DNA from: Laetmonice hystrix
Lineage: Eukaryota
Reading direction: 5' to 3'
Length of the DNA: 64,000 nt
NCBI GenBank assembly: GCA_965235115.1
Contig: OZ249436.1
Span: forward strand, 12,526,001-12,590,000
Shown: one piece after another, positions 1 to 64,000 of the stretch
Position numbering within the stretch: position 1 is the first letter of the stretch
How the letters are laid out: each line of letters opens with the position of its first letter
Notes under the pieces: generated by a model
Told to the model about the DNA's origin: nothing
Databases searched by the model: none
Seen by the model: only the letters and a program-made list of their open reading frames with translations
Position numbers and translations under genes: made by a program

Positions 1-568
1 GCGAGGAGCATCTAATGTGAAAATCTGGAGAAGATACTGAAATGGGAAGTGTAAGCCCTACACATCACAACCATATATCTGTAGCGAACGTACGAGACCT
101 ATACGTTTGACAGTTAAACATCTGGCCTAAGAATAATAATTTTGGGCGGGCGTAGTTTAAGTTGACGTATCAAAAATGTAGCCATTTTTCGCTTATTATT
201 GCTTTAACCTGTCTCTCGCCACAGGTGCCTGCCAGCCCGGCCAGGTGTACGTGGTGATTCCACCGCTGGCCGGAAGGCGGCAGTGCAGTCAGCGCCGCAG
301 CCGCTTCAGTGGAGCTGCGCTGCACCCTGGTGTTTTCTGCCTGCAACATCTGTGTGTCATCTTTCTTTCTTTCTTTGTTACTTGGGGATGGGATATCTGA
401 TATAGAAAAGGCGTACAACGTCATTTGCCATTGTTAACTAAACCTTGACGGCAAACAGTCATTGGGACGACCTGACAACGTTGTTGGACGCTTACAGATG
501 GTCTGTATAGGGGACACAGATTAGATGGGAGTAGATGATAGACGAGACGTATGGCCTGCCTCCTGGAC

Positions 569-574
569 AATAAA
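569..574 (+). promoter_or_regulatory. Candidate polyadenylation signal AATAAA ~170 nt after the candidate stop (representative copy)
   Basis: GGACAATAAAGGC in most monomers; changed to AATGAA in one variant class (e.g. 5766-5771). The hexamer alone is weak evidence. Confidence 0.35.
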
Positions 575-637
575 GGCATGGAAACATGAAACATGAGGCG
601 TCCCTATACTACTGGCTACTCTTGTATACAAGCAAAC

Positions 638-790
638 GGTACAGGGAGGCCAAACAGTACAGGGAGGAATCGCTACAAGGTATACTGGCTGACCTACCAC
701 CCAAGCGAACACTACAGTGAGGCCAAAGAGTACAGTGAGGCCAAATAGTACACTGTGGGGCCAAGCAGTGTGGGAGGCCAACCAGTAGAG
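638..790 (+). repeat. Degenerate ~18-bp sub-repeat inside each monomer, consensus GTACAG(G/T)GAGGCCAAA(C/G/T)A (representative copy)
   Basis: gtacagggaggccaaaca, gtacagggagg, ctacagtgaggccaaaga, gtacagtgaggccaaata, ctgtggggccaagca, gtgtgggaggccaacca, plus a further tacagtgagg at 841. Confidence 0.85.
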
Positions 791-1088
791 TGAGAAGTCC
801 CTACATCTTACCGGCTGGCCTATAGTAGCCATGCAAACACTACAGTGAGGTAGTGGAAATGAAAGGTACAGGCGAGGAGCATCTAATGTGAAAATCTGGA
901 GAAGATACTGAAATGGGAAGTGTACACATCACAAGCATATATCTGTAGCGAACGTACAAGACCTATACGTTTGACAGTTATACATCTGGCCTAAGAATAA
1001 TAATTTTGGGCGGGCGTAGTTTAAGTTGACGTATCAAAAATGTAGCCATTTTTCGCTTATCATTGCTTTAACCTGTCTCTCGCCACAG

Positions 1089-1267
1089 GTGCCTGCCAGC
1101 CCGGCCAGGTGTACGTGGTGATTCCACCGCTGGCCGGAAGGCGGCAGTGCAGTCAGCGCCGCCGCCGCCGCTTCAGTGGAGCTGCGCTGCACCCTGGTGT
1201 TTTCTGCCTGCAACATCTGTGTGTCATCTTTCTTTGTTTGTTTGTTACTTGGGGATGGGATATCTGA
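1089..1267 (+). CDS. Candidate 3'-terminal coding exon present in every monomer (representative copy): (x)ACQPGQVYVVIPPLAGRRQCSQRRRRRFSGAALHPGVFCLQHLCVIFLCLFVTWGWDI*; product unknown
   Basis: Preceded by TTTAAC + CTGTCTCTCGCCACAG|G (branch-like motif, pyrimidine tract, acceptor). The phase-1 frame is open for 58 codons. The only indel seen in this segment is 3 bp (one CGC), and the stop is TGA (1265-1267) or TAA (2134-2136). It has no ATG of its own, so it is absent from the ORF track. No homologue recognised and no transcript evidence. Confidence 0.45.
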
Positions 1268-4200
1268 TATAGAAAAGGCGTACAACGTCATTTGCCATTG
1301 TTAACTAAACCTTGACGGCAAACAGTCATTGGGACGACCTGACAACGTTGTCGGACGCGTACAAATGGTCTGTAGGGGACACATATTATATGAGAGTAGA
1401 TGATATATAGACGAGACGTAGGGCCTGCCTCCTGGACAATAAAGGCATGGAAACATGAAACATGAGGCGTCCCTATACTACTGGCTACTCTTGTATACAA
1501 GCAAACGGTACAGGGAGGCCAAACAGTACAGGGAGGAATCGCTACAAGGTATACTGGCTGACCTAGCACCTAAGCGAACACTACAGTGAGGCCCAAGAGT
1601 ACAGTGAGGCCAAATAGTACACTGTGGGGCCAAGCAGTGTGGGAGGCCAACCAGTAGGGTGAGAAGTCCCTACATCTTACCGGCTGGCCTATAGTAGACA
1701 TGCAAACACTACAGTGAGGTTGTGGAAATGAAAGGTACAAGCCAGGAGCATCTAATGTGAAAATCTGGAGAAGATACTGAAATGGGAAGTGTACACATCA
1801 CAAGCATATATCTGTAGCGAACGTACGAGACCTATACGTTTGACAGTTATACATCTGGCCTAAGAATAATAATTTTGGACGGGCGTAGTTTAAGTTGACG
1901 TATCAAAAATGTAGCCATTTTTCGCTTATCATTGCTTTAATCTGTCTCTCGCCACAGGTGCCTGCCAGCCCGGCCAGGTGTACGTGGTGATTCCACCGCT
2001 GGCCGGAAGGCGGCAGTGCAGTCAGCGCCGCCGCCGCCGCTTCAGTGGAGCTGCGCTGCACCCTAGTGTTTTCTGCCTGCAACATCTGTGTGTCATCTTT
2101 CTTTGTTTGTTTGTTACTTGGGGATGGGATATCTAATATAGAAAAGGCGTACAACGTCATTTGCCATTGTTAACAAAACCTTGACGGCAAACAGTCATTG
2201 GGACGACCTGACAACGTTGTTGGACGCTTACAGATGGTCTGTAGGGGACACAGATTAGATGGGAGTAGATGATAGACGAGACGTAGGGCCTGCCTCCTGG
2301 ACAATAAAGGCATGGAAACATGAAACATGAGGCGTCCCTATACTACTGGCTACTCTTGTATACAAGCAAACGGTACAGGGAGGCCAAACAGTACAGGGAG
2401 GAATCGCTACAAGGTATACTGGCTGACCTACCACCCAAGCGAACACTACAGTGAGGCCAAAGAGTACAGTGAGGCCAAATAGTACACTGTGGGGCCAAGC
2501 AGTGTGGGAGGCCAACCAGTAGAGTGAGAAGTCCCTACATCTTACCGGCTGGCCTATAGTAGCCATGCAAACACTACAGTGAGGTAGTGGAAATGAAAGG
2601 TACAGGCGAGGAGCATCTAATGTAAAAGTCTGGAGAACATACTGAAATGGGAAGTGTACACATCACAAGCATATATCTGTAGCGAACGTACGAGACCTAT
2701 ACGTTTGACAGTTATACATCTGGCCTAAGAATAATAATTTTGGGCGGGCGTAGTTTAAGTTGACGTATCAAAAATGTAGCCATTTTTCGCTTATTATTGC
2801 TTTAACCTGTCTCTCGCCACAGGTGCCTGCCAGCCCGGCCAGGTGTACGTGGTGATTCCACCGCTGGCCGGAAGGCGGCAGTGCAGTCAGCGCCGCAGCC
2901 GCTTCAGTGGAGCTGCGCTGCACCCTGGTGTTTTCTGCCTGCAACATCTGTGTGTCATCTTTCTTTCTTTCTTTGTTACTTGGGGATGGGATATCTGATA
3001 TAGAAAAGGCGTACAACGTCATTTGCCATTGTTAACTAAACCTTGACGGCAAACAGTCATTGGGACGACCTGACAACGTTGTTGGACGCTTACAGATGGT
3101 CTGTATAGGGGACACAGATTAGATGGGAGTAGATGATAGACGAGACGTATGGCCTGCCTCCTGGACAATAAAGGCATGGAAACATGAAACATGAGGCGTC
3201 CCTATACTACTGGCTACTCTTGTATACAAGCAAACGGTACAGGGAGGCCAAACAGTACAGGGAGGAATCGCTACAAGGTATACTGGCTGACCTACCACCC
3301 AAGCGAACACTACAGTGAGGCCAAAGAGTACAGTGAGGCCAAATAGTACACTGTGGGGCCAAGCAGTGTGGGAGGCCAACCAGTAGAGTGAGAAGTCCCT
3401 ACATCTTACCGGCTGGCCTATAGTAGCCATGCAAACACTACAGTGAGGTAGTGGAAATGAAAGGTACAGGCGAGGAGCATCTAATGTGAAAATCTGGAGA
3501 AGATACTGAAATGGGAAGTGTACACATCACAAGCATATATCTGTAGCGAACGTACAAGACCTATACGTTTGACAGTTATACATCTGGCCTAAGAATAATA
3601 ATTTTGGGCGGGCGTAGTTTAAGTTGACGTATCAAAAATGTAGCCATTTTTCGCTTATCATTGCTTTAACCTGTCTCTCGCCACAGGTGCCTGCCAGCCC
3701 GGCCAGGTGTACGTGGTGATTCCACCGCTGGCCGGAAGGCGGCAGTGCAGTCAGCGCCGCCGCCGCCGCTTCAGTGGAGCTGCGCTGCACCCTGGTGTTT
3801 TCTGCCTGCAACATCTGTGTGTCATCTTTCTTTGTTTGTTTGTTACTTGGGGATGGGATATCTGATATAGAAAAGGCGTACAACGTCATTTGCCATTGTT
3901 AACTAAACCTTGACGGCAAACAGTCATTGGGACGACCTGACAACGTTGTCGGACGCGTACAAATGGTCTGTAGGGGACACATATTATATGAGAGTAGATG
4001 ATATATAGACGAGACGTAGGGCCTGCCTCCTGGACAATAAAGGCATGGAAACATGAAACATGAGGCGTCCCTATACTACTGGCTACTCTTGTATACAAGC
4101 AAACGGTACAGGGAGGCCAAACAGTACAGGGAGGAATCGCTACAAGGTATACTGGCTGACCTAGCACCTAAGCGAACACTACAGTGAGGCCCAAGAGTAC

Positions 4201-7200
4201 AGTGAGGCCAAATAGTACACTGTGGGGCCAAGCAGTGTGGGAGGCCAACCAGTAGGGTGAGAAGTCCCTACATCTTACCGGCTGGCCTATAGTAGACATG
4301 CAAACACTACAGTGAGGTTGTGGAAATGAAAGGTACAAGCCAGGAGCATCTAATGTGAAAATCTGGAGAAGATACTGAAATGGGAAGTGTACACATCACA
4401 AGCATATATCTGTAGCGAACGTACGAGACCTATACGTTTGACAGTTATACATCTGGCCTAAGAATAATAATTTTGGACGGGCGTAGTTTAAGTTGACGTA
4501 TCAAAAATGTAGCCATTTTTCGCTTATCATTGCTTTAATCTGTCTCTCGCCACAGGTGCCTGCCAGCCCGGCCAGGTGTACGTGGTGATTCCACCGCTGG
4601 CCGGAAGGCGGCAGTGCAGTCAGCGCCGCCGCCGCCGCTTCAGTGGAGCTGCGCTGCACCCTAGTGTTTTCTGCCTGCAACATCTGTGTGTCATCTTTCT
4701 TTGTTTGTTTGTTACTTGGGGATGGGATATCTAATATAGAAAAGGCGTACAACGTCATTTGCCATTGTTAACAAAACCTTGACGGCAAACAGTCATTGGG
4801 ACGACCTGACAACGTTGTTGGACGCTTACAGATGGTCTGTAGGGGACACAGATTAGATGGGAGTAGATGATAGACGAGACGTAGGGCCTGCCTCCTGGAC
4901 AATAAAGGCATGGAAACATGAAACATGAGGCGTCCCTATACTACTGGCTACTCTTGTATACAAGCAAACGGTACAGGGAGGCCAAACAGTACAGGGAGGA
5001 ATCGCTACAAGGTATACTGGCTGACCTACCACCCAAGCGAACACTACAGTGAGGCCAAAGAGTACAGTGAGGCCAAATAGTACACTGTGGGGCCAAGCAG
5101 TGTGGGAGGCCAACCAGTAGAGTGAGAAGTCCCTACATCTTACCGGCTGGCCTATAGTAGCCATGCAAACACTACAGTGAGGTAGTGGAAATGAAAGGTA
5201 CAGGCGAGGAGCATCTAATGTAAAAGTCTGGAGAACATACTGAAATGGGAAGTGTACACATCACAAGCATATATCTGTAGCGAACGTACGAGACCTATAC
5301 GTTTGACAGTTATACATCTGGCCTAAGAATAATAATTTTGGGCGGGCGTAGTTTAAGTTGACGTATCAAAAATGTAGCCATTTTTCGCTTATCATTGCTT
5401 TAACCTGTCTCTCGCCACAGGTGCCTGCCAGCCCGGCCAGGTGTACGTGGTGATTCCACCGCTGGCCGGAAGGCGGCAGTGCAGTCAGCGCCGCCGCCGC
5501 CGCTTCAGTGGAGCTGCGCTGCACCCTGGTGTTTTCTGCCTGCAACATCTGTGTGTCATCTTTCTTTGTTTGTTTGTTACTTGGGGATGGGATATCTGAT
5601 ATAGAAAAGGCGTACAACGTCATTTGCCATTGTTAACTAAACCTTGACGGCAAACAGTCATTGGGACGACCTGACAACGTTGTTGGACGCTTACAGATGG
5701 TCTGTAGGGGACACAGATTAGATGGGAGTAGATGATAGACGAGACGTATGGCCTGCCTCCTGGAGAATGAAGGCACGGAAACATGAAACATAAGGCGTCC
5801 CTATACTACTGGCTACTCTTGTATACAAGCAAACGGTACAGGGAGGCCAAACAGTACAGGGAGGACTCGCTACAAGGTATACTGGCTGACCTACCTCCCA
5901 AGCGAACACTACAGTGAGGCCAAAGAGTACATTGAGGCCAAATAGTACACTGTGGGGCCAAGCAGTGTGGGAGGCCAACCAGTAGAGTGAGAAGTCCCTA
6001 CATCTTACCGGCTGGCCTATAGTAGCCATGCAAACACTACAGTGAGGTAGTGGAAATGAAAGGTACAGGCGAGGAGCATCTAATGTAAAAGTCTGGAGAA
6101 CATACTGAAATGGGAAGTGTACACATCACAAGCATATATCTGTAGCGAACGTACGAGACCTATACGTTTGACAGTTATACATCTGGCCTAAGAATAATAA
6201 TTTTGGGTGGGCGTAGTTTAAGTTGACGTATCAAAAATGTAGCCATTTTCGCTTATCATTGCTTTAACCTGTCTCTCGCCACAGGTGCCTGCCAGCCCGG
6301 CCAGGTGTACGTGGTGATTCCACCGCTGGCCGGAAGGCGGCAGTGCAGTCAGCGTCGCCGCCGCTTCAGTGGAGCTGCGCTGCACCCTGGTGTTTTCTGC
6401 CTGCAACATCTGTGTGTCATCTTTCTTTCTTTGTTTGTTACTTGGGGATGGGATATCTGATATAGAAAAGGCGTACAACGTCATTTGCCATTGTTAACTA
6501 AACCTTGACGGCAAACAGTCATTGGGACGACCTGACAACGTTGTCGGACGCGTACAAATGGTCTGTAGGGGACACAGATTATATGAGAGTAGATGATATA
6601 TAGACGAGACGTAGGGCCTGCCTCCTGGACAATAAAGGCATGGAAACATGAAACATAAGGCGTCCCTATACTACTGGCTACTCTTGTATACAAGCAAACG
6701 GTACAGGGAGGCCAAACAGTACAGGGAGGACTCGCTACAAGGTATACTGGCTGACCTACCTCCCAAGCGAACACTACAGTGAGGCCAAAGAGTACATTGA
6801 GGCCAAATAGTACACTGTGGGGCCAAGCAGTGTGGGAGGCCAACCAGTAGGGTGAGAAGTCCCTACATCTTACCGGCTGGCCTATAGTAGACATGCAAAC
6901 ACTACAGTGAGGTTGTGGAAATGAAAGGTACAAGCCAGGAGCATCTAATGTGAAAATCTGGAGAAGATACTGAAATGGGAAGTGTACACATCACAAGCAT
7001 ATATCTGTAGCGAACGTACGAGACCTATACGTTTGACAGTTATACATCTGGCCTAAGAATAATAATTTTGGACGGGCGTAGTTTAAGTTGACGTATCAAA
7101 AATGTAGCCATTTTTCGCTTATCATTGCTTTAATCTGTCTCTCGCCACAGGTGCCTGCCAGCCCGGCCAGGTGTACGTGGTGATTCCACCGCTGGCCGGA

Positions 7201-10200
7201 AGGCGGCAGTGCAGTCAGCGCCGCCGCCGCCGCTTCAGTGGAGCTGCGCTGCACCCTAGTGTTTTCTGCCTGCAACATCTGTGTGTCATCTTTCTTTGTT
7301 TGTTTGTTACTTGGGGATGGGATATCTGATATAGAAAAGGCGTACAACGTCATTTGCCATTGTTAACTAAACCTTGACGGCAAACAGTCATTGGGACGAC
7401 CTGACAACGTTGTCGGACGCGTACAAATGGTCTGTAGGGGACACAGATTATATGAGAGTAGATGATATATAGACGAGACGTAGGGCCTGCCTCCTGGACA
7501 ATAAAGGCATGGAAACATGAAACATGAGGCGTCCCTATACTACTGGCTACTCTTGTATACAAGCAAACGGTACAGGGAGGCCAAACAGTACAGGGAGGAA
7601 TCGCTACAAGGTATACTGGCTGACCTAGCACCTAAGCGAACACTACAGTGAGGCCCAAGAGTACAGTGAGGCCAAATAGTACACTGTGGGGCCAAGCAGT
7701 GTGGGAGGCCAACCAGTAGGGTGAGAAGTCCCTACATCTTACCGGCTGGCCTATAGTAGACATGCAAACACTACAGTGAGGTTGTGGAAATGAAAGGTAC
7801 AAGCCAGGAGCATCTAATGTGAAAATCTGGAGAAGATACTGAAATGGGAAGTGTACACATCACAAGCATATATCTGTAGCGAACGTACGAGACCTATACG
7901 TTTGACAGTTATACATCTGGCCTAAGAATAATAATTTTGGACGGGCGTAGTTTAAGTTGACGTATCAAAAATGTAGCCATTTTTCGCTTATCATTGCTTT
8001 AATCTGTCTCTCGCCACAGGTGCCTGCCAGCCCGGCCAGGTGTACGTGGTGATTCCACCGCTGGCCGGAAGGCGGCAGTGCAGTCAGCGCCGCCGCCGCC
8101 GCTTCAGTGGAGCTGCGCTGCACCCTAGTGTTTTCTGCCTGCAACATCTGTGTGTCATCTTTCTTTGTTTGTTTGTTACTTGGGGATGGGATATCTAATA
8201 TAGAAAAGGCGTACAACGTCATTTGCCATTGTTAACTAAACCTTGACGGCAAACAGTCATTGGGACGACCTGACAACGTTGTTGGACGCTTACAGATGGT
8301 CTGTAGGGGACACAGATTAGATGGGAGTAGATGATATATAGACGAGACGTAGGGCCTGCCTCCTGGAGAATGAAGGCACGGAAACATGAAACATAAGGCG
8401 TCCCTATACTACTGGCTACTCTTGTATACAAGCAAACGGTACAGGGAGGCCAAACAGTACAGGGAGGACTCGCTACAAGGTATACTGGCTGACCTAGCTC
8501 CCAAGCGAACACTACAGTGAGGCCAAAGAGTACATTGAGGCCAAATAGTACACTGTGGGGCCAAGCAGTGTGGGAGGCCAACCAGTAGAGTGAGAAGTCC
8601 CTACATCTTACCGGCTGGCCTATAGTAGCCATGCAAACACTACAGTGAGGTAGTGGAAATGAAAGGTACAGGCGAGGAGCATCTAATGTAAAAGTCTGGA
8701 GAACATACTGAAATGGGAAGTGTACACATCACAAGCATATATCTGTAGCGAACGTACGAGACCTATACGTTTGACAGTTATACATCTGGCCTAAGAATAA
8801 TAATTTTGGACGGGCGTAGTTTAAGTTGACGTATCAAAAATGTAGCCATTTTTCGCTTATCATTGCTTTAATCTGTCTCTCGCCACAGGTGCCTGCCAGC
8901 CCGGCCAGGTGTACGTGGTGATTCCACCGCTGGCCGGAAGGCGGCAGTGCAGTCAGCGTCGCCGCCGCTTCAGTGGAGCTGCGCTGCACCCTGGTGTTTT
9001 CTGCCTGCAACATCTGTGTGTCATCTTTCTTTGTTTGTTTGTTACTTGGGGATGGGATATCTGATATAGAAAAGGCGTACAACGTCATTTGCCATTGTTA
9101 ACTAAACCATGACGGCAAACAGTCATTGGGACGACCTGACAACGTTGTTGGACGCTTACAGATGGTCTGTAGGGGACACAGATTATATGAGAGTAGATGA
9201 TATATAGACGAGACGTAGGGCCTGCCTCCTGGACAATAAAGGCATGGAAACATGAAACATGAGGCGTCCCTATACTACTGGCTACTCTTGTATACAAGCA
9301 AACGGTACAGGGAGGCCAAACAGTACAGGGAGGAATCGCTACAAGGTATACTGGCTGACCTAGCACCTAAGCGAACACTACAGTGAGGCCCAAGAGTACA
9401 GTGAGGCCAAATAGTACACTGTGGGGCCAAGCAGTGTGGGAGGCCAACCAGTAGGGTGAGAAGTCCCTACATCTTACCGGCTGGCCTATAGTAGACATGC
9501 AAACACTACAGTGAGGTTGTGGAAATGAAAGGTACAAGCCAGGAGCATCTAATGTGAAAATCTGGAGAAGATACTGAAATGGGAAGTGTACACATCACAA
9601 GCATATATCTGTAGCGAACGTACGAGACCTATACGTTTGACAGTTATACATCTGGCCTAAGAATAATAATTTTGGACGGGCGTAGTTTAAGTTGACGTAT
9701 CAAAAATGTAGCCATTTTTCGCTTATCATTGCTTTAATCTGTCTCTCGCCACAGGTGCCTGCCAGCCCGGCCAGGTGTACGTGGTGATTCCACCGCTGGC
9801 CGGAAGGCGGCAGTGCAGTCAGCGCCGCCGCCGCCGCTTCAGTGGAGCTGCGCTGCACCCTAGTGTTTTCTGCCTGCAACATCTGTGTGTCATCTTTCTT
9901 TGTTTGTTTGTTACTTGGGGATGGGATATCTAATATAGAAAAGGCGTACAACGTCATTTGCCATTGTTAACTAAACCTTGACGGCAAACAGTCATTGGGA
10001 CGACCTGACAACGTTGTCGGACGCGTACAAATGGTCTGTAGGGGACACAGATTATATGAGAGTAGATGATATATAGACGAGACGTAGGGCCTGCCTCCTG
10101 GACAATAAAGGCATGGAAACATGAAACATGAGGCGTCCCTATACTACTGGCTACTCTTGTATACAAGCAAACGGTACAGGGAGGCCAAACAGTACAGGGA

Positions 10201-13200
10201 GGAATCGCTACAAGGTATACTGGCTGACCTAGCACCTAAGCGAACACTACAGTGAGGCCCAAGAGTACAGTGAGGCCAAATAGTACACTGTGGGGCCAAG
10301 CAGTGTGGGAGGCCAACCAGTAGGGTGAGAAGTCCCTACATCTTACCGGCTGGCCTATAGTAGACATGCAAACACTACAGTGAGGTTGTGGAAATGAAAG
10401 GTACAAGCCAGGAGCATCTAATGTGAAAATCTGGAGAAGATACTGAAATGGGAAGTGTACACATCACAAGCATATATCTGTAGCGAACGTACGAGACCTA
10501 TACGTTTGACAGTTATACATCTGGCCTAAGAATAATAATTTTGGGCGGGCGTAGTTTAAGTTGACGTATCAAAAATGTAGCCATTTTTCGCTTATCATTG
10601 CTTTAATCTGTCTCTCGCCACAGGTGCCTGCCAGCCCGGCCAGGTGTACGTGGTGATTCCACCGCTGGCCGGAAGGCGGCAGTGCAGTCAGCGCCGCCGC
10701 CGCCGCTTCAGTGGAGCTGCGCTGCACCCTAGTGTTTTCTGCCTGCAACATCTGTGTGTCATCTTTCTTTGTTTGTTTGTTACTTGGGGATGGGATATCT
10801 AATATAGAAAAGGCGTACAACGTCATTTGCCATTGTTAACTAAACCTTGACGGCAAACAGTCATTGGGACGACCTGACAACGTTGTTGGACGCTTACAGA
10901 TGGTCTGTAGGGGACACAGATTAGATGGGAGTAGATGATAGACGAGACGTATGGCCTGCCTCCTGGACAATAAAGGCATGGAAACATGAAACATGAGGCG
11001 TCCCTATACTACTGGCTACTCTTGTATACAAGCAAACGGTACAGGGAGGCCAAACAGTACAGGGAGGAATCGCTACAAGGTATACTGGCTGACCTAGCAC
11101 CTAAGCGAACACTACAGTGAGGCCCAAGAGTACAGTGAGGCCAAATAGTACACTGTGGGGCCAAGCAGTGTGGGAGGCCAACCAGTAGGGTGAGAAGTCC
11201 CTACATCTTACCGGCTGGCGTATAGTAGACATGCAAACACTACAGTGAGGTTGTGGAAATGAAAGGTACAAGCCAGTAGCATCTAATGTGAAAATCTGGA
11301 GAAGATACTGAAATGGGAAGTGTACACATCACAAGCATATATCTGTAGCGAACGTACGAGACCTATACGTTTGACAGTTATACATCTGGCCTAAGAATAA
11401 TAATTTTGGACGGGCGTAGTTTAAGTTGACGTATCAAAAATGTAGCCATTTTTCGCTTATCATTGCTTTAATCTGTCTCTCGCCACAGGTGCCTGCCAGC
11501 CCGGCCAGGTGTACGTGGTGATTCCACCGCTGGCCGGAAGGCGGCAGTGCAGTCAGCGCCGCCGCCGCCGCTTCAGTGGAGCTGCGCTGCACCCTAGTGT
11601 TTTCTGCCTGCAACATCTGTGTGTCATCTTTCTTTGTTTGTTTGTTACTTGGGGATGGGATATCTAATATAGAAAAGGCGTACAACGTCATTTGCCATTG
11701 TTAACTAAACCTTGACGGCAAACAGTCATTGGGACGACCTGACAACGTTGTTGGACGCTTACAGATGGTCTGTAGGGGACACAGATTAGATGGGAGTAGA
11801 TGATAGACGAGACGTATGGCCTGCCTCCTGGACAATAAAGGCATGGAAACATGAAACATGAGGCGTCCCTATACTACTGGCTACTCTTGTATACAAGCAA
11901 ACGGTACAGGGAGGCCAAACAGTACAGGGAGGAATCGCTACAAGGTATACTGGCTGACCTACCACCCAAGCGAACACTACAGTGAGGCCAAAGAGTACAG
12001 TGAGGCCAAATAGTACACTGTGGGGCCAAGCAGTGTGGGAGGCCAACCAGTAGGGTGAGAAGTCCCTACATCTTACCGGCTGGCCTATAGTAGACATGCA
12101 AACACTACAGTGAGGTTGTGGAAATGAAAGGTACAAGCCAGGAGCATCTAATGTGAAAATCTGGAGAAGATACTGAAATGGGAAGTGTACACATCACAAG
12201 CATATATCTGTAGCGAACGTACGAGACCTATACGTTTGACAGTTATACATCTGGCCTAAGAATAATAATTTTGGACGGGCGTAGTTTAAGTTGACGTATC
12301 AAAAATGTAGCCATTTTTCGCTTATCATTGCTTTAATCTGTCTCTCGCCACAGGTGCCTGCCAGCCCGGCCAGGTGTACGTGGTGATTCCACCGCTGGCC
12401 GGAAGGCGGCAGTGCAGTCAGCGCCGCCGCCGCCGCTTCAGTGGAGCTGCGCTGCACCCTAGTGTTTTCTGCCTGCAACATCTGTGTGTCATCTTTCTTT
12501 GTTTGTTTGTTACTTGGGGATGGGATATCTAATATAGAAAAGGCGTACAACGTCATTTGCCATTGTTAACTAAACCTTGACGGCAAACAGTCATTGGGAC
12601 GACCTGACAACGTTGTCGGACGCGTACAAATGGTCTGTAGGGGACACAGATTATATGAGAGTAGATGATATATAGACGAGACGTAGGGCCTGCCTCCTGG
12701 ACAATAAAGGCATGGAAACATGAAACATGAGGCGTCCCTATACTACTGGCTACTCTTGTATACAAGCAAACGGTACAGGGAGGCCAAACAGTACAGGGAG
12801 GAATCGCTACAAGGTATACTGGCTGACCTAGCACCTAAGCGAACACTACAGTGAGGCCCAAGAGTACAGTGAGGCCAAATAGTACACTGTGGGGCCAAGC
12901 AGTGTGGGAGGCCAACCAGTAGGGTGAGAAGTCCCTACATCTTACCGGCTGGCCTATAGTAGACATGCAAACACTACAGTGAGGTTGTGGAAATGAAAGG
13001 TACAAGCCAGGAGCATCTAATGTGAAAATCTGGAGAAGATACTGAAATGGGAAGTGTACACATCACAAGCATATATCTGTAGCGAACGTACGAGACCTAT
13101 ACGTTTGACAGTTATACATCTGGCCTAAGAATAATAATTTTGGGCGGGCGTAGTTTAAGTTGACGTATCAAAAATGTAGCCATTTTTCGCTTATCATTGC

Positions 13201-14444
13201 TTTAACCTGTCTCTCGCCACAGGTGCCTGCCAGCCCGGCCAGGTGTACGTGGTGATTCCACCGCTGGCCGGAAGGCGGCAGTGCAGTCAGCGCCGCCGCC
13301 GCCGCTTCAGTGGAGCTGCGCTGCACCCTGGTGTTTTCTGCCTGCAACATCTGTGTGTCATCTTTCTTTGTTTGTTTGTTACTTGGGGATGGGATATCTG
13401 ATATAGAAAAGGCGTACAACGTCATTTGCCATTGTTAACTAAACCTTGACGGCAAACAGTCATTGGGACGACCTGACAACGTTGTTGGACGCTTACAGAT
13501 GGTCTGTAGGGGACACAGATTAGATGGGAGTAGATGATAGACGAGACGTATGGCCTGCCTCCTGGAGAATGAAGGCACGGAAACATGAAACATAAGGCGT
13601 CCCTATACTACTGGCTACTCTTGTATACAAGCAAACGGTACAGGGAGGCCAAACAGTACAGGGAGGACTCGCTACAAGGTATACTGGCTGACCTAGCTCC
13701 CAAGCGAACACTACAGTGAGGCCAAAGAGTACATTGAGGCCAAATAGTACACTGTGGGGCCAAGCAGTGTGGGAGGCCAACCAGTAGAGTGAGAAGTCCC
13801 TACATCTTACCGGCTGGCCTATAGTAGCCATGCAAACACTACAGTGAGGTAGTGGAAATGAAAGGTACAGGCGAGGAGCATCTAATGTAAAAGTCTGGAG
13901 AACATACTGAAATGGGAAGTGTACACATCACAAGCATATATCTGTAGCGAACGTACGAGACCTATACGTTTGACAGTTATACATCTGGCCTAAGAATAAT
14001 AATTTTGGGTGGGCGTAGTTTAAGTTGACGTATCAAAAATGTAGCCATTTTTCGCTTATCATTGCTTTAACCTGTCTCTCGCCACAGGTGCCTGCCAGCC
14101 CGGCCAGGTGTACGTGGTGATTCCACCGCTGGCCGGAAGGCGGCAGTGCAGTCAGCGTCGCCGCCGCTTCAGTGGAGCTGCGCTGCACCCTGGTGTTTTC
14201 TGCCTGCAACATCTGTGTGTCATCTTTCTTTGTTTGTTTGTTACTTGGGGATGGGATATCTGATATAGAAAAGGCGTACAACGTCATTTGCCATTGTTAA
14301 CTAAACCATGACGGCAAACAGTCATTGGGACGACCTGACAACGTTGTTGGACGCTTACAGATGGTCTGTAGGGGACACAGATTATATGAGAGTAGATGAT
14401 ATATAGACGAGACGTAGGGCCTGCCTCCTGGACAATAAAGGCAT

Positions 14445-14546
14445 GTAAGGGTATCACACTGTTGCGAGAGGGGATATCTGGATAACCGCGAGGCGAAGCC
14501 GAGAGGTTATTCAGATATCCACGCGAGCAACAGTGTGATACCATAC
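14445..14546 (+). other. ~100-nt terminal fold-back hairpin of the insertion with GCGAAGC tip (also at +7492 and +14984)
   Basis: GGTATCACACTGTTGC / GCAACAGTGTGATACC and GGATATCTGGATAACC / GGTTATTCAGATATCC arms; tip GGC-GAA-GCC (GCGAAGC at 14493-14499). Confidence 0.93.
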
Positions 14547-14563
14547 GTATACACCAAGGCGTA

Positions 14564-14720
14564 CCGAGCAGTGGGATATTTCCGAAGATATCACACTCTC
14601 GTCACGGCTCCCTGGTCACATATCACACTCTCGTCACGGCTCTCTGGCCACATAACACACTGCAGACGCTTCCGATCCCGAGCAGTGTAACATTGCCGAA
14701 GATATCACACTCTCGTCACA
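14564..14720 (+). repeat. Internal direct repeats of the insertion built on ATATCACACTCTCGTCAC
   Basis: ATATCACACTCTCGTCAC at 14588, 14620 and 14702, with a degenerate ATAACACACT at 14652. A ~43-bp block CCGAGCAGTG...CCGAAGATATCACACTCTCGTCAC occurs twice. Confidence 0.9.
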
Positions 14721-14833
14721 CTTCGCTGGGCACAAGCGATCGGCCCCTCGTTCCACTTGGACGTGGTGGACACGAGTCCTGCTCGATTAGTTTCCATTTT
14801 TAAACACCCGGTCAACGTGTCAACATAACATTA

Positions 14834-15075
14834 GTGGCAGACCATTTAATAGCGGGGGAGGGGTATGGTTTTTTCGTTAAAAAAAGTTGGTTGCCAAGTT
14901 GACCCCCCAAAAATAGTTTGTTACCAAATATACATGTGTGAAATAAAATAGTTTGTTCAGCAATGTGTGTGAAAAAAAGAGATTGTTTATTTATGTTTAT
15001 TGTTTTGTTGCAAGTATAAAAAGTTTGGTCAGAAAGAAAAACCATACCCTCCCCCGCTATTAAATGGTCTGCCCC
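14834..15075. mobile_element. 242-bp MITE of PIF/Harbinger (Tourist-like) type nested in insertion copy 1
   Basis: ~40-bp TIRs GTGGCAGACCATTTAATAGCGGGGGAGGGGTATGGTTTTT / AAAAACCATACCCTCCCCCGCTATTAAATGGTCTGCCCC, flanked by TTA on both sides (14831-14833, 15076-15078), with an AT-rich interior. Confidence 0.88.
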
Positions 15076-15659
15076 TTAGGTGGAATGAGGGACGCTGAAG
15101 CAGAATACCACAGCGTTCTCTATGATCCACTGAGGTGGCCCCGTTGACAACTGCAGGGGGCTCGGCGGTATCTGTGCGGCAGTATTAATTGTGGGAGTTG
15201 CGGCCGAAGCTGCCCGGCATGAGTTTTTCCCTCTATTTTCTTCTTTCTTTAATAGTAAATTCGGAATTATTTGGACAATTACGTTCTCTCGGCACTGAAC
15301 CGCGTCGCTTTGTTTGTACATCTCCAGCTCAGTCGTTCATAGGGGGCGCTGTTTTTTGAGGTCACAAAAAGTGGCCTATACATGTAATTGTATATGCCCC
15401 TATTCTTGTTAAAAACAAAAAAGACTAGAATCCATTCTACTATTCTTGCTGAAGGTCGCATGGGAGACCCTTTCCGTTGTCCTTAATGGTGCCCTTCTGT
15501 TTATTTTTAAGGGATTTTTTTTAAGTACATGAAATCATTATTCTGCCCAAGTACATAATATCATTATTCATTGATAATATGTCGTATGACAGCTCACTTC
15601 GAGAGAAAACAACGAGAAAATCGAGGTGTTTTCTCGAGAGAGAAAAAACAAAACCGAGA

Positions 15660-15710
15660 GGTGCTATCGATATAGGCCCGAGCGAAGCGAGGGCGTATAT
15701 CGATAGCACC
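15660..15710 (+). other. Sub-terminal hairpin of the insertion with GCGAAGC tip (also at +7492 and +14984)
   Basis: Perfect 15-bp arms GGTGCTATCGATATA / TATATCGATAGCACC; inner GCCC-GA-GCGAAGC-GA-GGGC. Confidence 0.93.
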
Positions 15711-15726
15711 GCGAGGATAGGTAGGC

Positions 15727-15799
15727 GTCGCTGTGGCCGAAAAGGTAACAGCGCTGGACGGTGATGCCGCCGTGGTGGGTTCGAATCCTGCCGACGGCA
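15727..15799 (+). ncRNA. 73-nt tRNA-like element / Pol III type-2 promoter (not a canonical tRNA), copy 1
   Basis: GTCGCTG TGGCCGAAAAGGTA (A-box-like) ... GTGGG TTCGAAT CCTGC (T-arm, B-box GGTTCGAATCC) CGACGGC A. The acceptor stem pairs 6/7 counting G-U; the anticodon arm pairs poorly. Confidence 0.7.
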
Positions 15800-18700
15800 A
15801 ACACCGTCCAAAGGCGATATGCGTATCGCCATGGGGGCCAGAATATCCCACGGCCCCATGGTGTATACGGAAACATGAAACATGAGGCGTCCCTATACTA
15901 CTGGCTACTCTTGTATACAAGCAAACGGTACAGGGAGGCCAAACAGTACAGGGAGGAATCGCTACAAGGTATACTGGCTGACCTAGCACCTAAGCGAACA
16001 CTACAGTGAGGCCCAAGAGTACAGTGAGGCCAAATAGTACACTGTGGGGCCAAGCAGTGTGGGAGGCCAACCAGTAGGGTGAGAAGTCCCTACATCTTAC
16101 CGGCTGGCCTATAGTAGACATGCAAACACTACAGTGAGGTTGTGGAAATGAAAGGTACAAGCCAGGAGCATCTAATGTGAAAATCTGGAGAAGATACTGA
16201 AATGGGAAGTGTACACATCACAAGCATATATCTGTAGCGAACGTACGAGACCTATACGTTTGACAGTTATACATCTGGCCTAAGAATAATAATTTTGGAC
16301 GGGCGTAGTTTAAGTTGACGTATCAAAAATGTAGCCATTTTTCGCTTATCATTGCTTTAATCTGTCTCTCGCCACAGGTGCCTGCCAGCCCGGCCAGGTG
16401 TACGTGGTGATTCCACCGCTGGCCGGAAGGCGGCAGTGCAGTCAGCGCCGCCGCCGCCGCTTCAGTGGAGCTGCGCTGCACCCTAGTGTTTTCTGCCTGC
16501 AACATCTGTGTGTCATCTTTCTTTGTTTGTTTGTTACTTGGGGATGGGATATCTAATATAGAAAAGGCGTACAACGTCATTTGCCATTGTTAACTAAACC
16601 TTGACGGCAAACAGTCATTGGGACGACCTGACAACGTTGTTGGACGCTTACAGATGGTCTGTAGGGGACACAGATTAGATGGGAGTACATGATAGACGAG
16701 ACGTATGGCCTGCCTCCTGGACAATAAAGGCATGGAAACATGAAACATGAGGCGTCCCTATACTACTGGCTACTCTTGTATACAAGCAAACGGTACAGGG
16801 AGGCCAAACAGTACAGGGAGGAATCGCTACAAGGTATACTGGCTGACCTACCACCCAAGCGAACACTACAGTGAGGCCAAAGAGTACAGTGAGGCCAAAT
16901 AGTACACTGTGGGGCCAAGCAGTGTGGGAGGCCAACCAGTAGAGTGAGAAGTCCCTACATCTTACCGGCTGGCCTATAGTAGCCATGCAAACACTACAGT
17001 GAGGTAGTGGAAATGAAAGGTACAGGCGAGGAGCATCTAATGTAAAAGTCTGGAGAAGATACTGAAATGGGAAGTGTACACATCACAAGCATATATCTGT
17101 AGCGAACGTACGAGACCTATACGTTTGACAGTTATACATCTGGCCTAAGAATAATAATTTTGGGCGGGCGTAGTTTAAGTTGACGTATCAAAAATGTAGC
17201 CATTTTTCGCTTATCATTGCTTTAACCTGTCTCTCGCCACAGGTGCCTGCCAGCCCGGCCAGGTGTACGTGGTGATTCCACCGCTGGCCGGAAGGCGGCA
17301 GTGCAGTCAGCGCCGCCGCCGCCGCTTCAGTGGAGCTGCGCTGCACCCTGGTGTTTTCTGCCTGCAACATCTGTGTGTCATCTTTCTTTGTTTGTTTGTT
17401 ACTTGGGGATGGGATATCTGATATAGAAAAGGCGTACAACGTCATTTGCCATTGTTAACTAAACCTTGACGGCAAACAGTCATTGGGACGACCTGACAAC
17501 GTTGTCGGACGCGTACAAATGGTCTGTAGGGGACACAGATTATATGAGAGTAGATGATATATAGACGAGACGTAGGGCCTGCCTCCTGGACAATAAAGGC
17601 ATGGAAACATGAAACATGAGGCGTCCCTATACTACTGGCTACTCTTGTATACAAGCAAACGGTACAGGGAGGCCAAACAGTACAGGGAGGAATCGCTACA
17701 AGGTATACTGGCTGACCTAGCACCTAAGCGAACACTACAGTGAGGCCCAAGAGTACAGTGAGGCCAAATAGTACACTGTGGGGCCAAGCAGTGTGGGAGG
17801 CCAACCAGTAGGGTGAGAAGTCCCTACATCTTACCGGCTGGCCTATAGTAGACATGCAAACACTACAGTGAGGTTGTGGAAATGAAAGGTACAAGCCAGG
17901 AGCATCTAATGTGAAAATCTGGAGAAGATACTGAAATGGGAAGTGTACACATCACAAGCATATATCTGTAGCGAACGTACGAGACCTATACGTTTGACAG
18001 TTATACATCTGGCCTAAGAATAATAATTTTGGACGGGCGTAGTTTAAGTTGACGTATCAAAAATGTAGCCATTTTTCGCTTATCATTGCTTTAATCTGTC
18101 TCTCGCCACAGGTGCCTGCCAGCCCGGCCAGGTGTACGTGGTGATTCCACCGCTGGCCGGAAGGCGGCAGTGCAGTCAGCGCCGCCGCCGCCGCTTCAGT
18201 GGAGCTGCGCTGCACCCTAGTGTTTTCTGCCTGCAACATCTGTGTGTCATCTTTCTTTGTTTGTTTGTTACTTGGGGATGGGATATCTAATATAGAAAAG
18301 GCGTACAACGTCATTTGCCATTGTTAACTAAACCTTGACGGCAAACAGTCATTGGGACGACCTGACAACGTTGTTGGACGCTTACAGATGGTCTGTAGGG
18401 GACACAGATTAGATGGGAGTAGATGATAGACGAGACGTATGGCCTGCCTCCTGGACAATAAAGGCATGGAAACATGAAACATGAGGCGTCCCTATACTAC
18501 TGGCTACTCTTGTATACAAGCAAACGGTACAGGGAGGCCAAACAGTACAGGGAGGAATCGCTACAAGGTATACTGGCTGACCTACCACCCAAGCGAACAC
18601 TACAGTGAGGCCAAAGAGTACAGTGAGGCCAAATAGTACACTGTGGGGCCAAGCAGTGTGGGAGGCCAACCAGTAGAGTGAGAAGTCCCTACATCTTACC

Positions 18701-21700
18701 GGCTGGCCTATAGTAGCCATGCAAACACTACAGTGAGGTAGTGGAAATGAAAGGTACAGGCGAGGAGCATCTAATGTAAAAGTCTGGAGAAGATACTGAA
18801 ATGGGAAGTGTACACATCACAAGCATATATCTGTAGCGAACGTACGAGACCTATACGTTTGACAGTTATACATCTGGCCTAAGAATAATAATTTTGGGCG
18901 GGCGTAGTTTAAGTTGACGTATCAAAAATGTAGCCATTTTTCGCTTATCATTGCTTTAACCTGTCTCTCGCCACAGGTGCCTGCCAGCCCGGCCAGGTGT
19001 ACGTGGTGATTCCACCGCTGGCCGGAAGGCGGCAGTGCAGTCAGCGCCGCCGCCGCCGCTTCAGTGGAGCTGCGCTGCACCCTGGTGTTTTCTGCCTGCA
19101 ACATCTGTGTGTCATCTTTCTTTGTTTGTTTGTTACTTGGGGATGGGATATCTGATATAGAAAAGGCGTACAACGTCATTTGCCATTGTTAACTAAACCT
19201 TGACGGCAAACAGTCATTGGGACGACCTGACAACGTTGTCGGACGCGTACAAATGGTCTGTAGGGGACACAGATTATATGAGAGTAGATGATATATAGAC
19301 GAGACGTAGGGCCTGCCTCCTGGACAATAAAGGCATGGAAACATGAAACATGAGGCGTCCCTATACTACTGGCTACTCTTGTATACAAGCAAACGGTACA
19401 GGGAGGCCAAACAGTACAGGGAGGAATCGCTACAAGGTATACTGGCTGACCTAGCACCTAAGCGAACACTACAGTGAGGCCCAAGAGTACAGTGAGGCCA
19501 AATAGTACACTGTGGGGCCAAGCAGTGTGGGAGGCCAACCAGTAGGGTGAGAAGTCCCTACATCTTACCGGCTGGCCTATAGTAGACATGCAAACACTAC
19601 AGTGAGGTTGTGGAAATGAAAGGTACAAGCCAGGAGCATCTAATGTGAAAATCTGGAGAAGATACTGAAATGGGAAGTGTACACATCACAAGCATATATC
19701 TGTAGCGAACGTACGAGACCTATACGTTTGACAGTTATACATCTGGCCTAAGAATAATAATTTTGGACGGGCGTAGTTTAAGTTGACGTATCAAAAATGT
19801 AGCCATTTTTCGCTTATCATTGCTTTAATCTGTCTCTCGCCACAGGTGCCTGCCAGCCCGGCCAGGTGTACGTGGTGATTCCACCGCTGGCCGGAAGGCG
19901 GCAGTGCAGTCAGCGCCGCCGCCGCCGCTTCAGTGGAGCTGCGCTGCACCCTAGTGTTTTCTGCCTGCAACATCTGTGTGTCATCTTTCTTTGTTTGTTT
20001 GTTACTTGGGGATGGGATATCTAATATAGAAAAGGCGTACAACGTCATTTGCCATTGTTAACTAAACCTTGACGGCAAACAGTCATTGGGACGACCTGAC
20101 AACGTTGTCGGACGCGTACAAATGGTCTGTAGGGGACACAGATTATATGAGAGTAGATGATATATAGACGAGACGTAGGGCCTGCCTCCTGGACAATAAA
20201 GGCATGGAAACATGAAACATGAGGCGTCCCTATACTACTGGCTACTCTTGTATACAAGCAAACGGTACAGGGAGGCCAAACAGTACAGGGAGGAATCGCT
20301 ACAAGGTATACTGGCTGACCTAGCACCTAAGCGAACACTACAGTGAGGCCCAAGAGTACAGTGAGGCCAAATAGTACACTGTGGGGCCAAGCAGTGTGGG
20401 AGGCCAACCAGTAGGGTGAGAAGTCCCTACATCTTACCGGCTGGCCTATAGTAGACATGCAAACACTACAGTGAGGTTGTGGAAATGAAAGGTACAAGCC
20501 AGGAGCATCTAATGTGAAAATCTGGAGAAGATACTGAAATGGGAAGTGTACACATCACAAGCATATATCTGTAGCGAACGTACGAGACCTATACGTTTGA
20601 CAGTTATACATCTGGCCTAAGAATAATAATTTTGGGCGGGCGTAGTTTAAGTTGACGTATCAAAAATGTAGCCATTTTTCGCTTATCATTGCTTTAACCT
20701 GTCTCTCGCCACAGGTGCCTGCCAGCCCGGCCAGGTGTACGTGGTGATTCCACCGCTGGCCGGAAGGCGGCAGTGCAGTCAGCGCCGCCGCCGCCGCTTC
20801 AGTGGAGCTGCGCTGCACCCTGGTGTTTTCTGCCTGCAACATCTGTGTGTCATCTTTCTTTGTTTGTTTGTTACTTGGGGATGGGATATCTGATATAGAA
20901 AAGGCGTACAACGTCATTTGCCATTGTTAACTAAACCTTGACGGCAAACAGTCATTGGGACGACCTGACAACGTTGTTGGACGCTTACAGATGGTCTGTA
21001 GGGGACACAGATTAGATGGGAGTAGATGATAGACGAGACGTATGGCCTGCCTCCTGGAGAATGAAGGCACGGAAACATGAAACATAAGGCGTCCCTATAC
21101 TACTGGCTACTCTTGTATACAAGCAAACGGTACAGGGAGGCCAAACAGTACAGGGAGGACTCGCTACAAGGTATACTGGCTGACCTAGCTCCCAAGCGAA
21201 CACTACAGTGAGGCCAAAGAGTACATTGAGGCCAAATAGTACACTGTGGGGCCAAGCAGTGTGGGAGGCCAACCAGTAGAGTGAGAAGTCCCTACATCTT
21301 ACCGGCTGGCCTATAGTAGCCATGCAAACACTACAGTGAGGTAGTGGAAATGAAAGGTACAGGCGAGGAGCATCTAATGTAAAAGTCTGGAGAACATACT
21401 GAAATGGGAAGTGTACACATCACAAGCATATATCTGTAGCGAACGTACGAGACCTATACGTTTGACAGTTATACATCTGGCCTAAGAATAATAATTTTGG
21501 GTGGGCGTAGTTTAAGTTGACGTATCAAAAATGTAGCCATTTTTCGCTTATCATTGCTTTAACCTGTCTCTCGCCACAGGTGCCTGCCAGCCCGGCCAGG
21601 TGTACGTGGTGATTCCACCGCTGGCCGGAAGGCGGCAGTGCAGTCAGCGTCGCCGCCGCTTCAGTGGAGCTGCGCTGCACCCTGGTGTTTTCTGCCTGCA

Positions 21701-22325
21701 ACATCTGTGTGTCATCTTTCTTTGTTTGTTTGTTACTTGGGGATGGGATATCTGATATAGAAAAGGCGTACAACGTCATTTGCCATTGTTAACTAAACCA
21801 TGACGGCAAACAGTCATTGGGACGACCTGACAACGTTGTTGGACGCTTACAGATGGTCTGTAGGGGACACAGATTATATGAGAGTAGATGATATATAGAC
21901 GAGACGTAGGGCCTGCCTCCTGGACAATAAAGGCATGTAAGGGTATCACACTGTTGCGAGAGGGGATATCTGGATAACCGCGAGGCGAAGCCGAGAGGTT
22001 ATTCAGATATCCACGCGAGCAACAGTGTGATACCATACGTATACACCAAGGCGTACCGAGCAGTGGGATATTTCCGAAGATATCACACTCTCGTCACGGC
22101 TCCCTGGTCACATATCACACTCTCGTCACGGCTCTCTGGCCACATAACACACTGCAGACGCTTCCGATCCCGAGCAGTGTAACATTGCCGAAGATATCAC
22201 ACTCTCGTCACACTTCGCTGGGCACAAGCGATCGGCCCCTCGTTCCACTTGGACGTGGTGGACACGAGTCCTGCTCGATTAGTTTCCATTTTTAAACACC
22301 CGGTCAACGTGTCAACATAACATTA

Positions 22326-22567
22326 GTGGCAGACCATTTAATAGCGGGGGAGGGGTATGGTTTTTTCGTTAAAAAAAGTTGGTTGCCAAGTTGACCCCCC
22401 AAAAATAGTTTGTTACCAAATATACATGTGTGAAATAAAATAGTTTGTTCAGCAATGTGTGTGAAAAAAAGAGATTGTTTATTTATGTTTATTGTTTTGT
22501 TGCAAGTATAAAAAGTTTGGTCAGAAAGAAAAACCATACCCTCCCCCGCTATTAAATGGTCTGCCCC
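22326..22567. mobile_element. Same MITE, copy 2
   Basis: Same TIRs and TTA TSD at +7492. Confidence 0.88.
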
Positions 22568-23218
22568 TTAGGTGGAATGAGGGACGCTGAAGCAGAATAC
22601 CACAGCGTTCTCTATGATCCACTGAGGTGGCCCCGTTGACAACTGCAGGGGGCTCGGCGGTATCTGTGCGGCAGTATTAATTGTGGGAGTTGCGGCCGAA
22701 GCTGCCCGGCATGAGTTTTTCCCTCTATTTTCTTCTTTCTTTAATAGTAAATTCGGAATTATTTGGACAATTACGTTCTCTCGGCACTGAACCGCGTCGC
22801 TTTGTTTGTACATCTCCAGCTCAGTCGTTCATAGGGGGCGCTGTTTTTTGAGGTCACAAAAAGTGGCCTATACATGTAATTGTATATGCCCCTATTCTTG
22901 TTAAAAACAAAAAAGACTAGAATCCATTCTACTATTCTTGCTGAAGGTCGCATGGGAGACCCTTTCCGTTGTCCTTAATGGTGCCCTTCTGTTTATTTTT
23001 AAGGGATTTTTTTTAAGTACATGAAATCATTATTCTGCCCAAGTACATAATATCATTATTCATTGATAATATGTCGTATGACAGCTCACTTCGAGAGAAA
23101 ACAACGAGAAAATCGAGGTGTTTTCTCGAGAGAGAAAAAACAAAACCGAGAGGTGCTATCGATATAGGCCCGAGCGAAGCGAGGGCGTATATCGATAGCA
23201 CCGCGAGGATAGGTAGGC

Positions 23219-23291
23219 GTCGCTGTGGCCGAAAAGGTAACAGCGCTGGACGGTGATGCCGCCGTGGTGGGTTCGAATCCTGCCGACGGCA
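23219..23291 (+). ncRNA. tRNA-like element, copy 2
   Basis: Same sequence at +7492. Confidence 0.7.
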
Positions 23292-26200
23292 AACACCGTC
23301 CAAAGGCGATATGCGTATCGCCATGGGGGCCAGAATATCCCACGGCCCCATGGTGTATACGGAAACATGAAACATGAGGCGTCCCTATACTACTGGCTAC
23401 TCTTGTATACAAGCAAACGGTACAGGGAGGCCAAACAGTACAGGGAGGAATCGCTACAAGGTATACTGGCTGACCTAGCACCTAAGCGAACACTACAGTG
23501 AGGCCCAAGAGTACAGTGAGGCCAAATAGTACACTGTGGGGCCAAGCAGTGTGGGAGGCCAACCAGTAGGGTGAGAAGTCCCTACATCTTACCGGCTGGC
23601 CTATAGTAGACATGCAAACACTACAGTGAGGTTGTGGAAATGAAAGGTACAAGCCAGGAGCATCTAATGTGAAAATCTGGAGAAGATACTGAAATGGGAA
23701 GTGTACACATCACAAGCATATATCTGTAGCGAACGTACGAGACCTATACGTTTGACAGTTATACATCTGGCCTAAGAATAATAATTTTGGACGGGCGTAG
23801 TTTAAGTTGACGTATCAAAAATGTAGCCATTTTTCGCTTATCATTGCTTTAATCTGTCTCTCGCCACAGGTGCCTGCCAGCCCGGCCAGGTGTACGTGGT
23901 GATTCCACCGCTGGCCGGAAGGCGGCAGTGCAGTCAGCGCCGCCGCCGCCGCTTCAGTGGAGCTGCGCTGCACCCTAGTGTTTTCTGCCTGCAACATCTG
24001 TGTGTCATCTTTCTTTGTTTGTTTGTTACTTGGGGATGGGATATCTAATATAGAAAAGGCGTACAACGTCATTTGCCATTGTTAACTAAACCTTGACGGC
24101 AAACAGTCATTGGGACGACCTGACAACGTTGTTGGACGCTTACAGATGGTCTGTAGGGGACACAGATTAGATGGGAGTACATGATAGACGAGACGTATGG
24201 CCTGCCTCCTGGACAATAAAGGCATGGAAACATGAAACATGAGGCGTCCCTATACTACTGGCTACTCTTGTATACAAGCAAACGGTACAGGGAGGCCAAA
24301 CAGTACAGGGAGGAATCGCTACAAGGTATACTGGCTGACCTACCACCCAAGCGAACACTACAGTGAGGCCAAAGAGTACAGTGAGGCCAAATAGTACACT
24401 GTGGGGCCAAGCAGTGTGGGAGGCCAACCAGTAGAGTGAGAAGTCCCTACATCTTACCGGCTGGCCTATAGTAGCCATGCAAACACTACAGTGAGGTAGT
24501 GGAAATGAAAGGTACAGGCGAGGAGCATCTAATGTAAAAGTCTGGAGAAGATACTGAAATGGGAAGTGTACACATCACAAGCATATATCTGTAGCGAACG
24601 TACGAGACCTATACGTTTGACAGTTATACATCTGGCCTAAGAATAATAATTTTGGGCGGGCGTAGTTTAAGTTGACGTATCAAAAATGTAGCCATTTTTC
24701 GCTTATCATTGCTTTAACCTGTCTCTCGCCACAGGTGCCTGCCAGCCCGGCCAGGTGTACGTGGTGATTCCACCGCTGGCCGGAAGGCGGCAGTGCAGTC
24801 AGCGCCGCCGCCGCCGCTTCAGTGGAGCTGCGCTGCACCCTGGTGTTTTCTGCCTGCAACATCTGTGTGTCATCTTTCTTTGTTTGTTTGTTACTTGGGG
24901 ATGGGATATCTGATATAGAAAAGGCGTACAACGTCATTTGCCATTGTTAACTAAACCTTGACGGCAAACAGTCATTGGGACGACCTGACAACGTTGTCGG
25001 ACGCGTACAAATGGTCTGTAGGGGACACAGATTATATGAGAGTAGATGATATATAGACGAGACGTAGGGCCTGCCTCCTGGACAATAAAGGCATGGAAAC
25101 ATGAAACATGAGGCGTCCCTATACTACTGGCTACTCTTGTATACAAGCAAACGGTACAGGGAGGCCAAACAGTACAGGGAGGAATCGCTACAAGGTATAC
25201 TGGCTGACCTAGCACCTAAGCGAACACTACAGTGAGGCCCAAGAGTACAGTGAGGCCAAATAGTACACTGTGGGGCCAAGCAGTGTGGGAGGCCAACCAG
25301 TAGGGTGAGAAGTCCCTACATCTTACCGGCTGGCCTATAGTAGACATGCAAACACTACAGTGAGGTTGTGGAAATGAAAGGTACAAGCCAGGAGCATCTA
25401 ATGTGAAAATCTGGAGAAGATACTGAAATGGGAAGTGTACACATCACAAGCATATATCTGTAGCGAACGTACGAGACCTATACGTTTGACAGTTATACAT
25501 CTGGCCTAAGAATAATAATTTTGGACGGGCGTAGTTTAAGTTGACGTATCAAAAATGTAGCCATTTTTCGCTTATCATTGCTTTAATCTGTCTCTCGCCA
25601 CAGGTGCCTGCCAGCCCGGCCAGGTGTACGTGGTGATTCCACCGCTGGCCGGAAGGCGGCAGTGCAGTCAGCGCCGCCGCCGCCGCTTCAGTGGAGCTGC
25701 GCTGCACCCTAGTGTTTTCTGCCTGCAACATCTGTGTGTCATCTTTCTTTGTTTGTTTGTTACTTGGGGATGGGATATCTAATATAGAAAAGGCGTACAA
25801 CGTCATTTGCCATTGTTAACTAAACCTTGACGGCAAACAGTCATTGGGACGACCTGACAACGTTGTTGGACGCTTACAGATGGTCTGTAGGGGACACAGA
25901 TTAGATGGGAGTAGATGATAGACGAGACGTATGGCCTGCCTCCTGGACAATAAAGGCATGGAAACATGAAACATGAGGCGTCCCTATACTACTGGCTACT
26001 CTTGTATACAAGCAAACGGTACAGGGAGGCCAAACAGTACAGGGAGGAATCGCTACAAGGTATACTGGCTGACCTACCACCCAAGCGAACACTACAGTGA
26101 GGCCAAAGAGTACAGTGAGGCCAAATAGTACACTGTGGGGCCAAGCAGTGTGGGAGGCCAACCAGTAGAGTGAGAAGTCCCTACATCTTACCGGCTGGCC

Positions 26201-29200
26201 TATAGTAGCCATGCAAACACTACAGTGAGGTAGTGGAAATGAAAGGTACAGGCGAGGAGCATCTAATGTAAAAGTCTGGAGAAGATACTGAAATGGGAAG
26301 TGTACACATCACAAGCATATATCTGTAGCGAACGTACGAGACCTATACGTTTGACAGTTATACATCTGGCCTAAGAATAATAATTTTGGGCGGGCGTAGT
26401 TTAAGTTGACGTATCAAAAATGTAGCCATTTTTCGCTTATCATTGCTTTAACCTGTCTCTCGCCACAGGTGCCTGCCAGCCCGGCCAGGTGTACGTGGTG
26501 ATTCCACCGCTGGCCGGAAGGCGGCAGTGCAGTCAGCGCCGCCGCCGCCGCTTCAGTGGAGCTGCGCTGCACCCTGGTGTTTTCTGCCTGCAACATCTGT
26601 GTGTCATCTTTCTTTGTTTGTTTGTTACTTGGGGATGGGATATCTGATATAGAAAAGGCGTACAACGTCATTTGCCATTGTTAACTAAACCTTGACGGCA
26701 AACAGTCATTGGGACGACCTGACAACGTTGTCGGACGCGTACAAATGGTCTGTAGGGGACACAGATTATATGAGAGTAGATGATATATAGACGAGACGTA
26801 GGGCCTGCCTCCTGGACAATAAAGGCATGGAAACATGAAACATGAGGCGTCCCTATACTACTGGCTACTCTTGTATACAAGCAAACGGTACAGGGAGGCC
26901 AAACAGTACAGGGAGGAATCGCTACAAGGTATACTGGCTGACCTAGCACCTAAGCGAACACTACAGTGAGGCCCAAGAGTACAGTGAGGCCAAATAGTAC
27001 ACTGTGGGGCCAAGCAGTGTGGGAGGCCAACCAGTAGGGTGAGAAGTCCCTACATCTTACCGGCTGGCCTATAGTAGACATGCAAACACTACAGTGAGGT
27101 TGTGGAAATGAAAGGTACAAGCCAGGAGCATCTAATGTGAAAATCTGGAGAAGATACTGAAATGGGAAGTGTACACATCACAAGCATATATCTGTAGCGA
27201 ACGTACGAGACCTATACGTTTGACAGTTATACATCTGGCCTAAGAATAATAATTTTGGACGGGCGTAGTTTAAGTTGACGTATCAAAAATGTAGCCATTT
27301 TTCGCTTATCATTGCTTTAATCTGTCTCTCGCCACAGGTGCCTGCCAGCCCGGCCAGGTGTACGTGGTGATTCCACCGCTGGCCGGAAGGCGGCAGTGCA
27401 GTCAGCGCCGCCGCCGCCGCTTCAGTGGAGCTGCGCTGCACCCTAGTGTTTTCTGCCTGCAACATCTGTGTGTCATCTTTCTTTGTTTGTTTGTTACTTG
27501 GGGATGGGATATCTAATATAGAAAAGGCGTACAACGTCATTTGCCATTGTTAACTAAACCTTGACGGCAAACAGTCATTGGGACGACCTGACAACGTTGT
27601 CGGACGCGTACAAATGGTCTGTAGGGGACACAGATTATATGAGAGTAGATGATATATAGACGAGACGTAGGGCCTGCCTCCTGGACAATAAAGGCATGGA
27701 AACATGAAACATGAGGCGTCCCTATACTACTGGCTACTCTTGTATACAAGCAAACGGTACAGGGAGGCCAAACAGTACAGGGAGGAATCGCTACAAGGTA
27801 TACTGGCTGACCTAGCACCTAAGCGAACACTACAGTGAGGCCCAAGAGTACAGTGAGGCCAAATAGTACACTGTGGGGCCAAGCAGTGTGGGAGGCCAAC
27901 CAGTAGGGTGAGAAGTCCCTACATCTTACCGGCTGGCCTATAGTAGACATGCAAACACTACAGTGAGGTTGTGGAAATGAAAGGTACAAGCCAGTAGCAT
28001 CTAATGTGAAAATCTGGAGAAGATACTGAAATGGGAAGTGTACACATCACAAGCATATATCTGTAGCGAACGTACGAGACCTATACGTTTGACAGTTATA
28101 CATCTGGCCTAAGAATAATAATTTTGGGCGGGCGTAGTTTAAGTTGACGTATCAAAAATGTAGCCATTTTTCGCTTATCATTGCTTTAACCTGTCTCTCG
28201 CCACAGGTGCCTGCCAGCCCGGCCAGGTGTACGTGGTGATTCCACCGCTGGCCGGAAGGCGGCAGTGCAGTCAGCGCCGCCGCCGCCGCTTCAGTGGAGC
28301 TGCGCTGCACCCTGGTGTTTTCTGCCTGCAACATCTGTGTGTCATCTTTCTTTGTTTGTTTGTTACTTGGGGATGGGATATCTGATATAGAAAAGGCGTA
28401 CAACGTCATTTGCCATTGTTAACTAAACCTTGACGGCAAACAGTCATTGGGACGACCTGACAACGTTGTTGGACGCTTACAGATGGTCTGTAGGGGACAC
28501 AGATTAGATGGGAGTAGATGATAGACGAGACGTATGGCCTGCCTCCTGGAGAATGAAGGCACGGAAACATGAAACATAAGGCGTCCCTATACTACTGGCT
28601 ACTCTTGTATACAAGCAAACGGTACAGGGAGGCCAAACAGTACAGGGAGGACTCGCTACAAGGTATACTGGCTGACCTAGCTCCCAAGCGAACACTACAG
28701 TGAGGCCAAAGAGTACATTGAGGCCAAATAGTACACTGTGGGGCCAAGCAGTGTGGGAGGCCAACCAGTAGAGTGAGAAGTCCCTACATCTTACCGGCTG
28801 GCCTATAGTAGCCATGCAAACACTACAGTGAGGTAGTGGAAATGAAAGGTACAGGCGAGGAGCATCTAATGTAAAAGTCTGGAGAACATACTGAAATGGG
28901 AAGTGTACACATCACAAGCATATATCTGTAGCGAACGTACGAGACCTATACGTTTGACAGTTATACATCTGGCCTAAGAATAATAATTTTGGGTGGGCGT
29001 AGTTTAAGTTGACGTATCAAAAATGTAGCCATTTTTCGCTTATCATTGCTTTAACCTGTCTCTCGCCACAGGTGCCTGCCAGCCCGGCCAGGTGTACGTG
29101 GTGATTCCACCGCTGGCCGGAAGGCGGCAGTGCAGTCAGCGTCGCCGCCGCTTCAGTGGAGCTGCGCTGCACCCTGGTGTTTTCTGCCTGCAACATCTGT

Positions 29201-29817
29201 GTGTCATCTTTCTTTGTTTGTTTGTTACTTGGGGATGGGATATCTGATATAGAAAAGGCGTACAACGTCATTTGCCATTGTTAACTAAACCATGACGGCA
29301 AACAGTCATTGGGACGACCTGACAACGTTGTTGGACGCTTACAGATGGTCTGTAGGGGACACAGATTATATGAGAGTAGATGATATATAGACGAGACGTA
29401 GGGCCTGCCTCCTGGACAATAAAGGCATGTAAGGGTATCACACTGTTGCGAGAGGGGATATCTGGATAACCGCGAGGCGAAGCCGAGAGGTTATTCAGAT
29501 ATCCACGCGAGCAACAGTGTGATACCATACGTATACACCAAGGCGTACCGAGCAGTGGGATATTTCCGAAGATATCACACTCTCGTCACGGCTCCCTGGT
29601 CACATATCACACTCTCGTCACGGCTCTCTGGCCACATAACACACTGCAGACGCTTCCGATCCCGAGCAGTGTAACATTGCCGAAGATATCACACTCTCGT
29701 CACACTTCGCTGGGCACAAGCGATCGGCCCCTCGTTCCACTTGGACGTGGTGGACACGAGTCCTGCTCGATTAGTTTCCATTTTTAAACACCCGGTCAAC
29801 GTGTCAACATAACATTA

Positions 29818-30059
29818 GTGGCAGACCATTTAATAGCGGGGGAGGGGTATGGTTTTTTCGTTAAAAAAAGTTGGTTGCCAAGTTGACCCCCCAAAAATAG
29901 TTTGTTACCAAATATACATGTGTGAAATAAAATAGTTTGTTCAGCAATGTGTGTGAAAAAAAGAGATTGTTTATTTATGTTTATTGTTTTGTTGCAAGTA
30001 TAAAAAGTTTGGTCAGAAAGAAAAACCATACCCTCCCCCGCTATTAAATGGTCTGCCCC
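29818..30059. mobile_element. Same MITE, copy 3
   Basis: Same TIRs and TTA TSD at +14984. Confidence 0.88.
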
Positions 30060-30710
30060 TTAGGTGGAATGAGGGACGCTGAAGCAGAATACCACAGCGT
30101 TCTCTATGATCCACTGAGGTGGCCCCGTTGACAACTGCAGGGGGCTCGGCGGTATCTGTGCGGCAGTATTAATTGTGGGAGTTGCGGCCGAAGCTGCCCG
30201 GCATGAGTTTTTCCCTCTATTTTCTTCTTTCTTTAATAGTAAATTCGGAATTATTTGGACAATTACGTTCTCTCGGCACTGAACCGCGTCGCTTTGTTTG
30301 TACATCTCCAGCTCAGTCGTTCATAGGGGGCGCTGTTTTTTGAGGTCACAAAAAGTGGCCTATACATGTAATTGTATATGCCCCTATTCTTGTTAAAAAC
30401 AAAAAAGACTAGAATCCATTCTACTATTCTTGCTGAAGGTCGCATGGGAGACCCTTTCCGTTGTCCTTAATGGTGCCCTTCTGTTTATTTTTAAGGGATT
30501 TTTTTTAAGTACATGAAATCATTATTCTGCCCAAGTACATAATATCATTATTCATTGATAATATGTCGTATGACAGCTCACTTCGAGAGAAAACAACGAG
30601 AAAATCGAGGTGTTTTCTCGAGAGAGAAAAAACAAAACCGAGAGGTGCTATCGATATAGGCCCGAGCGAAGCGAGGGCGTATATCGATAGCACCGCGAGG
30701 ATAGGTAGGC

Positions 30711-30783
30711 GTCGCTGTGGCCGAAAAGGTAACAGCGCTGGACGGTGATGCCGCCGTGGTGGGTTCGAATCCTGCCGACGGCA
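30711..30783 (+). ncRNA. tRNA-like element, copy 3
   Basis: Same sequence at +14984. Confidence 0.7.
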
Positions 30784-33700
30784 AACACCGTCCAAAGGCG
30801 ATATGCGTATCGCCATGGGGGCCAGAATATCCCACGGCCCCATGGTGTATACGGAAACATGAAACATGAGGCGTCCCTATACTACTGGCTACTCTTGTAT
30901 ACAAGCAAACGGTACAGGGAGGCCAAACAGTACAGGGAGGAATCGCTACAAGGTATACTGGCTGACCTAGCACCTAAGCGAACACTACAGTGAGGCCCAA
31001 GAGTACAGTGAGGCCAAATAGTACACTGTGGGGCCAAGCAGTGTGGGAGGCCAACCAGTAGGGTGAGAAGTCCCTACATCTTACCGGCTGGCCTATAGTA
31101 GACATGCAAACACTACAGTGAGGTTGTGGAAATGAAAGGTACAAGCCAGGAGCATCTAATGTGAAAATCTGGAGAAGATACTGAAATGGGAAGTGTACAC
31201 ATCACAAGCATATATCTGTAGCGAACGTACGAGACCTATACGTTTGACAGTTATACATCTGGCCTAAGAATAATAATTTTGGACGGGCGTAGTTTAAGTT
31301 GACGTATCAAAAATGTAGCCATTTTTCGCTTATCATTGCTTTAATCTGTCTCTCGCCACAGGTGCCTGCCAGCCCGGCCAGGTGTACGTGGTGATTCCAC
31401 CGCTGGCCGGAAGGCGGCAGTGCAGTCAGCGCCGCCGCCGCCGCTTCAGTGGAGCTGCGCTGCACCCTGGTGTTTTCTGCCTGCAACATCTGTGTGTCAT
31501 CTTTCTTTGTTTGTTTGTTACTTGGGGATGGGATATCTGATATAGAAAAGGCGTACAACGTCATTTGCCATTGTTAACTAAACCTTGACGGCAAACAGTC
31601 ATTGGGACGACCTGACAACGTTGTCGGACGCGTACAAATGGTCTGTAGGGGACACAGATTATATGAGAGTAGATGATATATAGACGAGACGTAGGGCCTG
31701 CCTCCTGGACAATAAAGGCATGGAAACATGAAACATGAGGCGTCCCTATACTACTGGCTACTCTTGTATACAAGCAAACGGTACAGGGAGGCCAAACAGT
31801 ACAGGGAGGAATCGCTACAAGGTATACTGGCTGACCTAGCACCTAAGCGAACACTACAGTGAGGCCCAAGAGTACAGTGAGGCCAAATAGTACACTGTGG
31901 GGCCAAGCAGTGTGGGAGGCCAACCAGTAGGGTGAGAAGTCCCTACATCTTACCGGCTGGCCTATAGTAGACATGCAAACACTACAGTGAGGTTGTGGAA
32001 ATGAAAGGTACAAGCCAGGAGCATCTAATGTGAAAATCTGGAGAAGATACTGAAATGGGAAGTGTACACATCACAAGCATATATCTGTAGCGAACGTACG
32101 AGACCTATACGTTTGACAGTTATACATCTGGCCTAAGAATAATAATTTTGGACGGGCGTAGTTTAAGTTGACGTATCAAAAATGTAGCCATTTTTCGCTT
32201 ATCATTGCTTTAATCTGTCTCTCGCCACAGGTGCCTGCCAGCCCGGCCAGGTGTACGTGGTGATTCCACCGCTGGCCGGAAGGCGGCAGTGCAGTCAGCG
32301 CCGCCGCCGCCGCTTCAGTGGAGCTGCGCTGCACCCTAGTGTTTTCTGCCTGCAACATCTGTGTGTCATCTTTCTTTGTTTGTTTGTTACTTGGGGATGG
32401 GATATCTAATATAGAAAAGGCGTACAACGTCATTTGCCATTGTTAACTAAACCTTGACGGCAAACAGTCATTGGGACGACCTGACAACGTTGTTGGACGC
32501 TTACAGATGGTCTGTAGGGGACACAGATTAGATGGGAGTACATGATAGACGAGACGTATGGCCTGCCTCCTGGACAATAAAGGCATGGAAACATGAAACA
32601 TGAGGCGTCCCTATACTACTGGCTACTCTTGTATACAAGCAAACGGTACAGGGAGGCCAAACAGTACAGGGAGGAATCGCTACAAGGTATACTGGCTGAC
32701 CTACCACCCAAGCGAACACTACAGTGAGGCCAAAGAGTACAGTGAGGCCAAATAGTACACTGTGGGGCCAAGCAGTGTGGGAGGCCAACCAGTAGAGTGA
32801 GAAGTCCCTACATCTTACCGGCTGGCCTATAGTAGCCATGCAAACACTACAGTGAGGTAGTGGAAATGAAAGGTACAGGCGAGGAGCATCTAATGTAAAA
32901 GTCTGGAGAAGATACTGAAATGGGAAGTGTACACATCACAAGCATATATCTGTAGCGAACGTACGAGACCTATACGTTTGACAGTTATACATCTGGCCTA
33001 AGAATAATAATTTTGGGCGGGCGTAGTTTAAGTTGACGTATCAAAAATGTAGCCATTTTTCGCTTATCATTGCTTTAACCTGTCTCTCGCCACAGGTGCC
33101 TGCCAGCCCGGCCAGGTGTACGTGGTGATTCCACCGCTGGCCGGAAGGCGGCAGTGCAGTCAGCGCCGCCGCCGCCGCTTCAGTGGAGCTGCGCTGCACC
33201 CTGGTGTTTTCTGCCTGCAACATCTGTGTGTCATCTTTCTTTGTTTGTTTGTTACTTGGGGATGGGATATCTGATATAGAAAAGGCGTACAACGTCATTT
33301 GCCATTGTTAACTAAACCTTGACGGCAAACAGTCATTGGGACGACCTGACAACGTTGTCGGACGCGTACAAATGGTCTGTAGGGGACACAGATTATATGA
33401 GAGTAGATGATATATAGACGAGACGTAGGGCCTGCCTCCTGGACAATAAAGGCATGGAAACATGAAACATGAGGCGTCCCTATACTACTGGCTACTCTTG
33501 TATACAAGCAAACGGTACAGGGAGGCCAAACAGTACAGGGAGGAATCGCTACAAGGTATACTGGCTGACCTAGCACCTAAGCGAACACTACAGTGAGGCC
33601 CAAGAGTACAGTGAGGCCAAATAGTACACTGTGGGGCCAAGCAGTGTGGGAGGCCAACCAGTAGGGTGAGAAGTCCCTACATCTTACCGGCTGGCCTATA

Positions 33701-36700
33701 GTAGACATGCAAACACTACAGTGAGGTTGTGGAAATGAAAGGTACAAGCCAGGAGCATCTAATGTGAAAATCTGGAGAAGATACTGAAATGGGAAGTGTA
33801 CACATCACAAGCATATATCTGTAGCGAACGTACGAGACCTATACGTTTGACAGTTATACATCTGGCCTAAGAATAATAATTTTGGACGGGCGTAGTTTAA
33901 GTTGACGTATCAAAAATGTAGCCATTTTTCGCTTATCATTGCTTTAATCTGTCTCTCGCCACAGGTGCCTGCCAGCCCGGCCAGGTGTACGTGGTGATTC
34001 CACCGCTGGCCGGAAGGCGGCAGTGCAGTCAGCGCCGCCGCCGCCGCTTCAGTGGAGCTGCGCTGCACCCTAGTGTTTTCTGCCTGCAACATCTGTGTGT
34101 CATCTTTCTTTGTTTGTTTGTTACTTGGGGATGGGATATCTAATATAGAAAAGGCGTACAACGTCATTTGCCATTGTTAACTAAACCTTGACGGCAAACA
34201 GTCATTGGGACGACCTGACAACGTTGTTGGACGCTTACAGATGGTCTGTAGGGGACACAGATTAGATGGGAGTAGATGATAGACGAGACGTATGGCCTGC
34301 CTCCTGGACAATAAAGGCATGGAAACATGAAACATGAGGCGTCCCTATACTACTGGCTACTCTTGTATACAAGCAAACGGTACAGGGAGGCCAAACAGTA
34401 CAGGGAGGAATCGCTACAAGGTATACTGGCTGACCTACCACCCAAGCGAACACTACAGTGAGGCCAAAGAGTACAGTGAGGCCAAATAGTACACTGTGGG
34501 GCCAAGCAGTGTGGGAGGCCAACCAGTAGAGTGAGAAGTCCCTACATCTTACCGGCTGGCCTATAGTAGCCATGCAAACACTACAGTGAGGTAGTGGAAA
34601 TGAAAGGTACAGGCGAGGAGCATCTAATGTAAAAGTCTGGAGAAGATACTGAAATGGGAAGTGTACACATCACAAGCATATATCTGTAGCGAACGTACGA
34701 GACCTATACGTTTGACAGTTATACATCTGGCCTAAGAATAATAATTTTGGGCGGGCGTAGTTTAAGTTGACGTATCAAAAATGTAGCCATTTTTCGCTTA
34801 TCATTGCTTTAACCTGTCTCTCGCCACAGGTGCCTGCCAGCCCGGCCAGGTGTACGTGGTGATTCCACCGCTGGCCGGAAGGCGGCAGTGCAGTCAGCGT
34901 CGCCGCCGCTTCAGTGGAGCTGCGCTGCACCCTGGTGTTTTCTGCCTGCAACATCTGTGTGTCATCTTTCTTTGTTTGTTTGTTACTTGGGGATGGGATA
35001 TCTGATATAGAAAAGGCGTACAACGTCATTTGCCATTGTTAACTAAACCATGACGGCAAACAGTCATTGGGACGACCTGACAACGTTGTTGGACGCTTAC
35101 AGATGGTCTGTAGGGGACACAGATTATATGAGAGTAGATGATATATAGACGAGACGTAGGGCCTGCCTCCTGGACAATAAAGGCATGGAAACATGAAACA
35201 TGAGGCGTCCCTATACTACTGGCTACTCTTGTATACAAGCAAACGGTACAGGGAGGCCAAACAGTACAGGGAGGAATCGCTACAAGGTATACTGGCTGAC
35301 CTAGCACCTAAGCGAACACTACAGTGAGGCCCAAGAGTACAGTGAGGCCAAATAGTACACTGTGGGGCCAAGCAGTGTGGGAGGCCAACCAGTAGGGTGA
35401 GAAGTCCCTACATCTTACCGGCTGGCCTATAGTAGACATGCAAACACTACAGTGAGGTTGTGGAAATGAAAGGTACAAGCCAGGAGCATCTAATGTGAAA
35501 ATCTGGAGAAGATACTGAAATGGGAAGTGTACACATCACAAGCATATATCTGTAGCGAACGTACGAGACCTATACGTTTGACAGTTATACATCTGGCCTA
35601 AGAATAATAATTTTGGACGGGCGTAGTTTAAGTTGACGTATCAAAAATGTAGCCATTTTTCGCTTATCATTGCTTTAATCTGTCTCTCGCCACAGGTGCC
35701 TGCCAGCCCGGCCAGGTGTACGTGGTGATTCCACCGCTGGCCGGAAGGCGGCAGTGCAGTCAGCGCCGCCGCCGCCGCTTCAGTGGAGCTGCGCTGCACC
35801 CTAGTGTTTTCTGCCTGCAACATCTGTGTGTCATCTTTCTTTGTTTGTTTGTTACTTGGGGATGGGATATCTAATATAGAAAAGGCGTACAACGTCATTT
35901 GCCATTGTTAACTAAACCTTGACGGCAAACAGTCATTGGGACGACCTGACAACGTTGTCGGACGCGTACAAATGGTCTGTAGGGGACACAGATTATATGA
36001 GAGTAGATGATATATAGACGAGACGTAGGGCCTGCCTCCTGGACAATAAAGGCATGGAAACATGAAACATGAGGCGTCCCTATACTACTGGCTACTCTTG
36101 TATACAAGCAAACGGTACAGGGAGGCCAAACAGTACAGGGAGGAATCGCTACAAGGTATACTGGCTGACCTAGCACCTAAGCGAACACTACAGTGAGGCC
36201 CAAGAGTACAGTGAGGCCAAATAGTACACTGTGGGGCCAAGCAGTGTGGGAGGCCAACCAGTAGGGTGAGAAGTCCCTACATCTTACCGGCTGGCCTATA
36301 GTAGACATGCAAACACTACAGTGAGGTTGTGGAAATGAAAGGTACAAGCCAGGAGCATCTAATGTGAAAATCTGGAGAAGATACTGAAATGGGAAGTGTA
36401 CACATCACAAGCATATATCTGTAGCGAACGTACGAGACCTATACGTTTGACAGTTATACATCTGGCCTAAGAATAATAATTTTGGACGGGCGTAGTTTAA
36501 GTTGACGTATCAAAAATGTAGCCATTTTTCGCTTATCATTGCTTTAATCTGTCTCTCGCCACAGGTGCCTGCCAGCCCGGCCAGGTGTACGTGGTGATTC
36601 CACCGCTGGCCGGAAGGCGGCAGTGCAGTCAGCGCTGCCGCCGCCGCTTCAGTGGAGCTGCGCTGCACCCTAGTGTTTTCTGCCTGCAACATCTGTGTGT

Positions 36701-39700
36701 CATCTTTCTTTGTTTGTTTGTTACTTGGGGATGGGATATCTAATATAGAAAAGGCGTACAACGTCATTTGCCATTGTTAACTAAACCTTGACGGCAAACA
36801 GTCATTGGGACGACCTGACAACGTTGTTGGACGCTTACAGATGGTCTGTAGGGGACACAGATTAGATGGGAGTAGATGATAGACGAGACGTATGGCCTGC
36901 CTCCTGGACAATAAAGGCATGGAAACATGAAACATGAGGCGTCCCTATACTACTGGCTACTCTTGTATACAAGCAAACGGTACAGGGAGGCCAAACAGTA
37001 CAGGGAGGAATCGCTACAAGGTATACTGGCTGACCTAGCACCTAAGCGAACACTACAGTGAGGCCCAAGAGTACAGTGAGGCCAAATAGTACACTGTGGG
37101 GCCAAGCAGTGTGGGAGGCCAACCAGTAGGGTGAGAAGTCCCTACATCTTACCGGCTGGCCTATAGTAGACATGCAAACACTACAGTGAGGTTGTGGAAA
37201 TGAAAGGTACAAGCCAGTAGCATCTAATGTGAAAATCTGGAGAAGATACTGAAATGGGAAGTGTACACATCACAAGCATATATCTGTAGCGAACGTACGA
37301 GACCTATACGTTTGACAGTTATACATCTGGCCTAAGAATAATAATTTTGGACGGGCGTAGTTTAAGTTGACGTATCAAAAATGTAGCCATTTTTCGCTTA
37401 TCATTGCTTTAATCTGTCTCTCGCCACAGGTGCCTGCCAGCCCGGCCAGGTGTACGTGGTGATTCCACCGCTGGCCGGAAGGCGGCAGTGCAGTCAGCGC
37501 CGCCGCCGCCGCTTCAGTGGAGCTGCGCTGCACCCTAGTGTTTTCTGCCTGCAACATCTGTGTGTCATCTTTCTTTGTTTGTTTGTTACTTGGGGATGGG
37601 ATATCTAATATAGAAAAGGCGTACAACGTCATTTGCCATTGTTAACTAAACCTTGACGGCAAACAGTCATTGGGACGACCTGACAACGTTGTCGGACGCG
37701 TACAAATGGTCTGTAGGGGACACAGATTATATGAGAGTAGATGATATATAGACGAGACGTAGGGCCTGCCTCCTGGACAATAAAGGCATGGAAACATGAA
37801 ACATGAGGCGTCCCTATACTACTGGCTACTCTTGTATACAAGCAAACGGTACAGGGAGGCCAAACAGTACAGGGAGGAATCGCTACAAGGTATACTGGCT
37901 GACCTAGCACCTAAGCGAACACTACAGTGAGGCCCAAGAGTACAGTGAGGCCAAATAGTACACTGTGGGGCCAAGCAGTGTGGGAGGCCAACCAGTAGGG
38001 TGAGAAGTCCCTACATCTTACCGGCTGGCCTATAGTAGACATGCAAACACTACAGTGAGGTTGTGGAAATGAAAGGTACAAGCCAGGAGCATCTAATGTG
38101 AAAATCTGGAGAAGATACTGAAATGGGAAGTGTACACATCACAAGCATATATCTGTAGCGAACGTACGAGACCTATACGTTTGACAGTTATACATCTGGC
38201 CTAAGAATAATAATTTTGGACGGGCGTAGTTTAAGTTGACGTATCAAAAATGTAGCCATTTTTCGCTTATCATTGCTTTAATCTGTCTCTCGCCACAGGT
38301 GCCTGCCAGCCCGGCCAGGTGTACGTGGTGATTCCACCGCTGGCCGGAAGGCGGCAGTGCAGTCAGCGCCGCCGCCGCCGCTTCAGTGGAGCTGCGCTGC
38401 ACCCTAGTGTTTTCTGCCTGCAACATCTGTGTGTCATCTTTCTTTGTTTGTTTGTTACTTGGGGATGGGATATCTAATATAGAAAAGGCGTACAACGTCA
38501 TTTGCCATTGTTAACTAAACCTTGACGGCAAACAGTCATTGGGACGACCTGACAACGTTGTTGGACGCTTACAGATGGTCTGTAGGGGACACAGATTAGA
38601 TGGGAGTAGATGATAGACGAGACGTATGGCCTGCCTCCTGGACAATAAAGGCATGGAAACATGAAACATGAGGCGTCCCTATACTACTGGCTACTCTTGT
38701 ATACAAGCAAACGGTACAGGGAGGCCAAACAGTACAGGGAGGAATCGCTACAAGGTATACTGGCTGACCTACCACCCAAGCGAACACTACAGTGAGGCCA
38801 AAGAGTACAGTGAGGCCAAATAGTACACTGTGGGGCCAAGCAGTGTGGGAGGCCAACCAGTAGAGTGAGAAGTCCCTACATCTTACCGGCTGGCCTATAG
38901 TAGCCATGCAAACACTACAGTGAGGTAGTGGAAATGAAAGGTACAGGCGAGGAGCATCTAATGTAAAAGTCTGGAGAAGATACTGAAATGGGAAGTGTAC
39001 ACATCACAAGCATATATCTGTAGCGAACGTACGAGACCTATACGTTTGACAGTTATACATCTGGCCTAAGAATAATAATTTTGGGCGGGCGTAGTTTAAG
39101 TTGACGTATCAAAAATGTAGCCATTTTTCGCTTATCATTGCTTTAACCTGTCTCTCGCCACAGGTGCCTGCCAGCCCGGCCAGGTGTACGTGGTGATTCC
39201 ACCGCTGGCCGGAAGGCGGCAGTGCAGTCAGCGCCGCCGCCGCCGCTTCAGTGGAGCTGCGCTGCACCCTGGTGTTTTCTGCCTGCAACATCTGTGTGTC
39301 ATCTTTCTTTGTTTGTTTGTTACTTGGGGATGGGATATCTGATATAGAAAAGGCGTACAACGTCATTTGCCATTGTTAACTAAACCTTGACGGCAAACAG
39401 TCATTGGGACGACCTGACAACGTTGTCGGACGCGTACAAATGGTCTGTAGGGGACACAGATTATATGAGAGTAGATGATATATAGACGAGACGTAGGGCC
39501 TGCCTCCTGGACAATAAAGGCATGGAAACATGAAACATGAGGCGTCCCTATACTACTGGCTACTCTTGTATACAAGCAAACGGTACAGGGAGGCCAAACA
39601 GTACAGGGAGGAATCGCTACAAGGTATACTGGCTGACCTAGCACCTAAGCGAACACTACAGTGAGGCCCAAGAGTACAGTGAGGCCAAATAGTACACTGT

Positions 39701-42700
39701 GGGGCCAAGCAGTGTGGGAGGCCAACCAGTAGGGTGAGAAGTCCCTACATCTTACCGGCTGGCCTATAGTAGACATGCAAACACTACAGTGAGGTTGTGG
39801 AAATGAAAGGTACAAGCCAGGAGCATCTAATGTGAAAATCTGGAGAAGATACTGAAATGGGAAGTGTACACATCACAAGCATATATCTGTAGCGAACGTA
39901 CGAGACCTATACGTTTGACAGTTATACATCTGGCCTAAGAATAATAATTTTGGACGGGCGTAGTTTAAGTTGACGTATCAAAAATGTAGCCATTTTTCGC
40001 TTATCATTGCTTTAATCTGTCTCTCGCCACAGGTGCCTGCCAGCCCGGCCAGGTGTACGTGGTGATTCCACCGCTGGCCGGAAGGCGGCAGTGCAGTCAG
40101 CGTCGCCGCCGCTTCAGTGGAGCTGCGCTGCACCCTGGTGTTTTCTGCCTGCAACATCTGTGTGTCATCTTTCTTTGTTTGTTTGTTACTTGGGGATGGG
40201 ATATCTGATATAGAAAAGGCGTACAACGTCATTTGCCATTGTTAACTAAACCATGACGGCAAACAGTCATTGGGACGACCTGACAACGTTGTTGGACGCT
40301 TACAGATGGTCTGTAGGGGACACAGATTATATGAGAGTAGATGATATATAGACGAGACGTAGGGCCTGCCTCCTGGACAATAAAGGCATGGAAACATGAA
40401 ACATGAGGCGTCCCTATACTACTGGCTACTCTTGTATACAAGCAAACGGTACAGGGAGGCCAAACAGTACAGGGAGGAATCGCTACAAGGTATACTGGCT
40501 GACCTAGCACCTAAGCGAACACTACAGTGAGGCCCAAGAGTACAGTGAGGCCAAATAGTACACTGTGGGGCCAAGCAGTGTGGGAGGCCAACCAGTAGGG
40601 TGAGAAGTCCCTACATCTTACCGGCTGGCCTATAGTAGACATGCAAACACTACAGTGAGGTTGTGGAAATGAAAGGTACAAGCCAGGAGCATCTAATGTG
40701 AAAATCTGGAGAAGATACTGAAATGGGAAGTGTACACATCACAAGCATATATCTGTAGCGAACGTACGAGACCTATACGTTTGACAGTTATACATCTGGC
40801 CTAAGAATAATAATTTTGGACGGGCGTAGTTTAAGTTGACGTATCAAAAATGTAGCCATTTTTCGCTTATCATTGCTTTAATCTGTCTCTCGCCACAGGT
40901 GCCTGCCAGCCCGGCCAGGTGTACGTGGTGATTCCACCGCTGGCCGGAAGGCGGCAGTGCAGTCAGCGCCGCCGCCGCCGCTTCAGTGGAGCTGCGCTGC
41001 ACCCTAGTGTTTTCTGCCTGCAACATCTGTGTGTCATCTTTCTTTGTTTGTTTGTTACTTGGGGATGGGATATCTAATATAGAAAAGGCGTACAACGTCA
41101 TTTGCCATTGTTAACTAAACCTTGACGGCAAACAGTCATTGGGACGACCTGACAACGTTGTTGGACGCTTACAGATGGTCTGTAGGGGACACAGATTAGA
41201 TGGGAGTACATGATAGACGAGACGTATGGCCTGCCTCCTGGACAATAAAGGCATGGAAACATGAAACATGAGGCGTCCCTATACTACTGGCTACTCTTGT
41301 ATACAAGCAAACGGTACAGGGAGGCCAAACAGTACAGGGAGGAATCGCTACAAGGTATACTGGCTGACCTACCACCCAAGCGAACACTACAGTGAGGCCA
41401 AAGAGTACAGTGAGGCCAAATAGTACACTGTGGGGCCAAGCAGTGTGGGAGGCCAACCAGTAGAGTGAGAAGTCCCTACATCTTACCGGCTGGCCTATAG
41501 TAGCCATGCAAACACTACAGTGAGGTAGTGGAAATGAAAGGTACAGGCGAGGAGCATCTAATGTAAAAGTCTGGAGAAGATACTGAAATGGGAAGTGTAC
41601 ACATCACAAGCATATATCTGTAGCGAACGTACGAGACCTATACGTTTGACAGTTATACATCTGGCCTAAGAATAATAATTTTGGGCGGGCGTAGTTTAAG
41701 TTGACGTATCAAAAATGTAGCCATTTTTCGCTTATCATTGCTTTAACCTGTCTCTCGCCACAGGTGCCTGCCAGCCCGGCCAGGTGTACGTGGTGATTCC
41801 ACCGCTGGCCGGAAGGCGGCAGTGCAGTCAGCGCCGCCGCCGCCGCTTCAGTGGAGCTGCGCTGCACCCTGGTGTTTTCTGCCTGCAACATCTGTGTGTC
41901 ATCTTTCTTTGTTTGTTTGTTACTTGGGGATGGGATATCTGATATAGAAAAGGCGTACAACGTCATTTGCCATTGTTAACTAAACCTTGACGGCAAACAG
42001 TCATTGGGACGACCTGACAACGTTGTCGGACGCGTACAAATGGTCTGTAGGGGACACAGATTATATGAGAGTAGATGATATATAGACGAGACGTAGGGCC
42101 TGCCTCCTGGACAATAAAGGCATGGAAACATGAAACATGAGGCGTCCCTATACTACTGGCTACTCTTGTATACAAGCAAACGGTACAGGGAGGCCAAACA
42201 GTACAGGGAGGAATCGCTACAAGGTATACTGGCTGACCTAGCACCTAAGCGAACACTACAGTGAGGCCCAAGAGTACAGTGAGGCCAAATAGTACACTGT
42301 GGGGCCAAGCAGTGTGGGAGGCCAACCAGTAGGGTGAGAAGTCCCTACATCTTACCGGCTGGCCTATAGTAGACATGCAAACACTACAGTGAGGTTGTGG
42401 AAATGAAAGGTACAAGCCAGGAGCATCTAATGTGAAAATCTGGAGAAGATACTGAAATGGGAAGTGTACACATCACAAGCATATATCTGTAGCGAACGTA
42501 CGAGACCTATACGTTTGACAGTTATACATCTGGCCTAAGAATAATAATTTTGGGTGGGCGTAGTTTAAGTTGACGTATCAAAAATGTAGCCATTTTTCGC
42601 TTATCATTGCTTTAACCTGTCTCTCGCCACAGGTGCCTGCCAGCCCGGCCAGGTGTACGTGGTGATTCCACCGCTGGCCGGAAGGCGGCAGTGCAGTCAG

Positions 42701-45700
42701 CGTCGCCGCCGCTTCAGTGGAGCTGCGCTGCACCCTGGTGTTTTCTGCCTGCAACATCTGTGTGTCATCTTTCTTTGTTTGTTTGTTACTTGGGGATGGG
42801 ATATCTGATATAGAAAAGGCGTACAACGTCATTTGCCATTGTTAACTAAACCTTGACGGCAAACAGTCATTGGGACGACCTGACAACGTTGTTGGACGCT
42901 TACAGATGGTCTGTAGGGGACACAGATTATATGAGAGTAGATGATATATAGACGAGACGTAGGGCCTGCCTCCTGGACAATAAAGGCATGGAAACATGAA
43001 ACATGAGGCGTCCCTATACTACTGGCTACTCTTGTATACAAGCAAACGGTACAGGGAGGCCAAACAGTACAGGGAGGAATCGCTACAAGGTATACTGGCT
43101 GACCTAGCACCTAAGCGAACACTACAGTGAGGCCCAAGAGTACAGTGAGGCCAAATAGTACACTGTGGGGCCAAGCAGTGTGGGAGGCCAACCAGTAGGG
43201 TGAGAAGTCCCTACATCTTACCGGCTGGCCTATAGTAGACATGCAAACACTACAGTGAGGTTGTGGAAATGAAAGGTACAAGCCAGGAGCATCTAATGTG
43301 AAAATCTGGAGAAGATACTGAAATGGGAAGTGTACACATCACAAGCATATATCTGTAGCGAACGTACGAGACCTATACGTTTGACAGTTATACATCTGGC
43401 CTAAGAATAATAATTTTGGACGGGCGTAGTTTAAGTTGACGTATCAAAAATGTAGCCATTTTTCGCTTATCATTGCTTTAATCTGTCTCTCGCCACAGGT
43501 GCCTGCCAGCCCGGCCAGGTGTACGTGGTGATTCCACCGCTGGCCGGAAGGCGGCAGTGCAGTCAGCGTCGCCGCCGCTTCAGTGGAGCTGCGCTGCACC
43601 CTGGTGTTTTCTGCCTGCAACATCTGTGTGTCATCTTTCTTTGTTTGTTTGTTACTTGGGGATGGGATATCTGATATAGAAAAGGCGTACAACGTCATTT
43701 GCCATTGTTAACTAAACCATGACGGCAAACAGTCATTGGGACGACCTGACAACGTTGTTGGACGCTTACAGATGGTCTGTAGGGGACACAGATTATATGA
43801 GAGTAGATGATATATAGACGAGACGTAGGGCCTGCCTCCTGGACAATAAAGGCATGGAAACATGAAACATGAGGCGTCCCTATACTACTGGCTACTCTTG
43901 TATACAAGCAAACGGTACAGGGAGGCCAAACAGTACAGGGAGGAATCGCTACAAGGTATACTGGCTGACCTAGCACCTAAGCGAACACTACAGTGAGGCC
44001 CAAGAGTACAGTGAGGCCAAATAGTACACTGTGGGGCCAAGCAGTGTGGGAGGCCAACCAGTAGGGTGAGAAGTCCCTACATCTTACCGGCTGGCCTATA
44101 GTAGACATGCAAACACTACAGTGAGGTTGTGGAAATGAAAGGTACAAGCCAGGAGCATCTAATGTGAAAATCTGGAGAAGATACTGAAATGGGAAGTGTA
44201 CACATCACAAGCATATATCTGTAGCGAACGTACGAGACCTATACGTTTGACAGTTATACATCTGGCCTAAGAATAATAATTTTGGACGGGCGTAGTTTAA
44301 GTTGACGTATCAAAAATGTAGCCATTTTTCGCTTATCATTGCTTTAATCTGTCTCTCGCCACAGGTGCCTGCCAGCCCGGCCAGGTGTACGTGGTGATTC
44401 CACCGCTGGCCGGAAGGCGGCAGTGCAGTCAGCGCCGCCGCCGCCGCTTCAGTGGAGCTGCGCTGCACCCTAGTGTTTTCTGCCTGCAACATCTGTGTGT
44501 CATCTTTCTTTGTTTGTTTGTTACTTGGGGATGGGATATCTAATATAGAAAAGGCGTACAACGTCATTTGCCATTGTTAACTAAACCTTGACGGCAAACA
44601 GTCATTGGGACGACCTGACAACGTTGTTGGACGCTTACAGATGGTCTGTAGGGGACACAGATTAGATGGGAGTACATGATAGACGAGACGTATGGCCTGC
44701 CTCCTGGACAATAAAGGCATGGAAACATGAAACATGAGGCGTCCCTATACTACTGGCTACTCTTGTATACAAGCAAACGGTACAGGGAGGCCAAACAGTA
44801 CAGGGAGGAATCGCTACAAGGTATACTGGCTGACCTACCACCCAAGCGAACACTACAGTGAGGCCAAAGAGTACAGTGAGGCCAAATAGTACACTGTGGG
44901 GCCAAGCAGTGTGGGAGGCCAACCAGTAGAGTGAGAAGTCCCTACATCTTACCGGCTGGCCTATAGTAGCCATGCAAACACTACAGTGAGGTAGTGGAAA
45001 TGAAAGGTACAGGCGAGGAGCATCTAATGTAAAAGTCTGGAGAAGATACTGAAATGGGAAGTGTACACATCACAAGCATATATCTGTAGCGAACGTACGA
45101 GACCTATACGTTTGACAGTTATACATCTGGCCTAAGAATAATAATTTTGGGCGGGCGTAGTTTAAGTTGACGTATCAAAAATGTAGCCATTTTTCGCTTA
45201 TCATTGCTTTAACCTGTCTCTCGCCACAGGTGCCTGCCAGCCCGGCCAGGTGTACGTGGTGATTCCACCGCTGGCCGGAAGGCGGCAGTGCAGTCAGCGC
45301 CGCCGCCGCCGCTTCAGTGGAGCTGCGCTGCACCCTGGTGTTTTCTGCCTGCAACATCTGTGTGTCATCTTTCTTTGTTTGTTTGTTACTTGGGGATGGG
45401 ATATCTGATATAGAAAAGGCGTACAACGTCATTTGCCATTGTTAACTAAACCTTGACGGCAAACAGTCATTGGGACGACCTGACAACGTTGTCGGACGCG
45501 TACAAATGGTCTGTAGGGGACACAGATTATATGAGAGTAGATGATATATAGACGAGACGTAGGGCCTGCCTCCTGGACAATAAAGGCATGGAAACATGAA
45601 ACATGAGGCGTCCCTATACTACTGGCTACTCTTGTATACAAGCAAACGGTACAGGGAGGCCAAACAGTACAGGGAGGAATCGCTACAAGGTATACTGGCT

Positions 45701-46043
45701 GACCTAGCACCTAAGCGAACACTACAGTGAGGCCCAAGAGTACAGTGAGGCCAAATAGTACACTGTGGGGCCAAGCAGTGTGGGAGGCCAACCAGTAGGG
45801 TGAGAAGTCCCTACATCTTACCGGCTGGCCTATAGTAGACATGCAAACACTACAGTGAGGTTGTGGAAATGAAAGGTACAAGCCAGGAGCATCTAATGTG
45901 AAAATCTGGAGAAGATACTGAAATGGGAAGTGTACACATCACAAGCATATATCTGTAGCGAACGTACGAGACCTATACGTTTGACAGTTATACATCTGGC
46001 CTAAGAATAATAATTTTGGACGGGCGTAGTTTAAGTTGACGTA

Positions 46044-49000
46044 TCAAAAATGTAGCCATTTTTCGCTTATCATTGCTTTAATCTGTCTCTCGCCACAGGT
46101 GCCTGCCAGCCCGGCCAGGTGTACGTGGTGATTCCACCGCTGGCCGGAAGGCGGCAGTGCAGTCAGCGCCGCCGCCGCCGCTTCAGTGGAGCTGCGCTGC
46201 ACCCTAGTGTTTTCTGCCTGCAACATCTGTGTGTCATCTTTCTTTGTTTGTTTGTTACTTGGGGATGGGATATCTAATATAGAAAAGGCGTACAACGTCA
46301 TTTGCCATTGTTAACTAAACCTTGACGGCAAACAGTCATTGGGACGACCTGACAACGTTGTTGGACGCTTACAGATGGTCTGTAGGGGACACAGATTAGA
46401 TGGGAGTACATGATAGACGAGACGTATGGCCTGCCTCCTGGACAATAAAGGCATGGAAACATGAAACATGAGGCGTCCCTATACTACTGGCTACTCTTGT
46501 ATACAAGCAAACGGTACAGGGAGGCCAAACAGTACAGGGAGGAATCGCTACAAGGTATACTGGCTGACCTACCACCCAAGCGAACACTACAGTGAGGCCA
46601 AAGAGTACAGTGAGGCCAAATAGTACACTGTGGGGCCAAGCAGTGTGGGAGGCCAACCAGTAGAGTGAGAAGTCCCTACATCTTACCGGCTGGCCTATAG
46701 TAGCCATGCAAACACTACAGTGAGGTAGTGGAAATGAAAGGTACAGGCGAGGAGCATCTAATGTAAAAGTCTGGAGAAGATACTGAAATGGGAAGTGTAC
46801 ACATCACAAGCATATATCTGTAGCGAACGTACGAGACCTATACGTTTGACAGTTATACATCTGGCCTAAGAATAATAATTTTGGGCGGGCGTAGTTTAAG
46901 TTGACGTATCAAAAATGTAGCCATTTTTCGCTTATCATTGCTTTAACCTGTCTCTCGCCACAGGTGCCTGCCAGCCCGGCCAGGTGTACGTGGTGATTCC
47001 ACCGCTGGCCGGAAGGCGGCAGTGCAGTCAGCGCCGCCGCCGCCGCTTCAGTGGAGCTGCGCTGCACCCTGGTGTTTTCTGCCTGCAACATCTGTGTGTC
47101 ATCTTTCTTTGTTTGTTTGTTACTTGGGGATGGGATATCTGATATAGAAAAGGCGTACAACGTCATTTGCCATTGTTAACTAAACCTTGACGGCAAACAG
47201 TCATTGGGACGACCTGACAACGTTGTCGGACGCGTACAAATGGTCTGTAGGGGACACAGATTATATGAGAGTAGATGATATATAGACGAGACGTAGGGCC
47301 TGCCTCCTGGACAATAAAGGCATGGAAACATGAAACATGAGGCGTCCCTATACTACTGGCTACTCTTGTATACAAGCAAACGGTACAGGGAGGCCAAACA
47401 GTACAGGGAGGAATCGCTACAAGGTATACTGGCTGACCTAGCACCTAAGCGAACACTACAGTGAGGCCCAAGAGTACAGTGAGGCCAAATAGTACACTGT
47501 GGGGCCAAGCAGTGTGGGAGGCCAACCAGTAGGGTGAGAAGTCCCTACATCTTACCGGCTGGCCTATAGTAGACATGCAAACACTACAGTGAGGTTGTGG
47601 AAATGAAAGGTACAAGCCAGGAGCATCTAATGTGAAAATCTGGAGAAGATACTGAAATGGGAAGTGTACACATCACAAGCATATATCTGTAGCGAACGTA
47701 CGAGACCTATACGTTTGACAGTTATACATCTGGCCTAAGAATAATAATTTTGGACGGGCGTAGTTTAAGTTGACGTATCAAAAATGTAGCCATTTTTCGC
47801 TTATCATTGCTTTAATCTGTCTCTCGCCACAGGTGCCTGCCAGCCCGGCCAGGTGTACGTGGTGATTCCACCGCTGGCCGGAAGGCGGCAGTGCAGTCAG
47901 CGCCGCCGCCGCCGCTTCAGTGGAGCTGCGCTGCACCCTAGTGTTTTCTGCCTGCAACATCTGTGTGTCATCTTTCTTTGTTTGTTTGTTACTTGGGGAT
48001 GGGATATCTAATATAGAAAAGGCGTACAACGTCATTTGCCATTGTTAACTAAACCTTGACGGCAAACAGTCATTGGGACGACCTGACAACGTTGTTGGAC
48101 GCTTACAGATGGTCTGTAGGGGACACAGATTAGATGGGAGTAGATGATAGACGAGACGTATGGCCTGCCTCCTGGACAATAAAGGCATGGAAACATGAAA
48201 CATGAGGCGTCCCTATACTACTGGCTACTCTTGTATACAAGCAAACGGTACAGGGAGGCCAAACAGTACAGGGAGGAATCGCTACAAGGTATACTGGCTG
48301 ACCTACCACCCAAGCGAACACTACAGTGAGGCCAAAGAGTACAGTGAGGCCAAATAGTACACTGTGGGGCCAAGCAGTGTGGGAGGCCAACCAGTAGAGT
48401 GAGAAGTCCCTACATCTTACCGGCTGGCCTATAGTAGCCATGCAAACACTACAGTGAGGTAGTGGAAATGAAAGGTACAGGCGAGGAGCATCTAATGTAA
48501 AAGTCTGGAGAAGATACTGAAATGGGAAGTGTACACATCACAAGCATATATCTTTAGCGAACGTACGAGACCTATACGTTTGACAGTTATACATCTGGCC
48601 TAAGAATAATAATTTTGGGCGGGCGTAGTTTAAGTTGACGTATCAAAAATGTAGCCATTTTTCGCTTATCATTGCTTTAACCTGTCTCTCGCCACAGGTG
48701 CCTGCCAGCCCGGCCAGGTGTACGTGGTGATTCCACCGCTGGCCGGAAGGCGGCAGTGCAGTCAGCGCCGCCGCCGCCGCTTCAGTGGAGCTGCGCTGCA
48801 CCCTGGTGTTTTCTGCCTGCAACATCTGTGTGTCATCTTTCTTTGTTTGTTTGTTACTTGGGGATGGGATATCTGATATAGAAAAGGCGTACAACGTCAT
48901 TTGCCATTGTTAACTAAACCTTGACGGCAAACAGTCATTGGGACGACCTGACAACGTTGTCGGACGCGTACAAATGGTCTGTAGGGGACACAGATTATAT

Positions 49001-52000
49001 GAGAGTAGATGATATATAGACGAGACGTAGGGCCTGCCTCCTGGACAATAAAGGCATGGAAACATGAAACATGAGGCGTCCCTATACTACTGGCTACTCT
49101 TGTATACAAGCAAACGGTACAGGGAGGCCAAACAGTACAGGGAGGAATCGCTACAAGGTATACTGGCTGACCTAGCACCTAAGCGAACACTACAGTGAGG
49201 CCCAAGAGTACAGTGAGGCCAAATAGTACACTGTGGGGCCAAGCAGTGTGGGAGGCCAACCAGTAGGGTGAGAAGTCCCTACATCTTACCGGCTGGCCTA
49301 TAGTAGACATGCAAACACTACAGTGAGGTTGTGGAAATGAAAGGTACAAGCCAGGAGCATCTAATGTGAAAATCTGGAGAAGATACTGAAATGGGAAGTG
49401 TACACATCACAAGCATATATCTGTAGCGAACGTACGAGACCTATACGTTTGACAGTTATACATCTGGCCTAAGAATAATAATTTTGGACGGGCGTAGTTT
49501 AAGTTGACGTATCAAAAATGTAGCCATTTTTCGCTTATCATTGCTTTAATCTGTCTCTCGCCACAGGTGCCAGCCAGCCCGGCCAGGTGTACGTGGTGAT
49601 TCCACCGCTGGCCGGAAGGCGGCAGTGCAGTCAGCGCCGCCGCCGCCGCTTCAGTGGAGCTGCGCTGCACCCTAGTGTTTTCTGCCTGCAACATCTGTGT
49701 GTCATCTTTCTTTGTTTGTTTGTTACTTGGGGATGGGATATCTAATATAGAAAAGGCGTACAACGTCATTTGCCATTGTTAACTAAACCTTGACGGCAAA
49801 CAGTCATTGGGACGACCTGACAACGTTGTCGGACGCGTACAAATGGTCTGTAGGGGACACAGATTATATGAGAGTAGATGATATATAGACGAGACGTAGG
49901 GCCTGCCTCCTGGACAATAAAGGCATGGAAACATGAAACATGAGGCGTCCCTATACTACTGGCTACTCTTGTATACAAGCAAACGGTACAGGGAGGCCAA
50001 ACAGTACAGGGAGGAATCGCTACAAGGTATACTGGCTGACCTAGCACCTAAGCGAACACTACAGTGAGGCCCAAGAGTACAGTGAGGCCAAATAGTACAC
50101 TGTGGGGCCAAGCAGTGTGGGAGGCCAACCAGTAGGGTGAGAAGTCCCTACATCTTACCGGCTGGCCTATAGTAGACATGCAAACACTACAGTGAGGTTG
50201 TGGAAATGAAAGGTACAAGCCAGGAGCATCTAATGTGAAAATCTGGAGAAGATACTGAAATGGGAAGTGTACACATCACAAGCATATATCTGTAGCGAAC
50301 GTACGAGACCTATACGTTTGACAGTTATACATCTGGCCTAAGAATAATAATTTTGGGCGGGCGTAGTTTAAGTTGACGTATCAAAAATGTAGCCATTTTT
50401 CGCTTATCATTGCTTTAACCTGTCTCTCGCCACAGGTGCCTGCCAGCCCGGCCAGGTGTACGTGGTGATTCCACCGCTGGCCGGAAGGCGGCAGTGCAGT
50501 CAGCGCCGCCGCCGCCGCTTCAGTGGAGCTGCGCTGCACCCTGGTGTTTTCTGCCTGCAACATCTGTGTGTCATCTTTCTTTGTTTGTTTGTTACTTGGG
50601 GATGGGATATCTGATATAGAAAAGGCGTACAACGTCATTTGCCATTGTTAACTAAACCTTGACGGCAAACAGTCATTGGGACGACCTGACAACGTTGTTG
50701 GACGCTTACAGATGGTCTGTAGGGGACACAGATTAGATGGGAGTAGATGATAGACGAGACGTATGGCCTGCCTCCTGGAGAATGAAGGCACGGAAACATG
50801 AAACATAAGGCGTCCCTATACTACTGGCTACTCTTGTATACAAGCAAACGGTACAGGGAGGCCAAACAGTACAGGGAGGACTCGCTACAAGGTATACTGG
50901 CTGACCTAGCTCCCAAGCGAACACTACAGTGAGGCCAAAGAGTACATTGAGGCCAAATAGTACACTGTGGGGCCAAGCAGTGTGGGAGGCCAACCAGTAG
51001 AGTGAGAAGTCCCTACATCTTACCGGCTGGCCTATAGTAGCCATGCAAACACTACAGTGAGGTAGTGGAAATGAAAGGTACAGGCGAGGAGCATCTAATG
51101 TAAAAGTCTGGAGAACATACTGAAATGGGAAGTGTACACATCACAAGCATATATCTGTAGCGAACGTACGAGACCTATACGTTTGACAGTTATACATCTG
51201 GCCTAAGAATAATAATTTTGGGTGGGCGTAGTTTAAGTTGACGTATCAAAAATGTAGCCATTTTTCGCTTATCATTGCTTTAACCTGTCTCTCGCCACAG
51301 GTGCCTGCCAGCCCGGCCAGGTGTACGTGGTGATTCCACCGCTGGCCGGAAGGCGGCAGTGCAGTCAGCGTCGCCGCCGCTTCAGTGGAGCTGCGCTGCA
51401 CCCTGGTGTTTTCTGCCTGCAACATCTGTGTGTCATCTTTCTTTGTTTGTTTGTTACTTGGGGATGGGATATCTGATATAGAAAAGGCGTACAACGTCAT
51501 TTGCCATTGTTAACTAAACCATGACGGCAAACAGTCATTGGGACGACCTGACAACGTTGTTGGACGCTTACAGATGGTCTGTAGGGGACACAGATTATAT
51601 GAGAGTAGATGATATATAGACGAGACGTAGGGCCTGCCTCCTGGACAATAAAGGCATGGAAACATGAAACATGAGGCGTCCCTATACTACTGGCTACTCT
51701 TGTATACAAGCAAACGGTACAGGGAGGCCAAACAGTACAGGGAGGAATCGCTACAAGGTATACTGGCTGACCTAGCACCTAAGCGAACACTACAGTGAGG
51801 CCCAAGAGTACAGTGAGGCCAAATAGTACACTGTGGGGCCAAGCAGTGTGGGAGGCCAACCAGTAGGGTGAGAAGTCCCTACATCTTACCGGCTGGCCTA
51901 TAGTAGACATGCAAACACTACAGTGAGGTTGTGGAAATGAAAGGTACAAGCCAGGAGCATCTAATGTGAAAATCTGGAGAAGATACTGAAATGGGAAGTG

Positions 52001-52111
52001 TACACATCACAAGCATATATCTGTAGCGAACGTACGAGACCTATACGTTTGACAGTTATACATCTGGCCTAAGAATAATAATTTTGGACGGGCGTAGTTT
52101 AAGTTGACGTA
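46044..52111. repeat. Insertion-free copy of the same 7-monomer higher-order unit (6068 bp)
   Basis: Same variant order as 16323-23814. 7492-1424=6068=52112-46044. The empty site GGCAT^GGAAAC is at 51657/51658. Confidence 0.88.
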
Positions 52112-55100
52112 TCAAAAATGTAGCCATTTTTCGCTTATCATTGCTTTAATCTGTCTCTCGCCACAGGTGCCTGCCAGCCCGGCCAGGTGTACGTGGTGAT
52201 TCCACCGCTGGCCGGAAGGCGGCAGTGCAGTCAGCGCCGCCGCCGCCGCTTCAGTGGAGCTGCGCTGCACCCTAGTGTTTTCTGCCTGCAACATCTGTGT
52301 GTCATCTTTCTTTGTTTGTTTGTTACTTGGGGATGGGATATCTAATATAGAAAAGGCGTACAACGTCATTTGCCATTGTTAACTAAACCTTGACGGCAAA
52401 CAGTCATTGGGACGACCTGACAACGTTGTCGGACGCGTACAAATGGTCTGTAGGGGACACAGATTATATGAGAGTAGATGATATATAGACGAGACGTAGG
52501 GCCTGCCTCCTGGACAATAAAGGCATGGAAACATGAAACATGAGGCGTCCCTATACTACTGGCTACTCTTGTATACAAGCAAACGGTACAGGGAGGCCAA
52601 ACAGTACAGGGAGGAATCGCTACAAGGTATACTGGCTGACCTAGCACCTAAGCGAACACTACAGTGAGGCCCAAGAGTACAGTGAGGCCAAATAGTACAC
52701 TGTGGGGCCAAGCAGTGTGGGAGGCCAACCAGTAGGGTGAGAAGTCCCTACATCTTACCGGCTGGCCTATAGTAGACATGCAAACACTACAGTGAGGTTG
52801 TGGAAATGAAAGGTACAAGCCAGGAGCATCTAATGTGAAAATCTGGAGAAGATACTGAAATGGGAAGTGTACACATCACAAGCATATATCTGTAGCGAAC
52901 GTACGAGACCTATACGTTTGACAGTTATACATCTGGCCTAAGAATAATAATTTTGGACGGGCGTAGTTTAAGTTGACGTATCAAAAATGTAGCCATTTTT
53001 CGCTTATCATTGCTTTAATCTGTCTCTCGCCACAGGTGCCTGCCAGCCCGGCCAGGTGTACGTGGTGATTCCACCGCTGGCCGGAAGGCGGCAGTGCAGT
53101 CAGCGCCGCCGCCGCCGCTTCAGTGGAGCTGCGCTGCACCCTAGTGTTTTCTGCCTGCAACATCTGTGTGTCATCTTTCTTTGTTTGTTTGTTACTTGGG
53201 GATGGGATATCTAATATAGAAAAGGCGTACAACGTCATTTGCCATTGTTAACTAAACCTTGACGGCAAACAGTCATTGGGACGACCTGACAACGTTGTTG
53301 GACGCTTACAGATGGTCTGTAGGGGACACAGATTAGATGGGAGTAGATGATAGACGAGACGTATGGCCTGCCTCCTGGACAATAAAGGCATGGAAACATG
53401 AAACATGAGGCGTCCCTATACTACTGGCTACTCTTGTATACAAGCAAACGGTACAGGGAGGCCAAACAGTACAGGGAGGAATCGCTACAAGGTATACTGG
53501 CTGACCTACCACCCAAGCGAACACTACAGTGAGGCCAAAGAGTACAGTGAGGCCAAATAGTACACTGTGGGGCCAAGCAGTGTGGGAGGCCAACCAGTAG
53601 AGTGAGAAGTCCCTACATCTTACCGGCTGGCCTATAGTAGCCATGCAAACACTACAGTGAGGTAGTGGAAATGAAAGGTACAGGCGAGGAGCATCTAATG
53701 TAAAAGTCTGGAGAACATACTGAAATGGGAAGTGTACACATCACAAGCATATATCTGTAGCGAACGTACGAGACCTATACGTTTGACAGTTATACATCTG
53801 GCCTAAGAATAATAATTTTGGGTGGGCGTAGTTTAAGTTGACGTATCAAAAATGTAGCCATTTTTCGCTTATCATTGCTTTAACCTGTCTCTCGCCACAG
53901 GTGCCTGCCAGCCCGGCCAGGTGTACGTGGTGATTCCACCGCTGGCCGGAAGGCGGCAGTGCAGTCAGCGTCGCCGCCGCTTCAGTGGAGCTGCGCTGCA
54001 CCCTGGTGTTTTCTGCCTGCAACATCTGTGTGTCATCTTTCTTTGTTTGTTTGTTACTTGGGGATGGGATATCTGATATAGAAAAGGCGTACAACGTCAT
54101 TTGCCATTGTTAACTAAACCATGACGGCAAACAGTCATTGGGACGACCTGACAACGTTGTTGGACGCTTACAGATGGTCTGTAGGGGACACAGATTATAT
54201 GAGAGTAGATGATATATAGACGAGACGTAGGGCCTGCCTCCTGGACAATAAAGGCATGGAAACATGAAACATGAGGCGTCCCTATACTACTGGCTACTCT
54301 TGTATACAAGCAAACGGTACAGGGAGGCCAAACAGTACAGGGAGGAATCGCTACAAGGTATACTGGCTGACCTAGCACCTAAGCGAACACTACAGTGAGG
54401 CCCAAGAGTACAGTGAGGCCAAATAGTACACTGTGGGGCCAAGCAGTGTGGGAGGCCAACCAGTAGGGTGAGAAGTCCCTACATCTTACCGGCTGGCCTA
54501 TAGTAGACATGCAAACACTACAGTGAGGTTGTGGAAATGAAAGGTACAAGCCAGGAGCATCTAATGTGAAAATCTGGAGAAGATACTGAAATGGGAAGTG
54601 TACACATCACAAGCATATATCTGTAGCGAACGTACGAGACCTATACGTTTGACAGTTATACATCTGGCCTAAGAATAATAATTTTGGACGGGCGTAGTTT
54701 AAGTTGACGTATCAAAAATGTAGCCATTTTTCGCTTATCATTGCTTTAATCTGTCTCTCGCCACAGGTGCCTGCCAGCCCGGCCAGGTGTACGTGGTGAT
54801 TCCACCGCTGGCCGGAAGGCGGCAGTGCAGTCAGCGTCGCCGCCGCTTCAGTGGAGCTGCGCTGCACCCTGGTGTTTTCTGCCTGCAACATCTGTGTGTC
54901 ATCTTTCTTTGTTTGTTTGTTACTTGGGGATGGGATATCTGATATAGAAAAGGCGTACAACGTCATTTGCCATTGTTAACTAAACCATGACGGCAAACAG
55001 TCATTGGGACGACCTGACAACGTTGTTGGACGCTTACAGATGGTCTGTAGGGGACACAGATTATATGAGAGTAGATGATATATAGACGAGACGTAGGGCC

Positions 55101-58100
55101 TGCCTCCTGGACAATAAAGGCATGGAAACATGAAACATGAGGCGTCCCTATACTACTGGCTACTCTTGTATACAAGCAAACGGTACAGGGAGGCCAAACA
55201 GTACAGGGAGGAATCGCTACAAGGTATACTGGCTGACCTAGCACCTAAGCGAACACTACAGTGAGGCCCAAGAGTACAGTGAGGCCAAATAGTACACTGT
55301 GGGGCCAAGCAGTGTGGGAGGCCAACCAGTAGGGTGAGAAGTCCCTACATCTTACCGGCTGGCCTATAGTAGACATGCAAACACTACAGTGAGGTTGTGG
55401 AAATGAAAGGTACAAGCCAGGAGCATCTAATGTGAAAATCTGGAGAAGATACTGAAATGGGAAGTGTACACATCACAAGCATATATCTGTAGCGAACGTA
55501 CGAGACCTATACGTTTGACAGTTATACATCTGGCCTAAGAATAATAATTTTGGACGGGCGTAGTTTAAGTTGACGTATCAAAAATGTAGCCATTTTTCGC
55601 TTATCATTGCTTTAATCTGTCTCTCGCCACAGGTGCCTGCCAGCCCGGCCAGGTGTACGTGGTGATTCCACCGCTGGCCGGAAGGCGGCAGTGCAGTCAG
55701 CGCCGCCGCCGCCGCTTCAGTGGAGCTGCGCTGCACCCTAGTGTTTTCTGCCTGCAACATCTGTGTGTCATCTTTCTTTGTTTGTTTGTTACTTGGGGAT
55801 GGGATATCTAATATAGAAAAGGCGTACAACGTCATTTGCCATTGTTAACTAAACCTTGACGGCAAACAGTCATTGGGACGACCTGACAACGTTGTCGGAC
55901 GCGTACAAATGGTCTGTAGGGGACACAGATTATATGAGAGTAGATGATATATAGACGAGACGTAGGGCCTGCCTCCTGGACAATAAAGGCATGGAAACAT
56001 GAAACATGAGGCGTCCCTATACTACTGGCTACTCTTGTATACAAGCAAACGGTACAGGGAGGCCAAACAGTACAGGGAGGAATCGCTACAAGGTATACTG
56101 GCTGACCTAGCACCTAAGCGAACACTACAGTGAGGCCCAAGAGTACAGTGAGGCCAAATAGTACACTGTGGGGCCAAGCAGTGTGGGAGGCCAACCAGTA
56201 GGGTGAGAAGTCCCTACATCTTACCGGCTGGCCTATAGTAGACATGCAAACACTACAGTGAGGTTGTGGAAATGAAAGGTACAAGCCAGGAGCATCTAAT
56301 GTGAAAATCTGGAGAAGATACTGAAATGGGAAGTGTACACATCACAAGCATATATCTGTAGCGAACGTACGAGACCTATACGTTTGACAGTTATACATCT
56401 GGCCTAAGAATAATAATTTTGGGCGGGCGTAGTTTAAGTTGACGTATCAAAAATGTAGCCATTTTTCGCTTATCATTGCTTTAACCTGTCTCTCGCCACA
56501 GGTGCCTGCCAGCCCGGCCAGGTGTACGTGGTGATTCCACCGCTGGCCGGAAGGCGGCAGTGCAGTCAGCGCCGCCGCCGCCGCTTCAGTGGAGCTGCGC
56601 TGCACCCTGGTGTTTTCTGCCTGCAACATCTGTGTGTCATCTTTCTTTGTTTGTTTGTTACTTGGGGATGGGATATCTGATATAGAAAAGGCGTACAACG
56701 TCATTTGCCATTGTTAACTAAACCTTGACGGCAAACAGTCATTGGGACGACCTGACAACGTTGTTGGACGCTTACAGATGGTCTGTAGGGGACACAGATT
56801 AGATGGGAGTAGATGATAGACGAGACGTATGGCCTGCCTCCTGGAGAATGAAGGCACGGAAACATGAAACATAAGGCGTCCCTATACTACTGGCTACTCT
56901 TGTATACAAGCAAACGGTACAGGGAGGCCAAACAGTACAGGGAGGACTCGCTACAAGGTATACTGGCTGACCTAGCTCCCAAGCGAACACTACAGTGAGG
57001 CCAAAGAGTACATTGAGGCCAAATAGTACACTGTGGGGCCAAGCAGTGTGGGAGGCCAACCAGTAGAGTGAGAAGTCCCTACATCTTACCGGCTGGCCTA
57101 TAGTAGCCATGCAAACACTACAGTAAGGTAGTGGAAATGAAAGGTACAGGCGAGGAGCATCTAATGTAAAAGTCTGGAGAACATACTGAAATGGGAAGTG
57201 TACACATCACAAGCATATATCTGTAGCGAACGTACGAGACCTATACGTTTGACAGTTATACATCTGGCCTAAGAATAATAATTTTGGGTGGGCGTAGTTT
57301 AAGTTGACGTATCAAAAATGTAGCCATTTTTCGCTTATCATTGCTTTAACCTGTCTCTCGCCACAGGTGCCTGCCAGCCCGGCCAGGTGTACGTGGTGAT
57401 TCCACCGCTGGCCGGAAGGCGGCAGTGCAGTCAGCGTCGCCGCCGCTTCAGTGGAGCTGCGCTGCACCCTGGTGTTTTCTGCCTACAACATCTGTGTGTC
57501 ATCTTTCTTTGTTTGTTTGTTACTTGGGGATGGGATATCTGATATAGAAAAGGCGTACAACGTCATTTGCCATTGTTAACTAAACCATGACGGCAAACAG
57601 TCATTGGGACGACCTGACAACGTTGTTGGACGCTTACAGATGGTCTGTAGGGGACACAGATTATATGAGAGTAGATGATATATAGACGAGACGTAGGGCC
57701 TGCCTCCTGGACAATAAAGGCATGGAAACATGAAACATGAGGCGTCCCTATACTACTGGCTACTCTTGTATACAAGCAAACGGTACAGGGAGGCCAAACA
57801 GTACAGGGAGGAATCGCTACAAGGTATACTGGCTGACCTACCACCCAAGCGAACACTACAGTGAGGCCAAAGAGTACAGTGAGGCCAAATAGTACACTGT
57901 GGGGCCAAGCAGTGTGGGAGGCCAACCAGTAGAGTGAGAAGTCCCTACATCTTACCGGCTGGCCTATAGTAGCCATGCAAACACTACAGTGAGGTAGTGG
58001 AAATGAAAGGTACAGGCGAGGAGCATCTAATGTAAAAGTCTGGAGAACATACTGAAATGGGAAGTGTACACATCACAAGCATATATCTGTAGCGAACGTA

Positions 58101-61100
58101 CGAGACCTATACGTTTGACAGTTATACATCTGGCCTAAGAATAATAATTTTGGGTGGGCGTAGTTTAAGTTGACGTATCAAAAATGTAGCCATTTTTCGC
58201 TTATCATTGCTTTAACCTGTCTCTCGCCACAGGTGCCTGCCAGCCCGGCCAGGTGTACGTGGTGATTCCACCGCTGGCCGGAAGGCGGCAGTGCAGTCAG
58301 CGTCGCCGCCGCTTCAGTGGAGCTGCGCTGCACCCTGGTGTTTTCTGCCTGCAACATCTGTGTGTCATCTTTCTTTGTTTGTTTGTTACTTGGGGATGGG
58401 ATATCTGATATAGAAAAGGCGTACAACGTCATTTGCCATTGTTAACTAAACCTTGACGGCAAACAGTCATTGGGACGACCTGACAACGTTGTTGGACGCT
58501 TACAGATGGTCTGTAGGGAACACAGATTAGATGGGAGTAGATGATAGACGAGACATATGGCCTGCCTCCTGGACAATAAAGGCATGGAAACATGAAACAT
58601 GAGGCGTCCCTATACTACTGGCTACTCTTGTATACAAGCAAACGGTACAGGGAGGCCAAACAGTACAGGGAGGAATCGCTACAAGGTATACTGGCTGACC
58701 TACCACCCAAGCGAACACTACAGTGAGGCCAAAGAGTACAGTGAGGCCAAATAGTACACTGTGGGGCCAAGCAGTGTGGGAGGCCAACCAGTAGAGTGAG
58801 AAGTCCCTACATCTTACCGGCTGGCCTATAGTAGCCATGCAAACACTACAGTGAGGTAGTGGAAATGAAAGGTACAGGCGAGGAGCATCTAATGTGAAAA
58901 TCTGGAGAACATACTGAAATGGGAAGTGTACACATCACAAGCATATATCTGTAGCGAACGTACGAGACCTATACGTTTGACAGTTATACATCTGGCCTAA
59001 GAATAATAATTTTGGGCGGGCGTAGTTTAAGTTGACGTATCAAAAATGTAGCCATTTTTCGCTTATCATTGCTTTAACCTGTCTCTCGCCACAGGTGCCT
59101 GCCAGCCCGGCCAGGTGTACGTGGTGATTCCACCGCTGGCCGGAAGGCGGCAGTGCAGTCAGCGCCGCCGCCGCCGCTTCAGTGGAGCTGCGCTGCACCC
59201 TGGTGTTTTCTGCCTGCAACATCTGTGTGTCATCTTTCTTTGTTTGTTTGTTACTTGGGGATGGGATATCTGATATAGAAAAGGCGTACAACGTCATTTG
59301 CCATTGTTAACTAAACCTTGACGGCAAACAGTCATTGGGACGACCTGACAACGTTGTCGGACGCGTACAAATGGTCTGTAGGGGACACAGATTATATGAG
59401 AGTAGATGATATATAGACGAGACGTAGGGCCTGCCTCCTGGACAATAAAGGCATGGAAACATGAAACATGAGGCGTCCCTATACTACTGGCTACTCTTGT
59501 ATACAAGCAAACGGTACAGGGAGGCCAAACAGTACAGGGAGGAATCGCTACAAGGTATACTGGCTGACCTAGCACCTAAGCGAACACTACAGTGAGGCCC
59601 AAGAGTACAGTGAGGCCAAATAGTACACTGTGGGGCCAAGCAGTGTGGGAGGCCAACCAGTAGGGTGAGAAGTCCCTACATCTTACCGGCTGGCCTATAG
59701 TAGACATGCAAACACTACAGTGAGGTTGTGGAAATGAAAGGTACAAGCCAGGAGCATCTAATGTGAAAATCTGGAGAAGATACTGAAATGGGAAGTGTAC
59801 ACATCACAAGCATATATCTGTAGCGAACGTACGAGACCTATACGTTTGACAGTTATACATCTGGCCTAAGAATCATAATTTTGGACGGGCGTAGTTTAAG
59901 TTGACGTATCAAAAATGTAGCCATTTTTCGCTTATCATTGCTTTAATCTGTCTCTCGCCACAGGTGCCTGCCAGCCCGGCCAGGTGTACGTGGTGATTCC
60001 ACCGCTGGCCGGAAGGCGGCAGTGCAGTCAGCGCCGCCGCCGCCGCTTCAGTGGAGCTGCGCTGCACCCTAGTGTTTTCTGCCTGCAACATCTGTGTGTC
60101 ATCTTTCTTTGTTTGTTTGTTACTTGGGGATGGGATATCTAATATAGAAAAGGCGTACAACGTCATTTGCCATTGTTAACTAAACCTTGACGGCAAACAG
60201 TCATTGGGACGACCTGACAACGTTGTCGGACGCGTACAAATGGTCTGTAGGGGACACAGATTATATGAGAGTAGATGATATATAGACGAGACGTAGGGCC
60301 TGCCTCCTGGACAATAAAGGCATGGAAACATGAAACATGAGGCGTCCCTATACTACTGGCTACTCTTGTATACAAGCAAACGGTACAGGGAGGCCAAACA
60401 GTACAGGGAGGAATCGCTACAAGGTATACTGGCTGACCTAGCACCTAAGCGAACACTATAGTGAGGCCCAAGAGTACAGTGAGGCCAAATAGTACACTGT
60501 GGGGCCAAGCAGTGTGGGAGGCCAACCAGTAGGGTGAGAAGTCCCTACATCTTACCGGCTGGCCTATAGTAGACATGCAAACACTACAGTGAGGTTGTGG
60601 AAATGAAAGGTACAAGCCAGGAGCATCTAATGTGAAAATCTGGAGAAGATACTGAAATGGGAAGTGTACACATCACAAGCATATATCTGTAGCGAACGTA
60701 CGAGACCTATACGTTTGACAGTTATACATCTGGCCTAAGAATAATAATTTTGGACGGGCGTAGTTTAAGTTGACGTATCAAAAATGTAGCCATTTTTCGC
60801 TTATCATTGCTTTAATCTGTCTCTCGCCACAGGTGCCTGCCAGCCCGGCCAGGTGTACGTGGTGATTCCACCGCTGGCCGGAAGGCGGCAGTGCAGTCAG
60901 CGCCGCCGCCGCCGCTTCAGTGGAGCTGCGCTGCACCCTGGTGTTTTCTGCCTGCAACATCTGTGTGTCATCTTTCTTTGTTTGTTTGTTACTTGGGGAT
61001 GGGATATCTGATATAGAAAAGGCGTACAACGTCATTTGCCATTGTTAACTAAACCTTGACGGCAAACAGTCATTGGGACGACCTGACAACGTTGTTGGAC

Positions 61101-64000
61101 GCGTACAAATGGTCTGTAGGGGACACAGATTATATGAGAGTAGATGATATATAGACGAGACGTAGGGCCTGCCTCCTGGACGATAAAGGCATGGAAACAT
61201 GAAACATGAGGCGTCCCTATACTACTGGCTACTCTTGTATACAAGCAAACGGTACAGGGAGGCCAAACAGTACAGGGAGGAATCGCTACAAGGTATACTG
61301 GCTGACCTAGCACCTAAGCGAACACTACAGTGAGGCCCAAGAGTACAGTGAGGCCAAATAGTACACTGTGGGGCCAAGCAGTGTGGGAGGCCAACCAGTA
61401 GGGTGAGAAGTCCCTACATCTTACCGGCTGGCCTATAGTAGACATGCAAACACTACAGTGAGGTTGTGGAAATGAAAGGTACAAGCCAGGAGCATCTAAT
61501 GTGAAAATCTGGAGAAGATACTGAAATGGGAAGTGTACACATCACAAGCATATATCTGTAGCGAACGTACGAGACCTATACGTTTGACAGTTATACATCT
61601 GGCCTAAGAATAATAATTTTGGACGGGCGTAGTTTAAGTTGACGTATCAAAAATGTAGCCATTTTTCGCTTATCATTGCTTTAATCTGTCTCTCGCCACA
61701 GGTGCCTGCCAGCCCGGCCAGGTGTACGTGGTGATTCCACCGCTGGCCGGAAGGCGGCAGTGCAGTCAGCGCCGCCGCCGCCGCTTCAGTGGAGCTGCGC
61801 TGCACCCTAGTGTTTTCTGCCTGCAACATCTGTGTGTCATCTTTCTTTGTTTGTTTGTTACTTGGGGATGGGATATCTAATATAGAAAAGGCGTACAACG
61901 TCATTTGCCATTGTTAACTAAACCTTGACGGCAAACAGTCATTGGGACGACCTGACAACGTTGTCGGACGCGTACAAATGGTCTGTAGGGGACACAGATT
62001 ATATGAGAGTAGATGATATATAGACGAGACGTAGGGCCTGCCTCCTGGACAATAAAGGCATGGAAACATGAAACATGAGGCGTCCCTATACTACTGGCTA
62101 CTCTTGTATACAAGCAAACGGTACAGGGAGGCCAAACAGTACAGGGAGGAATCGCTACAAGGTATACTGGCTGACCTAGCACCTAAGCGAACACTACAGT
62201 GAGGCCCAAGAGTACAGTGAGGCCAAATAGTACACTGTCGGGCCAAGCAGTGTGGGAGGCCAACCAGTAGGGTGAGAAGTCCCTACATCTTACCGGCTGG
62301 CCTATAGTAGACATGCAAACACTACAGTGAGGTTGTGGAAATGAAAGGTACAAGCCAGGAGCATCTAATGTGAAAATCTGGAGAAGATACTGAAATGGGA
62401 AGTGTACACATCACAAGCATATATCTGTAGCGAACGTACGAGACCTATACGTTTGACAGTTATACATCTGGCCTAAGAATAATAATTTTGGACGGGCGTA
62501 GTTTAAGTTGACGTATCAAAAATGTAGCCATTTTTCGCTTATCATTGCTTTAATCTGTCTCTCGCCACAGGTGCCTGCCAGCCCGGCCAGGTGTACGTGG
62601 TGATTCCACCGCTGGCCGGAAGGCGGCAGTGCAGTCAGCGCCGCCGCCGCCGCTTCAGTGGAGCTGCGCTGCACCCTAGTGTTTTCTGCCTGCAACATCT
62701 GTGTGTCATCTTTCTTTGTTTGTTTGTTACTTGGGGATGGGATATCTAATATAGAAAAGGCGTACAACGTCATTTGCCATTGTTAACTAAACCTTGACGG
62801 CAAACAGTCATTGGGACGACCTGACAACGTTGTCGGACGCGTACAAATGGTCGGTAGGGGACACAGATTATATGAGAGTAGATGATATATAGACGAGACG
62901 TAGGGCCTGCCTCCTGGACAATAAAGGCATGGAAACATGAAACATGAGGCGTCCCTATACTACTGGCTACTCTTGTATACAAGCAAACGGTACAGGGAGG
63001 CCAAACAGTACAGGGAGGAATCGCTACAAGGTATACTGGCTGACCTAGCACCTAAGCGAACACTACAGTGAGGCCCAAGAGTACAGTGAGGCCAAATAGT
63101 ACACTGTCGGGCCAAGCAGTGTGGGAGGCCAACCAGTAGGGTGAGAAGTCCCTACATCTTACCGGCTGGCCTATAGTAGACATGCAAACACTACAGTGAG
63201 GTTGTGGAAATGAAAGGTACAAGCCAGGAGCATCTAATGTGAAAATCTGGAGAAGATACTGAAATGGGAAGTGTACACATCACAAGCATATATCTGTAGC
63301 GAACGTACGAGACCTATACGTTTGACAGTTATACATCTGGCCTAAGAATAATAATTTTGGACGGGCGTAGTTTAAGTTGACGTATCAAAAATGTAGCCAT
63401 TTTTCGCTTATCATTGCTTTAATCTGTCTCTCGCCACAGGTGCCTGCCAGCCCGGCCAGGTGTACGTGGTGATTCCACCGCTGGCCGGAAGGCGGCAGTG
63501 CAGTCAGCGCCGCCGCCGCCGCTTCAGTGGAGCTGCGCTGCACCCTAGTGTTTTCTGCCTGCAACATCTGTGTGTCATCTTTCTTTGTTTGTTTGTTACT
63601 TGGGGATGGGATATCTAATATAGAAAAGGCGTACAACGTCATTTGCCATTGTTAACTAAACCTTGACGGCAAACAGTCATTGGGACGACCTGACAACGTT
63701 GTTGGACGCTTACAGATGGTCTGTAGGGGACACAGATTAGATGGGAGTAGATGATAGACGAGACGTATGGCCTGCCTCCTGGACAATAAAGGCATGGAAA
63801 CATGAAACATGAGGCGTCCCTATACTACTGGCTACTCTTGTATACAAGCAAACGGTACAGGGAGGCCAAACAGTACAGGGAGGAATCGCTACAAGGTATA
63901 CTGGCTTACCTACCACCCAAGCGAACACTACAGTGAGGCCAAAGAGTACAGTGAGGCCAAATAGTACACTGTGGGGCCAAGCAGTGTGGGAGGCCAACCA

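What the first reader, a model, noticed from the sequence alone, without database searches (positions are those of the whole stretch)
14445..15868. TSD-less, non-coding, hairpin-built mobile element, possibly mobilised by a tyrosine recombinase
Seen: exactly 1424 bp inserted at GGCAT^GGAAAC with no duplication, no long TIRs at the true ends and no poly(A) tail. The ends are asymmetric. A ~100-nt fold-back forms the left end, and directly inside it CGTATACACCA...GTGGGATATT (14546-14580) is an inverted match to the right end AATATCCCAC...TGGTGTATACG (15842-15869). Known: lack of TSD points to tyrosine-recombinase elements (Crypton, DIRS/Ngaro) or HUH elements (Helitron) rather than DDE transposons or LINE/SINEs. 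Inference: a non-autonomous Crypton-like element. The ATATCACAC motif plus palindrome layout resembles my recollection of animal Crypton-type non-autonomous elements, which I cannot verify here.
Basis: partly seen in the sequence, partly recalled or inferred. Interest (0 to 1): 0.72.

Follow-up and report, generated by a model that had tools for sequence, protein, structure and literature searches.

The report
Self-splinting hairpin-ended transposon in satellite
A 1.4-kb protein-less insertion sits cleanly in an animal-type satellite array and carries an internal mirror copy of its own joined ends beside a 100-base hairpin, so it likely moves as a folded single DNA strand closed into a circle by a borrowed tyrosine recombinase (Crypton-type), an end design that I did not find described for these elements.

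Summary
A 1424-bp non-coding insertion (14445-15868) sits in an ~866-bp satellite with no target duplication, against 66 empty sites. Its three identical copies here are one insertion amplified in a 7492-bp higher-order repeat.

Bases 14498-14580 are the reverse complement of the joined ends (right end + left end). The folded top strand therefore holds its first and last base side by side on an internal splint. All 7 opposed mismatches of the 102-nt left hairpin are G·A on that strand.

A sequence-unrelated metagenome family (6 loci, one complete 556-bp copy) has the same plan and the same GTAA start after six different flanks. Reads from other runs show diverged relatives and one copy whose match starts exactly at the left end.

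No partner enzyme was found. Best reading (0.5): a non-autonomous Crypton-type tyrosine-recombinase transposon moving through a folded single strand. The main rival, Helitron2/Helentron (0.2), shares the topology but fails the T^T target rule. A nested TTA-flanked MITE and a tRNA-like A/B-box module are also inside.

The parts
14445..15868 (+). Whole element, 1424 bp, GTAAGGG...GGTGTATAC; non-coding; 1179 bp without the nested MITE and one TSD copy
14445..14546 (+). Left terminal hairpin, 102 nt, GC-GAA-GC apex; all 7 opposed mismatches are G·A (two tandem GA/GA, three single) on the top strand
   Evidence: bottom strand folds 6 kcal/mol weaker
14498..14580 (-). Internal splint: reverse complement of the joined ends; 14498-14546 pairs with the left end, 14547-14580 with the right end
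   Evidence: alignment; 10-base exact match from 14547 and joint fold
14564..14734 (+). Subterminal direct repeats (32-bp unit, 57-bp duplication) carrying TA(T/A)C(A/C)CAC motifs; candidate protein-binding sites (inferred)
   Evidence: (D1, D3)
14834..15075 (.). Nested 242-bp MITE with ~40-bp TIRs and TTA target duplication (PIF/Harbinger-like by established TSD rule); passenger
   Evidence: (I2, I4)
15654..15716 (+). Second GC-GAA-GC hairpin with tandem GA/GA, same strand as the left hairpin
   Evidence: I3, D2; z -7.5
15727..15799 (+). tRNA-like segment with A box and B box, facing the right end; not an intact tRNA
   Evidence: Rfam tRNA 20.9 bits, below gathering 29; ARAGORN none; A+B pattern in 0 of 20000 simulations
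15823..15868 (+). Right-end hairpin (-12 kcal/mol) that competes with pairing of the right end to the splint
15842..15868 (+). Right terminus, two blocks inverted to 14547-14580
   Evidence: I6, I8
14440..14444 (+). Left flank of target (GGCAT); right flank GGAAAC starts at 15869; no duplication
21937..23360 (+). Identical copy 2 (higher-order repeat amplification)
29429..30852 (+). Identical copy 3 (higher-order repeat amplification)

Best explanation
This is a non-coding insertion with no target duplication whose folded top strand is predicted to hold its two ends side by side on an internal splint, and it is likely a non-autonomous Crypton-type DNA transposon moved in trans by a tyrosine recombinase acting on that folded strand. 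Shown: clean insertion, the hairpin, splint complementarity, one-strand G·A mismatches, and the same plan in a second family. [quoted passage not shown] The splint would replace the short end-to-end homology that tyrosine recombinases normally need, which would explain why neither direct repeats nor a TSD are seen. The interior (MITE, tRNA-like piece) would be passenger.
For: No TSD against 66 empty sites. Joined ends align with the reverse complement of 14498-14580, in exact register at the hairpin foot: 10 bases in the window, 9 in family B (about 1e-6 and 4e-6 at a fixed position). 7 of 7 opposed mismatches of the left hairpin are G·A on one strand (about 3e-5 by hand count); that tandem G·A pairs and GNA loops stabilise DNA hairpins is recalled knowledge. 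Family B (L005-L010) shares only the ~20-nt apex by BLAST, starts GTAA after six unrelated flanks, and its complete copy L009:1200-1755 has no end homology with its target. Precedents: the DIRS circle-junction splint (PMC5633606, passages), folded-strand recombination at integron attC (PMC2727003, abstract), one-strand circles made by bacterial YR elements (PMC9345347, passages). Animal CryptonA/I elements were reported to lack terminal direct repeats and to have non-autonomous derivatives (PMC3212892, passages and supplement 1).
Against: No recombinase gene or remnant was found in the element or beside any relative. The topology (repeat at one end, partner just inside a hairpin at the other end, small hairpin over the first repeat) is also that of Helitron2 (PMC3627910, passages). 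Family B's right end begins TT on the other strand, as Helitron2 does. Only two sites have both junctions, and one (L009) lies in a TA microsatellite where a TA duplication cannot be excluded. The inner GA/GA of family B was part of the search pattern. The X4 copy has four hairpin changes that, read against the fold, break pairs and are not compensatory. No circle junction appears among the 15 of 59 joints shown. The flank letters of record 19 were not displayed.
Confidence: 0.5

Rival explanations
1. A non-autonomous Helitron2/Helentron (HLE2, HINE/DINE-1-like), read on the minus strand, moved by a RepHel HUH enzyme by rolling circle; the inverted match is the pair of asymmetric TIRs.
For: Same topology: repeat at the very end folded into its own small hairpin, partner directly inside the far hairpin; no TSD; internal tandem repeats (PMC3627910, PMC4067079, PMC11417382, passages; HLE2-reverse has the hairpin at the 5' end). 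Family B's end starts with TT on the minus strand. Unchecked scan notes place Helentron-type elements in this genome.
Against: HLE2 inserts between T and T with T-rich flanks; the two complete sites are T^G (window) and T^A (L009), and the last left-flank base is T in 5 and A in 2 of 7 sites. The window element's minus-strand first base is G, not T. The hairpin is 102-106 nt and runs to the terminal base, against a repeat 20-30 bp (Helitron2) or 38-60 bp (HINE) from the end with a 5-10 bp palindrome.
Confidence: 0.2
2. A non-autonomous Crypton-type element that recombines as ordinary double-stranded DNA; hairpin arms and inner repeat are inverted protein-binding sites and folding is incidental.
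For: Same lack of TSD; 8 copies of one motif in both orientations near the ends; the published Crypton model uses a double-stranded circle (PMC13565253, passages).
Against: It does not explain why mismatches are G·A on one strand in both families, the GAA apex, or the exact register of the splint at the junction.
Confidence: 0.15
3. [quoted passage not shown]
For: Complementarity to both ends is the definition of the ICR (PMC6681497, PMC8969392, PMC5633606, passages). A Pol III-type promoter is present. An unchecked note reports a Ngaro/PAT-type element in this genome.
Against: No pair of long inverted terminal repeats, which DIRS with ICR require, and no split direct repeats. The A/B box lies about 140 nt from the right end and points outward, so it cannot yield a full-length transcript.
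Confidence: 0.11
4. A genomic fragment captured once into the satellite, not mobile by itself.
For: All three window copies come from one event; the high depth in X1/X2 could be array amplification.
Against: Diverged relatives and a record matching from exactly the left end; structured ends in exact register; a second family with the same plan at six flanks.
Confidence: 0.03

Closest known systems
Non-autonomous animal Cryptons (CryptonA/I derivatives such as CryptonA-1N1_OL, CryptonI-1N1_RPro; Eulor5/6 and salmon Crypton-N1_SSa) (PMC3212892, PMC5753468)
   Same: Short, non-coding, no TSD, no TIR or direct repeat at the true ends, animal-type host
   Different: The passages read describe no terminal hairpin or junction splint; sequence comparison with these families was not possible (no Repbase/Dfam; figure 1c of PMC5753468 not visible); no recombinase partner found
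Helitron2 / Helentron / HINE / DINE-1 (HLE2) (PMC3627910, PMC4067079, PMC11417382)
   Same: Asymmetric inverted repeat, hairpins at both ends, no TSD, internal tandem repeats
   Different: Target is not T^T; hairpin is ~100 nt and reaches the last base; the splint covers both ends
DIRS-1-type retrotransposons with ICR (PMC5633606, PMC6681497)
   Same: Internal segment complementary to both ends, i.e. to the circle junction; no TSD
   Different: No long ITR pair, no RT, no promoter placed to give a full-length RNA
Integron attC sites and bacterial SE elements (PMC2727003, PMC9345347)
   Same: Functional analogy only: imperfect hairpin whose unpaired features differ between strands; tyrosine recombinase giving one-strand circles
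   Different: Bacterial; no sequence relation tested; different site anatomy
ATons of Aedes aegypti (PMC3422177)
   Same: Non-autonomous, no clear TSD, partner unknown
   Different: ATons have TIRs at the true ends and insert at AT

Membership tests
Crypton (CryptonA-type) | Autonomous partner encodes only a tyrosine recombinase (DUF3504, R-H-R-Y) | not testable with these tools
   No genome held; no remnant in the element; PF12012 search of 4 virus records was blank, and blank in the controls too
Crypton (CryptonA-type) | No TSD and no TIR at the true ends | tested here: met
Crypton (CryptonF/S) | 4-6 bp direct repeat at both termini | tested here: not met
   At most 1 bp (G) in the window, none in L009; animal CryptonA/I are reported to lack it too (PMC3212892)
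Crypton (CryptonA-type) | Terminal sequence similarity to curated Crypton families | not testable with these tools
   Repbase/Dfam not available
Helitron2/Helentron (HLE2) | Asymmetric short inverted repeats with hairpins at both ends | tested here: met
   (far hairpin much longer than described)
Helitron2/Helentron (HLE2) | Insertion between T and T, T-rich flanks | tested here: not met
   0 of 2 complete sites (T^G, T^A); last left-flank base T in 5, A in 2 of 7
Helitron2/Helentron (HLE2) | 5' terminal T | tested here: inconclusive
   G in the window element, T in family B on the minus strand
Helitron2/Helentron (HLE2) | RepHel partner | not testable with these tools
   No genome held
Helitron1 | 5' TC, 3' CTRR, insertion between A and T | tested here: not met
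   Ends GT...AC on both strands; site T^G
DIRS (ITR + ICR type) | Internal region complementary to both ends | tested here: met
DIRS (ITR + ICR type) | Long inverted terminal repeats at both ends | tested here: not met
Ngaro/PAT/VIPER | Split direct repeats A1...B1 A2 B2 | tested here: not met
   No long direct repeats involving the ends
DDE TIR transposon / MITE (outer element) | TIRs at the true ends and a TSD | tested here: not met
   the nested 242-bp element does meet it
tRNA-derived SINE (whole element) | tRNA head at the 5' end, tail, TSD | tested here: not met
   tRNA-like piece is internal, 70 nt before the right end, with no tail or TSD

The most novel reading that the evidence does not exclude
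Animal Crypton-type transposons move by a peel-out route on a folded single DNA strand: an internal splint aligns the two ends, so a tyrosine recombinase can close the circle and insert it with no shared homology, reading a G·A-mismatch hairpin as integron integrases read attC. This would be a eukaryotic folded-strand recombinase system with a ~170-bp minimal cis signal.
Probability: 0.4. Interest if true: 0.8.

Novelty: new variant of a known kind. Interest (0 to 1): 0.5.

Why it matters
The Crypton transposition mechanism has not been shown experimentally (PMC13565253, passages), and animal Cryptons were reported to have no terminal repeats (PMC3212892), which leaves open how their recombinase joins the ends. 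The splint gives a concrete answer that can be tested with oligonucleotides. It would link Crypton DNA transposons to the DIRS circle-junction mechanism and give curators a structural signature for elements that are now hard to bound. If the partner is RepHel instead, the element is an unusual Helitron2 and of modest interest. The element itself is one more non-coding repeat; the same design was already noted by this scan in other genomes.

Tried and rejected
Own-genome search: no genome held.

Viral contig scans with seven patterns (3, 1, 0, 74, 0, 3, 3 loci): no relative. A detector for long hairpin plus splint flagged 2 weak viral candidates among the 78 viral loci then held; I set both aside as low-complexity matches. 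L109-L111 have a shorter hairpin and L112-L114 none of this kind.

GTDB scan: 23 prokaryote loci, none with the element's plan; 21 neighbouring ORFs from 8 of them held no transposase or recombinase. L011 has the hairpin but no splint partner in its 1642 bases, so it is not counted.

PF12012 in 4 virus records: blank, controls blank too. Rfam: nothing at gathering score; mir-1285 is a generic hairpin hit. No RNA holder listed. Run X5 is a small share: a 151-nt piece at depth 2. The read lay included satellite flanks, which filled the loose-end and joint tables (492 and 44 rows not shown), so dispersed flanks and circle junctions could not be read. Depth ratios (core 3100-4100, diverged single contigs 38-88) are not copy numbers.

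Look-ups of earlier findings by sequence, place and some word sets were blank. Nine literature searches listed no paper whose title or abstract start describes a terminal hairpin or junction splint in Cryptons; Repbase Reports and subscription reviews are not in the library. PMC12166591 (passages) held nothing relevant.
Full report
Setting. The whole window is a satellite array of 862-869-bp monomers. The finding is an insertion in one monomer. It occurs three times (14445, 21937, 29429); the copies are identical and lie in a 7492-bp higher-order repeat whose two full units differ at one base. They are one insertion, later amplified. No genome is held for the window.

Observation. The element is 1424 bp. 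Of 69 sites examined, 66 are empty and show that nothing was duplicated or lost. One G is shared, so the window alone allows two boundaries. The left 102 nt fold at -35.2 kcal/mol as DNA, with 0 of 200 shuffles as good. Four element ORFs had no Pfam hit, and 12 stop-masked frames gave one hit at E 0.11.

The two features are one design. Joining the right end to the left end gives a sequence that aligns with the reverse complement of 14498-14580. The 3' hairpin arm pairs with the left end, and the bases that follow pair with the right end, 10 of them exactly, starting at the hairpin foot. A fold of both ends with the interior removed puts the first and last base next to each other on this splint. 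All 7 opposed mismatches in the left hairpin are G·A on the top strand; a second hairpin at 15654-15716 has the same apex and only purine-purine mismatches. That GNA loops and tandem G·A pairs stabilise DNA hairpins is recalled knowledge, not a tool result. A motif TA(T/A)C(A/C)CAC occurs 8 times, all within 270 bp of the left end or 25 bp of the right; 3000 simulations gave at most 3.

Other contents. A 242-bp MITE with TTA duplication is nested at 14834-15075. A tRNA-like segment at 15727-15799 scores 20.9 bits in Rfam, below the cut-off of 29, and is not called by ARAGORN, but its A+B box pattern arose in 0 of 20000 simulations. It points toward the right end and cannot give a full-length transcript. 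Its role is unexplained; it may be a captured SINE head.

Is it mobile? Five runs from two studies hold part of it; four were laid. In X1 the majority letter differs from the window at 9 of the displayed places inside the element at 80% of depth or more (68 rows not shown), so the common copies there are not the window copy. Several records are 85-95% alike or match over only part of their length. A high-depth contig crosses the MITE's left edge without change, so the MITE predates the spread. I could not tell dispersed copies from array copies, and no circle junction is among the 15 of 59 joints shown.

A second family. A metagenome scan for the hairpin apex gave 7 loci. Six (L005-L010) are one family that shares only the ~20-nt apex with the window element. 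Their flanking ORFs include animal-type genes (7tm_1, STING). All six start GTAA after unrelated flanks. L009 holds a complete 556-bp copy: a 106-nt hairpin (z -11.5), then 9 bases that match its right end exactly. Across the seven left flanks the base at -2 is always A and the base at -1 is T (5) or A (2); both right ends also have A at -2. Caveats: the inner GA/GA was in the search pattern, and L009 lies in a TA run. L011 has a similar hairpin but no splint partner in its contig and is not counted.

Mechanism. I commit to a non-autonomous Crypton-type element moved by a tyrosine recombinase through the folded top strand (0.5). The structure is shown; the enzyme and every reaction step are inferred. 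Tyrosine recombinases normally need a short homologous overlap (PMC3212892, passages, describes 6-8 bp spacers and 4-6 bp direct repeats in fungal Cryptons). The same paper and its supplement 1 report no terminal repeats in animal Cryptons. A splint would supply the alignment from inside the element. DIRS-1 is proposed to use an internal complementary region in this way (PMC5633606, passages). Integron integrases recombine one folded strand chosen by unpaired features (PMC2727003, abstract). Bacterial SE elements give one-strand circles with tyrosine recombinases (PMC9345347, passages).

Rivals. Helitron2/Helentron has the same topology (PMC3627910, PMC4067079, PMC11417382, passages), and family B's minus-strand TT start fits it. 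It inserts between T and T, which fails at 0 of 2 complete sites, and its far hairpin is small and subterminal; 0.2. A conventional double-stranded Crypton route does not explain the strand-biased mismatches; 0.15. DIRS meets the ICR test but lacks long ITRs (PMC6681497, PMC8969392, passages); 0.11. A one-off captured fragment; 0.03.

What failed. No partner enzyme was found: eight viral and prokaryote pattern scans gave no relatives (screened in 24, 40, 44, 61, 72), and a DUF3504 search was blank, also in its controls. Membership in Crypton is therefore untested on its defining feature. My recollection that curated animal Crypton derivatives look like this is a lead only; PMC5753468 (passages) confirms that Eulor5/6 resemble salmon non-autonomous Cryptons at their termini, but the figure was not visible.

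Earlier scan notes (8 of 31 shown) report the same hairpin and junction copy in Crypton-type elements of other genomes, at least one said to encode a recombinase. I read them after forming my reading and could not check their recombinase link; they are not counted as evidence.

Novelty. Nine searches listed no paper describing this end design in Cryptons; PMC13465315 (abstract, passages) calls their terminal repeats variable or poorly conserved, and PMC13565253 (passages) says the mechanism is not demonstrated. Repbase Reports and subscription reviews were out of reach and may describe it. Verdict: a real mobile element, likely of a known superfamily, with an end design that makes an open mechanism testable; new variant of a known kind; interest 0.5.

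Noticed in passing
window 1-64000: ~866-bp satellite (34 distinct among 65 monomers) with 18-bp subrepeats and a 7492-bp higher-order repeat marked by the insertion; no Rfam family at cut-off in the stretch scanned; also present in run X5 of a second organism label
   Followed up: partly
window 14834-15075: Young-looking 242-bp MITE with TTA duplication nested in the element; carried by the common copies in X1 and by the X4 copy
   Followed up: partly
window 15727-15810: tRNA-like A/B-box segment; its middle is predicted to pair with the bases just after it (15755 with 15803) instead of forming an anticodon arm
   Followed up: partly
L009:1437-1692: Family B copy carries its own nested TIR element with TA flanks (Tc1/mariner-like by the TSD rule)
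   Followed up: no
L005:189-1466 (-): STING-like open frame (STING_TM and STING_LBD hits) ends right at the family B left end
   Followed up: no
L008:297-1286 and 3165-4160: Inverted pair of 84%-identical single-exon 7TM receptor-like frames next to a family B left end
   Followed up: no
L011:118-275: Third family with a ~155-nt near-perfect hairpin, same apex and two tandem GA/GA; other end not in the contig
   Followed up: partly
L096, L097, L108 (about 8000-8060), L091:557-601: Intergenic hairpins in several gut bacterial genomes share the same GAA apex with tandem GA/GA and a -10-like box on the 3' arm; no transposase among neighbouring ORFs
   Followed up: partly
L109-L111:6001-6042; L112:4087-4151; L114:2668-2733: Phage intergenic hairpins or clusters with the same apex family; L112/L114 lie between UvsW-like helicase and SbcCD-like nuclease genes
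   Followed up: partly

Follow-up and report, generated by a model that had tools for sequence, protein, structure and literature searches.

A 1424-bp non-coding insertion in a satellite array of Laetmonice hystrix houses three hairpins (HP1, HP2 and HP3) that, on the + strand, are predicted to fold with G.A mismatches in their stems and, in HP1 and HP3, with GAA triloops as caps; this folded + strand is probably the working form of the element. The design suggests an element that moves as folded single-stranded DNA, like the cassettes of bacterial integrons. Our preferred reading, to which we assign a probability of roughly one half, is that of a non-autonomous Crypton, with a tyrosine recombinase acting on the folded + strand. 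The Crypton label is putative: it was reached by exclusion, and no recombinase gene was found in or beside any element. Papers cited by PMC number are represented here by the parts of their text available to us, and statements drawn from them hold within those parts.

Results

The window, by which we mean the whole stretch of 64,000 nucleotides analysed here, is a tandem array with a unit length of 865–869 bp, and the 867-bp satellite that forms it is the host of the insertion. Comparison of 66 empty with three filled satellite units, the latter representing one insertion event, gave exact junctions without a target-site duplication and placed the element at 14446–15869 (+); a single G common to both ends makes 14445–15868 equally valid limits. 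The earlier note on this DNA had drawn the 3′ limit at 15715, inside the real one at 15869. The satellite sequence at the target is AT/GG or ATG/GA (the slash marks the insertion point), T is absent from the element ends, and TT is found on neither strand. Contigs from one public sample (runs X1–X3) cover the entire element as well as the empty site, in which 14444 is joined to 15869. Since the three copies in the window are identical, have equal flanks and are spaced by 7492 bp, they go back to a single insertion that was multiplied by the higher-order duplication of the array.

The only symmetry at the element ends is a 3-nt GTA...TAC plus the asymmetric pair of boxes B and B′ (Table 1); symmetric terminal inverted repeats and long direct repeats are absent from the ends. 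The lack of both a duplication and symmetric ends rules out a cut-and-paste MITE as the whole element, and IS607-like insertion at GG is ruled out by the left junction, which is GT. Of 12 element frames submitted to Pfam, none gave a match at the cut-off; the 13 window frames scanned gave two weak matches below it, and the Pfam scan found no recombinase gene in the window.

Over positions 1–64000, the satellite is homogeneous in its 865–869-bp units and carries an 18-bp internal repeat and a steady positive GC skew. Many of its units have, on their − strand, an open frame of 135 aa that matches nothing in Pfam. The insertion-bearing unit has private upstream changes at 14385–14411 (a short AT expansion and substitutions), which hold a low share in the contigs.

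In run X1, the commonest element pieces reach depths of 3,100–4,100, and diverged pieces, some of which continue into other sequence, reach 49–88; related copies of the element thus exist. Run X5 yielded a single 151-nt piece at depth 2. A circle junction was absent from the 15 contig joints listed out of 83, the tables of joints and loose ends being dominated by satellite contigs.

Table 1. Positions of the element copies and of their parts in the window
Feature	Position	Strand	Description
Element copy 1	14446..15869	+	Comparison of empty and filled units
Element copy 2	21938..23361	+	0 differences, same flanks; from 7492-bp higher-order duplication
Element copy 3	29430..30853	+	0 differences; same 7492-bp duplication
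HP1, terminal hairpin	14450..14542	+	Stem of 45 bp capped by a GAA triloop; G.A pairs: two tandem, three single; one G.T
Splint	14527..14559	+	Complement of joined ends: HP1 3′ arm, three linker bases, box B
Box B	14546..14559	+	14 nt; complement of the element's terminal 14 nt
Subterminal repeats	14564..14734	+	57-bp direct repeat (84%), 32-bp tandem repeat (2.3 copies)
Nested MITE	14834..15075		242 bp; ends inverted over ~41 bp; TTA duplication at either side
HP2, short hairpin	15600..15638	+	Two tandem G.A, one single A.G, 5-nt loop
HP3	15654..15716	+	Stem of 30 bp capped by a GAA triloop; G.A pairs: two tandem, one single
tRNA-like segment	15727..15799	+	A-box 15734–15745, B-box 15778–15788, read by eye
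3′ end	15822..15869	+	Local hairpin, 3′ arm contains B′; −14.4 kcal/mol, z −3.4
Box B′	15856..15869	+	Last 14 nt of the element

The tips at 14493 and 15682 both read GCGAAGC; the only other occurrences of this word in the window are in the two duplicated copies. The four GA-type internal-loop pairings quoted in the earlier note were all recovered, as was its third hairpin (15603–15611 paired with 15627–15635), which is without a GAA tip and adds two tandem G.A pairs. Folded as DNA, HP1 reaches −35.2 kcal/mol (z −10.7) and HP3 −22.7 kcal/mol (z −7.0), neither being matched by any of 200 shuffles, and HP2 reaches −7.9 kcal/mol (z −2.5), equalled by 4 of 200. The + strand exceeds the − strand in predicted stability by 6.0 kcal/mol in HP1, 3.7 in HP3 and 1.1 in HP2.

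Across the three hairpins, 17 of the 19 non-Watson–Crick pairs are G.A, arranged as six tandem pairs and five single ones, the remainder being one G.T and one G.G; the nominal p of this enrichment (~1e-11) exaggerates its significance, as the pairs depend on one another and the arms had been selected by eye. All six tandem pairs set C-GA-G against C-GA-G and together consume 12 of the 15 CGAG words on the + strand. The C-GA-G context favours sheared G.A pairs in DNA. The G.G of HP3 seems to be confined to this copy: in most of the contig depth (3409 of 3500 in X1), position 15695 is a C, which restores a pair. Shuffle folds, the template test described below and the G.A counts rule out artefact or chance as the source of the hairpins, and CpG decay as the source of the mismatches is ruled out by the two transversions that a change from TC to GA requires.

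The two GAA-capped stems had been taken to be unrelated; instead, HP1 and HP3 fit one exact template, CGAGAG-N18-CGAG-(G)CGAAG(C)-CGAG-N18-CGCGAG, which was derived from these two hairpins themselves and has six matches in the window and none in 100 shuffles. In register, 44 of their 63 positions are identical, and HP3 is paralogous to HP1's upper part. Among the 18 central pairs, nine are identical and five exchange one Watson–Crick pair for another; the others comprise one further swap when the majority allele is used, one G.T replaced by T-A and two G.A pairs present in HP1 only. Such compensatory differences constitute a covariation test in within-element form. Arm-to-arm conversion could also give matched changes, but it would erase the mismatches, and these persist. 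None of the 40 contig variants listed (there are 29 further ones) hits a tandem G.A pair or a GAA loop. Two single G.A positions of HP1 vary in the contigs, one by G>T (14488) and one in the left-out-letter table (14521), and this may be one arm aligned onto the other.

The unusual stability that had been attributed to d(GCGAAGC) in DNA agrees with the available text of PMC13037366, where d(GCGAAGC) and d(GCGAAAGC) melt at 76.5 °C and an RNA octamer at 39 °C. The same source describes GNA/GAA mini-hairpins as far stabler as DNA than as RNA and places such mini-hairpins at single-stranded phage origins. As far as fold models go, the structured + strand proposed in the earlier note is well supported by the register of the tandem G.A pairs, the compensatory stems, the stability bias, the GAA triloops and the splint.

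The splint was recognized by setting the junction of the joined element ends against the reverse complement of the element, and along this junction it is nearly continuous. Since it spans both ends, the folded + strand would keep them side by side. Boxes B and B′ pair at 13 of 14 positions, with A.A as the sole mismatch, and they also pair in the whole-element fold. Flaws near the joint are exclusively purine–purine, namely a 1x2 loop (14448–14449 against 14543) and the A.A. Read by eye, the junction consists of two inverted boxes (15861–15868 and 14451–14459, one base different) around six bases, and this six-base centre includes the mispaired part and has the element boundary on its edge. 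Tyrosine-recombinase sites are described as inverted repeats flanking a 6–8-bp spacer (PMC3212892); the boxes seen here, which were picked by eye afterwards, are shorter than the 11–13 bp quoted for such sites. In the fold models, the local hairpin at the 3′ end is an alternative to B–B′ pairing.

The remaining parts of the element are of several kinds. The region of subterminal repeats also contains weaker hairpins and three further copies of the end word TATCACAC. The nested MITE, which we take to be PIF/Harbinger-like, is a passenger in the element, and it probably represents a separate abundant family, since its contig depth lies above that of most of the element. The boxes of the tRNA-like segment point out of the element; the Rfam tRNA model gave 20.9 bits (cut-off 29, E 0.53), and nothing in the element reached the Rfam cut-off. 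With a score below the cut-off and no tRNA gene predicted, a functional tRNA gene is ruled out, and the segment is possibly a captured SINE head. Diverged contigs that match 15722–15857 alone end where B′ begins, and they may therefore represent a SINE or a subfamily with a different end. On a circle, the Pol III boxes of this segment, which look intact, would direct reading through the junction.

Viral, metagenome, prokaryote genome and plasmid searches returned no sequence relatives outside the host sample, and a gene-coding, autonomous relative was absent from the viral, metagenome and genome scans. Neither the exact 21-nt tip of HP1 nor the strict two-hairpin template occurs in any viral contig; three metagenome matches to the two-hairpin template all lie within coding DNA, form no stem by eye and were discarded as chance. 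The combination of end word and tip gave 10 matches in prokaryote genomes, none with the layout of the element, and seven loci in viral contigs, of which six belong to one record set and the seventh, L131, is without a stem. An AT-flanked tip pattern gave 16 loci, three of them from the insect-virus-like record set and 13 without a long stem. A pattern of end plus splint, which was one T too long and also missed the known copies, gave six loci, none with a hairpin. BLAST of the element in L029 against phages and of the 5′ part of the window against plasmids returned nothing. A search for DUF3504 in 401 prokaryote genomes, which might have contained stray DNA of the host, gave no match, and its control was equally silent.

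The record set, from IMG/VR, is AT-rich and insect-virus-like, comprises several segments with one BEN-domain frame and is probably, as we assume, a wasp polydnavirus. Two gene-less families in it share the layout of the present element, and L029, read directly, is a complete element. Family 1 has seven copies of ~0.9–1.1 kb. Its terminal hairpin (z −11.8) bears the HP1 tip, which is deleted in one copy; B adjoins this hairpin and B′ lies at the opposite end. A second hairpin, with the tip of HP3, stands on the same strand in all seven copies, and the HP3 tip was not part of the patterns that retrieved the family. Two copies are arranged head to tail (L133, 3464–5450), and their junction agrees with the internal splint. 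The GA strand of family 1 is the less stable one (−50.9 against −53.9 kcal/mol), and its stem contains other kinds of mismatch besides G.A. Family 2 (L148, L156 and L162; ~225 bp) has the end word, the tip and B/B′ as in family 1, the tip being decayed in two copies. When family 1 and family 2 are compared in their outer stems, five of 17 pairs are changed on both sides and 100% of the cells are paired, a covariation that amounts in effect to one comparison, there being only two families. Both families start and end in A (ATAG...GAAAA), and A stands on either side of the copies. The inverted boxes of the junction are not evident in them, and no recombinase frame was recognized around their copies among the listed frames read by eye and the five scanned in Pfam. 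L148 also holds, at 4298–5080, a 780-bp element bounded by long inverted ends, formed by two family 2 left ends that point towards each other.

A shorter, 15-base form of the HP1 tip occurs at no fewer than 124 viral loci, and an ungapped stem test, which gapped stems escape, found no long stem in the best 60 of them. One of these contexts is a contig that encodes a Rep and an S-domain coat protein (L021), with six tandem-G.A/GAA tips on one strand of its non-coding region (2630–3057). Other GCGAAGC words favour the strand of the motif over the opposite one by 36 to 16 in 47 low-GC viral loci and stand at 46 to 49 in 33 high-GC loci, in a comparison that covers 80 of the at least 124 loci with overlaps left in. 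Since the GA/GAA motif is also found in HUH systems (Helitron2 ends and a CRESS-type virus), it marks single-stranded DNA, not one enzyme.

Three further groups of tips were noted. Phage-like contigs (L002/L003 and L065/L066) carry two intergenic tip motifs at a spacing of 867 bases, with a T run downstream of either motif. Several viral contigs (L013, L045, L064, L077, L081 and L131) have a common extended motif, in which two nested tandem-G.A pairs surround the GAA tip and a conserved word lies downstream. Bacterial REP-like hairpins bear a GA/GAA tip in L142 (4984–5032) and L143 (3568–3655).

Discussion

The reading of the element as a non-autonomous Crypton draws on what it has in common with animal Cryptons. 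In the available text of PMC3212892, these have neither terminal repeats nor a target duplication, and the present element likewise shows no target-site duplication and no symmetric inverted or long direct terminal repeats. CryptonA, CryptonI and their derivatives are similar to it in size range and in the existence of gene-less copies (PMC3212892; PMC5753468). They differ in that the parts of these two papers available to us mention neither hairpins nor a splint nor a polarity of the strands and take the circle to be double-stranded, and in that a recombinase frame is absent from the present element. Direct repeats of 4–6 bp mark the ends of fungal and oomycete Cryptons and are given as n.d. 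for the animal groups (PMC3212892); the two ends of the present element have 1 nt in common. The mechanism of animal Cryptons is described as undemonstrated in the text available from PMC13565253. Against the Crypton reading stands the fact that the element is known from one insertion site only. None of the features tested conflicts with animal Cryptons. Hairpins of this kind are also borne by the ends of Eulor5/6 and of coral and insect Cryptons.

If the element is a Crypton, its movement may be pictured as follows. At a replication fork or in a cruciform, the unpaired + strand would form the GAA-capped, G.A-stapled hairpins, and pairing of B with B′ would bring the element ends together on the splint. 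The tyrosine recombinase of an autonomous relative would then carry out one strand exchange between the ends, releasing a single-stranded circle whose junction would already be duplex, with the two inverted boxes around a partly mispaired 6-base spacer. A second single exchange with a double-stranded target, which need have only one G in common, would insert the circle, and replication would complete the process, as in the attC x attI reaction. HP2 and HP3 might serve as additional structure-read sites, used either by the recombinase or in priming the second strand. The attP site of CTX phage is a folded single-strand site comparable to attC.

A functional analogue of such a pathway is attC, in which a strand folds, undergoes one exchange and is then replicated, with an unpaired central spacer (PMC2727003). 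According to the available part of that source, one strand likewise folds into a site that resembles a duplex, with unpaired features at fixed places and a spacer between two boxes, and the crossover needs minimal homology; the analogy is functional only. attC differs from the present site in being prokaryotic and in using extrahelical bases instead of tandem G.A pairs, and the site proposed here is made of both ends and an internal splint.

Among the alternatives, the one that survives best, itself unlikely, is a non-autonomous Helentron or Helitron2 (HINE, DINE-1-like) mobilized by an HUH Rep-helicase, for which B/B′ would be the asymmetric inverted repeats and HP1 the stem-loop, and the G.A pairs and GAA caps would serve the displaced strand. 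The order of parts agrees with that described in PMC4067079, in which an inverted repeat is nested in the terminal repeat, tandem repeats come next, and a second repeat then precedes a stem-loop, with no duplication. In Fusarium Helitron2 (FoHeli), the ends bear GAA-capped hairpins (C-GAA-G) and become joined (PMC5148889), and a reversed layout with a 5′ stem-loop is on record (PMC11417382). The insect-virus-like copies, flanked by A as a TT target would have it and including one head-to-tail pair, would fit as well. The present target, however, known from one site, contains G, with neither TT nor a terminal T, although some Fusarium Helitron2 groups have no established target preference in the text available (PMC5148889). 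Asymmetric inverted repeats and a stem-loop near one end are present, but their sizes fall outside the published ranges: the stem has 45 bp instead of 5–10 bp, and the inner repeat lies ~100 nt from the end instead of 38–60 (PMC4067079), its partner standing at the extreme end. A continuous splint spanning the junction is not described for Helentrons in the parts of these sources available to us. If the partner were a Rep-helicase after all, the element would represent an undescribed, structure-read end for Helitron2 elements. A canonical Helitron (HLE1) is ruled out, as 5′ TC, 3′ CTRR and insertion between A and T are lacking on either strand.

The structure might also matter to an enzyme of another or undescribed kind, such as a Replitron-like or Y1 HUH nuclease, or to a helper single-stranded DNA virus, which we consider quite improbable. 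The six one-stranded HP1 tips in the Rep and coat-protein contig speak for it, as does the strand bias of GCGAAGC words in low-GC viral loci, set against its absence in high-GC ones. Yet the best 60 tip loci show no long stem in the ungapped test, and Replitrons, reported from plants, algae and protists, are defined by short direct terminal repeats (PMC10288648). No such repeats were found by eye at or near both ends, which speaks against a Replitron in the strict sense.

Still less probable is a non-autonomous DIRS-like retroelement, the RNA of which would be the − strand and the single-stranded cDNA the + strand, with the splint as the internal complementary region (ICR) and integration by a DIRS tyrosine recombinase. 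The ICR of DIRS-1 is essential, lies near the right end and complements first the left and then the right extremity, and the DIRS-1 cDNA is single-stranded and antisense (PMC7192593), a polarity that would here make the cDNA the strand with the G.A pairs and GAA caps. On the − strand, the present element indeed has an internal region that matches both extremities, left part first, in inexact form. It differs from DIRS-1 in having no long inverted terminal repeats, no reverse transcriptase, a common core of 1 nt instead of a trinucleotide, and no visible promoter or frame of sense polarity. Moreover, the ICR of DIRS-1 serves as a template of 88 nt without mismatches (PMC7192593), whereas here arm and splint keep fixed mismatches, which copying would erase.

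Least probable of all is that there is no single-stranded stage, the CGAG words being directional duplex protein-binding sites in subterminal inverted repeats or the hairpins acting as RNA: the strands differ by just 1–6 kcal/mol, two other hairpins favour the opposite strand, the element has a tRNA-like promoter and arm-to-arm conversion can yield matched stem changes, but such conversion would wipe out the mismatches, a duplex site needs no exact cross-arm register, which all six tandem pairs nevertheless keep, and GNA mini-hairpin stability is a property of DNA (76.5 °C against 39 °C for the RNA octamer; PMC13037366).

Within the literature covered, we found no account of Crypton ends designed around hairpins, a splint or a single strand; Repbase reports, subscription journals and figures may contain one. 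Returning to the Crypton reading, we tentatively extend it, at less than even odds, to a general proposal: widespread animal tyrosine-recombinase transposons may peel off one strand that folds itself into the recombination site, with the splint providing a duplex core whose spacer is mispaired, and with the tandem G.A pairs and GAA caps setting the strand. The proposed substrate is compact (~115 bases at one end and 14 at the other) and yields single-base predictions of strand, bond and mismatches. If true, the proposal would supply a eukaryotic counterpart of single-strand recombination in integrons and CTX phage, would account for animal Cryptons being without terminal repeats and would provide a sequence-free signature by which many orphan repeats could be classified. 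Moreover, such a recombinase, with next to no demand for homology in the target, would be of interest as a tool, and recombination of folded single-stranded DNA would extend beyond bacteria.
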